Shown: positions 1-36,527 of the stretch, piece after piece | How the letters are laid out: each line of letters begins with the position of its first letter | Position numbering within the stretch: the first letter of the stretch is position 1 | Source: a virus | Taxonomy: Duplodnaviria; Heunggongvirae; Uroviricota; Caudoviricetes | Virus record (IMG/VR): IMGVR_UViG_3300033068_000287 | Coordinates: 85,498-122,024 of that record | DNA: 36,527 nt | Reading direction: 5' to 3' (one strand) | Notes under the pieces: generated by a model | Seen by the model: the letters and a program-made list of their open reading frames with translations, nothing else | What the model was told of the DNA's origin: nothing | The model's database searches: none | Translations under genes and position numbers: made by a program

Positions 1-72
1 AAAATCTTAAAAGAAAATACTTACTCTGGACTTACAGCCACGTTAAACTATAACAACTGGAAAAAGATTTAG
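1..72 (+). CDS. C-terminal end of a probable T4-like DNA primase (gp61-like), partial
   Basis: Frame 1 reads KILKENTYSGLTATLNYNNWKKI*, resembling the NTYSGL..L.F..WKK tail of T4-like primases; primase commonly precedes thy/nrd genes. Confidence 0.6.
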   Translation, partial: KILKENTYSGLTATLNYNNWKKI

Positions 73-83
73 GGAGAAATACA

Positions 84-590
84 ATTACAACAATCGCATA
101 TAAGAACGGCATCCTAGCATTTGACGGCAGACTATCCGGCGGGGGTTCTGTAATTTCTGAATCAAATATCAAAGGTATTAAAACAAAAGATTATTTAATA
201 GCAGCAACTGGTAATGCTGGTATGTGTGATGCTTTCTTAGAATGGGGACAGAATGATTTTAAACAATCACTAACTCCAAAATGCGAAAATTCTCTTATTA
301 CTGAAGATGATTTTGTTGGCATTCGTATTGATAAAGACGGTCACATTACAACGTATGATGAAAACTTTTTTCCTATTAACGTAGGTCTTGTGGACTTTTT
401 TGCATCTGGCTCTGGTCAAGATTTAGCAAGAGGCGCAATGGCATACGGAGCAACAGCAAAACAAGCTGTAGAAATTGCATGTAAATATGATTTGTTTTCT
501 GGTGGAAAAATTGGAACTATTACATTCAAAACCGATAAACCTAAAAAGAAAACTCCTGCAAAGAAAAAGAAAGTAGTAGCCAAAACATGA
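84..590 (+). CDS. HslV/proteasome-like Ntn-hydrolase (threonine protease), probable ATT start
   Basis: The 222..590 ORF extends upstream in frame to ATT at 84, with GGGAG 7 nt before it. This gives (M)TTIAYKNGILAFDGR plus a downstream ASGSG..A.GA...A..AV..A...D..SGG motif; Lys-rich tail. Confidence 0.75.
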   Translation: MTTIAYKNGILAFDGRLSGGGSVISESNIKGIKTKDYLIAATGNAGMCDAFLEWGQNDFKQSLTPKCENSLITEDDFVGIRIDKDGHITTYDENFFPINVGLVDFFASGSGQDLARGAMAYGATAKQAVEIACKYDLFSGGKIGTITFKTDKPKKKTPAKKKKVVAKT

Positions 591-769
591 AGGGTATGTT
601 AACATACAATTCCGAATTAGATGAATTGGAATATGTGACCGAAGATTGCACTGTTATAGTGGAACAATCTGACGGTCCTATTTCAATGCTAAGAAAAAAC
701 AATACCGATAAAATTGTCGGATTTAAAATCACTAACTATCTAAAAGAAAAAACAAAATGTACAATGTAA
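587..769 (+). CDS. hypothetical protein (weak DUF2283-like pattern)
   Basis: 60-aa ORF with ATGA coupling to the upstream gene; Y..E.D.L...KIVGFKI pattern. Confidence 0.45.
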   Translation: MKGMLTYNSELDELEYVTEDCTVIVEQSDGPISMLRKNNTDKIVGFKITNYLKEKTKCTM

Positions 770-1596
770 AAATTATTGCCGATTCCATTTATAATGGTTC
801 GCGGCTAACAACGTTTCAATTAATGTACCCGCGCTTTATTCATTCTGAATTCATGACGCATAGAGTATTTTCTAGAAATGCATCAAGTTCTAGAGCAATT
901 CCTGTTTCGAAAATGATTGAACAAGTTCGAACAAATCCAGCTATGCCTATCCATTGGGGCAAAAACCAATCTGGTATGCAAGCAACTGAAGAACTTGATG
1001 CGGATATGAAACAAAAAGTTCAAACTTCCTGGGAAGTTGCAGCAAACAATGCTGCACTATTAGCAGAAACCATGATGGAATGCGGAGCGCATAAACAAGT
1101 TGTAAATCGTATTCTGGAACCATATCAATGGATCAGTGTAGTTTGTACAGCTACCACATATGATAATTTCTTTGCGCTACGCTCTCATGCTGATGCCCAG
1201 CCAGAAATTAAATTGCTTTCTGACATGATGATGGCAGAATACAATTCTTCTGTTCCTAAAGTTCTTGAACGTGGCTGGTACCATTTACCGTATGTTAGTG
1301 ATGAAGAACTAAAGACTTTAGATATTGAAACATTGTGCAAATGTTCTGCTGCTAGATGCGCTAGAGTATCATACTTGACACATGATAATAAAACTCCATC
1401 TATTGAAAAAGATTTGCAATTATTTGATCGTCTTGTTGGTTCTGAACCAATTCATGCGTCTCCTACAGAACACCAATCCCGCGCAGGCTGGGCCTTTGTT
1501 GGTTCTCCTGGCAAGAACGGAAACCTAGATATATCTTGGGGACAACTAAGATGCTTTATCGACAAAAAAGAAGAAGACTTATTCTTTGTTGAATAA
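757..1596 (+). CDS. thyX: FAD-dependent thymidylate synthase ThyX (Thy1)
   Basis: RFIHSEFMTHRVFSRNASSSRAIP signature; HKQVVNRILEPY; SAARCARVSY; HASPTEHQ. Confidence 0.9.
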   Translation: MYNVKIIADSIYNGSRLTTFQLMYPRFIHSEFMTHRVFSRNASSSRAIPVSKMIEQVRTNPAMPIHWGKNQSGMQATEELDADMKQKVQTSWEVAANNAALLAETMMECGAHKQVVNRILEPYQWISVVCTATTYDNFFALRSHADAQPEIKLLSDMMMAEYNSSVPKVLERGWYHLPYVSDEELKTLDIETLCKCSAARCARVSYLTHDNKTPSIEKDLQLFDRLVGSEPIHASPTEHQSRAGWAFVGSPGKNGNLDISWGQLRCFIDKKEEDLFFVE

Positions 1597-1600
1597 CCTA

Positions 1601-1608
1601 TCTAAATA
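1601..1608 (+). promoter_or_regulatory. possible T4-type late promoter variant (TCTAAATA) upstream of nrdA
   Basis: One mismatch to TATAAATA, in the thyX-nrdA intergenic gap. Confidence 0.3.
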
Positions 1609-1657
1609 AAATCACAACATTATAAAAATCTTAATACAAGAAAGAATACCCGCTAAT

Positions 1658-3979
1658 ATGACTGCGCAACAATCCTCTATTCAAATTACTAAGAAAAACG
1701 GACAAAAAGAAAATCTAGATATTGAAAAGTTACATAAAGTTGTTTCTTATGCTTGTGATGGTATTAATGGTGTTTCTGCGTCTGAAGTAGAACTAAAATC
1801 ACAAATTCAATTCTTTAACAATATGAAATCTTCAGAAATTCAAGAGACGCTTATCAAAGCTGCTGCTGATTTAATTTCTGAAGAATCTCCCAACTATCAA
1901 TACGTTGCCGGTAGATTGATTAATTATCAGTTGCGCAAAGACGTATATAACAAATATAAACCAGACACATTGTACAATCATATTGTTAAAGTTTCTGGTG
2001 AAGGATATTATACCAAAGAATTGTTGGACTGGTATACTATTGAAGAAATTTCAACACTTGATAAATTTATTGACCATGATCGTGATGAATCTTTAACATA
2101 CGCCGCTATGGAACAATTCCGTGGCAAATATCTAGTAAAGAATCGCGTTAGTGGTCAAATCTATGAAACACCACAAATGGCGTATATGCTTATTGCTATG
2201 ACGCTATTTAATGCATATTCTAAAGAAACACGAATCAAATGGATTAAAGATTATTATGATGCAATTTCACAACATGTAATTTCTTTACCTACTCCTATCA
2301 TGGCCGGTGTTAGAACACCACAGAAGCAATTTAGTTCTTGCGTTCTAATTGAATCTGATGATTCTTTAGATTCTATCAATGCTACAGCGTCTGCTATCGT
2401 AAAATATGTATCACAGAAAGCTGGCATTGGTGTTAACGCTGGTCGTATTCGTGGCAAAGGATCGTCAATTCGTAAAGGTGACGCATTTCATACTGGACTT
2501 ATTCCGTTCCTTAAATATTTTCATGCTGCTACTAAATCTTGTTCTCAAGGTGGCGTCCGCGGCGGTGCAGCTACAATCTATTATCCTATCTGGCATATTG
2601 AATTTGAAGATTTAGTCGTACTAAAGAATAATAAAGGCACAGAAGAAACCAGAATTCGTCATATGGATTATGGTGTTCAGATCAGTAAACTATTCTATGA
2701 GCGTTTAATCGCTGGTGGCGATATTACTTTGTTCTGTCCTAATGATGTTCCTGAATTGTATACAGCGTTCTTTAATGACCAAGATAAATTTAAAGAATTG
2801 TATGAAATTGCAGAGCGTAAAACTTCTATTCGTAAGAAAAAAGTTAAAGCTATTGATTTGTTTTCTTCATTGATGCAAGAGCGCAAAAATACAGGACGTA
2901 TCTATATTCAAAACGTTGATAACGTTAATAGTCATGGTTCGTTTGATGAAAAACTATTCCCTATCAAACAATCTAACCTATGTGCAGAAATTGCATTACC
3001 AACTGTACCAATGGGAACAGAAGATGCACGAATTGCTTTGTGTACATTATCTGCAATCAATTGGGGCAAGATTGATGCTCCTGAAGACTTTAAACGTCCT
3101 TGTGAATTAGTTATTCGTGGTCTAGATGCTTTGCTCGATTATCAATTATATCCTGTAGAAGCCGCAGAATTACATACTAAAGAATGGCGTCCATTGGGTG
3201 TTGGTATTACAAACCTTGCGTATTGGTTGGCCAAGAATGGTCTTACATACGAAGGGTCTGAAGAAACATTCCAAGCTATTGATGAATTCACAGAAGCATG
3301 GTCATACTATTTAATTAAAGCAAGCTGTGATCTAGCAAAAGAAAAAGGTGCTTGTGGTAATAGCCAACATACAAAATATGGTCAAGGCATTCTGCCTATC
3401 GATACATATAAGAAAGATGTTGATGGTATTGTAATTCGCAAGTTCGAAATGAATTGGGAAGAATTGCGTAAAGATTTGAAACAGTATGGTATCAGAAACG
3501 CTACAGTTATGGCATTGATGCCTTGTGAAACATCTTCACAAATTTCAAATTCGACTAATGGTATTGAACCGCCGCGAGGATATTCTCCTAAGAAAGGTTC
3601 TAAAGATGGTACATTGCCACAAATCCTTCCTGGATTCCCTAGATTGAAAAACAAATATCAATTGCTATGGGATATTAAATCTCCTGAAGGGTATTTGAAA
3701 ATTTGTGCCATTATTCAAAAATATGTAGATCAAGCTATTTCAGTTAATACGTCATATAATCCTGAACAGTTTGATAATAGAGAAATTCCTATGTCCACTC
3801 TATTAAAACATTTGTTACTACATTATAAATGGGGCGGGAAAACACTATACTACTGCAACACATATGACGGACAAGGCGAAATTGACTTGACAAAATCAAC
3901 TAAATCTGATAGTGTTGTAGAATACAATACAAGTAATGATACTGATGATGGCTGCGAAAGCGGCGCATGTAAACTTTAA
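1658..3979 (+). CDS. nrdA: ribonucleotide reductase class Ia alpha subunit
   Basis: N-terminal ATP cone (ITKKNG.KE.LDIEKLHKV), QFSSCVLI, SNLCAEI, MPCETSSQ, C-terminal GCESGACKL; 773 aa, uninterrupted. Confidence 0.97.
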   Translation: MTAQQSSIQITKKNGQKENLDIEKLHKVVSYACDGINGVSASEVELKSQIQFFNNMKSSEIQETLIKAAADLISEESPNYQYVAGRLINYQLRKDVYNKYKPDTLYNHIVKVSGEGYYTKELLDWYTIEEISTLDKFIDHDRDESLTYAAMEQFRGKYLVKNRVSGQIYETPQMAYMLIAMTLFNAYSKETRIKWIKDYYDAISQHVISLPTPIMAGVRTPQKQFSSCVLIESDDSLDSINATASAIVKYVSQKAGIGVNAGRIRGKGSSIRKGDAFHTGLIPFLKYFHAATKSCSQGGVRGGAATIYYPIWHIEFEDLVVLKNNKGTEETRIRHMDYGVQISKLFYERLIAGGDITLFCPNDVPELYTAFFNDQDKFKELYEIAERKTSIRKKKVKAIDLFSSLMQERKNTGRIYIQNVDNVNSHGSFDEKLFPIKQSNLCAEIALPTVPMGTEDARIALCTLSAINWGKIDAPEDFKRPCELVIRGLDALLDYQLYPVEAAELHTKEWRPLGVGITNLAYWLAKNGLTYEGSEETFQAIDEFTEAWSYYLIKASCDLAKEKGACGNSQHTKYGQGILPIDTYKKDVDGIVIRKFEMNWEELRKDLKQYGIRNATVMALMPCETSSQISNSTNGIEPPRGYSPKKGSKDGTLPQILPGFPRLKNKYQLLWDIKSPEGYLKICAIIQKYVDQAISVNTSYNPEQFDNREIPMSTLLKHLLLHYKWGGKTLYYCNTYDGQGEIDLTKSTKSDSVVEYNTSNDTDDGCESGACKL

Positions 3980-3996
3980 TATGAAAGGAAACTAAA

Positions 3997-4302
3997 ATGT
4001 TTTTTAAAAAGAAAAAAACTGTGTCTATTATTCTAGAAAATCATCCAAATGGTTTGGCGGACGTAACTCTAGAAGAACTACGAATTAAGCACATTCTACT
4101 TACCGCGGAAAACCTACGTTATAAAATTCAAATCCGTCAATTGAATGACTGCATTGTTCGCAAAAATCATTCAATCGCAAACATGAAGAAAGTTCTTTCT
4201 GAACTACGTCCAAAGAAAGAAAAAGCTGCTCCTGTTGCTTCAGTAGGTAAAGCGCCAGCGAAACTAACTTCTACAACAACAAAACCTAAAAAAGTAAAAT
4301 AA
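3997..4302 (+). CDS. hypothetical protein, coiled-coil with Lys-rich tail
   Basis: 101-aa ORF with GAAAGGA RBS; TAATG-coupled to nrdB. Confidence 0.6.
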   Translation: MFFKKKKTVSIILENHPNGLADVTLEELRIKHILLTAENLRYKIQIRQLNDCIVRKNHSIANMKKVLSELRPKKEKAAPVASVGKAPAKLTSTTTKPKKVK

Positions 4303-5396
4303 TGACTGTATTTGACGCTACAAAAACTGAATACGACTTAAATTCCAAAATGTTTCTTGATGATGGGGTTAATATTTCCCGTTATGACCAAATGAAATAT
4401 AAACAGTTTGATCTATTATCAGAGAAACAACTTGGATTTTTTTGGCGTCCGGCTGAAGTTGATGTTTCAAAAGATTCAAAAGATTTTCGTGATCTTTCGT
4501 CTCATGAACAACACATTTTCACCAGTAATTTAAAGCGTCAAATTTTATTGGATTCTGTTCAGGGACGTGCGCCTTTGATTATGCTTCCTATTGTTTCTAT
4601 TCCAGAATTAGAATCATGGATTGTTAACTGGACGTTCTCTGAACAGATTCACTCTAGATCATATACACACATTATCCGTAACGTGTATTCGAATCCATCT
4701 TTAGTGTTTGATGAAATTCTTAAGCTAGAGCCTATCGTGGATTGTGCTAAAGATATCTCAAAATATTATGATGATTTGAATGGTTTGATTATTCAGTATC
4801 AGCAAGGGCTATTTTCTGATTATAATCATTTGTATAATCTGAAGAAAGCATTATGGCTTTGCTTGCACTCTATCAACGCTTTAGAAGGTGTTAGATTCTA
4901 TGTTTCATTTGCTTGTTCTTGGGCGTTTGCTGAACTTAAGAAAATGGAAGGCAATGCAAAGATCATTAAATTGATTTGCCGTGATGAAAATCTACACTTG
5001 GCCGGGACGCAACAGCTATTGCGTTTATTGCCGCAAGATGATCCAGACTTTGCTAAAATCAAAGAAGAAACTAAAAAAGAATGCGAACAATTATTTCTTG
5101 ACGTTGTAGAACAAGAAAAACAATGGGCAGATTATCTTTTTAAAGACGGTTCAATGATCGGTCTAAATGCAGACATTTTAAAACAATACGTTGAATGGAT
5201 TGCACATAAGCGCATGAGAGCCGCAGATTTAGATAGTCCATTTAAAGGTGGTTCAAATCCACTACCATGGACAGTAAAATGGATTGCTGGCGCTGATGTT
5301 CAAGTTGCGCCACAAGAAACAGAAATTACTTCATACACAACAGGTGATATCAAACAAGATATTACTGAAGATTCATTTAAAGATTTTTCGCTATAA
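4302..5396 (+). CDS. nrdB: ribonucleotide reductase class Ia beta subunit
   Basis: FFWRPAEVD, LLDSVQGR, SEQIHSRSYTHI (radical Tyr), LEGVRFYVSF, RDENLH, APQETEITSY. Confidence 0.97.
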   Translation: MTVFDATKTEYDLNSKMFLDDGVNISRYDQMKYKQFDLLSEKQLGFFWRPAEVDVSKDSKDFRDLSSHEQHIFTSNLKRQILLDSVQGRAPLIMLPIVSIPELESWIVNWTFSEQIHSRSYTHIIRNVYSNPSLVFDEILKLEPIVDCAKDISKYYDDLNGLIIQYQQGLFSDYNHLYNLKKALWLCLHSINALEGVRFYVSFACSWAFAELKKMEGNAKIIKLICRDENLHLAGTQQLLRLLPQDDPDFAKIKEETKKECEQLFLDVVEQEKQWADYLFKDGSMIGLNADILKQYVEWIAHKRMRAADLDSPFKGGSNPLPWTVKWIAGADVQVAPQETEITSYTTGDIKQDITEDSFKDFSL

Positions 5397-5405
5397 GGAG
5401 CAAAA

Positions 5406-5636
5406 ATGACAACAGACGATTTACAAGCAGACTTGGCAAAAGTCACTTCACTATTAAAAACAGCAGAAACATTGCACGATAATGGTATGCACAATGAAGC
5501 AAATCAAACGTTGATTGTATCGCAAGAGATTTTGCGCCGTACAGTATCAATGCCTAAAAAAGAATTATTGACAGAAGTATCAGATTGTTCAGACCCAGAA
5601 GTTTCATGCTGTGGCGGAAATTGTCACGGTAAATAA
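5406..5636 (+). CDS. hypothetical protein with Cys/His-rich C-terminus
   Basis: TAAGGAG RBS; ends CSDPEVSCCGGNCHGK. Confidence 0.6.
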   Translation: MTTDDLQADLAKVTSLLKTAETLHDNGMHNEANQTLIVSQEILRRTVSMPKKELLTEVSDCSDPEVSCCGGNCHGK

Positions 5637-5642
5637 CAGATC

Positions 5643-6068
5643 ATGCAACAATTTATCAAGAAAATTAAAGATTTTATCTTTGGTGAAGCTGTTGGTATTG
5701 CTTCAGGTAAGTTCTATTGGACAAACACTGAAGGTCAAAAAGTAGCAACAATGACTTGCGTATTCTATATTAATGCAAGAACAGGAGCGCGGTCAGTTAA
5801 AATAATTTCTGGCGAAAATGAAGACAGCAGAAGACACTATAAGTATCATCCTTGTTACCATGAAGTTGTTATTCCGTATCTAGAAAAAACTTCATGGGCT
5901 AATGTTGATAATGAAACAGTTGAACAGATTCTTAGGGAACATTGCTGTGATCCAGTAGCGCAGCAACTTGTTAAGAAACCTTCCGGAAACCCGACTCCAG
6001 ATAAGCCTAAATATAATAAATTAGACACAAATATTATCGAGTTTCCGAAAAGAGATACAAACAAATGA
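5643..6068 (+). CDS. hypothetical protein
   Basis: 141-aa ORF in the operon-like run. Confidence 0.6.
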   Translation: MQQFIKKIKDFIFGEAVGIASGKFYWTNTEGQKVATMTCVFYINARTGARSVKIISGENEDSRRHYKYHPCYHEVVIPYLEKTSWANVDNETVEQILREHCCDPVAQQLVKKPSGNPTPDKPKYNKLDTNIIEFPKRDTNK

Positions 6069-6202
6069 GTAAGCCTAAACTAGTACAATGTCATGATTGT
6101 GAAGCAGAAGTTAAAGTTTCTGACATGTATGGTGACCTAGATGCGTCCGACATTAAACACTGTCCACTATGCGGTTCTGATAATATCGAAGTTTATGAGT
6201 GA
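6065..6202 (+). CDS. small zinc-ribbon protein (45 aa; not in ORF track)
   Basis: MSKPKLVQCHDCEAEV...IKHCPLCGSDNIEVYE: CxxC...CPxCGS; ATGA overlap with the upstream stop. Confidence 0.7.
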   Translation: MSKPKLVQCHDCEAEVKVSDMYGDLDASDIKHCPLCGSDNIEVYE

Positions 6203-6235
6203 TAAATAGAATACACCATTTAAGGAGATATTATA

Positions 6236-6613
6236 ATGACTGAAGACGTTGAAAAAGTGACAAAACCTAAAAAAGAAAAAACTGTTAAAGTTAAAAAAGA
6301 AAAAGAGCCTGTTGCTGTAGAACTTCCTGAAGAAACTGCTACAGAAGAAAAACAGCCGCCAGTAATGATTGCATTGCAGGACCCAGTAGAAACTAAAGCT
6401 AGTAATTCGCCATCGTATAGATTTGAACCTGTTCCCGAAAAAGTAGTAGAAACAGAAAAGCAAGTTGATACTGTTGTAGCAGAAACACCTGTAGAATTGG
6501 TCACCGAACCAGTTGCCGAGCCTGTAGTAGAAACTGTTGCTGAAACAATTAAGCCTAAACCAAAATCAAAACTAACTGATATTATTAGATGGCGCCGTCT
6601 AGGTAGACGATAA
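6236..6613 (+). CDS. hypothetical low-complexity E/K/V/P/T-rich protein
   Basis: TAAGGAG RBS; TAATG-coupled to the next gene. Confidence 0.65.
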   Translation: MTEDVEKVTKPKKEKTVKVKKEKEPVAVELPEETATEEKQPPVMIALQDPVETKASNSPSYRFEPVPEKVVETEKQVDTVVAETPVELVTEPVAEPVVETVAETIKPKPKSKLTDIIRWRRLGRR

Positions 6614-7179
6614 TGACTACGCCTATCGTTTATGCGGGTATTGACTATTCTATGTCATGCCCGTGTATTACAGTATTTTCTGGTGAAGAATTCAAACTTG
6701 AAAATTGTAAAATATATTATTTAACTGATAACAAAAAGTATCAGAAGAAATTCTATGGTGGTATAATTGAGGGACTTCCAATTCCGAAATATACTTCCAA
6801 TGAAGAACGCTTTGATTTTATATCAGCTATATTCATGTACATCATTAATAGTAATGAAGTTACCTCTATCGGCATTGAAAATTATGCTTTTGCCGGTAAA
6901 GGATTAGTATTTAATATTGCAGAAAATACCGGACTGTTAAAACATAAAATATGGAAACTGTACGGTAATCCTGTATCTGTCTATGCCCCTGCACAAGTTA
7001 AAAAAATGGCAACAGGAAAAGGAAACGCTGATAAAAATTCTATGTATCAAGCATTTCTAGATGAAACTAAACTTGACTTAGTTAAAGAACTAGCGTATAC
7101 TAAGTCAACAATTGATTCCCCTATTGGAGATATTGTTGATTCTTACTTTATATGTAAACACCACGTTAACGTTATTTAA
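6613..7179 (+). CDS. RuvC-like Holliday junction resolvase
   Basis: AGIDYS first motif, IGIENY, P..VKK.ATGKGNADK, DIVDSYFI. Confidence 0.85.
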   Translation: MTTPIVYAGIDYSMSCPCITVFSGEEFKLENCKIYYLTDNKKYQKKFYGGIIEGLPIPKYTSNEERFDFISAIFMYIINSNEVTSIGIENYAFAGKGLVFNIAENTGLLKHKIWKLYGNPVSVYAPAQVKKMATGKGNADKNSMYQAFLDETKLDLVKELAYTKSTIDSPIGDIVDSYFICKHHVNVI

Positions 7180-7199
7180 ACACTTAGGAGTTATATTAC

Positions 7200-7421
7200 A
7201 TGCAGACAGAAATTTCCAAACGTTCGGTCGATGGAAAACATGTTGTCTGGAAGTACATGGCAGACCCATGTTTTGTTCCAGATGAAAACGAAGCTAAACT
7301 AGGGAATGATATGTTACCATATGTTTCATTCCGCTGGGTAATGGTAGGAGTCCATGATGAACACAAAGACGCGCAAGCGCAACAAAGAACGTTTACAGCC
7401 AAATACGGCAAGAAAGCGTAA
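7200..7421 (+). CDS. hypothetical protein
   Basis: TTAGGAG RBS; 73 aa. Confidence 0.55.
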   Translation: MQTEISKRSVDGKHVVWKYMADPCFVPDENEAKLGNDMLPYVSFRWVMVGVHDEHKDAQAQQRTFTAKYGKKA

Positions 7422-8040
7422 CCAACAATCTAAACCAAAGGCACCTTTGGGTTTCATTTTAGTCCTCTTAGTAATGGCTATTTTTACAATGCAACCAAAA
7501 GTCTTTGGTTTATTTAATACCAATGATACTTTGAATCCAGCAGAAATCGTATATAATATTGGCAGCATTAAAACGGCAGAGGCCGCAATTCCGAAGACGG
7601 TTTCGGATAAACAAGATGCCCGTAGAAATACACATATTAGATGCTTGGCTAAAAATATCTTCTACGAAGCGCGTGGTACTTCTATGGATGAAAAAATCCG
7701 TGTTGTAAACGTTACACTAAACCGCGCAAAAGATTCTAAATTCCCTAATGACGTTTGTGGTGTAATTATGCAATACAGACAGTTTTCATGGACTTTAGAA
7801 AAACATAAAATGTCGATTCCCGTTGAAAACGCTTATCAGGACAAGCCTGGCGAACTTAAGGAATGGAAATCGGCATTAATCTTAGCCGAAAAAGGTCTAG
7901 ATAATAAATTACCTGATTTAACTGATGGGGCAATGTATTATCATAGAACTAATATGAAGCCAAAGACTTGGGATTTTAGTAAACTTACCAAAGTCGAAAC
8001 TTCAGAATGGCACCACTATTATAAAGATCGTCATAAATAA
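7354..8040 (+). CDS. SleB-like cell wall hydrolase (Hydrolase_2) with N-terminal hydrophobic segment; start uncertain
   Basis: RCLAKNIFYEARG, V.NVTLNR...FPNDVCGVI.Q..QFSW, GAMYYH; GFILVLLVMAIF anchor. Confidence 0.85.
   Translation: MMNTKTRKRNKERLQPNTARKRNQQSKPKAPLGFILVLLVMAIFTMQPKVFGLFNTNDTLNPAEIVYNIGSIKTAEAAIPKTVSDKQDARRNTHIRCLAKNIFYEARGTSMDEKIRVVNVTLNRAKDSKFPNDVCGVIMQYRQFSWTLEKHKMSIPVENAYQDKPGELKEWKSALILAEKGLDNKLPDLTDGAMYYHRTNMKPKTWDFSKLTKVETSEWHHYYKDRHK
8033..8039 (+). promoter_or_regulatory. possible T4-type late promoter ((C)ATAAATA)
   Basis: Directly precedes the ATG at 8044 and a structural-looking cassette ending in PAAR; overlaps a stop codon, so it may be chance. Confidence 0.4.
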
Positions 8041-8043
8041 TAG

Positions 8044-8616
8044 ATGGTTGATAAAGTTGAATGGCAGTCACCTGCCGCAGGGTCATTAGCATCACTAATT
8101 GAATTACAAGAATGGGTTTCTCCTACGCTTGTTGCTACATTCAATGGTGATGCTAGCCTTGTTGATTATATTCTTTGGTCTGGTACTCTGCCAGAAGATT
8201 TACAACTTATAAACGATTCTAATTCTCCTATTAATACTATTAATGGTATTGTTAGGGAAATGGATGATTACGTTCCTGAATATGTGGAACCTCCAGGATT
8301 TACCTATGATAATGATGATACTGCTGGTGGCGATTATGCTACTTATGGTTCTGCCTTAGCAGGATCAAGAACATTTACATTCACAATTAGAGCATATCAT
8401 TCAGGCGATTATGTTGTGGATTCGAACAATATGTTTGATCCTGATTCATATGCCGATAGAACATTCTCTATAACTGTTCTAAATAACTATAGTTCTGACA
8501 GAGACAGATTTGTTGTCCGATACTTTGAAGGTCAGAAATTATTATATGATGGCAACCAAGAACTTGATCCAGAAGAATGGATCATTCAACAAAAACAAGA
8601 TGGCTATTATGATTAA
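8044..8616 (+). CDS. hypothetical, probably virion/baseplate-associated acidic protein
   Basis: Acidic, beta-rich (WSGTLPEDLQL..., RTFTFTIRA, RTFSITVLN); co-transcribed with PAAR. Confidence 0.55.
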   Translation: MVDKVEWQSPAAGSLASLIELQEWVSPTLVATFNGDASLVDYILWSGTLPEDLQLINDSNSPINTINGIVREMDDYVPEYVEPPGFTYDNDDTAGGDYATYGSALAGSRTFTFTIRAYHSGDYVVDSNNMFDPDSYADRTFSITVLNNYSSDRDRFVVRYFEGQKLLYDGNQELDPEEWIIQQKQDGYYD

Positions 8617-9205
8617 GACCTTTAAAGAATTTATTACAGAAGAAAGAGTATCTGGAGTAACTGTATATCACGGTTCTAACACAAGATTCTCTGCATTCTC
8701 ACAAGATAAAGCAAGAATTCTAAATGATTTTTATGGTGGAGGAATCGCATACTTCACAGACGATAAAAAGATTGGCATTCAATATGCTAAAGCTATGTCT
8801 AAGAAATCTGGCGAACCGTTACTGTATGAATGTAAAATTAATTTAAAAAATTGTTTCGATGTTGATTCTAAATTCACTGGTCCAGAACTAGCTAAACTTG
8901 TAAAGAAAATTGGTACCGAACAGTTTGCTAGGCAAGCTGGTCTTTTAAATTATGGTTCAGACAAATATAAAATTCTTGCACAGCTTGAAAAGGGAACCAT
9001 TGAAATCAATGGCGATAAAGTGTTTAAAGGATTAACAGGAACTATTAGCACAGCGAAAGGTAGAGAGATTCTAAAAGATTTAGGATTTGATGGTCTGCGC
9101 TATAATGGTGGTCTGAATATGAAACAAACGGTACAACACAATGTATATTTACCGTATTATGCTGAATCGATTAAAATTGTAAAAAGATTTAAGGTGAACG
9201 TGTAA
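8609..9205 (+). CDS. ADP-ribosyltransferase-fold protein with T4 capsid-targeting-like N-terminus
   Basis: Likely start is ATG 8609: MIKTFKEFITEE. Motifs VYHGS..F..F, FYGGGIAYFT, GFDGL.Y resemble ART/ART-PolyVal domains. Confidence 0.6.
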   Translation: MIKTFKEFITEERVSGVTVYHGSNTRFSAFSQDKARILNDFYGGGIAYFTDDKKIGIQYAKAMSKKSGEPLLYECKINLKNCFDVDSKFTGPELAKLVKKIGTEQFARQAGLLNYGSDKYKILAQLEKGTIEINGDKVFKGLTGTISTAKGREILKDLGFDGLRYNGGLNMKQTVQHNVYLPYYAESIKIVKRFKVNV

Positions 9206-9492
9206 TGCCTTCAGTTTGTAGATTAGGCGATAGATGTTCTGGACATGCATGTTGGCCACCAAGACCAAACGACCAAGCATCTTCTGATGTTTTCGCTAAT
9301 GGTATAGGAACACACAGACAAGGCGACCATTGGGCTGTACATTGCTGTGGTTCAGAATGTCATGATTCGTTTCTTGCAAGAGGTAGTAAATCTGTATTCG
9401 TTAATGGAAAACAGTTAGCACGAATTGCTGACCCTGTTGCTTGTGGGTCTGCTGTAATTGAAGGTTCTTTGAATGTATTCTGTGGTGGATAA
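9205..9492 (+). CDS. PAAR spike-tip protein (T4 gp5.4-like)
   Basis: RLGD.CSGH.CWPP, ...HCC...CH..LARGS.SVFVNGK.LARIADPVACGS....GS.NVF. Confidence 0.92.
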   Translation: MPSVCRLGDRCSGHACWPPRPNDQASSDVFANGIGTHRQGDHWAVHCCGSECHDSFLARGSKSVFVNGKQLARIADPVACGSAVIEGSLNVFCGG

Positions 9493-9493
9493 T

Positions 9494-9543
9494 TTTATGC
9501 GCTATATCGTATAATTCCACTTTATGCGTTAATTCGTATAATT
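9494..9543. repeat. two 23-bp imperfect direct repeats with 27-bp period, each roughly palindromic
   Basis: TTTATGCGctataTCGTATAATT (9494-9516) and TTTATGCGttaatTCGTATAATT (9521-9543), 20/23 identical. Confidence 0.85.
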
Positions 9544-9561
9544 ATGTAAAATAAAAATATC

Positions 9562-9590
9562 TTGCTTTTTCCTTTGTTCTATAGTACAAT
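9562..9590 (+). promoter_or_regulatory. sigma70-type early promoter
   Basis: TTGCTT (9562-9567), 17 nt, TACAAT (9585-9590), with an A/T-rich UP-like region upstream. Confidence 0.7.
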
Positions 9591-9620
9591 TGTCTTAACA
9601 ATTGAGATAGGATTAAGCGT

Positions 9621-9878
9621 ATGGATATGAATTCCCCTAAAGTTTATAACAAATATAAAAATCCACCTAAAGATGCTGTTTATGTTGGACGTGGAAGTCC
9701 ATGGGGAAATCCGTTTGTAATTGGTAAAGACGGTAATCGTGATGATGTTTGTGATAAGTTTAGAGACGAAGTTTTGCCTAATTTAGACGTAACAAGTCTA
9801 AAAGGTAAAGATTTAGTTTGTTTCTGTTCGCCGCAAAGATGCCATGCAGATGATATTCTAAAGAAAGCGAACCAATAA
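9621..9878 (+). CDS. DUF4326 family protein
   Basis: VYVGRGSPWGNPF.IG.DG.RD.V...F...L.GKDLVCFC.P..CHAD.L. Confidence 0.85.
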   Translation: MDMNSPKVYNKYKNPPKDAVYVGRGSPWGNPFVIGKDGNRDDVCDKFRDEVLPNLDVTSLKGKDLVCFCSPQRCHADDILKKANQ

Positions 9879-9879
9879 G

Positions 9880-10080
9880 ATGAAACAGATTAATGGAGAC
9901 CTAAAAGGATTATCGTCAAAACTACAAAAAGAATATGAGGAAGAATTAAAATCTATTCCTGATTTTGCCCTTGACTTACCTATCAATAATCACTTAAAAT
10001 CATTTGATGAATACATGGTATGGCGTAAGAAAGTTAATAGCTTGTTTACGTCTGATGATAACGCGAAAAATTTACTATAA
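9880..10080 (+). CDS. hypothetical protein
   Basis: 66-aa ORF immediately after the upstream stop. Confidence 0.5.
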   Translation: MKQINGDLKGLSSKLQKEYEEELKSIPDFALDLPINNHLKSFDEYMVWRKKVNSLFTSDDNAKNLL

Positions 10081-10106
10081 TTTTCTTAGAGAGAAAGATA
10101 TACATT

Positions 10107-11180
10107 ATGACCGTAAGTGAAAAAACACGCATTAAACGCCACAAAATTGCAAACGCTGTTGATGGATATGCAGCACCAGACTTTGAAAAGATTGTTAAAG
10201 GCAATCCAAATTACAATATGGAATTAACAAATGCCATGAATTATTCAGCATATGTTTTTGAAGCAGAAGAACAAAAAAGTTTTGCTAAACAATATGCGCG
10301 TGGTATTGGCATTGATTTGTCAAATGTTCCATCTTGGGAATTGGTGCATCTTGGTACAATGTCCTGGTTGCTTATTAATGATGCGTATCTTGCTAACGTT
10401 TCTGTTTATACAGATCGTATGAAAGCACTAGAAGAACAATACAAGAAAACAGATAATGTTGTTGCTATTGTTTCTGCTGCCGATACAAAGACACATAAAA
10501 TCATTGGCGAACTTGAAGGAATTTTGGATGATATGTATTTGTCTAAAGCTGATGTTTCGCCTTTGGAAGTTATTGAATCCATCGAAGGTCGCGGCATCAA
10601 CTATGAAAAGATTCACAATCATTTCAAAGCGCAACTGGATCAAATTAATGATCCAGAATTCGCAGAAGCATACGAAAATGTATCTGCTGCTAATAAGAAA
10701 AAAATGATTGCATCTTTGACAGAAATTCTTAAAGACTTGGAAAAATTCTTGTCTGTTAAGAAATCTGCACCAGTTAAAGCAAAGAAAATTCGTATTGCTA
10801 AACCGAAAAAAGTCGTTCCATCGAAACTTGTTCGCAAATTGATTTATTTGAAAGAGTTTCCAGAACTTAATCTGAAATCAATCCAAGCAGAAAAGATCAT
10901 TGGTGCAAGCGTTGTATGGGTATACAATACAAAGACACGGAAACTCGGTCAGTACATTGCTAAAGATGGTATTGGTATCATGGCTAAAGGTTCAACATTG
11001 CTGAACTATGACGAAACATTGTCTGTATCTAAGACATTGCGTAAGCCGCAAGAGACGCTTGATAAATTGAATCGTGCTGGTAAAGTCGAACAGCGTAAGT
11101 TATTAGAAGAAATTCGTGCTGTTGGTTCAGTGATGAACGGCCGTATTAACAAAGACACAATCTTAGTAAAGGTATATTAA
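10107..11180 (+). CDS. conserved T4-like phage hypothetical protein
   Basis: 357 aa; C-terminal IIGA..VWVYNTKTRKL..Y......KGSTL..YD...SVSKTLRKP...GRIN..TIL recalled from marine T4-like phages. Confidence 0.7.
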   Translation: MTVSEKTRIKRHKIANAVDGYAAPDFEKIVKGNPNYNMELTNAMNYSAYVFEAEEQKSFAKQYARGIGIDLSNVPSWELVHLGTMSWLLINDAYLANVSVYTDRMKALEEQYKKTDNVVAIVSAADTKTHKIIGELEGILDDMYLSKADVSPLEVIESIEGRGINYEKIHNHFKAQLDQINDPEFAEAYENVSAANKKKMIASLTEILKDLEKFLSVKKSAPVKAKKIRIAKPKKVVPSKLVRKLIYLKEFPELNLKSIQAEKIIGASVVWVYNTKTRKLGQYIAKDGIGIMAKGSTLLNYDETLSVSKTLRKPQETLDKLNRAGKVEQRKLLEEIRAVGSVMNGRINKDTILVKVY

Positions 11181-11182
11181 CC

Positions 11183-11359
11183 ATGGGTGTTGTTTTAGAT
11201 ATCTTAGCCATTATCATTGTGGCAATGCTTATTCTATCAATTCTTACTGCTGCGGCCGTAACACTAGTTGTACACTTTGGTGCTGCAAACGTAATAGCTG
11301 GATTTGTCATGCTTATGATTTTATGGGCAATATTGAGGGTGGTTAGTTTCCATGTCTAA
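11183..11359 (+). CDS. small membrane protein (58 aa, two hydrophobic helices; not in ORF track)
   Basis: MGVVLDILAIIIVAMLILSILTAAAVTLVVHFGAANVIAGFVMLMILWAILRVVSFHV. Confidence 0.6.
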   Translation: MGVVLDILAIIIVAMLILSILTAAAVTLVVHFGAANVIAGFVMLMILWAILRVVSFHV

Positions 11360-11531
11360 TAAATTAGCACAAAAAATTATTGATGATATTCTAGATAAAG
11401 GACTAGCAGATTCTACTTTTCGTGATAAGTATCCAGAAGCGTATGAAGAACTGCTATTCTATAGAGTAGATATGGTGACGAAAGTTACTAAAATTATCAC
11501 AAAAGAAAACAAGAAAGTAAATAAATCATGA
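11352..11531 (+). CDS. hypothetical protein (59 aa; not in ORF track)
   Basis: MSNKLAQKIIDD...; GAGG RBS; fills the gap and overlaps the next ATG. Confidence 0.55.
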   Translation: MSNKLAQKIIDDILDKGLADSTFRDKYPEAYEELLFYRVDMVTKVTKIITKENKKVNKS

Positions 11532-11758
11532 CTTATATTCTGATTGAAGGATTTGACGAAGAATATGGTATTGAAGCCCTTTATAAGGTGAGGGCGTTTA
11601 ATACAATAGATGAAGCTAAAGCAGAAAGCAGTAAACGTCATACAGATGCCTGTAGTGATAACTTTGAAGATTTTGAACCTTTGGAATGGTATTCTGATGC
11701 TGATGGCGAAGAATATGCTTTTGGTTGTGGATTCTTCTATCAAATCGTAACGGTGTAA
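11528..11758 (+). CDS. hypothetical acidic protein
   Basis: 76-aa ORF, ATGA-coupled. Confidence 0.55.
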   Translation: MTYILIEGFDEEYGIEALYKVRAFNTIDEAKAESSKRHTDACSDNFEDFEPLEWYSDADGEEYAFGCGFFYQIVTV

Positions 11759-11759
11759 T

Positions 11760-12044
11760 ATGACCAATTCATTCCGCAGATATGGCATTCAACTAGGATT
11801 AACAATCTTTAAAAAAGCCTTATATCTGAATATTCATCCGTTTTACTTTAATAGACCGGTGTTTATTCACGGCAGTTATAATAGCTTTTCTTCAGAGCAT
11901 TCTTTTGATTTACATCTAGGAATATTTCATCTTTGGGATTTTAATTCAAGAGATACATTGTTTGCTATCGAAGTGCAGACAACAGAAAATATGTTCTGGA
12001 ACGAACCACTAACCATTCCACCAAACGCTAAGAGAATATTTTAA
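11760..12044 (+). CDS. hypothetical protein
   Basis: 94-aa ORF in the tightly packed run. Confidence 0.5.
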   Translation: MTNSFRRYGIQLGLTIFKKALYLNIHPFYFNRPVFIHGSYNSFSSEHSFDLHLGIFHLWDFNSRDTLFAIEVQTTENMFWNEPLTIPPNAKRIF

Positions 12045-12047
12045 ATC

Positions 12048-12299
12048 ATGACAAACGAAGAAATTGAACTAATTAAGAAAACACTAAAAATAGCAATGGT
12101 CTATGATCCTCTTTGCCAAGATAAAAATGAAATGCCGAGCATTGAATTATGGACAGAAGCTATGGAAAAGTTCCATAAACAAAATCCAGCAGGACCAAAT
12201 CATACCAAAGAAAACGATACCACAGTCAATATGATTTGTGCTGCAACGTTTCTATTGATTGCAAAATCTGTATTAGAACATTTTGAAAAGAATAAATAA
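12048..12299 (+). CDS. hypothetical protein
   Basis: 83-aa ORF in the tightly packed run. Confidence 0.55.
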   Translation: MTNEEIELIKKTLKIAMVYDPLCQDKNEMPSIELWTEAMEKFHKQNPAGPNHTKENDTTVNMICAATFLLIAKSVLEHFEKNK

Positions 12300-12396
12300 T
12301 TATATGAACAAAACACAACTAACGCCAATTTTTCGCCGTGTAGTAATTCTACAAAAACAAATGGTATATAAATGCCCTAAGTTTGTAACTTATGGC

Positions 12397-12425
12397 TTGC
12401 GTTTCCATATGTTTTAGTATATAAT
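12397..12425 (+). promoter_or_regulatory. sigma70-type early promoter
   Basis: TTGCGT (12397-12402), 17 nt, TATAAT (12420-12425); TAAGGT RBS follows. Confidence 0.7.
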
Positions 12426-12445
12426 ATACAGTGTAAGGTAATATA

Positions 12446-12676
12446 ATGAATAACGCGACTTATGCTATCCAAGTACCATGGCCAGATTTTGTAACTGGCG
12501 AAACATCATGGCTTTACGTCCTAGGCGGAGATCGTAATGATCTAGGAGACTATGACGTATTGACTTTTCCAAACGAAGAATCCGCAAAAGAAATCAGTAA
12601 ATCATTCACAAACTCCAAAGTAGTGCAGTACAAACATGACAAACATGACAAACATGACAAAACCGAACAAGACTAA
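12446..12676 (+). CDS. hypothetical protein
   Basis: 76 aa; first gene after the promoter; C-terminal KHD repeats. Confidence 0.6.
   Translation: MNNATYAIQVPWPDFVTGETSWLYVLGGDRNDLGDYDVLTFPNEESAKEISKSFTNSKVVQYKHDKHDKHDKTEQD
12630..12661 (+). repeat. 9-bp tandem repeat ACAAACATG x3 plus a partial copy
   Basis: acaaacatg acaaacatg acaaacatg acaaa, read directly. Confidence 0.9.
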
Positions 12677-12893
12677 AAAAAGCAAAAAACAAACAGCCGT
12701 AATTTTGGACTTTGATTCCTATCGCTCCAAACAGTTAATCAATAAGCTATGCGGCAAATATCATATGCCAGCATCATTTTTTGAGCCTATGATTACAGAA
12801 TTGCGCAAACATAACATTATCAGTTGCGATAAAATGGAAAAAGAAATTGACTTTTTCATGCACATTAGAGAATACCAAGGAATTACCGTATAA
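12636..12893 (+). CDS. hypothetical protein (three alternative in-frame ATGs from the repeat)
   Basis: MTNMTNMTKP...; ends 2 nt before rnh. Confidence 0.55.
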   Translation: MTNMTNMTKPNKTKKSKKQTAVILDFDSYRSKQLINKLCGKYHMPASFFEPMITELRKHNIISCDKMEKEIDFFMHIREYQGITV

Positions 12894-12895
12894 CT

Positions 12896-13753
12896 ATGCC
12901 TGTACTATTAGACTTTAGCCAGATTGCTATCAGTAACTTTATGACTACTCCGGGAGTGCATAAAGGAACAATTGATGAACTTTTACTACAGCATATGATT
13001 CTTAATTCCATTAGAGCATATAAACAAAAGTTTGGAGACAAATATGGCGATTTAATTATTTGCTGCGACTCTAGACATTATTGGAGGAAAGACATTTTTC
13101 CTCATTACAAATATAAACGTAAAGAAGATCGTGAAAAATCATTGATCGATTGGACAGAAGTTTATAAAATTGTAGACAAAATGAAAAACGATTTGCGCGA
13201 AAACTTTCCGTATCGAGTTATGGAAGTTCATGGCGCAGAAGCTGATGATGTTATTGCTATTCTAGCAAAGCATTCAAAAACTGATGTTATGATTATCGGA
13301 TCAGATAAAGATTATATTCAGTTGCACAAATATGAACATGTTGCACAGTATTCTCCTAAATCAAAAGAATTGGTTGTTTGTGATGATCCTACCACACAAT
13401 TGAATGCTTTGATTATTACCGGAGATAAATCTGATGGTATTCCTAATATCAGATCAAGTTCAGATTGCTTTGTAAAGGGCAAACGTCAATCGTCAATTAC
13501 AGAAAAGAATTTGAATAGCTGGTCAAAACTTACAGACCCTAAACAATTCTGTGATGGTATGGAAATGCGTGATAATTATACACGCAATAAAGACTTAATC
13601 GATTTTGATTTTATTCCTAAACGAATTGAAGATGCTATTTTAGCTGAATACGAAGCAGAATCTTTGCGCGAACGTGGCAATAAAATGAAGATTATGGACT
13701 ATTTTGCAAAGAATAAAATGCGCAATCTATTACAGGACCTTAACCAGTTTTAA
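12896..13753 (+). CDS. rnh: T4-type RNase H / 5'-3' exonuclease
   Basis: LLDFSQI, ICCDSRHYWRKDIFPHYK.KR, GAEADDVIA, GSDKDYIQL, GDKSDGIPNI. Confidence 0.92.
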   Translation: MPVLLDFSQIAISNFMTTPGVHKGTIDELLLQHMILNSIRAYKQKFGDKYGDLIICCDSRHYWRKDIFPHYKYKRKEDREKSLIDWTEVYKIVDKMKNDLRENFPYRVMEVHGAEADDVIAILAKHSKTDVMIIGSDKDYIQLHKYEHVAQYSPKSKELVVCDDPTTQLNALIITGDKSDGIPNIRSSSDCFVKGKRQSSITEKNLNSWSKLTDPKQFCDGMEMRDNYTRNKDLIDFDFIPKRIEDAILAEYEAESLRERGNKMKIMDYFAKNKMRNLLQDLNQF

Positions 13754-13756
13754 TAC

Positions 13757-13960
13757 ATGTCTAAAAATTATAAAAACTTTAAAACTACTCTTAAAAAATT
13801 AGCTGAATCTTGTCAGAATAATCCTGATGATTTTGATGATGAAGAATTCTACAGACAAGAGCAAACAGAAAAAGATAAGTATAAAAGTAAACAACTCAAT
13901 AAATTAAATATGATGGATGAAACAGAACATGCCGATTCTCAACCCTACACCAGAAAATGA
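13757..13960 (+). CDS. hypothetical protein
   Basis: 67-aa ORF between rnh and dut. Confidence 0.5.
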   Translation: MSKNYKNFKTTLKKLAESCQNNPDDFDDEEFYRQEQTEKDKYKSKQLNKLNMMDETEHADSQPYTRK

Positions 13961-14453
13961 CCATCCACGCAAAAAATGCACAGGATGCCAAAATAAGACA
14001 CCACCAGTAAATATTCCATTGGTTGTTGATACTTCCCAAATACATGCTACAGAAGATCATGTTCCAGAAAGAGCGACAACAGGAGCCGCAGGTTATGATT
14101 TAAAATCTGTTGAAGAATATTACTTACAGCCTGGCGAAACAAAACTAATTAAGACCAGTTTCTGTTGGTGTATTCCTGAAGGATATGTTGGAATGGTATG
14201 CAGTCGTTCAGGACTTGCTTTGAAACATAGTGTTTTTGTACTTAATGCGCCGGGGATTGTTGATAGTGATTATCAGGGAAATGTTGGAATTATTCTACAC
14301 AATGCAAGCAGCGGTGCATTTGTCATCAAACCGGACGACAGAATCGCACAAATGGTCATCGTCAAATCGTTCCCTGCCGTGTTTACGGTTGTTGAACAGT
14401 TTAATGAAAATTCCTTGCGTGGCTCTGGTGGGTTTGGTTCCACCGGCGTTTAG
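13917..14453 (+). CDS. dut: trimeric dUTPase
   Basis: GAAGYDL, SRSGLA, NAPGIVDSDYQG, DRIAQMV, RGSGGFGSTG (motifs I-V). Confidence 0.95.
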   Translation: MKQNMPILNPTPENDHPRKKCTGCQNKTPPVNIPLVVDTSQIHATEDHVPERATTGAAGYDLKSVEEYYLQPGETKLIKTSFCWCIPEGYVGMVCSRSGLALKHSVFVLNAPGIVDSDYQGNVGIILHNASSGAFVIKPDDRIAQMVIVKSFPAVFTVVEQFNENSLRGSGGFGSTGV

Positions 14454-14472
14454 AATAAAGAAAAGAAACTTA

Positions 14473-14808
14473 ATGTCAAAAGATTTTGATGATTTTTTAA
14501 ATATGAATATTGCCGAACAAATTGCTGCGGCAAAGGGATCACACTTTGGTCAAATCGGAACAAGACAATTATTTGGACTTAGATGTTTGGAAGTTAAACC
14601 TATTCCTGACGTAAAGATCAATGGCGTTCCAATGAGACAGAATTTGATTATTTTCGAAAATGCACAGGGAAATAGATTCCAAACAAGATACTCTGGTAAG
14701 ACAAGGTTCGAAGCAGAAAAAGTCTACACATTGAAAGCTACTATTAAAGACCACACTATTGTTCACAATGTTAATACTACATTGTTACATAAGATTTTGA
14801 TTCAGTAG
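14473..14808 (+). CDS. hypothetical OB-fold-like protein with N-terminal FDDFL motif
   Basis: Likely start ATG 14473 (MSKDFDDFLNM); the upstream part of the track ORF overlaps dut; HFGQIG...ATIKDH...T.L pattern. Confidence 0.6.
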   Translation: MSKDFDDFLNMNIAEQIAAAKGSHFGQIGTRQLFGLRCLEVKPIPDVKINGVPMRQNLIIFENAQGNRFQTRYSGKTRFEAEKVYTLKATIKDHTIVHNVNTTLLHKILIQ

Positions 14809-14817
14809 GAAACGAAT

Positions 14818-15336
14818 ATGGCATATGATGATTATTTTGGTAGAATGACTGTAAGTAAAAAAGAAAAAACTACAGCAGCAACATTATCTAAAATAACAGA
14901 ATTATTTTCTCTTATTCATAATATTGATAATGCTTTGTCTAGGGTAGAAGGGTTAGAGAAAAAAACATTTATAGACTATGGGTTTATAAACCCTCTTACT
15001 GATACTAAAGGTATGATAGAGGATTATATTAATGATAGTTTTAATTCTGTTATTGATGCTGCTAAAAAAGATATCGTGGCAAATCTTATAACAGCAAAAG
15101 CTGTAGTTGTTAAAACGCTAGATGTAGAATTCGATGTTGAATACTCTCCAGGAGACGTTATCGGTAAATATAATTCAAACTATGGAACGGAAATTGCAGA
15201 TTATACCAAATTAGTGGCTACGAATTCTATACCAGCTATTACTCCCAGTAAAGGAACACCATCTATTTCCCGAGTCCGTATAGAAGAATTAATAGATAAA
15301 GCGTTATCAGAAGCTAAAATAACGACTACAAGTTAG
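14818..15336 (+). CDS. hypothetical protein
   Basis: TAGGA RBS; 172 aa; converges on the minus-strand cassette. Confidence 0.6.
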   Translation: MAYDDYFGRMTVSKKEKTTAATLSKITELFSLIHNIDNALSRVEGLEKKTFIDYGFINPLTDTKGMIEDYINDSFNSVIDAAKKDIVANLITAKAVVVKTLDVEFDVEYSPGDVIGKYNSNYGTEIADYTKLVATNSIPAITPSKGTPSISRVRIEELIDKALSEAKITTTS

Positions 15337-15931
15337 AATGCATATTTAAACCGTCTCCTTCAAACTTTTCCGATACATGGAACGGAAAGTATGGAGCAAG
15401 TTTATCAATATCACCGGAATCATATGCAAGTATAGGAAAGTTTTCGATGCTTTTCTTTTGTACAACAATAGAGATATTATAGCCGTATTGGCCGTAATAT
15501 GCATGTTTTAAATCATAGCCAGCAACAATAAGATGATACATCAATAGGCCTAGATTGAATAAGTTTAAATGGCCACCAACAATCTTATGTTTTAATGGTG
15601 GAACAGTAATACACAAAACTCCACTTTCTTTTAAATCTTTATGTGTTTTTCTTAAAAACTTTTGAACGTCTAATTGATGCTCTAGAACATGACTTGCCCA
15701 TATTGCATCGAATTGTCTACCATTAAAATCAATGTCAGTATATACACCGATATGGTCGGCATTAGGAAAGAAATCGTTTGTTTCTACAGATAGTCCAGCA
15801 GCACTCATTAAATCAGAATGTCTTCTATCTTCGCCGCAACCAATATCTAAAACTGTTTTAGCATTAGTTTCTGTACAAAGTTTAATGAATCGTTTTAGTC
15901 CTAATTCGGAACGTTGATATACTCTTGACAT
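15326..15931 (-). CDS. class I SAM-dependent methyltransferase
   Basis: VLDIGCG, FDAIWASHVLEH, L...G.L.ITVP; likely start MSRVYQ at 15931, TAATG-coupled to the upstream stop. Confidence 0.85.
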   Translation of the reverse strand: MSRVYQRSELGLKRFIKLCTETNAKTVLDIGCGEDRRHSDLMSAAGLSVETNDFFPNADHIGVYTDIDFNGRQFDAIWASHVLEHQLDVQKFLRKTHKDLKESGVLCITVPPLKHKIVGGHLNLFNLGLLMYHLIVAGYDLKHAYYGQYGYNISIVVQKKSIENFPILAYDSGDIDKLAPYFPFHVSEKFEGDGLNMHSNL

Positions 15932-16782
15932 TATGTGTTTACTAGTCCTTGTTCTAAATGTTCCCATGCTGTGCCGTCAGATAGTTCATATTCTAGCCAC
16001 TGACAATAAGCTAATTTATTGCACCATGTTTTTCTGTCTGGTTCTGTATAAATGTCACTATGCAAATTATGTTGTGTTACGTTATACGCCATTGATCCTA
16101 TATCCCATGATATTGTAGGAATACCGCGCAGAACAGAAATAACTCCAGAATTGCTAGAAAACGTTACAGTAAATTTAGCATGTTCTAGAGATTGTTCTAA
16201 TGATTCGTTAGTGTCTATTGTATAAACTAAACCTCTTGATTCTGGAATAAACATGATTTTATCCAAAGGATGTGGTCTGAAAACAACAGGAATATTTAAT
16301 TCGTTTAGTTCTTTAATGACTTTTTCATACCATCTATGGATATTAACATGTCTGACTGAAGCGTCTGTTTTTACCTGTCCAATTAACAAAGCGTATTTGC
16401 CAGTCTCTTTTGTAGTAGTTCTCCATGGAAGCAGATAATCGCTAAAATGCTTATTCCATCTATCTGAATCTGTTATGTTTTTTGTATAGAAATTTGCGTT
16501 TCCGTTTAGGCCATTGTATCCTAACGACACCCATTCGAAGCGATTAGCAACATAAGCGCGTTCCATAACAAGATACGGCAAACCTCTTGATTTTTGAGCA
16601 TTGATTATCTGTCCTTTCTTGTGTGCCCAGAATACTGCTAAGTCTGAACAATCGCTAGGAGAGAATGAAGTTTTGATTTGAACATTCTTATATCCATGCT
16701 TTTTCATTCCAGCCGCTAATGCTTCAGCATATCTGGATTGATGTACTTTTGTTGTATAGAACGTTATTTTTGAATTTTTCAT
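15931..16782 (-). CDS. capsule-synthesis-like (KpsS/LipB-type) GT-B glycosyltransferase-like protein
   Basis: VMERAY, LLIGQV..DAS, VVFRPHP, SLEQ.L......VTFSSNSGV..VL.GIP; ATGs at 16788 and 16782. Confidence 0.7.
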   Translation of the reverse strand: MKNSKITFYTTKVHQSRYAEALAAGMKKHGYKNVQIKTSFSPSDCSDLAVFWAHKKGQIINAQKSRGLPYLVMERAYVANRFEWVSLGYNGLNGNANFYTKNITDSDRWNKHFSDYLLPWRTTTKETGKYALLIGQVKTDASVRHVNIHRWYEKVIKELNELNIPVVFRPHPLDKIMFIPESRGLVYTIDTNESLEQSLEHAKFTVTFSSNSGVISVLRGIPTISWDIGSMAYNVTQHNLHSDIYTEPDRKTWCNKLAYCQWLEYELSDGTAWEHLEQGLVNT

Positions 16783-16787
16783 TAACA

Positions 16788-16795
16788 TATTTATA
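16788..16795 (-). promoter_or_regulatory. T4-type late promoter
   Basis: Exact TATAAATA on the minus strand, 5 nt upstream of ATG 16782. Confidence 0.7.
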
Positions 16796-16806
16796 GAATT
16801 ATTTTC

Positions 16807-16834
16807 TTGACATTAACATAACTTGTGATATACT
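16807..16834 (+). promoter_or_regulatory. sigma70-type early promoter with extended -10
   Basis: TTGACA (16807-16812), 16 nt, TG-a-TATACT (16829-16834). Confidence 0.7.
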
Positions 16835-16840
16835 GTATAC

Positions 16841-17137
16841 ATGATGATTAGAAAAATTTTATTGATTGCTGGTATGTGCTTGGCATTAGTTCCTGTGAAC
16901 GTGAATGCCGAGACCGTTACAATCCATGTAGGCGTTACAGTTGTTAACGCTGATACGTTTGGACTAACAGATAAAGAATTTTTAGAGGAAGGGACACCAA
17001 CAGACCCAAATAGCACATTTTGGAAAACAAAACAGTGTTGTTTGCAGTTGCGTTCCCATAGAGGACTTATGTCCGATTATTGTAAAGTTCCAGAAATGGA
17101 ACCAAGATTCAAATATTGTGAAAACTATTTAAAATAA
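16841..17137 (+). CDS. putative secreted/periplasmic protein
   Basis: Signal peptide MMIRKILLIAGMCLALVPVNVNA; four Cys in the C-terminal part. Confidence 0.6.
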   Translation: MMIRKILLIAGMCLALVPVNVNAETVTIHVGVTVVNADTFGLTDKEFLEEGTPTDPNSTFWKTKQCCLQLRSHRGLMSDYCKVPEMEPRFKYCENYLK

Positions 17138-17153
17138 TAAAAAGAAAGAAAAC

Positions 17154-17474
17154 ATGGCAAAAGTATTTAAACTAGTATCTGGTGAAATCGTTATTTGTAA
17201 CAGCTATAAAGTATCTGAACCTGGAGTTATTCGTGCAGAAAAACCTCATGTTATTCAGCTATCTATGGGACAGAATAATAAACCGGAAGTATCATTCTAT
17301 CCATACAAGCATTCTCCATTTGCACAGAATTTAGTTCCTGCAGAAGAAGGTTTTGAAACTTTCAAAGAAATTAACTTAATGTCATTTGAGGAAGCTAATG
17401 ACGAAATCACAAAGTTTTATAAACAAATGATTAGTCCAATTATTCAAACAAACACAGGATTGATTTTACCATAA
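17154..17474 (+). CDS. T4-like Sm-like domain protein
   Basis: FKLVSGE.VI...P..I......F.PY...Y....S.II.....LILP pattern typical of T4-like Sm-like proteins. Confidence 0.6.
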   Translation: MAKVFKLVSGEIVICNSYKVSEPGVIRAEKPHVIQLSMGQNNKPEVSFYPYKHSPFAQNLVPAEEGFETFKEINLMSFEEANDEITKFYKQMISPIIQTNTGLILP

Positions 17475-17511
17475 TGGAAAAGCAAAAATTTAGAGCAAAC
17501 TTATTTAAATC

Positions 17512-17745
17512 ATGACAATTCCAGATATTAAATCATGCCCGTTTTGTGCATCAAATAAAGTAATGTATTCTAGCAGATTTTCTGGAAGTCAATATCGTGC
17601 GTCTGTCTATTGTGATACATGTCACGCATACGGTCCTAGAATTTTATCAGAATCTGTAAAAGGAATGGATTATCAAAAGCGCAGGGAATTGCAAAACTGT
17701 CTTATTCTAAAAAAAGATGCAATTGAAGCATGGAACAGTCGATAA
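17512..17745 (+). CDS. Lar-family (restriction alleviation) zinc-finger protein
   Basis: IKSCPFCAS...VYCDTCHAYGP...AIEAWNSR. Confidence 0.7.
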   Translation: MTIPDIKSCPFCASNKVMYSSRFSGSQYRASVYCDTCHAYGPRILSESVKGMDYQKRRELQNCLILKKDAIEAWNSR

Positions 17746-17750
17746 TTATA

Positions 17751-17779
17751 TTGACAATTCTATAATACTGCGATATACT
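17751..17779 (+). promoter_or_regulatory. sigma70-type early promoter
   Basis: TTGACA (17751-17756), 17 nt, TATACT (17774-17779); TAAGGA RBS downstream. Confidence 0.8.
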
Positions 17780-17812
17780 GCATATCTAAATTAAAACTAT
17801 TAAGGATATATT

Positions 17813-19162
17813 ATGAGCAATTTTGAAGTTAAAGTCGTTAAAATCGATGCGGTCGAAAATCATCCGAATGCGGATCGTTTATCAATTATTAAAATTGGTG
17901 GGTTTGATTGTATTTCTGGTAAATTGGAAGATGGTAGCCATCGGTATAACACCGGCGATTTAGTTGTTTATATTCCAGAAGCTGCGGTCGTTCCTGAATG
18001 GATTCTGCGCAAGCTAGGATTCTGGGATCAAAATTGTGGCACTCTTTCTGGTTCTCACGGAAATCGCGTTAAAGCCATCAAGCTACGCAAGATCGTTTCT
18101 CAAGGTATTTTGTTTCCTGTTACGAAAAGCATGATTCCAGACTCAACTCTACCACTTTCTACATTTACTGTTCATGCAGAATACACACAAAAAGATATTG
18201 ACGAATTGCGTTTTCATTTTGATAGCGGTAATGCTGGTCTTGAAAATGAAGAATACGAAGCAGCCATTGCTGAAGTTGATGCGTTGGTTCCCGGTAATAT
18301 CAGGGCATCAATGAATGTTGCCGAAGGTGATGATGTTGCAGCATTTCTAGGCATTACAAAATACGAACCGACAGTTCCTGTATCTATGCAAGGTAAAATC
18401 GGCACACTATTCGGTTATACGAAATCATACGATATCGAAAACCTTCAGAAAAACATGAATGCGTTTGAAGAAAACGAACCGGTTGTTATGACAGAAAAAC
18501 TTCATGGTACTTTGTGCCAAGTTGGTTATCTGACAAATCTTCCAGAAGAAAAAGCAAATGATGTTTTCCTTGCTTCAGAAAATCCAAAAATCCATTCGTA
18601 TGTTACGTCTAAAGGATTGGCAAAAAGCGGTCTAATTCAGAAAAATTCTGATGACAACCAAGAAAATATCTATGTCAAAGCATACAAAGATTATTTTGAT
18701 AACGAACAGGTTGTTAATGCAGTTAAATCTCTTATGGAAGCAGAATCTGCATACAATAAAGCATCCATTAACGTTTATGTCTTTGGTGAAGTTTTTGGTA
18801 AAGGTATTCAAGACTTGGGCTATGATACTGAACCAACATTTAATGTTTTTGATGTTTACGTTAGCCTTAATGGTGAAAATAACGGATATTATCTAAATGA
18901 TAAATTCTTGGAACAGTTTTGTACAGAAGCTGGACTAAATCGCGTTCCTGTATTGTATAGAGGTCCATACAGTATTGAGAAAGCGACAGAAGTCCGTGAC
19001 GGAAAAACAACGCTAGGAAACAAATCACATATCCGTGAAGGTATTGTTATTCGTCCTACTATTGAGAAATACAATGTCCGTGGTCTTCCTGATGGTCGTC
19101 TACAATTGAAATTCGTAAGTCCTGATTATCTTCTAAGAAAAGATGGAACAGAATTCAATTAA
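17813..19162 (+). CDS. ATP-dependent RNA ligase (DRB0094/Rnl5-like) with N-terminal OB domain
   Basis: HPNADRL...GDLVVYIPE N-domain; motif I TEKLHGT, GEVFGKGIQ, REGIVIRP, LKFVSPDYL. Confidence 0.9.
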   Translation: MSNFEVKVVKIDAVENHPNADRLSIIKIGGFDCISGKLEDGSHRYNTGDLVVYIPEAAVVPEWILRKLGFWDQNCGTLSGSHGNRVKAIKLRKIVSQGILFPVTKSMIPDSTLPLSTFTVHAEYTQKDIDELRFHFDSGNAGLENEEYEAAIAEVDALVPGNIRASMNVAEGDDVAAFLGITKYEPTVPVSMQGKIGTLFGYTKSYDIENLQKNMNAFEENEPVVMTEKLHGTLCQVGYLTNLPEEKANDVFLASENPKIHSYVTSKGLAKSGLIQKNSDDNQENIYVKAYKDYFDNEQVVNAVKSLMEAESAYNKASINVYVFGEVFGKGIQDLGYDTEPTFNVFDVYVSLNGENNGYYLNDKFLEQFCTEAGLNRVPVLYRGPYSIEKATEVRDGKTTLGNKSHIREGIVIRPTIEKYNVRGLPDGRLQLKFVSPDYLLRKDGTEFN

Positions 19163-19167
19163 GCATC

Positions 19168-19374
19168 ATGAAAACTGAAAAACAAGAAGCAGCTATTATC
19201 GTCAATAATGTCAAGACATTAATGTCAGATAACAGTATGAAGATGCGCAACTTACATGAAAAAATTGACAAGCACCGAAAAGAATTAGGTGAATGTCATA
19301 AGGCGCAAAAAGAGTACGAAAAACTCTTAAAAAAATATGGGCCGGTGGCCTTTGGAAGAAAAGCCCAAAAATAG
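19168..19374 (+). CDS. hypothetical coiled-coil protein
   Basis: 68-aa ORF. Confidence 0.5.
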   Translation: MKTEKQEAAIIVNNVKTLMSDNSMKMRNLHEKIDKHRKELGECHKAQKEYEKLLKKYGPVAFGRKAQK

Positions 19375-19377
19375 TAT

Positions 19378-19968
19378 ATGGTAAAAAAACTAAGTAAAAT
19401 TTTATCGGATGGTTTAGATTACAGCGCCCTACAAAATTTAATAAGTGATATGGGGAACAATCTAAACCATCCGACACTAAGAATGTCTAAATCAGATTTA
19501 ATATGCGAGGCTTTGGAGTCGTACACTTCTGGCTATTTGCGCTATGTTAATAATCCGCATTGTGATTTTGTAACTGAAGACGGCAAATATACAATAGAAT
19601 TTAAATTTCAAAATTCATGTCTTACTAAAAAAGATGGAAGTTTAAGAGATACTGTATCACAAATTATTATGGTGAATACATTAAGCCGTAAAGAAATAGT
19701 AACGAATACGCTGCCTGATGGGTATGCAAAATATGTATGTTTTCTAGATCAGAATGCTATGTATCTTGCGAAATCTACAGCAGTAAAAAATTACTTGACT
19801 GTTTACGGTTCTGGTGATACTATCAGACTTAAAGGTTTTCCTATCAATCTGGCGGATCAAATATTCTACCAGCCCAATAGAAAAACATTCAAGAGTAATT
19901 GGAAAAAATACGAAACAACTTTAAACAGTGCCCGCAAAAAACTTATAGAAAGCTATAAAAATGACTAA
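19378..19968 (+). CDS. hypothetical protein, possible PD-(D/E)xK nuclease fold
   Basis: E.ALE...CDF....TIEFKF spacing. Confidence 0.4.
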   Translation: MVKKLSKILSDGLDYSALQNLISDMGNNLNHPTLRMSKSDLICEALESYTSGYLRYVNNPHCDFVTEDGKYTIEFKFQNSCLTKKDGSLRDTVSQIIMVNTLSRKEIVTNTLPDGYAKYVCFLDQNAMYLAKSTAVKNYLTVYGSGDTIRLKGFPINLADQIFYQPNRKTFKSNWKKYETTLNSARKKLIESYKND

Positions 19969-20257
19969 ACCAATGATCGTAAAACGTAACGGAAAAATAT
20001 ACAAAATTGTTCCGTCCAAATTTGATAACTTTTTCATTTTGTGGGACGACCTTAGACAGGTTAAGATTTATGAAATTGCGTCCCCTTCTGATGCTAATGT
20101 GCGTCCTAAATACCTTGGTAAAGAATTTCCTTCGGTTTTCACCAACTATTCTGACGGGAAAGTTAATATTGATGCAATGATTGATTATGCTGTTCGGAAC
20201 CATAATAAAATCAATGCAACAGAAGACTTTTTTGCCAGCTTTAAAGGAAACAAATAA
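19961..20257 (+). CDS. hypothetical protein
   Basis: 98-aa ORF overlapping the upstream stop. Confidence 0.55.
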   Translation: MTKPMIVKRNGKIYKIVPSKFDNFFILWDDLRQVKIYEIASPSDANVRPKYLGKEFPSVFTNYSDGKVNIDAMIDYAVRNHNKINATEDFFASFKGNK

Positions 20258-20484
20258 TGTCTAGCTGTTTCATTGGATTAGTTGCAGTTCTTGGTGTTAT
20301 GCTTAACCCTTGCCACATTGCAGAAATGCAAGACCGTACCGCAAGGGATGGTTCAGCATATTGTGTTGTATGGTTTGCTTCCGGTGACACATGGACTGGA
20401 CAACATACAACATCTGTTCCTACAAAATGCGATATTGTTAAACAAGAATTAGACAAAAAACTAACAGAATATAAGGACAAATAA
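20257..20484 (+). CDS. hypothetical protein with hydrophobic N-terminus
   Basis: TAATG-coupled; AAGGA RBS. Confidence 0.55.
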   Translation: MSSCFIGLVAVLGVMLNPCHIAEMQDRTARDGSAYCVVWFASGDTWTGQHTTSVPTKCDIVKQELDKKLTEYKDK

Positions 20485-20486
20485 TC

Positions 20487-21362
20487 ATGGGTTGCTGGAG
20501 CGAAACATGTATGTTAACAAATCTTCCTATCCGTTATGGAGAGGAAGTCTATGGATTCATTATCGGAAACTGTCCGGCAATGCATACGTCATATTGCAGT
20601 CCGGCAGATATTTGGCGGCCTTTGGGATTCTTTTTCGAAGGCGAATATGACGATTATGGAAGAATTCATAATATTAAAAATACAAAGATGATGGATTATA
20701 ATATTCAATTCATTAAGAAGTATCTTATCGAAGTTCCGGCAGAAAACAAATACTGCAACAGCCTGTTAAAGGAAACTTTTGATCTTACATCTTTTTGGAA
20801 AGGAGAACATGACGATAAATTGTCCATTGCACATATCACTAAACAATATGTGTTTGGCCTTAAAGTCGTTATGATTAAAAAATCTGCGCTGGATAATCTT
20901 ATGAAAGAATGGGATTCATACGAATTCTATAATCGTGAAATTTCCAAAACAGAAACAATCTCTTTAACAGATCATATTAAATCTGTCATTGCAGAATTGA
21001 AAAAAATATTAGAAACTCCAGACCCCGAAAATAAGTATATGGCTAAGCATAACTTTGGAAATCTTGTTGAACGTGGGATTTTCCGTGATTATTTTTATTA
21101 TAATTTTTGGGGAGTTAAAGATTTATTTGAAAAAGCTATTGAAGAAAAAGACGATGTGTTGTATAATGAATTAGTACAGCAATATCTTGTCTTTGGAAAA
21201 TTAAGCGATTTTCTAGATCATTCGCGTAAGATTTGGTCTCCACAATCCGGCAGCGGTTCACAAGATGATGGAATGGAAGCACAGAAGACACTTGCTGAAA
21301 TTACATTAAAACTTGTTGACGAACAAAAGAAAAAGGATATTGAAGAATATGATGAAGATTAG
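20487..21362 (+). CDS. conserved phage hypothetical protein
   Basis: MGCWSETC.LTNLPI..GE...GEYDDYG pattern; 291 aa. Confidence 0.65.
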   Translation: MGCWSETCMLTNLPIRYGEEVYGFIIGNCPAMHTSYCSPADIWRPLGFFFEGEYDDYGRIHNIKNTKMMDYNIQFIKKYLIEVPAENKYCNSLLKETFDLTSFWKGEHDDKLSIAHITKQYVFGLKVVMIKKSALDNLMKEWDSYEFYNREISKTETISLTDHIKSVIAELKKILETPDPENKYMAKHNFGNLVERGIFRDYFYYNFWGVKDLFEKAIEEKDDVLYNELVQQYLVFGKLSDFLDHSRKIWSPQSGSGSQDDGMEAQKTLAEITLKLVDEQKKKDIEEYDED

Positions 21363-21555
21363 CAAATCAAACGGGGCTGCGGTATCTATTACCTACCCTT
21401 CGATTTTATCGATACTTACTATTGTATCTGCATTATCGCTTATTTTCATTCCGGTATTTACTGTTTCTGTTGTTGCCACACATTCCGCAGGGATAATTTT
21501 GGGTGGATGCTGTATCATACATCTTCTAAAGTTTTGTTATGATTACATCTGTTAG
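21349..21555 (+). CDS. small membrane protein
   Basis: Likely start 21349; two hydrophobic segments. Confidence 0.5.
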   Translation: MMKISKSNGAAVSITYPSILSILTIVSALSLIFIPVFTVSVVATHSAGIILGGCCIIHLLKFCYDYIC

Positions 21556-21564
21556 AAAATAATA

Positions 21565-21738
21565 ATGACAGATACACCGATTAATAGATGCCCTAAATGT
21601 AGGTCAGCAGTAATATTGGCTTATGAAACTTGGGAAACTGGATTAGAACCTTGCGTAAAATGTGATGATTGTGGACACAGACAATGGGCAACAACTTTAG
21701 AACAAGCAATTATATTATGGAATAAAGAGAGAAAATAA
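21565..21738 (+). CDS. second Lar-like zinc-finger protein (57 aa; not in ORF track)
   Basis: MTDTPINRCPKCRS...CVKCDDCG...EQAIILWNKE. Confidence 0.65.
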   Translation: MTDTPINRCPKCRSAVILAYETWETGLEPCVKCDDCGHRQWATTLEQAIILWNKERK

Positions 21739-21739
21739 A

Positions 21740-21865
21740 ATGCAAAAATTGTCAAAAGTTTGGGAATACATGATTCATATGCCTATTCCAACCAATACAC
21801 AGAAAACACAGACACAAACTAAATCAAATACTACACCCAATAATCTTATTGGGCCTAAACTTTGA
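21740..21865 (+). CDS. hypothetical 41-aa protein
   Basis: Fills the gap between flanking ORFs. Confidence 0.35.
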   Translation: MQKLSKVWEYMIHMPIPTNTQKTQTQTKSNTTPNNLIGPKL

Positions 21866-21872
21866 GGCTGTA

Positions 21873-22154
21873 ATGGACAGAAAATTTACAGAAACAAACG
21901 ATGCTCCTGGATATCATATATCTGATATTCCCAAGGGAACGTTTGGTAATGAAAGTAAAATTGTAGAAGAATGTGCTGAATTTATTGATGCTCTAGATCA
22001 AGATTGTAAGATCATGGCATTAGTAGAATTGGCAGATTTGGTTGGTGCTATCGAAGGATATCTCCATGAGAATTTTGAAGGAATAGAACTTCATGATTTA
22101 CAAAAAATGTCAAAAATCACAAAGAGAGCATTTGAAAATGGACATAGAACTTAA
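21873..22154 (+). CDS. MazG-like all-alpha NTP pyrophosphatase-fold protein
   Basis: GAGG RBS before ATG 21873; EECAE (EExxE) and VELADL (ExxD) motifs. Confidence 0.55.
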   Translation: MDRKFTETNDAPGYHISDIPKGTFGNESKIVEECAEFIDALDQDCKIMALVELADLVGAIEGYLHENFEGIELHDLQKMSKITKRAFENGHRT

Positions 22155-22590
22155 TGTAAACAATGCAGAAATGAAGCAACAGCTAATTTCTCTATTATGT
22201 CACACCGACCATCATATTGGACCGGCTAAGATTGATAAAAATACTTATATGTATGATTATTTCTCATTACATTTTGATGTTATGTCTGTAACTTCTCCTG
22301 CTACTCTTGTTATTCGCGGAGGTGAAAAATATGTCGCCGTAGTAACTTCCGTAGTATTTGATATGGAAGATGGAATGGATAAAATGCTACGAACTTTAAT
22401 CAATCAAGTTCCTAACTTAAATACAGTTGTTGGTATTTACGAAGTAATGCCATTAGAAAACAATAAAGTTAAGTTTAGATATTTTGTATGCCCTACAGAA
22501 AGCACATATAAATCTAGAAATGAAGAAAAATTTCAACAGTTAAAAGAAATGACTAAAAATGGAACAGAGCCTTCCGGAGATAAACTATAA
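22138..22590 (+). CDS. hypothetical protein
   Basis: Likely start ATG 22138; lies between the MazG-like and aaRS-like genes. Confidence 0.55.
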   Translation: MDIELNVNNAEMKQQLISLLCHTDHHIGPAKIDKNTYMYDYFSLHFDVMSVTSPATLVIRGGEKYVAVVTSVVFDMEDGMDKMLRTLINQVPNLNTVVGIYEVMPLENNKVKFRYFVCPTESTYKSRNEEKFQQLKEMTKNGTEPSGDKL

Positions 22591-23161
22591 AAATCTATCT
22601 GATGCTTTAGAATTTTATAAAGCATTTGGATATGAATATGTTGAAGTTCCTTGGATTGTTCCTCGGAACGTTACACAAATTACATTGAATACGGATGAAG
22701 TTAATCCTATTGAAATGTATGAAGGTATGTCTGCTGGCGGCTACGGCGGAAAATCAAATGGTGATCTTGTTGGCTCTGCTGAACAAGGATTCTTATATTT
22801 GATGGAACAAAATAAATTAGAACATGGTGATTATTGTGCATTAACGCCATGTTTTAGAAAAGAACAATATGTAACTAACTTACATAGACCATATTTTATG
22901 AAAGTAGAACTTTGTTCTTTTCAAGCTACTAAAACAGATTGTAAACCAAAGTTAAAATCAATTATTGATATCTGCTATAGATATTTCAAATTGACTGGAT
23001 ATACACCAGATAAAGTATCAACACCAGACGGTATTGATTTTATGCTTAATGGTATTGAAATCGGTTCTTATGGTATCAGATCGTTTAAAAATTTTCATTG
23101 GGTCTATGGTACAGGATTAGCTGAACCAAGATTCCAACAAGCAACACAACAGAAAGAATAA
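22559..23161 (+). CDS. stand-alone class II aminoacyl-tRNA-synthetase-like catalytic core
   Basis: Motif1-like GYEYVEVPW, GSAEQ (TxE loop), motif 2 PCFRKE...HRPYFMKVE, GIEIGSYG, motif 3 GTGLAEPR; no anticodon-binding domain (200 aa). Confidence 0.7.
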   Translation: MEQSLPEINYKNLSDALEFYKAFGYEYVEVPWIVPRNVTQITLNTDEVNPIEMYEGMSAGGYGGKSNGDLVGSAEQGFLYLMEQNKLEHGDYCALTPCFRKEQYVTNLHRPYFMKVELCSFQATKTDCKPKLKSIIDICYRYFKLTGYTPDKVSTPDGIDFMLNGIEIGSYGIRSFKNFHWVYGTGLAEPRFQQATQQKE

Positions 23162-23163
23162 TA

Positions 23164-24099
23164 ATGACTAAAAGATTCACAGCTACAGTCAAACAGAAAG
23201 AACACAAGCCCGGACAATGGAACGGACAGATTGTGGAAATCTTTGACAATGGTGTTAAATGTGGAGAATACGAATATGGATATTCTTCAGGTTCTGCAAA
23301 AATTTTCCAACCATTTGAACAAGATGGCCAATGGTATGCGACATATGCAGATAGAGATTATACTAGATTAAAAATTATGACTTTGCCTGATTGTAAATTC
23401 CATTGTGCTGTTGCAGATTGGTATCAGTTCTGTCCTGCTGAATGTTATATTCCCAAATTCATTACAGCTTCGGATCGAATCAACATTACAAAAGGCCATT
23501 GGCCGAAAGATATTGATCCTGTAACTAAAAAGTTTACGCGAGATTATTGGTGGCTTAACGAAGATAAGACAGATTCTAGAATCATCAAAGAAGATTACTA
23601 TTATCATGATGCTAAAGATTTATTTGAAGATGATTCTGATGAATTCAAGAATTTCTCTTTTGATAATGAAGATCATGTTAAAAAAGCAATTGATATCATT
23701 ACTAAAGCAAGCAAACATGATGATAGCTTAGATTTTACAATTAGCACAGAATTACAATATACTCCTGTTGTGTTTATTATTGGTTGTGTATGGGCTTGTC
23801 CTTATGAAATGAGAGCCGTTGACCTTTCGGATTTGAAAAACAAAAAGGACCAAGAACTTGATTATATGCTTATTACAGATAATGAAGACGATTCAGAGTT
23901 TATTCCTAAAGAAATGGAAAAACGTATTAAAATTTATCATTCTGGTGGGTTCGGTATCATTCATGAAGAATTCAAATCATATGAAGATTTGAAAAAAGAA
24001 ACAGAAGAATGGAAAGCGCGGTGGGCCGAACACGAAAGAAAACAAAAAGAAGAAAAGAGAACCAAAAGTATCTTTAGTAAATTTTTGAAGGCTAAATAA
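23164..24099 (+). CDS. hypothetical protein
   Basis: 311-aa ORF starting 2 nt after the upstream stop. Confidence 0.65.
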   Translation: MTKRFTATVKQKEHKPGQWNGQIVEIFDNGVKCGEYEYGYSSGSAKIFQPFEQDGQWYATYADRDYTRLKIMTLPDCKFHCAVADWYQFCPAECYIPKFITASDRINITKGHWPKDIDPVTKKFTRDYWWLNEDKTDSRIIKEDYYYHDAKDLFEDDSDEFKNFSFDNEDHVKKAIDIITKASKHDDSLDFTISTELQYTPVVFIIGCVWACPYEMRAVDLSDLKNKKDQELDYMLITDNEDDSEFIPKEMEKRIKIYHSGGFGIIHEEFKSYEDLKKETEEWKARWAEHERKQKEEKRTKSIFSKFLKAK

Positions 24100-24102
24100 A
24101 GC

Positions 24103-24378
24103 ATGACAACAAATAAATTTTTCATTTTTAGATTTTGGGCAGACGATAAAGAATTTCTATTAGATTTTGTTTATCATGACGGATGGAAACGTTCTATCGT
24201 ACTCAATCAATTAGTTCTGTTATTTCCAGATGCTAAATCATTCAAACTATTCGATGGTATTACGGAATTTTCATGGGATAATACTCCAGAAGATTTGCAA
24301 GATATTATCAATAAAATTGAGTATGTCGAAGCTAAAACTGATATTTACGATAAGGAAATTGATAATAGCAATGAGTGA
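24103..24378 (+). CDS. hypothetical protein
   Basis: 91-aa ORF. Confidence 0.55.
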
Positions 24379-24595
24379 TGATTCAGAAACAGGTCCAGCA
24401 TGGACCATCTATCGCAAAAAGCCTATAATGGTTATGGCATATCGCACAGACGAAGAAATTCAAATTCATACTCTAGAAGGTGTAATGACCGCAAGCCCGG
24501 GCGATTATATTATTTCTGGTGTTAATGGTGAGCAATATCCTTGCAAACCAGATATATTTGATAAAACATATGATAAAGTGGAGATATCAGAATAA
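24371..24595 (+). CDS. small conserved phage protein (YRKKP...TLEG...[12 protein letters not shown] family, PGDYG-like)
   Basis: Start ATG 24371 with TAAGGA upstream; family motif clear. Confidence 0.75.
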
Positions 24596-24894
24596 TGACG
24601 GACGCAAGGGATTATTCACAAGTTCTTGAATGTATACGAAAAAATGATGGAACGGTTATTTTATATATAAAAGATAAGCGTGATAATAGTCTATGGATAG
24701 AGATTCATACAAATACGCAAGCGGAATGTTCTGTAAAAAGTCTTTTGAAAGGTGATGCTAAGGCTCCCTGTGTCAGAATGCCTATAACACAAGATGAAAT
24801 TGATAATAAAATTGACTATGATCTTTCTAAAATTTATACGGAATTTATAGAACATTATAAAGTAAAAATACTTGACTTTCCAAATCAAATCTGA
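24595..24894 (+). CDS. hypothetical protein
   Basis: 99 aa, TAATG-coupled. Confidence 0.5.
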   Translation: MTDARDYSQVLECIRKNDGTVILYIKDKRDNSLWIEIHTNTQAECSVKSLLKGDAKAPCVRMPITQDEIDNKIDYDLSKIYTEFIEHYKVKILDFPNQI

Positions 24895-24900
24895 TATACT
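24872..24900 (+). promoter_or_regulatory. sigma70-type promoter for the RNA cluster
   Basis: TTGACT (24872-24877), 17 nt, TG-a-TATACT (24895-24900). Confidence 0.75.
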
Positions 24901-24901
24901 C

Positions 24902-24909
24902 TATAAATA
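24902..24909 (+). promoter_or_regulatory. T4-type late promoter, in tandem with the early promoter
   Basis: Exact TATAAATA, 8 nt before the structured RNA. Confidence 0.7.
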
Positions 24910-24917
24910 GAATTGAT

Positions 24918-25024
24918 TGAGACTTTTTAGTCCAATCCCGGCAGGCTCGATTCCTGTCCGTACTCACAATATGGTGCACCATGTTAAGAATATGAAAGGT
25001 TTGGGATTGGACTAAGAAGTTTCA
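24918..25024 (+). ncRNA. structured RNA: 22-bp terminal stem enclosing a T-arm-like hairpin (Y-RNA-like tRNA mimic candidate)
   Basis: 24918-24939 pairs with 25003-25024 (20 Watson-Crick + 2 G-U); internal GGCAGG-CTCGATT-CCTGTC. Confidence 0.65.
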
Positions 25025-25032
25025 CAATACTA

Positions 25033-25106
25033 TGCGCTAGTCGTCTAGGAGCAGGACGCCTCCATTGGGGAGGAAACTCGGGTGCGAGTCCCGACACGGT
25101 GCATCA
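25033..25106 (+). tRNA. non-canonical tRNA-like RNA (Gln-like TTG if read with a 7-nt loop)
   Basis: D stem GTCT/GGAC; anticodon arm CCTCC-ATTGG-GGAGG; T arm TCGGG-TGCGAGT-CCCGA; irregular acceptor; no encoded CCA. Confidence 0.6.
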
Positions 25107-25113
25107 TTTATTT

Positions 25114-25187
25114 TGTGCTAGTAGTGTAATAGAAAGCACGCCTAACTATTAAATTAGGAAGTTTGGTTTAAATCCAACACGGCACAC
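25114..25187 (+). tRNA. non-canonical tRNA-like RNA with 8-nt anticodon loop
   Basis: D stem GTGT/GCAC; CCTAA-CTATTAAA-TTAGG; T arm TTGG-TTTAAAT-CCAA; acceptor TGTGCT/GGCACA; no CCA. Confidence 0.6.
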
Positions 25188-25195
25188 TAAAACTT

Positions 25196-25409
25196 AGACT
25201 ATTTAAGAATGCGTTTTGTGAACGATATATAATGTAGAACATATTCCTAAACAGTCTTATTATGGGCGCACTGTTATACAGGTAAGACGCACACCAATTC
25301 GCAAGAATTATTCTTGCACAGTAATTCAATACCATGACGGTATTGATGGAAAGGGTTTAACGAAGAATAGGCCCTTTGTTTGTAATAATGGCATTGCCTT
25401 AGAGCCATT
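25196..25409. other. hairpin-dense non-coding region
   Basis: Five inverted repeats within about 215 nt; no substantial + strand ORF seen. Confidence 0.55.
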
Positions 25410-25444
25410 TCCCTAAATGAAACTTAAACTAAGGAAAATACTAA

Positions 25445-25987
25445 ATGAAAACTAAAATGTCACGACTACTAATGCTAGGCATGGCTGCTTTTGCTCTTGT
25501 TATGATGCTAACCACTATGGCTAACGCACAAGAGTTTAAACCGTATGTCGGCGTAGACTATCAATATACACAACTAAATGATGTAACTTCCGGCGAAGAC
25601 AATCTGAAATCCGGCAATCTACACATTGGTACCAAAGTACACCAAAATCTAGGCTTTGAAGCCGGTGTTTCCAAAAGCGTAGCAGAAGTTACAGCAGGAT
25701 CAAAAGTTGATCTAACTGTATATAATGTTGATGCGATTGGCTATCTACCAGTTACACAAAAACTTGATCTATTAGGTACAGTTGGTGTTACATATACCAT
25801 TCTTGATAGCAATACTGTAGCTTCAGAAAACGAATATGGTTATGCAGTTGGTACAGGCGTTTCTTATGCCCTTACTGATAAAGTAGCTGTACGTTCTTTG
25901 ATTCGCTACGAAGACACTGATTTGAATACCATCGGTTCTAATGATGGCGCATTTAAATACACTGTTGGTGCAAACTACAGTTTCTAA
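25445..25987 (+). CDS. outer-membrane 8-stranded beta-barrel protein (OmpA-TM/porin family)
   Basis: Signal peptide ending ANA-QE; PYVG.DY, GFEAG, YAVGTGVSY, VRSLIRY, terminal GANYSF (BAM beta-signal); TAAGGA RBS. Confidence 0.85.
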   Translation: MKTKMSRLLMLGMAAFALVMMLTTMANAQEFKPYVGVDYQYTQLNDVTSGEDNLKSGNLHIGTKVHQNLGFEAGVSKSVAEVTAGSKVDLTVYNVDAIGYLPVTQKLDLLGTVGVTYTILDSNTVASENEYGYAVGTGVSYALTDKVAVRSLIRYEDTDLNTIGSNDGAFKYTVGANYSF

Positions 25988-26001
25988 TGCCAGTTGGCCT
26001 C

Positions 26002-26032
26002 GGAAGGTAGGGTAATTCCTACCTTCCATTTT
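26002..26032 (+). terminator. intrinsic terminator
   Basis: GGAAGGTAGG-GTAATT-CCTACCTTCC followed by ATTTT. Confidence 0.75.
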
Positions 26033-26062
26033 ATAAAACCTATTTTAGAAATTTTATATATT

Positions 26063-26614
26063 ATGAATATTTTTTATCTAGACACTTCCGCAGAAATTGC
26101 AGCAAGAATGCAACATAACAGACATGTTGTTAAAATGATTGTAGAAACTGCGCAACTATTGTGTACAGCACATAGAGTCATAGATGGTGAATTAAAAACC
26201 GTTACAGTTAACGGTAAAGAAAAATCAAAATGGATTCATCCAGACCTCGAATATCATAATGCTTTATATAGAGCAACACACATTAATCATCCAAGTGCAA
26301 TTTGGGCTAGACAATCTTCAGCGAATTATAATTGGCTGTATAGACATTTTCTTGCACTTATGACAGAATATACTTACAGATATGGAAAGAATCATAAATG
26401 TGAATATTTGATTCCATATCTAGCAAATCATCCAGAAGATATTTCATTGAATATTTTCACGGTTCCTCCACAATGTATGCCTGACGATGTTAAAGACGAA
26501 CACGACACGGTTAAAGCGTATAGAAATTACTATAACAAATATAAGAAATTTGCAAAAAACGGCAGCGAAAATAAATTTACCCCTAGGAATAAACCGGAGT
26601 GGCTAACATGGTAA
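26063..26614 (+). CDS. pyrimidine-dimer DNA glycosylase-family protein (DenV-related Pyr_excise family)
   Basis: Start ATG 26063: MNIFYLD...A....HVVKMI.E.AQLL.TAH; Y.ATH.NHPSAIWAR; PPQCMPD...AYR.YY. Confidence 0.75.
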   Translation: MNIFYLDTSAEIAARMQHNRHVVKMIVETAQLLCTAHRVIDGELKTVTVNGKEKSKWIHPDLEYHNALYRATHINHPSAIWARQSSANYNWLYRHFLALMTEYTYRYGKNHKCEYLIPYLANHPEDISLNIFTVPPQCMPDDVKDEHDTVKAYRNYYNKYKKFAKNGSENKFTPRNKPEWLTW

Positions 26615-27546
26615 GTATCGTAAGTATTTCAGAAAAATTGTATATCGGAATTGCTGATGATAAAGGATTCGATACAGTATCAAATCCGAAAGCATTTATT
26701 ACTCCATTTGAAAAAGATGATAAAGCATTTCAAAAACGAAAAGAGACTGTTGATAATTGGTCAAGTTATTGTGACTATGAAACAGGAACAAGAATAGAAC
26801 ATAAAGGATTCCTAACATATATTGACAACATTGCGCAGACTGGATTTTCTATCAAATCCTATGTTAGTCGGTATTCAACTTCAAATAAGTTTGTAGAAGT
26901 TACTGATCCTAGAGGATTTACACTAGAAATTTCTATTGAGAATTTGGTAGATTTAATGCAAATCTGTACCATCAAGAATGGTGTTATTTTAGAAAGTTGT
27001 GTTTGGGGTAGAGCAAATAATAGTTGTTATCTTGTTCCAGTCACCAGCGAAACATATAGATTATCTAAGTCAGAAAAAGTTACGCTTAGTGACTTAAAGG
27101 TTGGCGATAGAATTATTTGTGCTAAATCTGGAAGTCTAGGTTTTGTGTATTTGGGTAAAAAATACGTTACAGTGATTAATCGCACCGACACCCTTGTCAA
27201 TGGTAAACTTCCAGGAGCGAATCGTCATGTCGAATACACATATGACGCAGTTCCTGTAACTCCTAAAGCTATTCATTGTTTCTATGGCGGTAAAAAAAGT
27301 AACAGATATGGCGCTTATTGGGTTGATAAATTATACCCAGAAAAAACAGTGACAGTCCAAGCCTTAATGGAACGAAATGTTGATGTTTCTGATTTATTAG
27401 CAGACGGAAAAATGTTTGATCTTAGTTATGATTATCCAACAGCAAAATATGCATCATATGCGGTAATATCAGATGATTTATACGCAGCAGAAGCTGTAGA
27501 CACAGACGCAATTATTAAAACACTACCAAAGGACAATCTTAAATGA
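26599..27546 (+). CDS. conserved phage hypothetical protein (start may be 26608)
   Basis: KRKETVD.W...N....GF.I...V.DPRGF.LEISIENL..L....I..G.I...CVW pattern. Confidence 0.7.
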   Translation: MANMVSIVSISEKLYIGIADDKGFDTVSNPKAFITPFEKDDKAFQKRKETVDNWSSYCDYETGTRIEHKGFLTYIDNIAQTGFSIKSYVSRYSTSNKFVEVTDPRGFTLEISIENLVDLMQICTIKNGVILESCVWGRANNSCYLVPVTSETYRLSKSEKVTLSDLKVGDRIICAKSGSLGFVYLGKKYVTVINRTDTLVNGKLPGANRHVEYTYDAVPVTPKAIHCFYGGKKSNRYGAYWVDKLYPEKTVTVQALMERNVDVSDLLADGKMFDLSYDYPTAKYASYAVISDDLYAAEAVDTDAIIKTLPKDNLK

Positions 27547-27821
27547 CAAATTTTAAACCACTAAATGACCGAATTCTAATTGAAATGGCACCAAAGGAAG
27601 GTATCGTTAACGGTATTGTTCGCATTCAAGAAACTAGACCGCAATACGGCTGGGTTCTTGCTGTTGGTCCTAAAGCTAAAGATGTAAAAGTTGGAGATAA
27701 AATCCAATTTGCTCTTGGTGCATTCCAGCCCATTAAAGGCTCTCTTGTTGGTTTGACAGACGAAAAAGACTATGCTATTCTAGAAGAAAAGGTAATTATT
27801 GGAGTATACGATAATGACTAA
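27543..27821 (+). CDS. groES: GroES-like co-chaperonin
   Basis: FKPLNDRILI, G.VLAVGP, VKVGDK, Y.IL.E..IIGV. Confidence 0.85.
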   Translation: MTNFKPLNDRILIEMAPKEGIVNGIVRIQETRPQYGWVLAVGPKAKDVKVGDKIQFALGAFQPIKGSLVGLTDEKDYAILEEKVIIGVYDND

Positions 27822-28029
27822 ACCAAACGAATTTTTTAATAAAAAATATTCTGATGAAAGTTCTGTTGATATCGTCCAAGATATTGAATGGGCGATGGAG
27901 GAAATCGCAGACGAACTAGAGTATAACGATGATGGATTTGCTAACGGAACGTTTACTGTAACGATTACCTATAATCCAGAAATTCCACAAGAAACAAAAG
28001 ACTTAAAACATTTTTTTGACGGTGAATAG
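27814..28029 (+). CDS. hypothetical acidic protein
   Basis: GGAG RBS; start 27814. Confidence 0.55.
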   Translation: MTKPNEFFNKKYSDESSVDIVQDIEWAMEEIADELEYNDDGFANGTFTVTITYNPEIPQETKDLKHFFDGE

Positions 28030-28031
28030 TA

Positions 28032-28433
28032 ATGACTGAACTAATTAAAAATCCTGTACTATATGTTTTGATGCGTACTGATATGCATTCTATGAATGCT
28101 GGTAAAGGTATGGCACAAGCATGTCATGCAGCGAATCAAATGGTTCATGGAATCTCTGATAAAACATTGCTGGCCGCATGGCAAAAACAAGGCAAAGGTT
28201 TCGGTACAACAATTGTATTGGATGCAGGGTCTATTGAAAACATTCACAATATTATAGAGAATTGTTTTCAAGCAGGATCGAACGATTGTGGAACTGTTAA
28301 AGACACATCATACCCAATTCGTGATGGTTCAGTAACTCACTTGCTGCCTGTTGATACTTGTGGTTATGTCTTTGCTGATAGAGACGCACGATTCGTCAAA
28401 GATTATCTAAGCATTTTGCCACTACACCGTTAA
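28032..28433 (+). CDS. peptidyl-tRNA hydrolase PTH2-family protein
   Basis: LYVLMRTDM.SMNAGK..AQACHA, W..QG..T.VL, V.D. Confidence 0.7.
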   Translation: MTELIKNPVLYVLMRTDMHSMNAGKGMAQACHAANQMVHGISDKTLLAAWQKQGKGFGTTIVLDAGSIENIHNIIENCFQAGSNDCGTVKDTSYPIRDGSVTHLLPVDTCGYVFADRDARFVKDYLSILPLHR

Positions 28434-28456
28434 TATGTAAATCATTAAAACGAAAT

Positions 28457-28487
28457 AAAATTAGGCAGTTTATTATTGCCTAATTTT
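28457..28487 (+). terminator. inverted repeat / terminator overlapping the downstream -35 box
   Basis: AAAATTAGGCAG-TTTATTA-TTGCCTAATTTT. Confidence 0.6.
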
Positions 28488-28503
28488 TAATTTGTGATAT
28501 ACT
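28476..28503 (+). promoter_or_regulatory. sigma70-type early promoter
   Basis: TTGCCT (28476-28481), 16 nt, TG-a-TATACT (28498-28503). Confidence 0.65.
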
Positions 28504-28510
28504 TTATACC

Positions 28511-28723
28511 ATGAATGAAAAAGATTTAGTAAAGAAAATTGCCCATGCCGTAGCGAAAGCCAGATACCAAGCTATCTATGGCTGGACGGACGAACAGGTA
28601 GAAACTTTTTGGAATAATCCAAAATCAAATTTTTTTAATAAAGATGAATATCTGGAAGCTGCTAAAGTAGCACTTGACGTAATTCTGCAATATCAGAAAG
28701 AACAAAATAATGACAATTCATAA
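28511..28723 (+). CDS. hypothetical protein
   Basis: 70 aa; first gene after the promoter. Confidence 0.6.
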   Translation: MNEKDLVKKIAHAVAKARYQAIYGWTDEQVETFWNNPKSNFFNKDEYLEAAKVALDVILQYQKEQNNDNS

Positions 28724-29918
28724 TAGAATGATGAAAGCAACGGACACAGCATTTAAATCTCTGCATAAGTTGTTTAGTGATAATGGCAAATCATTGTGGA
28801 TGGTTGGTGGTGCTGTAAGGGATTTGCAGTCTGGCAATGGTTTTCCTATGGATATTGATTTTTGTACTGATGCTACACCAGACGAAATGAAAGCTATGGT
28901 CAATGATAACTATGGCTGGAAACTGTTCGAAACAGGAATTTCACATGGTACAGTTACATTTATGTCATTGTTGGGATGTTTTGAAATCACAACTTTGCGC
29001 AAGGATGTTGAGTGTAATGGCCGCCATGCGTCTGTTGAATTTACTACATCTTTGAAAGAAGATGCATCCAGACGCGATTTTACATTTAATGCCATGTATA
29101 TGGACATTGATGGTAAAATTTATGACTTTTTTGATGGCCAAACTGATTTGGATAATCAAAAAGTTAAATTTATCGGAAACGCAGAAGATCGTATTAAAGA
29201 AGATGCTTTGCGCATTCTGCGCTATTTCCGCTTTCTGTCTGAATACAATAACTATGATGAAGCAGACTTTGACGCAGTTAAAGCAAATATTAAATTGCTA
29301 GAAGGTGTTTCTGTAGAACGTATTTGGTCGGAAATTTCAAAGGCTGCATGTAAAAATCCAATAAAAATGTCGTCATTTTTTGATTTTATGATTTTGTCTG
29401 GTTCTATGGAAATTCTTGGAATTCCTGTCAGCAAGGACATTAATATTAGCCGTATGAGAGATATCTATTCGACCCGAGGCGAATATCCTGCTATTTTTCC
29501 AGAATTCTTCATGGCAGCAATTTTGCCTGATCCTATCGCAACTTCTAATTTCTGTGATAAGTTTAAAGTATCGAATACTGGCAGAGAAAGAATGATGTGG
29601 TTCAGTAATATGATTGACCGCTATGGTCATAAAGACAGTAAAAACTATTTTGGACCTGATGCAGTAAAAGAGCATATGTATATGGACGGAGATCGTCCTG
29701 AACATTTGCAAGCATTTGCCTCATTTTATGGTGACAGGTTTCTGGAAGAAAGCATTAATCATATTCCTAGACTGAAATTTCCAGTAACAGGTCAAGATTT
29801 GCTGGATAAAGGTTTTACTCCTGGACCGCATATTGGTGAAAAACTGGCTAAAATGAAAAAACGCTGGAAAGTTTCAGATTACACAGCTACGAAAGAACAG
29901 CTAATAAATAGAATTTAA
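28710..29918 (+). CDS. cca: CCA-adding tRNA nucleotidyltransferase (class II)
   Basis: VGGAVRD, DIDF.TDATP, EITTLRKD, DA.RRDFT.NAMY, RI.EDALRILRYFRF, ERIW.E, FPVTG.DL...G..PGP.IG. Confidence 0.92.
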   Translation: MTIHNRMMKATDTAFKSLHKLFSDNGKSLWMVGGAVRDLQSGNGFPMDIDFCTDATPDEMKAMVNDNYGWKLFETGISHGTVTFMSLLGCFEITTLRKDVECNGRHASVEFTTSLKEDASRRDFTFNAMYMDIDGKIYDFFDGQTDLDNQKVKFIGNAEDRIKEDALRILRYFRFLSEYNNYDEADFDAVKANIKLLEGVSVERIWSEISKAACKNPIKMSSFFDFMILSGSMEILGIPVSKDINISRMRDIYSTRGEYPAIFPEFFMAAILPDPIATSNFCDKFKVSNTGRERMMWFSNMIDRYGHKDSKNYFGPDAVKEHMYMDGDRPEHLQAFASFYGDRFLEESINHIPRLKFPVTGQDLLDKGFTPGPHIGEKLAKMKKRWKVSDYTATKEQLINRI

Positions 29919-29930
29919 CGAGGTATGAAT

Positions 29931-30101
29931 ATGAGACCATTACATGGCGAGATTACAAGACTATCTGGCAGAAAGTCTGAATGTGGATTTGGATGTTGTA
30001 GAATGTTTTCTAGATTTGCTAAACATAGATGTAGAAATCGCAACAACGGTAAATCCTCTGTCCGAGGTAAAGTAAAAAGAGATATACAAAAGGAAGTCTA
30101 A
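29931..30101 (+). CDS. small basic Cys-containing protein (56 aa; not in ORF track)
   Basis: GAGGT RBS; MRPLHGEITRLSGRKSECGFGCCRMF... Confidence 0.5.
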   Translation: MRPLHGEITRLSGRKSECGFGCCRMFSRFAKHRCRNRNNGKSSVRGKVKRDIQKEV

Positions 30102-30526
30102 TGAACACTAATATTCCAGAGGGAATGATTCTTGTTCCCGAAAAAGAATTTAATGAATTTGTTAATTCATGCAAAAAAGTTGAGAAATTCTTTGAGAGTT
30201 ATTTCTCTGATTCTGATTTTGATCGTGATGGATATTTGTCTGGTGTAGAAGCTGATTTTTCTGTAAGTCTGTTTGATCTTATGTATAAGGTGACAACAAA
30301 CCCTAGTGTTATGTCTGTAAAAATAGATGCTGTAGGGGATTGGTTTGTAGCGACAAGCGAAGACTTTACAAGTTTAATGGTATCGCACCCAAATCTACCA
30401 GACCTTTTGGCAGATTTACCTACTGCGATCAAAACCTTATACAAATTTCAGTACGGAACGAATGTCGAAGTTGTAGCAACAGAACAATCTATTCCTGACG
30501 ATATTCAGGATGGTGGACATTTTTAA
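30101..30526 (+). CDS. hypothetical protein with C-terminal DUF1902/HicB-like motif
   Basis: WFVATSEDF..L......L..L...LP..I..L. Confidence 0.5.
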   Translation: MNTNIPEGMILVPEKEFNEFVNSCKKVEKFFESYFSDSDFDRDGYLSGVEADFSVSLFDLMYKVTTNPSVMSVKIDAVGDWFVATSEDFTSLMVSHPNLPDLLADLPTAIKTLYKFQYGTNVEVVATEQSIPDDIQDGGHF

Positions 30527-30569
30527 CCTTTATTAATAAACAACGCAATAATATTACCCATTTTTTCTA

Positions 30570-30601
30570 TTGATCTAATGGACTTTCTCATGTACTATAA
30601 T
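30570..30601 (+). promoter_or_regulatory. probable sigma70-type early promoter
   Basis: TTGATC, 17 nt, TACTAT, with an overlapping TATAAT at 30596-30601, in an intergenic gap. Confidence 0.45.
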
Positions 30602-30635
30602 CTTAACGCTAACGATTACAGAGAAAGACAAGATC

Positions 30636-30947
30636 ATGACAACAGTAGCAAACACAATCTACCAACAACTGGGCGCAAACAAATTTGTTGCCATGACAGG
30701 TGCTAAACAATTTCTTGATCTTGGTAATGGTATTTCTTTTAAGATTGGTCGTAACGGCAAAGGCGTTAACTATGTTAAAATTACATTGAACGGCTCTGAT
30801 TTGTATGATGTAAAATATCAGCGTGTTTCACAGTGCAAGAAAACATGCGAAATCAAAATTAAAACAATTGCAGAATCTAACGGTCTGTATGCAGATATGC
30901 TTCAAACAGACTTCACAGCAAACACTGAACTTTATACGAGGTTGTAA
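30636..30947 (+). CDS. conserved phage early hypothetical protein
   Basis: ANTIYQQLG.NKF.AMTGAK...VKITL..SDLYD pattern. Confidence 0.7.
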   Translation: MTTVANTIYQQLGANKFVAMTGAKQFLDLGNGISFKIGRNGKGVNYVKITLNGSDLYDVKYQRVSQCKKTCEIKIKTIAESNGLYADMLQTDFTANTELYTRL

Positions 30948-30948
30948 G

Positions 30949-31080
30949 ATGATTACAGTTATTACCAAACAAGAAAAGGTCTATACCACCAGATTGAAAC
31001 AGTCTGCCGACCATTACACCATAACACGATTTAAGCTGTTTGGAATTACAGTCTTAAAAATTATGAATAGGATTAATTAG
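30949..31080 (+). CDS. hypothetical 43-aa protein
   Basis: GAGG upstream; stop abuts the next ATG. Confidence 0.4.
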   Translation: MITVITKQEKVYTTRLKQSADHYTITRFKLFGITVLKIMNRIN

Positions 31081-31626
31081 ATGATTACCGTAACAGATAT
31101 CCAAACAGCATTTGACAAACAAAAACAATTTGATTTTGTCATTAGTCTGATTGATACCGATTGGCATAATGAAGACCATAGACAAGAATTTATGTCAAAG
31201 ATGCGCCCAAAGTTGTGGAGGGTTATGAGGTTTGAAGACGTTATAAACCCTGATGCGGTGGACGCTCCAACAGAACATAATATTCAAGAGTTATTGAATA
31301 TTTGGCAGGAACTATCTGATATCAAAGTCCGTTGTGGCGAACCACCACTAACCGAACAGAACGTTCTAGTCCACTGTCATGGAGGAATTGCACGTTCTAC
31401 AGCATTAACCATTATTTTGTTTATTAAGTTCTTTGGAATGACCGTTCCAGAAGCATTTGAAAAAATGTTAGAGATTCGTCCACAAATGTGGCCTAATGAC
31501 TTGATTTTATCTCATGGTGATGCTATACTAAAGCTAAATGGAGAACTCATTGCTTTTGATAAGGCATGGAAAAAAGAAAATCTAGGCAAATTCTGGATTA
31601 GTCCTCCAGTCAGAATTAAACCATAA
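31081..31626 (+). CDS. Cys-based (tyrosine/dual-specificity-like) phosphatase
   Basis: LVHCHGGIARSTA (CX5R), FEDV acid loop, IRP..WPN. Confidence 0.85.
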   Translation: MITVTDIQTAFDKQKQFDFVISLIDTDWHNEDHRQEFMSKMRPKLWRVMRFEDVINPDAVDAPTEHNIQELLNIWQELSDIKVRCGEPPLTEQNVLVHCHGGIARSTALTIILFIKFFGMTVPEAFEKMLEIRPQMWPNDLILSHGDAILKLNGELIAFDKAWKKENLGKFWISPPVRIKP

Positions 31627-31648
31627 AACACGAAAGAATTATTATATT

Positions 31649-32218
31649 ATGCAATACAGACCAAAAACATTTCTAGCTTCAGACCACCATTTTTTCCACC
31701 AGAAAATCCTTGATTTTGGAATTCGTGGTAAAGTATGGAACAACATTGAAGATCACAATGAAGCACTGATTAATAACCATAACAGTGTTGTTGGTGTTGA
31801 CGATAAAGTATATTTTGGTGGCGATTTGATCTTGGGCGTTGATAGCGCCACAATTGCACTAAAAAATGCTTTGAATGATACAGTTGGCAGAATGAATGGT
31901 AAAAAATATTTGCTATTGGGTAACCACTGTACTCCAGCAAAAGTGGAAACATATGTCAACTCTGGACTTTTTGCCGGTGTTTGTGGACATTGGTTGTTTG
32001 GTGTTGATATTTTCTTTTGTCATGTTCCTGTCCATACTTCACAAATGGGCCGCTGGAAAGTAAACATTCACGGCCATACTCATGAAAGCAATACCAAAAT
32101 TCAAGGAACAGAGAATAATGATCTTAGATACTTTAACGTATCTATGGAAAACATTAACTATATTCCTGTAGAATTGTCCGCAGTTAAACAAATCATGCGA
32201 GATAGAGGGATTCTATAA
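31649..32218 (+). CDS. calcineurin-like metallophosphoesterase
   Basis: SDHHFFH, D.VYFGGD, GNH, H.P, NIHGHTH, NVS.E...Y.P. Confidence 0.88.
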   Translation: MQYRPKTFLASDHHFFHQKILDFGIRGKVWNNIEDHNEALINNHNSVVGVDDKVYFGGDLILGVDSATIALKNALNDTVGRMNGKKYLLLGNHCTPAKVETYVNSGLFAGVCGHWLFGVDIFFCHVPVHTSQMGRWKVNIHGHTHESNTKIQGTENNDLRYFNVSMENINYIPVELSAVKQIMRDRGIL

Positions 32219-32220
32219 TC

Positions 32221-32430
32221 ATGCTGTTCTTTTTTCTTTACTTAATATCTGGCATCCTGTATACTGAATATCAGTGCAAGTTGGTTAAAATTCTTTATCC
32301 AGAAGTTGGAGCAAAGATTACTTGGATTAGCAAAACTGCTATCTTTGTTTTTTGGCCGCTGCTGTTTGTTATTTCAGTTGCCGAAATCATTATTCGCGTT
32401 TTGATCTATATTACCACAGGAAAAAAATAA
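32221..32430 (+). CDS. small membrane protein
   Basis: Hydrophobic segments; FWP motif. Confidence 0.55.
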   Translation: MLFFFLYLISGILYTEYQCKLVKILYPEVGAKITWISKTAIFVFWPLLFVISVAEIIIRVLIYITTGKK

Positions 32431-32431
32431 A

Positions 32432-32761
32432 ATGACTTCTGATTTTGATGATTTTATGATGATGGGGCCTATGGTGTCTAGTTCTTTTGCGCCTATCAGA
32501 ATCAGAAAACCACAATTGACGGAAGAACAAAAAAAGATTCTTGACGATGAATGGAAAGAGCAATACGAAGCAGAAGTAGATTATCTAATAATGAGTAAAG
32601 ATTTACGAATGATGTTATGTACTGGAGCACTTGGAAAATTATTCGATTTATCCGATTATCCATATTATACATCGTTTACTCCTGCCCAATTGGCGAGACG
32701 TAAACTTGCCAAGATCATGGAAGATCAAGATTCTTATCTAAAGGCATCATCTCATGAATAG
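32432..32761 (+). CDS. FxDFM-family paralog 1
   Basis: MTSDFDDFMMM...DEWKEQYEAEVDYL...TPAQLA. Confidence 0.65.
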   Translation: MTSDFDDFMMMGPMVSSSFAPIRIRKPQLTEEQKKILDDEWKEQYEAEVDYLIMSKDLRMMLCTGALGKLFDLSDYPYYTSFTPAQLARRKLAKIMEDQDSYLKASSHE

Positions 32762-33017
32762 TTTTGCTGATTTTATGAATCTACCTGTTATTAATGCAAC
32801 GGCGCCTAAAATACCGTATGATACTTGGTTAGGCTCATATGAGGTTGCATTAATATCATTAATAGAGGACCATGAAGTTTCAGTTTTTGATTTTCTAATT
32901 AAAATACATGGCGAAATGGCCACTCCCAAATCGTATAAAAAGGTCCTTATGGAGTTTTATAATCTTGATGTTGATCCAAGTGTAGCAGCTAAGGCCGTAT
33001 TTGAAGAACATCAATAA
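32754..33017 (+). CDS. FxDFM-family paralog 2
   Basis: MNSFADFMNL...YDTWLGSYEVAL...DPSVAAKAVF. Confidence 0.65.
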   Translation: MNSFADFMNLPVINATAPKIPYDTWLGSYEVALISLIEDHEVSVFDFLIKIHGEMATPKSYKKVLMEFYNLDVDPSVAAKAVFEEHQ

Positions 33018-33027
33018 GAGAGTATAG

Positions 33028-33375
33028 ATGACAACAGAATTTAGTGATTTTATGTCTATGGAAATGCAGAACACTTCTGTTCCTGTACCTGAACCGAAAC
33101 TGGCCGTAGATAAAATGGTCAGTACAACCGTAAGTTTTGCTGATTGGTATAAAGAGTTTGAACTTAGACTTAGAGAATTATGTTCTAAGGATAAAATCCC
33201 TACGGAACCTTTATTGGCGGTAGCGACAAGATCAACGAATGTCCATGCGACAATTTCTCCTAAAGATTTTGTAAGGATGACTCTATATATTAAAGGCCAC
33301 AATCCAAAATTTTCTGCATACGCTATCTATAGTCAAGGTTCAGGATATATGACCTCTAGAAAGAAACCAAAATAA
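33028..33375 (+). CDS. FxDFM-family paralog 3
   Basis: MTTEFSDFMSM...FADWYKEFELRL...ISPKDFV. Confidence 0.65.
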   Translation: MTTEFSDFMSMEMQNTSVPVPEPKLAVDKMVSTTVSFADWYKEFELRLRELCSKDKIPTEPLLAVATRSTNVHATISPKDFVRMTLYIKGHNPKFSAYAIYSQGSGYMTSRKKPK

Positions 33376-33662
33376 TGACGAATGTTAACGAATTTGACGA
33401 TTTTATGACACTTAGTTTAAATACAGAAGTTGAACGGGGATGGACAGCAGCACCATTTCACGAATGGATGGATAGTGTTGATATTGAAGTGGCTAAATTA
33501 TGTGAGAAAAAAGGACTTAATGTAATTAGTTTTTATAACGTAGTTTTTGGCGAAGATGCGACCTCTGCCGATATTAACGGAGCATTGCACAGACGATATA
33601 TCGAAGATATCTCTCCAAAAAAGACCGCTATACAATTATATGATAGACATTATGATGATTAA
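33375..33662 (+). CDS. FxDFM-family paralog 4
   Basis: MTNVNEFDDFMTL...FHEWMDSVDIEV...ISPKKTAIQLY. Confidence 0.65.
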   Translation: MTNVNEFDDFMTLSLNTEVERGWTAAPFHEWMDSVDIEVAKLCEKKGLNVISFYNVVFGEDATSADINGALHRRYIEDISPKKTAIQLYDRHYDD

Positions 33663-33966
33663 TGAAGAACCTTTAAATTTTAATGATTTTATGGAACTAA
33701 CATGTTCTGTTGCAGATAATACTATGTCGTATGAAAATTGGTTGAAACAATTTCATTACGAACTATCTGTAATAAAACCTATACCTAAAAAGTTTAGATA
33801 TTTTATAACGAAAGATTTAGAAACAAATCAAACTATGCAAGCTGTATTATTGGGAGCATATCAGGCACATATCAGATATGCGGAGCATGGAACACCAAAG
33901 GTTATGGCAGCTAAAATATTAAGTCACTATAAACGACATAAAGAGGAACTAGGATTTACATCATGA
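33652..33966 (+). CDS. FxDFM-family paralog 5
   Basis: Likely start 33652 or 33655: MMINEEPLNFNDFMEL...YENWLKQFHYEL...TPKVMAAKIL. Confidence 0.65.
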   Translation: MMINEEPLNFNDFMELTCSVADNTMSYENWLKQFHYELSVIKPIPKKFRYFITKDLETNQTMQAVLLGAYQAHIRYAEHGTPKVMAAKILSHYKRHKEELGFTS

Positions 33967-34310
33967 CCAATATGTCAGAATTTAGTGATTTTATGAATTG
34001 TGATGTAAGTCATGAACCTGAACCCCCATGTACATTTATGATGCATGACTGGTATTTTGCATACAATACAGAACTCGATAGACTCTATAAAGGATATGAT
34101 ATTAGCGGAAAAATAGATTTTCTTATTCGGTATGTAACTCCTTATGGTGACACCTATTCAGACTTTAAGGACTTAGACGATGCCTTATATAAAAGTGGCG
34201 AACATCCTATTAATGCCGCGCAGCATGTATTCTATAAGTATTGGCGAAACAATAACATACTAAATAGTTGTAACACTCACTTTAACTCAATATTTTGTAA
34301 AGGTATTTAA
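33963..34310 (+). CDS. FxDFM-family paralog 6
   Basis: MTNMSEFSDFMNC...MHDWYFAYNTEL...HPINAAQHVF. Confidence 0.65.
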   Translation: MTNMSEFSDFMNCDVSHEPEPPCTFMMHDWYFAYNTELDRLYKGYDISGKIDFLIRYVTPYGDTYSDFKDLDDALYKSGEHPINAAQHVFYKYWRNNNILNSCNTHFNSIFCKGI

Positions 34311-35047
34311 TGGGTAAAAAGCACAGTAAGAAAACTAACACTAATGATAATTCCAATTGTGGTCCACAAATTAAAAAGAAATTCCATACCAAAGACTTGA
34401 CAAAAATTCAACCTAAAACAAACAATCAAAAGAAACTGATGACACAGTATAAAGACAATCCAGATAAGAGTTTTTTCTTGTCGGGCTCTGCTGGTACTGG
34501 TAAAACGTTTTTGTCTATGTATCTAGCATTAAATGAGGTTGTTGATCCCAACAATGATTTTGATGAATTGATTATCATTCGTTCTATTGTTCCTTCTAGA
34601 GAGATTGGATTCCTTCCTGGCTCTATTGAAGAAAAAACAATGGTATATGAAGAACCTTACGTTTCTATCTGTGATGAACTATTTGAATATTCTAAATCTT
34701 ACGACAATCTAAGAAATGCAGGATATATCGATTTTATTCCTACGTCATTCCTTAGAGGTTCAACATTCAATAACTGTATTATTCTAGTTGATGAATGTCA
34801 GAACATGACGTTCCAAGAATTGGACACTATTATGACCCGTGTAGGAACGAATTCAAAAATCATCTTCTGTGGTGACAGTAGACAATGCGACTTGAATCAA
34901 AAGCGCAATGATCTATCAGGATTTGATGATTTTTATTCAATCGTAAAGCGCATGAAAAAATACTTTTCATTTATTGAATTTGATGCTGATGATATCGTCC
35001 GTTCTGGTATCGTTAAAGAATACATCATCAATAAAGAAGCAAAATAA
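34310..35047 (+). CDS. phoH: PhoH-family ATPase
   Basis: PKT.NQ, GSAGTGKT, RS.V...EIGFLPG..EEK, FLRG.TF, LVDECQN, FCGD..Q.DL, D.VRSGIVK. Confidence 0.95.
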   Translation: MGKKHSKKTNTNDNSNCGPQIKKKFHTKDLTKIQPKTNNQKKLMTQYKDNPDKSFFLSGSAGTGKTFLSMYLALNEVVDPNNDFDELIIIRSIVPSREIGFLPGSIEEKTMVYEEPYVSICDELFEYSKSYDNLRNAGYIDFIPTSFLRGSTFNNCIILVDECQNMTFQELDTIMTRVGTNSKIIFCGDSRQCDLNQKRNDLSGFDDFYSIVKRMKKYFSFIEFDADDIVRSGIVKEYIINKEAK

Positions 35048-35066
35048 ACTAATAAAATTCACGATT

Positions 35067-35103
35067 AAAAAAGAGGGTCTTAATTGGCCCTCTTTTTCTT
35101 TTT
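35067..35103 (+). terminator. intrinsic (possibly bidirectional) terminator
   Basis: AAAAAA-GAGGGTC-TTAATT-GGCCCTC-TTTTTCTTTTT. Confidence 0.8.
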
Positions 35104-35104
35104 G

Positions 35105-35112
35105 TATAAATA
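35105..35112 (+). promoter_or_regulatory. T4-type late promoter
   Basis: Exact TATAAATA directly after the terminator, upstream of the amidase. Confidence 0.75.
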
Positions 35113-35137
35113 GATTTACCAGTATGTAGGAATAAAA

Positions 35138-35815
35138 ATGATTGTAACCCTGTGGCTATGGCTGAAAAATCCTAAACTAAACAGAAAGAATAGACCTCCG
35201 ATGCTAGACGTAATTGACAACTGGCTTTATATTAATAATAAAGCTGTTCAAAAAATTGATTCAACTAAAGATAAGACTTCTCCTGGAAGTAATATCTGCG
35301 ATTATATTATCTATCATTATACAGCATCTACAACTGCAAAATCTGCACACAATAATTACCAAAATCCAGATACAAACGTTAGCTGGCACTTAACTATTGA
35401 TCGTGATGGAAATGTATATCAACTATACGACTTTAGAAAAATTACATGGCATGCCGGTAAATCTGGATGGAGAAAACCAAACGGAACAGTTATTGACGGA
35501 CTAAACAAATTCTCCATTGGAATCGAAATGGTAAATGCTGGTCCACTAACAATCAAAATCGGCCAATATCAAACTTGGTCAGGACAAGTTGTTCCTGATG
35601 TTGATGTTTTCTTTGATAAAAATGGCAATCCATGGCAAAGATATACACCACAACAAATTGCAGCAGCTAAAGCTATTGGACAAACTCTAGCAAGACAATA
35701 TAAATGTATTGATATTCTTGGACATGAACAAATTTCACCAGGACGTAAACAGGACCCAGGTCCTGCATTTGCTGCAACTCTAGCAGAAATTAGACGCTTG
35801 ACATACGGCAGATAA
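35138..35815 (+). CDS. N-acetylmuramoyl-L-alanine amidase (Amidase_2), probable endolysin; alternative start 35201
   Basis: IIYHYTAS, VSWHL.I.RDG, TWHAG.S.W, N.FSIGIEM.N, ILGHEQISPGRKQDPGP. Confidence 0.92.
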   Translation: MIVTLWLWLKNPKLNRKNRPPMLDVIDNWLYINNKAVQKIDSTKDKTSPGSNICDYIIYHYTASTTAKSAHNNYQNPDTNVSWHLTIDRDGNVYQLYDFRKITWHAGKSGWRKPNGTVIDGLNKFSIGIEMVNAGPLTIKIGQYQTWSGQVVPDVDVFFDKNGNPWQRYTPQQIAAAKAIGQTLARQYKCIDILGHEQISPGRKQDPGPAFAATLAEIRRLTYGR

Positions 35816-35826
35816 TATAGTATAAT
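35798..35826 (+). promoter_or_regulatory. consensus sigma70 promoter
   Basis: TTGACA (35798-35803), 17 nt, TATAAT (35821-35826). Confidence 0.85.
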
Positions 35827-35835
35827 ACATAGATC

Positions 35836-36527
35836 ATGGCAAATAAATTTAAAGACATTCTTAATCCAGACAAAACTTTGTGGGAACAAATCCGTAAAGT
35901 TTTATTTGACGATAATGCGGTAAAGCATGGGTTCCGCGCAGCTAGTAAACCAATATACACTTTAGAAGAATTAGAGGACGATTTGTTTGATGCCCGCGGA
36001 ACGAAGGCATCCATAAAATCCAAACACCCTTTCAAATATTTTCTATATGTTACTTTGCCTAATAAACTAGAAGATATTTTTGAATATCCGGGCGATGTTG
36101 CGGGTAAAGTATACTGGTTCATTAGATATAGAACATTTGACAAATATCATGTCATTAAACTTCCTGTGGAACCTGGCTATCGTGATTCTGATTCTATTAT
36201 AGAAGCTGCACTTTGGAAGATTCTTACCGATTTTGTAGAATCAGAATGCGCAAATATGGTCTATGTTTGTGAACGTAGCAGATTTAATAATACCAGACCC
36301 AAAAATTCAAGGGAACTTGGACTAGAATGGATTGATTTTCAAATTAAAGAAAATCATCACAGCGGTAGTGGAGATAAAGCAATTAAAAATGCTTATCTGT
36401 ATTATAAAGATGAAAGACCGTTACTAGCAAAACAAATTACTGATTTATATGACAGTATTGATTATAAGGTTGAAAATAAACCTGAACGTCTTAATAAATA
36501 CGAAAATATTAGAGCAATAGAAGCTGA
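35836..36527 (+). CDS. conserved phage hypothetical protein, partial (runs off the window; not in ORF track)
   Basis: Open frame from ATG 35836 (MANKFKDIL...KYHVIKL...PGYRDSD.II...W.IL.DFVESE) to the window end. Confidence 0.75.
   Translation, partial: MANKFKDILNPDKTLWEQIRKVLFDDNAVKHGFRAASKPIYTLEELEDDLFDARGTKASIKSKHPFKYFLYVTLPNKLEDIFEYPGDVAGKVYWFIRYRTFDKYHVIKLPVEPGYRDSDSIIEAALWKILTDFVESECANMVYVCERSRFNNTRPKNSRELGLEWIDFQIKENHHSGSGDKAIKNAYLYYKDERPLLAKQITDLYDSIDYKVENKPERLNKYENIRAIEA

Follow-up and report, generated by a model that had tools for sequence, protein, structure and literature searches.

A minimal seryl-tRNA synthetase-like core and a HisE/MazG-like protein are inherited together in large tRNA-rich phages

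Described relatives and layout of the locus

Class II aminoacyl-tRNA synthetase (aaRS) paralogs without a tRNA-binding domain are involved in asparagine synthesis, in the modification of EF-P and in the loading of carrier proteins (PMC9437257), and such paralogs have repeatedly proved to do unexpected chemistry. HisZ, which works with HisG, AsnA and EpmA/GenX all have a class II core devoid of an anticodon-binding domain and a role outside translation; HisZ is non-catalytic, AsnA and EpmA belong to class IIb, and a pyrophosphatase subunit is found in none of them. The amino acid:[carrier protein] ligases (Bll0957/Atu2573; PDB 3mey), of about 300 aa, have a core derived from the methanogen-type SerRS from which the tRNA-binding domain was lost, and the gene for the carrier protein adjoins their own (PMC9437257). 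The gene pair described here codes for a class II core with an obligate pyrophosphatase-like partner, which sets it apart from the characterized paralogs covered by a 2022 review, where no counterpart with a pyrophosphatase partner is found (PMC9437257).

The pair was noticed in a stretch of 36,527 nucleotides (hereafter, the window) from a 122-kb IMG/VR phage contig estimated to be 68% complete. Megablast found no match among phages for 15 kb of the window, indicating that the phage has no close sequenced relative. A preliminary description, made from the DNA sequence, had pointed to an overlapping run of genes with a MazG-like gene two genes upstream of an aaRS-like gene, and three overlapping ORFs in this arrangement are indeed present on the + strand, between 21.8 and 23.2 kb (Table 1). 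PADLOC returned no match for the three ORFs or for the downstream gene, coding for a 311-aa protein, and thus none of the four products is a listed defence protein. The preliminary description also knew of no established function for the family, in agreement with our literature search, in which no study of the pair was found; genome papers repeat the labels 'SerRS' and 'MazG' (e.g. PMC8953757). The pair is widespread in large, tRNA-rich phages, and we found no published work on what it makes.

Table 1. The gene pair, the ORF between its members and two flanking genes in the window
Feature	Position	Strand	Remarks
RNA ligase	17813-19162		one flank of the pair
HisE/MazG-like protein (putative all-alpha nucleotide pyrophosphohydrolase)	21873..22154	+	93 aa; phrog_6408, PHROG E 3.8e-37
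Orphan intervening ORF	22138..22590	+	150 aa from ATG 22138; 165 aa from ATG 22093
Stand-alone class II aaRS catalytic core, SerRS-like	22559..23161	+	200 aa; phrog_4806, PHROG E 2.6e-42
CCA-adding enzyme	28710-29918		other flank of the pair

The SerRS-like core

Motif 2, the SxE loop and motif 3, which had been read from the window protein alone, are invariant or nearly so in an alignment of 40 family members: motif 2 as F99-R100-K-E102 followed by R110 and F113, the loop as S73-A-E75 and motif 3 as G184-T-G-L-A-E-P-R191. Motif 1 is represented in the same alignment by an invariant P31, in a helix-strand element. In all, 24 positions are invariant in the 40 sequences, whose identity to the window protein is only 37-50%; P31, S73, E75, Q76, R100, K115, E117, E167, S170, R174, T185 and R191 are among them, and the invariant set covers the Pro of motif 1, the Arg of motif 2 and that of motif 3, and the acidic and Ser residues of the ATP/metal site. 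As judged from the alignment, none of the class II residues required for the binding of ATP and of an alpha-amino acid is missing from the core, and the conservation of these residues across a diverse family is the pattern expected of an active adenylate-forming enzyme and not of a pseudo-enzyme.

An AlphaFold2 (AF2) model of the core, built from 40 relatives (pLDDT 90, pTM 0.86), shows the antiparallel beta-sheet fold of the class II active site, with a lineage-specific loop (residues 48-64) as its sole weak stretch. When aligned against PDB representatives with VIA-align, residues 1-200 of the model match the catalytic domains of SerRS, the best being 7u2a (Z 20.2, rmsd 2.8 A over 193 residues), followed by five further SerRS catalytic domains at Z of about 18 (Z 18-20 and rmsd 2.6-3.0 A for the SerRS entries overall). 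HisRS/HisZ (Z 15-17.6 for the HisZ chains), ProRS, ThrRS, Bll0957 (Z 15.9), AsnA (Z 12.6) and GenX (Z 12.4) come next; 69 representatives reach a Z of at least 8, and the best 50 of these 69 are class II synthetases or their paralogs. Foldseek gave 445 matches at E <= 0.001, with PylRS and SerRS ranked first (E 1e-8). A profile of the core family detects SerRS chains among the PDB sequences (E 1.5e-6), and hhalign pairs the family with E. coli SerS at a probability of 93.7%. The model thus bears out the view of a minimal class II aaRS-like enzyme lacking tRNA-binding domains, for which structure prediction had been proposed as a check. The likeness to EpmA and AsnA, also put forward in the preliminary description, appears to be a loose one, since the core is closest to SerRS both by fold (Z 20, as against 12-13) and by profile, although 28 of the 40 relatives weakly match Pfam tRNA-synt_2 (D/K/N), as a class IIb (LysRS/AspRS-like) core would.

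The core shares with SerRS (class IIa; 7u2a, 2dq0, 1ser; E. coli SerS) the class II fold over all of its 200 residues and the signatures L-x-x-[ST]-A-E, T-P-C-F-R-x-E, F-x-K-V-E, E-I-x-S and G-[ST]-G-L-A-x-x-R. In the alignment with E. coli SerS, L-V-G-S-A-E of the core corresponds to L-I-P-T-A-E, F-M-K-V-E to F-D-K-V-E, and T-P-C-F-R-x-E occurs in both; by eye, E-I-G-S can be matched to E-I-S-S and G-T-G-L-A-E-P-R to G-S-G-L-A-V-G-R. As for the serine pocket, the [ST]-A-E and K-V-E signatures align, whereas the Thr of the SerRS sequence H-T-L-N-G, before motif 3, is apparently replaced by a conserved Trp, a comparison made by eye only.

Unlike SerRS, the phage protein has no N-terminal coiled-coil tRNA arm: it starts 8-10 residues before motif 1, its model aligns only to about residues 145-470 of the SerRS chains, and the whole of its 200 aa is taken up by the catalytic core, with no tRNA-binding domain, anticodon-binding or other. 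Class II enzymes contact the acceptor stem through the loop of motif 2; here this loop is about 6 residues shorter than its SerRS counterpart, and the stretch from E-I-x-S to motif 3 falls short by about 17 residues. Half the size of SerRS and with an obligate HisE-like partner, the protein is, to our knowledge, the smallest intact SerRS-type core. Some members of the family, including CcrColossus gp133, have in addition an N-terminal helix-hairpin-helix domain resembling the RNA polymerase alpha-CTD, which hints at a nucleic acid or a nucleotide as the ligand.

The window protein falls below every curated SerRS model, and no match to it was found in Pfam or NCBIfam (tRNA-synt_2b and serS included). 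Only seven of the 40 relatives touch Pfam tRNA-synt_2b (G/H/P/S/T) at E <= 0.1, as against 28 with a weak match to tRNA-synt_2 (D/K/N), a preference that weakens the case for serine. In PHROG, phrog_4806 carries the label 'histidyl tRNA synthetase'; as statements of function, both this and the 'seryl tRNA synthetase' label found in databases are almost certainly wrong.

The HisE/MazG-like partner and its linkage to the core

Translation of the partner most likely begins at ATG 21873, which has a GAGG 6 nt upstream; a TTG at 21849 would give a protein of 101 aa, and relatives start even later. Like HisE/MazG proteins (1yvw, 2a7w, 1vmg), the partner is small (about 85 residues) and helical, and has the metal ligands EExxE...ExxD. 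This site, noted beforehand in the window protein, is intact (E32/E33/E36 and E52/D55 in the 93-aa numbering) and 90-100% conserved in the family, and by this alignment the partner retains the metal-binding carboxylates of the all-alpha NTP pyrophosphohydrolases. The AF2 model (pLDDT 90.6) consists of three long helices. Generic helical hairpins dominate its VIA-align matches (top Z 6.8), and the best match with real sequence identity is B. cereus HisE 1yvw (29-32% identity over about 60 residues; rmsd 1.8 A, 62 residues), with a structural Z of 6.2 that lies within the helical background. The partner family profile found nothing meaningful among the PDB sequences. Pfam PRA-PH (PF01503) is matched by 31 of the 40 partner relatives at E <= 0.1 (best 4.6e-5) and MazG by six; the window protein itself stays below the cut-offs of PRA-PH (15.7-15.9 bits, as against 21.3) and of the HisE model TIGR03188 (16.4, as against 42.7), and its assignment to HisE/MazG rests on weak scores (15.9 bits; Z 6.2). 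phrog_6408 is a PHROG family with no assigned function. The partner differs from HisE in apparently lying outside a histidine operon (of the neighbours inspected, none carries an annotation as a his gene such as hisG or hisI), in having an N-terminal G-Y-H...S-K signature of its own, more than 90% conserved, and in being always coupled to the aaRS-like core.

The preliminary description had suggested examining the co-occurrence of the two genes across phage genomes, and the outcome is strongly positive. Among 80 IMG/VR loci, collected by the core alone and then scored for the partner, 79 have the partner less than 2 kb from the core and on the same strand; in the remaining locus, the sequence ends 4 nt upstream of the core. 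The partner lies upstream of the core in about 65 of the loci and immediately downstream in 14, and an adjacency that is kept while the gene order changes argues for functional coupling rather than inherited synteny. At least 12 natural fusions, some of them 265 aa long, with the aaRS part N-terminal and the MazG part C-terminal, were found: seven among the homologues of the core, four among those of the partner and one in an IMG/VR locus (L026). Thus, the two genes are inherited together and have been repeatedly fused.

The family of the core comprises 1451 clusters at 50% identity (E <= 0.001). Searches with tblastn gave 276 phage records for the core and 278 for the partner, and the tallies by genus are almost the same (core/partner: Escherichia, 112/113; Acinetobacter, 61/59; Caulobacter, 13/13; Pectobacterium, 10/10). 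The isolated phages carrying the pair, about 275, include rV5-like and phAPEC8-like phages of E. coli, Acinetobacter phages and phiCbK-like phages of Caulobacter, so that both product and role can be directly tested in tractable phage-host systems. The partner is also present in 18 of the 21 loci with the core in metagenome-assembled genomes (MAGs), which come from Saccharibacteria, Woesebacteria, Nano- and Woesearchaeota, a Magnetococcales bin and others; on an 871-kb bacterial scaffold, the pair is found among housekeeping genes (pth, rplY and a HIT gene), with no obvious prophage. When all ORFs of at least 60 aa within 6 kb of the pair were clustered for 81 loci, no conserved third gene emerged: no other family is present in more than 18 of the 81 loci, the family reaching that number is an ORF that overlaps the aaRS-like gene in antisense, and, of the next largest families (10-13 loci), the majority come from one set of related loci. 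As no third gene is shared across the loci, the pair behaves as a self-contained, mobile unit.

The intervening ORF, counted from ATG 22138, overlaps the stop of the MazG-like gene by 17 nt and the start of the aaRS-like gene by 32 nt. An open frame of 165 codons has a chance expectation of about 5e-6 at 35% G+C, which makes a real gene probable. No family was found for it in Pfam, PHROG, NCBIfam or PADLOC, and tblastn against 50,697 phage records gave no match; there is one weak, partial match in IMG/VR. The 165-aa product shows no likeness to the gene found between the pair in rV5-like phages, to the 155-aa N-terminal extension of the Brevundimonas phage proteins or to the phrog_4784-like third component. 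Inserts between the two genes occur in about a dozen lineages and are mutually unrelated; by sequence comparison, the ORF is a lineage-specific insert and not a conserved part of the module. The phrog_4784-like component is a His-rich domain of about 190 aa (phrog_4784 has no assigned function), added in six of the 80 loci, usually at the N-terminus of the partner and once as a separate gene between the pair. More widely, 32 proteins join the HisE-like subfamily to this domain, and a CYTH triphosphate-tunnel domain occurs as another fusion partner, in keeping with a role in nucleotide processing.

Proposed activity of the pair and alternative readings

We propose, with a probability of roughly 0.55, that the mini SerRS-like core and the HisE/MazG-like protein are the two subunits of a single enzyme, self-contained and horizontally mobile, that aminoacylates a nucleotide-type acceptor. 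The core would activate a small polar amino acid, serine being a first guess, as the aminoacyl-adenylate, and the aminoacyl group would then be passed to a nucleotide-type acceptor and not to a specifically recognized tRNA; candidates are a free adenosine nucleotide, in place of A76, or a generic nucleic-acid 3' end. An acceptor of this type is suggested by the loss of the SerRS tRNA arm together with the shortening of the motif 2 loop. The HisE-like subunit, in turn, may cleave the alpha-beta bond of the triphosphate in the acceptor nucleotide or in its aminoacylated form, and the cleavage would render the step irreversible, much as HisE does on phosphoribosyl-ATP after HisG. We favour a nucleotide or a 3' end because the core is devoid of tRNA-specific elements, because HisE, the closest relative of the partner, has as its substrate an ATP derivative supplied by the enzyme before it and because the subfamily of the partner also pairs with other enzyme-like domains. 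We infer that, in a complex, amino-acid activation is coupled to the pyrophosphohydrolysis of a nucleoside-triphosphate-type substrate; the product is probably an aminoacylated nucleotide or 3' end.

A narrower and more tentative version, unlikely in our estimate, would make the pair a dedicated synthase of a free aminoacyl-nucleotide, e.g. a 2'/3'-O-seryl adenosine nucleotide mimicking a charged CCA end, with the synthetase core taking a nucleotide as the acceptor and the HisE-like pyrophosphatase trimming the product. If so, the compound would represent a new class of virus-made metabolite, by means of which large phages, and a few ultra-small microbes, could target the translation machinery or a host defence that senses nucleotides.

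In decreasing order of likelihood, the alternatives to aminoacylation of a nucleotide-type acceptor are the charging of tRNA, the synthesis of Ap4N, the aminoacylation of a protein and a role in regulation only. A minimal tRNA-charging enzyme, reading only the acceptor end of a phage or host tRNA, with the HisE-like protein as an accessory that prepares or proofreads the 3' end or removes a blocking pyrophosphate, for example, is a doubtful reading with several observations in its favour. All of the 46 carrier contigs of at least 100 kb hold tRNA genes, 36 of them 20 or more, to a maximum of 67; large genome size, however, confounds this tRNA-richness. In 18 of the 46 loci (39%), tRNA genes lie no more than about 6 kb from the pair, as compared with 17 of 80 equally sized windows taken at random from these genomes (21%), a weak signal (odds ratio 2.4; one-sided Fisher p = 0.026) from loci that are not phylogenetically independent. 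With carriers that all bear tRNA genes, most of them many, and a pair somewhat enriched near such genes, a tRNA acceptor is possible. The RNA ligase and CCA-adding enzyme genes on either side of the pair in the window (Table 1), a nucleotidyltransferase gene 1 kb upstream of the pair in an rV5-like phage and the fusion of one HisE-like relative to a GGQ-less RF-1-like domain point the same way. However, the core has neither a tRNA-binding arm nor an anticodon-binding domain, its motif 2 loop is shortened and both proteins are acidic (median pI 5.2 and 5.1). The CCA-adding enzyme, for its part, was rejected as a general neighbour: it is present in 21 of 31 carrier genomes, usually 50-130 kb from the pair, and absent from the other 10.

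Synthesis of Ap4A/Ap4N or of another nucleotide alarmone, in which a second nucleotide would be adenylylated from the aminoacyl-adenylate and the HisE-like protein would degrade or tune the product, we regard as quite improbable. Class II synthetases, LysRS among them, are known to make such compounds in a side reaction, LysU being the cited example (PMC9437257), the superfamily of the partner cleaves nucleoside polyphosphates, and universal metabolites would suffice for a self-contained module; but an obligate and in some cases fused complex that both makes and hydrolyses a compound would seem futile, and the invariance of the residues in the amino-acid-binding loop would be surprising in a pure nucleotidyl transferase. 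Ligation of an amino acid to a host or phage protein, in the manner of EpmA on EF-P or of the amino acid:[carrier protein] ligases, is how known class II paralogs without a tRNA domain work (PMC9437257), and Bll0957 is a good structural match. We nevertheless consider it very unlikely: GenX/EpmA is far behind SerRS in the structural ranking, neither a carrier protein nor a phosphopantetheinyl transferase nor any other gene is conserved beside the pair in the 81 loci, and the obligate nucleotide-pyrophosphatase partner would be left unexplained. Least likely of all is a non-catalytic pseudo-synthetase of the HisZ/SLIMP type, sensing an amino acid or a nucleotide and regulating the HisE-like enzyme; the strong structural matches to HisZ chains and the PHROG label would fit, but HisZ is reported to have no adenylation activity (PMC9437257), whereas in the core family R100, R191, E167/S170 and the S-A-E loop do not vary among 40 diverse sequences, as expected of an active adenylating site.

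On the contig from which the window comes, there are at least 15 good tRNA genes, 50-77 kb from the pair. The preliminary description had also considered that the core might charge two tRNA-like RNAs, at 25033 and 25114, downstream of the pair. This idea did not hold up as a conserved feature: the pair has no conserved neighbour, and these RNAs, both below threshold, are tied to it only by proximity in one genome. Neither is called by ARAGORN at default settings, and the second (25115-25186) scores 28.4 bits with the Rfam tRNA model, for which the gathering score is 29; with relaxed settings, ARAGORN reports this element as a tRNA with an 8-nt anticodon loop.

Domains fused to, or encoded with, the two-gene module

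A His-rich domain of about 190 residues (phrog_4784), for which no Pfam match was found, is present in P0255, P0276, P0302 and 29 other proteins, and at loci L015, L017, L018, L040, L059 and L062, six loci that all carry the aaRS-like core. The domain, whose consensus includes W-F-G-L-G-F and H-F-W-H...H-D-H-R-Y, either forms the N-terminal part of a fusion with the HisE-like partner or is the product of a gene lying between those of the pair; in some lineages it may serve the module as a third, metal-dependent enzyme. Other members of the HisE-like partner family (P0341, P0309, P0348 and their relatives) are fusions that carry an RF-1-like domain C-terminal to the HisE-like one; in this RF-1-like domain, the H-x-P-T-G-L strand known from release-factor domain 3 is retained, but the GGQ loop is apparently missing.

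The two-gene module was also found on an 871 kb TARA scaffold assigned to a Magnetococcales bin (locus L086), where its neighbours are pth, the gene for ribosomal protein L25 and a HIT-family gene; this setting is apparently chromosomal and non-prophage.

tRNA-like elements and RNA-related genes

Three degenerate tRNA-like elements are clustered downstream of the pair, at 24925-25190 (see the table). Element 2, read by relaxed ARAGORN as a tRNA-Pro(UGG) with a 55-nt intron, is enclosed by a long-range helix (~24973 to 25102). Element 3, to which ARAGORN (-ps80) assigns a four-base anticodon, 'atta', scores 28.4 bits against the Rfam tRNA model, below the gathering score of 29. An acceptor stem whose base contains two mismatches is common to both elements.

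Features of the window around the tRNA-like elements
Feature	Position	Match
RNA ligase	17813-19162	phrog_968, E 3.8e-52
Element 1, solitary T-arm-like hairpin	~24939-24960	
Element 2, tRNA-like, 5-nt 'anticodon' loop	25033-25105	
Element 3, tRNA-like, 8-nt anticodon loop	25115-25187	
Outer-membrane beta-barrel protein, 180 aa	25445-25987	PF13505, E 2.3e-17; OmpA_membrane
206-aa protein	25994-26614	phrog_624, E 7.4e-53
GroES-like co-chaperonin, 92 aa	27543-27821	phrog_3188, E 4e-9
tRNA nucleotidyltransferase/CCA-adding enzyme	28710-29918	phrog_2244, E 1.6e-52; PF01743

The genes for the RNA ligase and the CCA-adding enzyme stand on either side of the region, in what looks like a local RNA/tRNA-repair neighbourhood; other phages do not conserve it around the pair.

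Other genes of the window

The 206-aa protein weakly matches the Pfam family Pyr_excise (pyrimidine-dimer DNA glycosylase), at 19.5 bits, below the cut-off of 23. The outer-membrane protein has a full-length beta-barrel domain and a signal-peptide-like N-terminus; as a phage-encoded OMP, it suggests a Gram-negative host and, perhaps, a role in superinfection exclusion.

Follow-up and report, generated by a model that had tools for sequence, protein, structure and literature searches.

A tandem pair of tRNA-like RNAs with non-standard anticodon loops beside a stable hairpin RNA in a T4-like phage genome

The stretch of DNA analysed here (36,527 nt, referred to as the window) is the final 36.5 kb of a 122-kb IMG/VR virus record, which is estimated to be ~68% complete. 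Its source is a deep-branching T4-like phage, and the T4-type genes found in the window include RNase H, NrdA/B, ThyX, an RNA ligase and a PolyA_pol-family nucleotidyltransferase. ORFs are densely packed under table 11, with a median gap of 2 nt between them. The largest inter-ORF gap (24895-25444) measures 550 nt, the next one 174 nt, and this sole large non-coding gap of the window holds two tRNA-like elements, which we termed TL1 and TL2. The features relevant to this pair are as follows:

24872..24909, + strand: putative promoter pair, a sigma-70-type TTGACT-17-TATACT (24872-24900) overlapped by a T4-late-type TATAAATA (24902-24909)
24907..25033, + strand: hairpin RNA of 127 nt, closing pairs 24907-24910 with 25030-25033
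25034..25103, + strand: TL1, a 70-nt cloverleaf with G3.U70, A73 and anticodon loop ATTGG, without CCA
25104..25114, + strand: U-rich spacer of 11 nt, being the TL1 trailer and TL2 leader, with U(-1) as its last base
25115..25186, + strand: TL2, a 72-nt cloverleaf with an 8-nt anticodon loop CTATTAAA and a 4-bp T-stem, without CCA
25196..25409, + strand: downstream hairpin block with a terminator-like stem-loop (25350-25377), preceding the OMP gene (25445-25987)
28710..29918, + strand: class II nucleotidyltransferase (PF01743, 4.9e-29), best match CCA tRNA nucleotidyltransferase

The sigma-70-type element matches the consensus at 10 of 12 positions in a consensus scan and has an extended -10 (TG upstream of the -10), while the T4-late-type element was read directly from the sequence; judged by these matches, the elements at 24872-24909 probably act as a promoter. 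By the established spacing, a transcript from the sigma-70 -10 element would be expected to start at 24907, which is the first base of the 127-nt hairpin. This hairpin is very stable (MFE -54.9 kcal/mol, z -7.3), none of 200 shuffled sequences being equally stable, and its outermost pair, A24907-U25033, is followed directly by the +1 base of TL1, G25034. The downstream hairpin block, taken as a whole, has a fold z of -4.7.

Several genes around the gap relate to tRNA and RNA ends and form a loose island, namely a DRB0094-type RNA ligase (17813-19162), which carries an N-terminal OB domain, a Pth2-like peptidyl-tRNA hydrolase (28032-28433), the CCA-type nucleotidyltransferase (28710-29918) and a dual-specificity phosphatase (31081-31626). 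The nucleotidyltransferase, located 3.5 kb downstream of the TLs, aligns with CCA tRNA nucleotidyltransferase from end to end and scores 181.9 bits against NF009814 over residues 10-385, under the curated cut-off of 290; a preliminary description of this DNA had likewise stated that the phage possesses a CCA enzyme. The product of the gene at 22559-23161 is a minimal class II aaRS-like protein, a catalytic core that lacks an anticodon-binding domain (phrog_4806, 2.6e-42) and belongs to a large family of ~185-aa proteins. Distant phage contigs preserve the pairing of this gene with the small gene at 21849-22154; in the present phage, an extra ORF (22093-22590) intervenes. Closer to the gap, a listed 121-aa ORF (24230-24595) probably starts at ATG 24371, sharing bases with the preceding gene's TGA stop, and would then encode a 74-aa PGDYG-domain protein (PF14083, 26.6 bits; cut-off 27).

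No RNA gene was called in the window by ARAGORN at default settings or by Rfam at gathering thresholds. A sensitive cmscan of the gap aligned TL2 to the tRNA family (RF00005) over all 71 model positions with 28.4 bits (E 8.6e-4 for 611 nt x 4227 families), and a focused cmscan of 85 nt aligned TL1, again over all 71 positions, with 21.6 bits (E 8.7e-3), both scores lying below the curated gathering score of 29 bits. Rescaled to the tRNA family alone and to the entire window, the E-values are ~1e-5 for TL2 and ~9e-4 for TL1; both elements resemble tRNA beyond chance. ARAGORN detected TL2 at -ps90, and also at -ps80, as tRNA-?(atta) with an 8-nt loop, and at -ps90 it reported 25 hits on the genome versus 1.3 in first-order Markov simulations. 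TL1 yielded only a fragment, at -ps50.

What the preliminary description had read from the letters is all borne out, with some corrections to the pairing. Both elements form four-arm cloverleaves with proper D and T arms, and both carry the odd acceptor strings noted there, 5' TGCGCTAGT (25033-25041) and TGTGCTAGT (25114-25122) and 3' CACGGTGCA (25095-25103) and CACGGCACA (25178-25186). One acceptor pair was reassigned: the description had paired T25033 with A25103, and while its strings are correct, T25033 is more likely the last base of the hairpin, which makes A25103 and A25186 the discriminator bases. The acceptor defect common to both TLs consists of an A6 mismatch and one extra C in the 3' strand. 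Infernal places it as G7-C66, A6.A67 and an inserted C; registers with A6.C plus G7.A, or with a bulged A6, are equally possible. The acceptor pair strings are --.-.xx and ----.xx, and the stem comprises five pairs, then the mismatch or bulge, then one pair. The compensatory C-G to T-A change in the acceptor was likewise found, at the pair numbered 2-71 here, and the next position is G3.U70 in TL1 and G3-C70 in TL2. As had been observed, CCA is not encoded, the bases after the discriminator A being TCA (TL1) and CTA (TL2).

The anticodon stems (CCTCC/GGAGG in TL1, CCTAA/TTAGG in TL2) are intact, and they enclose loops of 5 and 8 nt, as originally described; that of TL1 is closed by C-G. With anticodon loops other than 7 nt in both TLs, the earlier view that they are unlikely to decode normally finds support in evidence internal to the two elements. 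The D-stem has 4 bp, the D-loop 7-8 nt (AGGAGCA in TL1, AATAGAAA in TL2) and the variable region 4 nt, and the T-loops read TGCGAGT (TL1) and TTTAAAT (TL2). The T-stem of TL2 has only four Watson-Crick pairs, pair 49-65 being broken. U8, A14, A21, G26, G53, T54, A58 and C61 are present in both elements, as are the interactions U8-A14, G26.A44, T54-A58 and G53-C61. At the Levitt pair 15-48 and at pair 19-56 alike, G-C in TL1 corresponds to A-U in TL2, whose D-loop has G18 A19, in agreement with the A19-U56 swap that had been suggested for TL2. Both TLs start at T/G, that is, U(-1)/G(+1) in RNA. Measured against the MFE structure, the cloverleaf is at most 1.5 kcal/mol less stable in TL1 and at most 0.5 kcal/mol in TL2, and the fold z-scores of the elements alone (-0.5 and -1.5) are non-significant for such short RNAs. 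Compared with canonical tRNAs, the TLs have the cloverleaf and the tertiary nucleotides but lack a score at the gathering level, a 7-nt loop with U33 and a regular 7-bp acceptor with CCA.

We calibrated these features against the tRNA genes of the phage itself, of which the record holds 15 by default ARAGORN calls, at 30-57 kb, and at least 5 more CCA-ending genes at relaxed settings. All 20 of these encode CCA, leaving the TLs as the sole tRNA-shaped genes of the phage without it. The RF00005 scores of the 20 CCA-bearing tRNAs lie between 61 and 23.4 bits, with tRNA-Asn at the bottom, so that the low scores of the TLs are by themselves no mark of decay. Mismatches at 6.67 occur in the phage's tRNA-Ala, -Gly and -Leu as well. 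What distinguishes the TLs is the combination of a missing CCA, anticodon loops of other than 7 nt and the acceptor defect they have in common. Set beside the GCGCTTG/CAGGCGC acceptor family (Leu-TAG, Gly), they have T6 changed to A and a C inserted after 67. No third copy of this acceptor signature was found elsewhere in the genome record; a 12-nt match at genome position 17914 was discarded as it lies within coding sequence.

Other tRNA-shaped genes of the record are also irregular. The tRNAs for Phe (genome 49654-49729), Ile (56666-56739) and His (30367-30440), which are CCA-bearing and apparently functional, have the T-loops AGCGAAA, AGCATTA and AGCGTTA, without T54 and U55 and with the G55 that is also seen in the TGCGAGT loop of TL1. 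Outside the window, a tRNA-Sec-like Ser gene (genome 50826-50922; RF01852 41.2 bits, gathering score 47) combines a long acceptor and a long variable arm with a D-stem of 6 bp capped by a tetraloop; its anticodon loop is CUUGAAA (UGA), CCA is encoded, and the gene resembles the phage 8/4 tRNA-Ser of Mukai et al. (PMC5389517). Two paralogous 83-nt tRNA-shaped genes, also outside the window (genome 48529-48611 and 52040-52122), have perfect 7-bp acceptors, canonical T-arms and CCA, and share an odd core (...CCGTAATTGGAGTTG.AAAT...) with no normal D/anticodon fold; the copy at 52040 scores 28.8 bits on RF00005.

The preliminary description had regarded the TLs as selected structure rather than decay. 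We compared the two arm by arm in the Infernal register; MAFFT misaligns their D and anticodon arms. Across 21 stem positions, 12 are identical, six differ by double compensatory changes, one by a single change (G.U to G-C), one is broken and one is a shared mismatch. The helices are spared by the defects, which fall in the anticodon loop and T-loop, at the 3' end and at one acceptor position. Six double compensatory changes against one broken pair, together with covariation at 15-48 and 19-56, favor the selected-structure view on internal evidence, and the pattern shows that structural constraint acts on each TL or did so until very recently. Divergence of the pair under selection from one ancestor is not proven by it: if TL1 and TL2 come from different tRNAs, which is possible, the seemingly compensatory changes would have been inherited rather than selected. 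The covariation, moreover, draws on two paralogs only, because no homolog was found. The acceptor stem is the most alike part of the two elements, whose middles differ as much as those of unrelated tRNAs, and their end similarity (15/19) is the top value among 231 pairs but exceeds that of Leu-TAG/TL1 (14/19) only marginally. The best argument for common descent, or for a common partner, is the identical two-change acceptor defect.

Our search for relatives covered several collections. A blastn of 24595-25987 against 50,697 phage records gave no match, and neither the exact nor the degenerate TL patterns matched in IMG/VR or in JGI metagenomes; in 185k prokaryote genomes they gave a single chance match inside coding sequence, with no tRNA there. 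No close homolog of the OMP gene was found, and neither the 315-aa gene nor the aaRS-like gene gave a match through IMG/VR. The gene at 25994-26614 (phrog_624) recurs at 80 loci with at most 54% identity and no other gene in common with the window. Canonical tRNAs lie 1-4 kb upstream of the phrog_624 homolog, on the same strand, at 12 of these 80 distant phage loci; without synteny, this says nothing about the TL locus. The 99-aa protein encoded upstream of the RNA cluster (24595-24894) has four small relatives (38-58% identity), none of them syntenic; samples ERZ28614452, ERZ27284557 and SRR14194042 contain relatives of its gene. None of the four contigs carrying homologs of the gene has a tRNA-like element: one contig stops where the gene does, and on the three others the gene is followed directly by a protein gene. 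One relative of the protein is 1133 aa long, with 13 repeats of the same domain. In the collections searched, the phage is an orphan, and the evidence on the TLs is internal to one genome.

Taken together, these observations have led us to favor, tentatively, the explanation that TL1 and TL2 are processed, non-decoding tRNA mimics and that the RNase P site of TL1 makes the 3' end of the hairpin RNA. The promoter pair would drive one non-coding RNA unit, running from the 127-nt hairpin through TL1 and TL2 to the further hairpins and possibly extending into the OMP gene. The TLs would be tRNA-derived, L-shaped RNAs that lost decoding along with the 7-nt anticodon loop and kept the determinants of processing, i.e., U(-1)/G(+1), an acceptor/T-arm stack of ~12 layers, the D/T elbow and the core tertiary pairs. 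Host RNase P would cleave the 5' end of each TL, and a cut before G25034 would end the hairpin RNA on the very base that pairs with 24907, its 5' end, leaving a flush-ended molecule. The 3' trailers would then be taken off by RNase Z or exonucleases, whereupon the phage nucleotidyltransferase would add CCA to TL1 and TL2, a step proposed on the ground that every other tRNA-shaped gene of the phage encodes CCA. In this model, the TLs would serve as 'punctuation' for processing, and once released the mimics may play an additional part.

That TL1 is flush with the 3' end of the hairpin (U25033/G25034), as a tRNA-like processing signal abutting a stable RNA would be, is what suggests such an RNase P punctuation role; transcription, all of the cleavages, the CCA addition and any later function are inferred. 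Two points sit uneasily with the model: the acceptor irregularity common to both TLs and the T-stem of TL2, with its 4 bp, would make recognition by RNase P weaker rather than stronger, and a punctuation role leaves the retained anticodon stems unexplained.

The layout is familiar from eukaryotes. In the mascRNA/MEN-beta (MALAT1-type) system, a cloverleaf lies 3' of a non-coding RNA, an RNase P cut makes the 3' end of the upstream RNA, and CCA is added to the cloverleaf. The TLs share this layout and a non-standard anticodon loop with mascRNA/MEN-beta (RF01684), which we use as a working analogy only; the latter RNAs are eukaryotic and nuclear and have no homology to the TLs, whose processing is predicted.

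Among phages, the nearest precedent in kind is the rnaC/rnaD pair of T4 (stable RNAs C/D, species 1/2): like the TLs, these are two tandem small non-tRNA RNAs of a T4-type phage with no assigned function. They differ in that rnaC/rnaD adjoin tRNA genes (in tandem, rnaD then rnaC, after tRNA-Arg) and are processed within the tRNA operon, whereas the TLs follow a hairpin RNA rather than a tRNA, with the tRNA genes of their phage 55-80 kb away. In addition, rnaC (139 nt) and rnaD (119 nt) are not cloverleaves, while the TLs are full cloverleaves of tRNA size, and no sequence similarity was found between the two pairs. T4 rnaC does have a canonical T-arm, an acceptor-like closing stem and a fold z of -4.6. 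Positional homology with the T4 region from the tRNAs through rnaD and rnaC to denV was considered and rejected, the anchor having only a sub-threshold Pyr_excise match and no BLASTP similarity to T4 DenV.

Irregular 8/4 or 9/3 tRNAs of phages and bacteria are missed by standard finders, sometimes have one bulged base, and in some cases have been proposed to be regulatory (PMC5389517). The TLs resemble these allo-tRNAs (PMC5389517) in being phage-encoded, evading the finders and having an irregular acceptor/T branch, yet they have no continuous 8-bp acceptor, long D-stem with tetraloop, long variable arm or 7-nt anticodon loop. With a 4-bp D-stem, a 4-nt variable region and an acceptor of five pairs, a defect and one further pair, they were rejected as members of this class. 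YrlA-type Y RNAs are non-coding tRNA mimics that are recognised by tRNA enzymes and occur also in phages (Chen et al., PMC4201824). YrlA, however, is a permuted module with a Ro60-binding closing stem, found beside Ro60, whereas the TLs are ordinary, unpermuted cloverleaves; they gave no match to RF02553 at E <= 10, and no TROVE (Ro60) or RtcB gene was found in the 122-kb record (~68% complete). In this context, the 127-nt hairpin directly upstream of TL1 is a candidate Y-RNA-like tRNA mimic. A tmRNA-type tRNA-like domain was excluded too, as ARAGORN found no tmRNA in the genome and the only permuted-tmRNA match reached 11.4 bits against a gathering score of 47; tmRNA has G3.U70 without an anticodon arm and is joined to a tag frame, while TL1 combines G3.U70 with a full anticodon arm. 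A tRNA-shaped gene not for translation is known from Bacillus cereus, whose tRNA-Other pseudo-tRNA is reported to have no translation function and yet a physiological effect (PMC3399842). It is a single chromosomal gene of a bacterium, and no processing role is known to have been proposed for it; the TLs are a phage pair.

A serious rival, even if we deem it somewhat unlikely, is that the TLs are decaying tRNA pseudogenes left over from a small tRNA cluster and now without function. Decay would account for the empty default ARAGORN run, the scores under the Rfam gathering threshold, the absence of a CCA that 20 of 20 other tRNA genes encode, the 5- and 8-nt anticodon loops, the acceptor mismatch with its extra base and the T-stem pair lost from TL2. 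It also fits the lack of relatives in the collections searched and of tRNA-like elements in the four contigs with homologs of the upstream gene. Set against this are the stems, in which one position of 21 is broken, in one copy, while six double changes still pair, the covariation of two tertiary pairs, and the scores of bona fide CCA-bearing tRNAs in the same phage, which go down to 23.4 bits. The location argues in the same direction: the TLs occupy the lone large non-coding gap of a genome stretch with a median gap of 2 nt, in what appears to be a promoter-led unit, and adjoin a very stable hairpin RNA with no base in between. Finally, both copies carry the identical two-change acceptor defect.

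It is also conceivable, at a distinctly lower probability, that the mature TLs serve as decoys or sponges for host defences that target tRNAs (anticodon nucleases, acceptor-end modifiers), thereby shielding the real tRNAs. Phage tRNAs with altered anticodon loops that evade host nucleases exist. The TLs retain the L-shape and the acceptor end with the decoding parts altered, and tRNA repair and salvage genes (the DRB0094-type RNA ligase, Pth2 and the CCA-type nucleotidyltransferase) are nearby. However, loops of 5 and 8 nt mimic no normal 7-nt target loop, and the phage is uncultured, without a known host or defence gene; decoying is a candidate role.

A broader version, to which we assign a slightly smaller chance still, envisages a dedicated tRNA-mimic system, in which the TLs, matured by RNase P and the CCA-adding enzyme of the phage, would be non-decoding acceptor-arm substrates acting as toxin sponges or charged for non-ribosomal use, the acceptor bulge keeping them from EF-Tu and the ribosome. 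The toxins soaked up would be ones that attack tRNA ends or anticodon loops, and charging would occur with alanine on TL1, via G3.U70, or on both TLs by the minimal aaRS-like enzyme.

Charging by itself, i.e., that the CCA-extended TLs are aminoacylated and used off the ribosome, TL1 by AlaRS (G3.U70/A73) or both by the 22559-23161 protein, strikes us as improbable. Among the 22 tRNA-shaped genes, only the phage's tRNA-Ala and TL1 have G3.U70, each along with A73, making alanylation of TL1 possible; the aaRS-like core, Pth2 and the CCA-type enzyme all lie within 4 kb, and the acceptor stem is what the TLs have most in common. TL2, though, has G3-C70, and the mismatch or bulge sits in the acceptor region that contacts synthetases and EF-Tu. 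The link to the aaRS-like enzyme that the preliminary description had raised finds no support at four loci with homologs of the enzyme: they retain its small upstream partner gene and, in the fetched contigs, have no tRNA-like RNA by ARAGORN -ps90 or by Rfam at E <= 10.

Least probable by our estimate, and very doubtful, is that TL2 at least is a working decoder, whether of a UAAU quadruplet, of ochre or, with an enlarged loop, of a triplet: its 8-nt loop opens with C-U, ARAGORN assigns it the anticodon 'atta', and tRNAs with 8-nt loops can be functional, as in SufB2-type frameshift suppressors (bioRxiv 10.1101/2020.12.31.424971), but TL1, whose 5-nt loop cannot decode, has the same acceptor defect, and neither TL encodes CCA. 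The recoding that had been suggested earlier is disfavored by the genome, in which TAA is the main stop codon and the stop context seen most often in the 192 frames of at least 100 codons is TAAT (52 frames). A long +1 continuation follows 8 of 52 TAAT stops versus 16 of 38 TAAA stops, which is no enrichment for TAAT, and no enrichment of readthrough or +1 continuation after TAAT/TAA was found among the 192 frames; with no matching recoding-site signal, TL2 was rejected as a frameshift or nonsense suppressor. A neighbouring candidate, a +1 frameshift between ORFs 24103-24378 and 24230-24595, was rejected, as the two meet in an ordinary ATGA-type overlap with the ATG at 24371; ORFs are dense under table 11.

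We regard the TLs as a novel form of phage tRNA-like stable RNAs, a kind already known, and most likely as functional, non-decoding mimics. Many phage genomes contain 'pseudo-tRNAs', which annotation pipelines discard or pass over; in the TLs, the damage is limited to the decoding parts, with helices and tertiary pairs kept. If the decoy or charging reading were true, the TLs would represent a new RNA player in the conflict between phage and host over tRNAs. If the processing model is true, the locus would be a bacterial-virus counterpart of the MALAT1/mascRNA arrangement, and it would provide a reason for a CCA-adding enzyme in a phage whose tRNAs all encode CCA.

Follow-up and report, generated by a model that had tools for sequence, protein, structure and literature searches.

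An N-terminal five-residue tag shared by an orphan paralogue array and unrelated small proteins in a deep-branching T4-like phage

Ten small proteins encoded by a deep-branching T4-like phage open with the same short tag, F-x-D-F-[M/L/I]. We propose, tentatively and as something close to an even call, that this lineage evolved a portable address peptide of its own at the N-terminus, which differs from the T4 capsid-targeting sequence (CTS) as well as from the clamp tail and would wire at least ten small proteins (including an array with a new four-helix fold, a BRCT protein and a KTSC protein) to a single hub, in a previously undescribed linear-motif network. That the tag is a docking motif at all appears likely from the sequences. 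The stretch analysed (the window) comprises 36,527 nucleotides of IMG/VR record IMGVR_UViG_3300033068_000287. The record is a 122-kb fragment, about 68% complete, of a phage without close relatives.

Statistics of the tag

Across the 36,341-residue proteome, F-x-D-F-[M/L/I] was observed 11 times against 0.9 expected, and the N-terminal occurrences numbered 10 against 0.045 expected (Poisson P about 1e-20). A chance origin of the N-terminal tags is excluded. The ten tags begin at a variable offset within the first 10 residues (residue 4–10) of carriers that are themselves small (81–115 aa), and they follow the consensus [D/E/N/S]-F-x-D-F-[M/L/I]-x-hydrophobic, in which the Asp is present in 10/10 and the last core residue is M in six, L in three and I in one. 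When a 13-column position matrix built from all ten tags was rescanned against a set without array member 4, the nine tagged ORFs scored 27–35 bits, while the next real matches reached 20 and 11 bits.

No nucleotide conservation was found around the tags beyond the 15-nt motif, the final codon of which differs among copies (ATG, ATT, TTA or CTA). In the KTSC copy, the differing codons GCA, GAC and CTA represent three synonymous or conservative changes that keep the peptide. This confinement of conservation to 15 nt, together with the codon changes in the KTSC copy, indicates that selection acts on the tag peptide. The lack of nucleotide conservation around the motif also ruled out that recombination had distributed a common 5' cassette of promoter, RBS and tag. 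As it opens four unrelated proteins in addition to the array, with 10 of its 11 occurrences N-terminal, the tag is a portable short linear motif, more than a family signature.

Organization of the array

Six tandem, translationally coupled ORFs of 87–115 aa, read from the sequence, occupy positions 32432–34310 of the window on the + strand. Member 1 (32432–32761; 109 aa, pI 4.9), whose tag FDDFM is encoded at 32444–32458, overlaps member 2 (32754–33017; 87 aa, pI 4.6; FADFM at 32763–32777) by 8 nt. After a 10-nt gap, member 3 (33028–33375; 115 aa, pI 9.2; FSDFM at 33040–33054) runs into member 4 (33375–33662; 95 aa, pI 4.6; FDDFM at 33393–33407) with a 1-nt overlap (TAATG). An 11-nt overlap leads to member 5 (33652–33966; 104 aa, pI 7.0; FNDFM at 33679–33693) and a 4-nt overlap (ATGA) to member 6 (33963–34310; 115 aa, pI 5.0; FSDFM at 33981–33995). 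Four of the six proteins are acidic (pI 4.6–5.0). The start of member 5 was set at the ATG at 33652, which overlaps the stop of member 4, and not at an upstream TTG; a protein with exactly this start was found in the protein library during the exhaustive profile search. In all six ORFs, F-[DASN]-D-F-M begins at residue 4–10, spanning residues 4–14.

A 69-aa hydrophobic ORF, also read from the sequence and resembling a two-helix membrane protein (32221–32430, +), ends 1 nt ahead of member 1. Downstream, the stop of member 6 overlaps by 1 nt (TAATG) the start of a gene for a PhoH-like ATPase (34310–35047, +; PF02562, E 4e-46), which is coupled to the array and is the final gene of the transcription unit. 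An intrinsic-terminator-like hairpin (35068–35097, +) closes this array–PhoH unit and is followed, at 35105, by an exact T4 late promoter, TATAAATA, ahead of the amidase gene. Exact boxes of this kind lie upstream of some structural genes as well as the amidase gene, and none lies upstream of an array gene. Scans of the array operon for sigma-70-type promoters performed no better than on shuffles, so the expression timing of the array rests solely on the missing late-promoter boxes.

The array bodies form an orphan family

Homology of the bodies was assessed after cutting off the tag and all preceding residues, using leave-one-out HMMs and 2000 shuffles per body. Each left-out body outscored 2000/2000 of its own shuffles except that of member 1, the most diverged, whose score was reached by 1/2000. 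Pairwise z-scores between bodies were as high as 12 (member 2 versus member 4), and alignment of the six proteins revealed four invariant columns outside the tag, a single one each for Trp, Tyr, Pro and Ala. The six bodies are homologous even without the tag, and the genes are tandem paralogues. A reading of this DNA made from the sequence alone, before our analysis, had described six consecutive, mostly coupled ORFs of 87–115 aa with F-[DASN]-D-F-M in the first 14 residues, all of which are present. The helix with a Trp and the C-terminal P..A motif that it had noted match the invariant Trp, Pro and Ala columns, and it had named lack of profile similarity beyond the five-mer as one result that would refute the family; the bodies alone beat their shuffles.

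In the AF2 model of member 4, the tag forms a helix at residues 6–11 (pLDDT about 50), followed by a linker at 13–20 (pLDDT <50) and a four-helix bundle at 28–93 (pLDDT about 90). On the basis of this model, an array protein is predicted to consist of an N-terminal amphipathic peptide, a flexible linker of ~10–25 residues and a ~65-residue four-helix bundle.

Comparison of the array body with Pfam, PHROGs, NCBIfam and PDB sequences returned nothing at curated or E<0.01 level. Exhaustive profile searches (1.84 billion representatives and 5.8 billion clusters) gave no credible match beyond the six array proteins; two long repetitive proteins, one of 675 aa that matched in nine repeats, were judged spurious. 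In word-indexed homologue searches, the array profile and the BRCT and KTSC proteins recovered nothing but the query proteins themselves, and blastn of the array against phage records yielded zero matches. Fold searches (PDB, BFVD, VIA-align wide, AFDB clusters and ESM Atlas) and an Atlas feature search produced none above background. The best fold matches (Foldseek E about 1; a designed helical repeat at VIA-align Z 6.0; an unnamed Atlas cluster at TM 0.53) do not rise above the noise level of helical bundles. The array body is an orphan family, with no sequence or fold relatives outside the contig in the databases searched, and the earlier statement that the family was not recognised holds for family, homologue and fold matches alike.

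No comparable N-terminal tag set was present in 80 IMG/VR loci around PhoH homologues (≤56% identity) or in 43 kb of the T4 early region, and no IMG/VR relatives of the clamp were found. The sequencing runs containing the stretch are two DNA runs from one study, with zero sequence variants and no RNA runs listed; array microdiversity is thus absent for analysis.

Tagged proteins outside the array

F-x-D-F-[L/I] opens four further small proteins elsewhere in the genome, comprising a BRCT-domain protein (PF00533, E 2e-11), a KTSC-domain protein (PF13619, E 4e-17) and two unknowns. Their bodies are unrelated to the array, and the array-body HMM matches none of them. Both BRCT and KTSC modules bind nucleic acids (PMC7824862, PMC9503650). 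A tagged basic protein encoded at 14473–14808 on the + strand (111 aa, pI 9.6) starts M-S-K-D-F-D-D-F-L and has a body unlike that of the array; its tblastn search returned zero matches, and its single-sequence AF2 model is beta-rich and, at pLDDT 49, too poor for a fold search.

Four tagged genes adjoin or sit near genes for replication, late transcription or RNA ligase. That for KTSC is found ~0.7 kb upstream of a gp33–gp59–gp32 run, with one ORF intervening; a second tagged gene comes two genes after RNase H, and a third overlaps the end of RNA ligase 1. Alignments with KTSC homologues of other phages start only at residue 19, and the sole full-length aligner, from Salicola phage SCTP-2, carries no tag, so the tag is a lineage-specific add-on. 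The sequence-only reading had proposed that a constant tag on variable bodies docks on one common partner. This proposal gains support from our data, and is strengthened by the four unrelated tagged folds and by the low-confidence segment modelled ahead of the folded domain.

Candidate partners of the tag

We hypothesize that this phage lineage placed the tag N-terminally on no fewer than five small domains unrelated to one another (the array family, BRCT, KTSC and two unknowns). The tag would tether all carriers to one common partner, with the diverged bodies providing differing activities or targets. The partner could be gp45, whose T4 counterpart recruits clients that display a short hydrophobic-acidic helix, L-D-F-L-F, at a flexible terminus or in a loop, and the array would then represent alternative clamp-tethered modules produced ahead of late gene expression.

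By analogy with T4, the phage's own gp45 sliding clamp, which is encoded on the contig (genome 38030–38710), is the partner we would name first, although as an identification it is rather doubtful. T4 gp45 binds interchangeable hydrophobic and acidic peptides of gp43, gp55 and gp33 (PMC2988020). In DNA ligase (gp30), its target is L-D-F-L-F, which sits in a flexible loop and is bound as an amphipathic helix (PMC6212786). The T4 client tails S-L-D-F-L-F-G and S-L-D-F-L-Y-E were confirmed in sequence. The tag resembles these clamp motifs in being short, hydrophobic-acidic and built around D-F-[L/M], in its flexible setting and predicted helicity, and in its portability among unrelated proteins; its carriers include nucleic-acid-binding modules, and several carrier genes adjoin or sit near replication genes. 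The C-terminus of this phage's polymerase, S-F-G-S-M-F-F, spaces its hydrophobic residues at i, i+3, i+4, as does F-x-D-F-M. The many small linear-motif clients of one hub also recall the PIP-box and beta-clamp 'toolbelt'. N-terminal placement of a clamp motif is known in some cellular clients, for example Hda, DNA ligase I and UNG2.

Several differences weigh against the clamp. T4 clamp epitopes are all C-terminal or internal, whereas the tag is N-terminal, and its i, i+3, i+4 register contrasts with the i, i+2, i+3, i+4 of the T4 motif. When the tag is aligned on D-F-L, 2 of the 4 T4 ligase contact positions (L231 and F235) turn polar. It also fails the pattern [S/T/G]-L-D-F-L-[F/L/Y], of which D-F-[L/M/I] alone is common: polar residues precede the Asp and mostly also follow the aliphatic position. 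T4 clients have near-identical motifs, but here the tag is not close to the polymerase tail S-F-G-S-M-F-F or the gp33 tail N-R-L-D-I. The cellular consensus sequences Q-x-x-L-x-x-F-F and Q-L-x-L-F differ from the tag, and the cellular clients are established enzymes instead of an orphan paralogue array. Ten additional, uncharacterized clamp clients would be unprecedented in the T4 family, which counts against the clamp. Neither tblastn with T4 gp55 nor a phrog_234 search located gp55 on the contig, a result that is uninformative about the phage given ~68% completeness. Complex prediction for the gp45 trimer with residues 1–40 of member 4, run without controls, scored below the mark and speaks neither for nor against binding.

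Judged on sequence, the tag skeleton appears to fit a capsid-targeting leader at least as well as L-D-F-L-F. Read as a second, protease-resistant (uncleaved) CTS variant, the tag would bind the prohead scaffolding core, the ten proteins would be packaged and injected, and the array would comprise diversified anti-defence effectors. An aromatic-x-acid-F-aliphatic skeleton is common to Y-Q-E-F-I of T4, where ipII and ipIII start M-K-T-Y-Q-E-F-I-A-E, to F-K-E-F-I on the contig and to the tags. As with the T4 CTS of IPI, IPII, IPIII and Alt, a short N-terminal peptide is shared by unrelated or diverged small phage proteins that can form variable arrays; the tags are strictly N-terminal and their carriers, at 81–115 aa, are as small as T4 internal proteins. 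The internal proteins of T-even phages are defence proteins of great diversity that have just a conserved CTS in common (PMC3012670), a pattern that a tandem, fast-diverging orphan array suits. T4 ipII and ipIII also lack TATAAATA within 80 nt upstream, so the missing late promoter is weak evidence against a CTS. We nevertheless consider this interpretation quite unlikely. An ADP-ribosyltransferase-like protein (8609–9205, +; PF18760 ART-PolyVal, E 1e-8) with the leader M-I-K-T-F-K-E-F-I-T-E-E bears a canonical T4-type capsid-targeting leader, separate from the tag, and offers an in-genome reference. The [I/L]-x-E site of the gp21 prohead protease is kept in this leader (I-T-E), in T4 ipII/ipIII (I-A-E) and in the similar-looking N-termini (putative leaders) of distant T4-like contigs, but occurs in 0/10 tags, nine of which carry L, M, C or I at the Glu position while the KTSC copy has P. 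The tags have Asp in 10/10 where the T4 and contig leaders have Glu, mostly Met or Leu where these have Ile, lack the basic M-K-T type start and vary in offset (residue 4–10); the acidic pI of four of the six array proteins contrasts with 9.3–9.5 for T4 IPII/IPIII, and four of the carrier genes adjoin or sit near replication, late-transcription and RNA-ligase genes. The phage is uncultured, and head genes are absent from the ~68%-complete contig. Among the partners suggested by the sequence-only reading, capsid targeting has lost ground through the separate leader, the missing cleavage sites and the acidic array proteins, while the clamp seems plausible by analogy; on its anti-defence proposal the evidence points neither way.

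The general evidence for a docking motif holds equally for another hub, such as host RNA polymerase, the recombination-replication proteins gp32/gp59, a host protein targeted for takeover or the PhoH-like ATPase, whose substrate adaptors the array proteins would then be, and the tag resembles either known T4 signal only loosely. Translational coupling of the array to PhoH in one unit closed by a terminator would suit the ATPase, and D-F-D-D is reminiscent of the acidic-aromatic tails of single-strand-binding proteins; yet such tails as a rule depend on a free C-terminus, something that a tag at the N-terminus cannot supply, 4 of the 10 carriers are scattered far from PhoH, and there is positive evidence for none of the specific alternatives. 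We regard another hub as unlikely. Very unlikely is an N-terminal degradation or turnover signal for a host or phage protease, which would give pre-late proteins a short, synchronised lifetime: an exposed, flexible, aromatic-rich and strictly N-terminal segment on unrelated proteins would suit such a role, but the strict Asp and spacing suggest a specific pocket over a loose degron, and to our knowledge the tag matches no N-terminal ClpX or N-end-rule motif. Finally, TTT encodes 20/20 tag Phe residues (P about 0.002 given N-terminal codon usage) and the contig encodes a RegA-like translational repressor, as might be expected were the conserved element a signal in RNA or DNA (such as TTTNNNGATTTTATG), perhaps one bound by a translational repressor. 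This, or a functionless inherited sequence, is extremely improbable, considering that conservation stops at 15 nt, the final codon varies, the KTSC copy is recoded with its peptide kept, the reading frame and start-codon distance are retained on unrelated genes, and chance is excluded.

Implications

Small orphan phage genes commonly lack a functional handle; here, a five-residue label of unambiguous statistical support marks ten of them, whose bodies are of at least five unrelated kinds, and ties them to one presumed partner. If that partner is the sliding clamp, the client 'toolbelt' of T4-type clamps would be far larger than the handful known. If it is the prohead core, the tag would define a second, uncleaved capsid-targeting class and mark new candidate injected effectors. 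The array itself amounts to a natural set in which a constant tag precedes six diverged bodies, the architecture expected of diversifying host-interaction or counter-defence modules.

An array of orphan paralogues with a common N-terminal peptide

The six plus-strand ORFs that the sequence-only reading had placed at window 32432-34310 are present exactly as claimed, and each carries the proposed F-[D/A/S/N]-D-F-M peptide, starting at residue 4-10. Coupling within the array is tight: its junctions consist of 8-, 1-, 11- and 4-nt overlaps and one 10-nt gap, and array member 6 overlaps the PhoH start by one base. For member 5 the preferred start is the ATG at 33652, not the TTG upstream of it; this ATG overlaps the member 4 stop and gives the form found in the public protein library. 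A strong terminator-like hairpin (35068-35097) closes the array-PhoH unit; an exact T4 late promoter, TATAAATA, lies at 35105, 3' of the hairpin and 5' of the amidase gene. Exact late-promoter boxes also precede some structural genes, while none with up to one mismatch was found in the 80 nt upstream of any array gene. Upstream in the same unit are a dual-specificity phosphatase-like gene (31081-31626) and a 189-aa ORF without a Pfam match (31649-32218). A 69-aa, strongly hydrophobic ORF with two predicted membrane helices (window 32221-32430) ends 1 nt before member 1.

Similarity among the six proteins extends beyond the five-residue motif, as had been supposed. Aligning them revealed invariant Trp, Tyr, Pro and Ala columns C-terminal to the tag. 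After removing the tag and preceding residues, we built profiles from five bodies and scored the sixth against 2000 of its own shuffles; the left-out body beat all 2000 shuffles for five members and all but one for member 1. Pairwise local-alignment z-scores reached 12 (members 2 and 4), with values of 4-5.6 for four further pairs. On these scores, the six members are true but old paralogues (21-28% identity).

Using AlphaFold2 with the six-sequence alignment, we obtained a model of member 4 (mean pLDDT 78) in which the tag forms a short helix (residues 6-11, pLDDT ~50), followed by an unconfident linker (residues 13-20) and four helices (residues 28-93, pLDDT ~90). This bundle had no fold relative above background in the PDB, BFVD, AlphaFold DB clusters or ESM Atlas, and the array proteins had no family match in Pfam, PHROG, NCBIfam or PDB sequences. 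All 361 ORFs of the contig were screened with the six-body profile and contained no further homologue. When profiles were run against 5.8 billion clusters and 1.84 billion representatives, the only matches were the six array proteins and two long repetitive proteins, which we regard as spurious. The bodies form an orphan family with an orphan fold, and the family appears so far to be unique to this contig.

The tag recurs on unrelated small proteins

A motif scan of the whole contig (genome coordinates follow its numbering) revealed that the tag, generalized to F-x-D-F-[M/L/I], also begins four other small proteins: a 110-aa protein (F-D-D-F-I; genome 46213-46545) whose gene overlaps the end of RNA ligase 1, a 105-aa BRCT protein (F-D-D-F-L; genome 50004-50321), an 81-aa KTSC protein (F-A-D-F-L; genome 67087-67332) encoded ~0.7 kb upstream of gp33-gp59-gp32 with one ORF between, and a 111-aa protein (F-D-D-F-L; window 14473-14808, plus strand) encoded two genes after RNase H. 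The six-body profile found no array-body similarity in these four. The BRCT domain (E 2e-11) begins at residue 23 and the KTSC domain (E 4e-17) at residue 20. Since alignments with KTSC homologues of other phages begin only at residue 19, and the one homologue aligning full-length is untagged, the tag is a lineage-specific addition.

Across the 36,341 residues of the proteome, chance predicts 0.9 occurrences of the pattern, 0.045 of them N-terminal; 11 were observed, 10 of them N-terminal. Recurrence is far beyond chance even if the six array copies are treated as a single event, which leaves five independent N-terminal cases (~1e-9 at the same Poisson rate). A matrix of the extended consensus, [D/E/N/S]-F-x-D-F-[M/L/I]-x-hydrophobic, gave 27-35 bits for each of nine rescanned tagged ORFs (a set that left out array member 4) and at most about 20 bits for all others. 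The sole internal motif, M-S-S-F-F-D-F-M-I-L (20.5 bits; window 29367-29405), lies at residue 220 of a 402-aa CCA-adding/poly(A)-polymerase-like protein and may reflect either chance or a docking loop inside the protein, as in T4 ligase. Two ORFs without family matches are possible degenerate carriers: a 172-aa ORF directly 3' of the tagged 111-aa gene (window 14818-15336), which starts with the Tyr-for-Phe look-alike M-A-Y-D-D-Y-F, and an 85-aa ORF (genome 54977-55234) with V-N-D-Y-F near its start.

It is very improbable that the tag is a nucleotide-level or non-functional element. The 30 nt on either side of the 15-nt motif (window 14485, 32444, 32763, 33040, 33393, 33679 and 33981, and three sites outside the window) are not conserved, so there is no shared cassette. 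The last tag codon varies (ATG, ATT, TTA, CTA) and the KTSC copy keeps the peptide while using GCA, GAC and CTA codons; therefore selection acts on the peptide. As an oddity, Phe is encoded by TTT at all 20 positions in the ten tags (P ~0.002, given that other genes use TTT for 73% of the Phe codons within their first 15 codons).

An isolated T4-like lineage

The whole analysis is based on one incomplete metagenomic contig without relatives: a single 122,024-bp record of the IMG/VR linear class, of which the window is the final 36.5 kb. The phage is a T4-like myovirus. Its contig encodes gp6-type wedge, other baseplate, hub, tube and fibre genes, a gp45-type sliding clamp (genome 38030-38710), RegA, family-B polymerase, gp33 (PF16805), ribonucleotide reductase, RNA ligases, a CCA-adding-type enzyme and PhoH. 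Clamp loader (gp44/62-like), gp41-like helicase, UvsX-like, gp59-like, gp32-like and RNase H-like ORFs are putative assignments based on size, order and terminal sequences. No head genes, terminase or gp55 were found on this ~68% complete (CheckV) contig. RNA-repair or tRNA-related genes are numerous, comprising two RNA ligases, the CCA-adding-type enzyme, an RF-1-domain protein, a HAD 'Swiss army knife' domain and a cyclic-phosphate receiver domain.

By sequence comparison the lineage is isolated: cultured phages offer no clamp match closer than 36% identity, IMG/VR yielded no clamp relative, and the best PhoH relatives are ≤56% identical. The stretch occurs in two runs of one study without sequence variation. 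Some contigs from two runs have an extra A at window 35079, in the terminator hairpin after PhoH, the sole difference among public contigs compared over 31000-35200.

Candidate partners of the tag

Because the tag is short, invariant, exposed, linker-tethered and carried on unrelated folds, it has the hallmarks of a linear docking motif, and we predict that it probably binds one shared partner. Two known T4 signals resemble it: the gp45 clamp-interaction motif and the capsid-targeting leader. The gp45 sliding clamp would be the most likely single partner, although this assignment is tentative. The C-termini of T4 gp43, gp55 and gp33 are interchangeable hydrophobic-acidic peptides (PMC2988020), with the gp43 and gp55 tails verified here as S-L-D-F-L-F-G and S-L-D-F-L-Y-E, and T4 DNA ligase carries L-D-F-L-F in a flexible loop, where it forms an amphipathic helix and binds the clamp pocket (Kd ~10 uM; PMC6212786). 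The tag has in common with this motif D-F-[L/M] in a flexible helical context, and its i, i+3, i+4 hydrophobic spacing is that of the phage's own polymerase tail, S-F-G-S-M-F-F. Two carriers have domains, BRCT and KTSC, of nucleic-acid-binding type (PMC7824862, PMC9503650), and replication or RNA-ligase genes lie beside or near four of the carrier genes. An argument for pre-late timing from the absent late-promoter boxes is weak, because no box lies near T4 ipII and ipIII either. Several features speak against the clamp: the tag is N-terminal whereas every T4 clamp epitope is otherwise placed, its register is unlike L-D-F-L-F, and it is not close to the same-genome polymerase or gp33 (N-R-L-D-I) tails. 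These presumed clamp-binding tails (genome 56784-59378 and 67991-68371) are themselves unusual for the T4 family; the T4 gp33 tail is longer than the N-R-L-D-I end. Separately, a 116-aa orphan protein (genome 49296-49646), whose gene precedes the tagged BRCT gene by ~360 nt, ends in G-E-D-F-L-Y-D-E, closely like the T4 gp55 clamp-binding tail S-L-D-F-L-Y-E-A-N-D, and could be a clamp client tagged at its C-terminus.

That the tag docks on another hub, the co-operonic PhoH included, is a little less likely than the clamp, and we consider it somewhat less likely again that it is an uncleaved capsid-targeting variant. The aromatic-x-acid-Phe-aliphatic skeleton and N-terminal position are shared with the leader (M-K-T-Y-Q-E-F-I-A-E in T4 ipII and ipIII), and T-even internal-protein loci are likewise variable arrays of small orphans (PMC3012670). 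However, the [I/L]-x-Glu protease site is kept in all leaders compared and in none of the ten tags, its position being hydrophobic in nine; all ten have Asp, the basic start is absent and offsets vary. Array proteins are also mostly acidic (pI 4.6-5.0 in four of six, versus 9.3-9.5 for T4 IPII/IPIII). The contig itself encodes M-I-K-T-F-K-E-F-I-T-E-E, with I-T-E as cleavage site, on an ADP-ribosyltransferase-like protein (PF18760). The phage thus has a canonical leader and, judged on these residues, the tag is consistently something else. A role as a degron is improbable.

With the small Cys-rich ORF directly after it (9205-9492), the ADP-ribosyltransferase-like gene (pair, window 8609-9492) would make a candidate cassette for packaged or injected effectors, cf. 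T4 Alt. Putative leaders, N-termini that resemble the capsid-targeting leader and keep an I-x-E site, also occur at loci on distant T4-like IMG/VR contigs (L023:704-1321, L028, L029, L037, L080 and L065:8387-8815), on a 205-aa HAD-like protein (M-K-K-F-L-D-F-I-Q-E-E) encoded a few kb upstream of PhoH and on a 142-aa protein (M-L-K-F-K-E-F-I-E-E).

The T4 capsid-targeting leader and clamp tails already exemplify the principle of variable small phage proteins sharing a terminal address peptide; by its residues and placement, the tag does fail a defining feature of each. Diverged bodies on a constant tag would fit alternative adaptors or inhibitors, counter-defence roles included.
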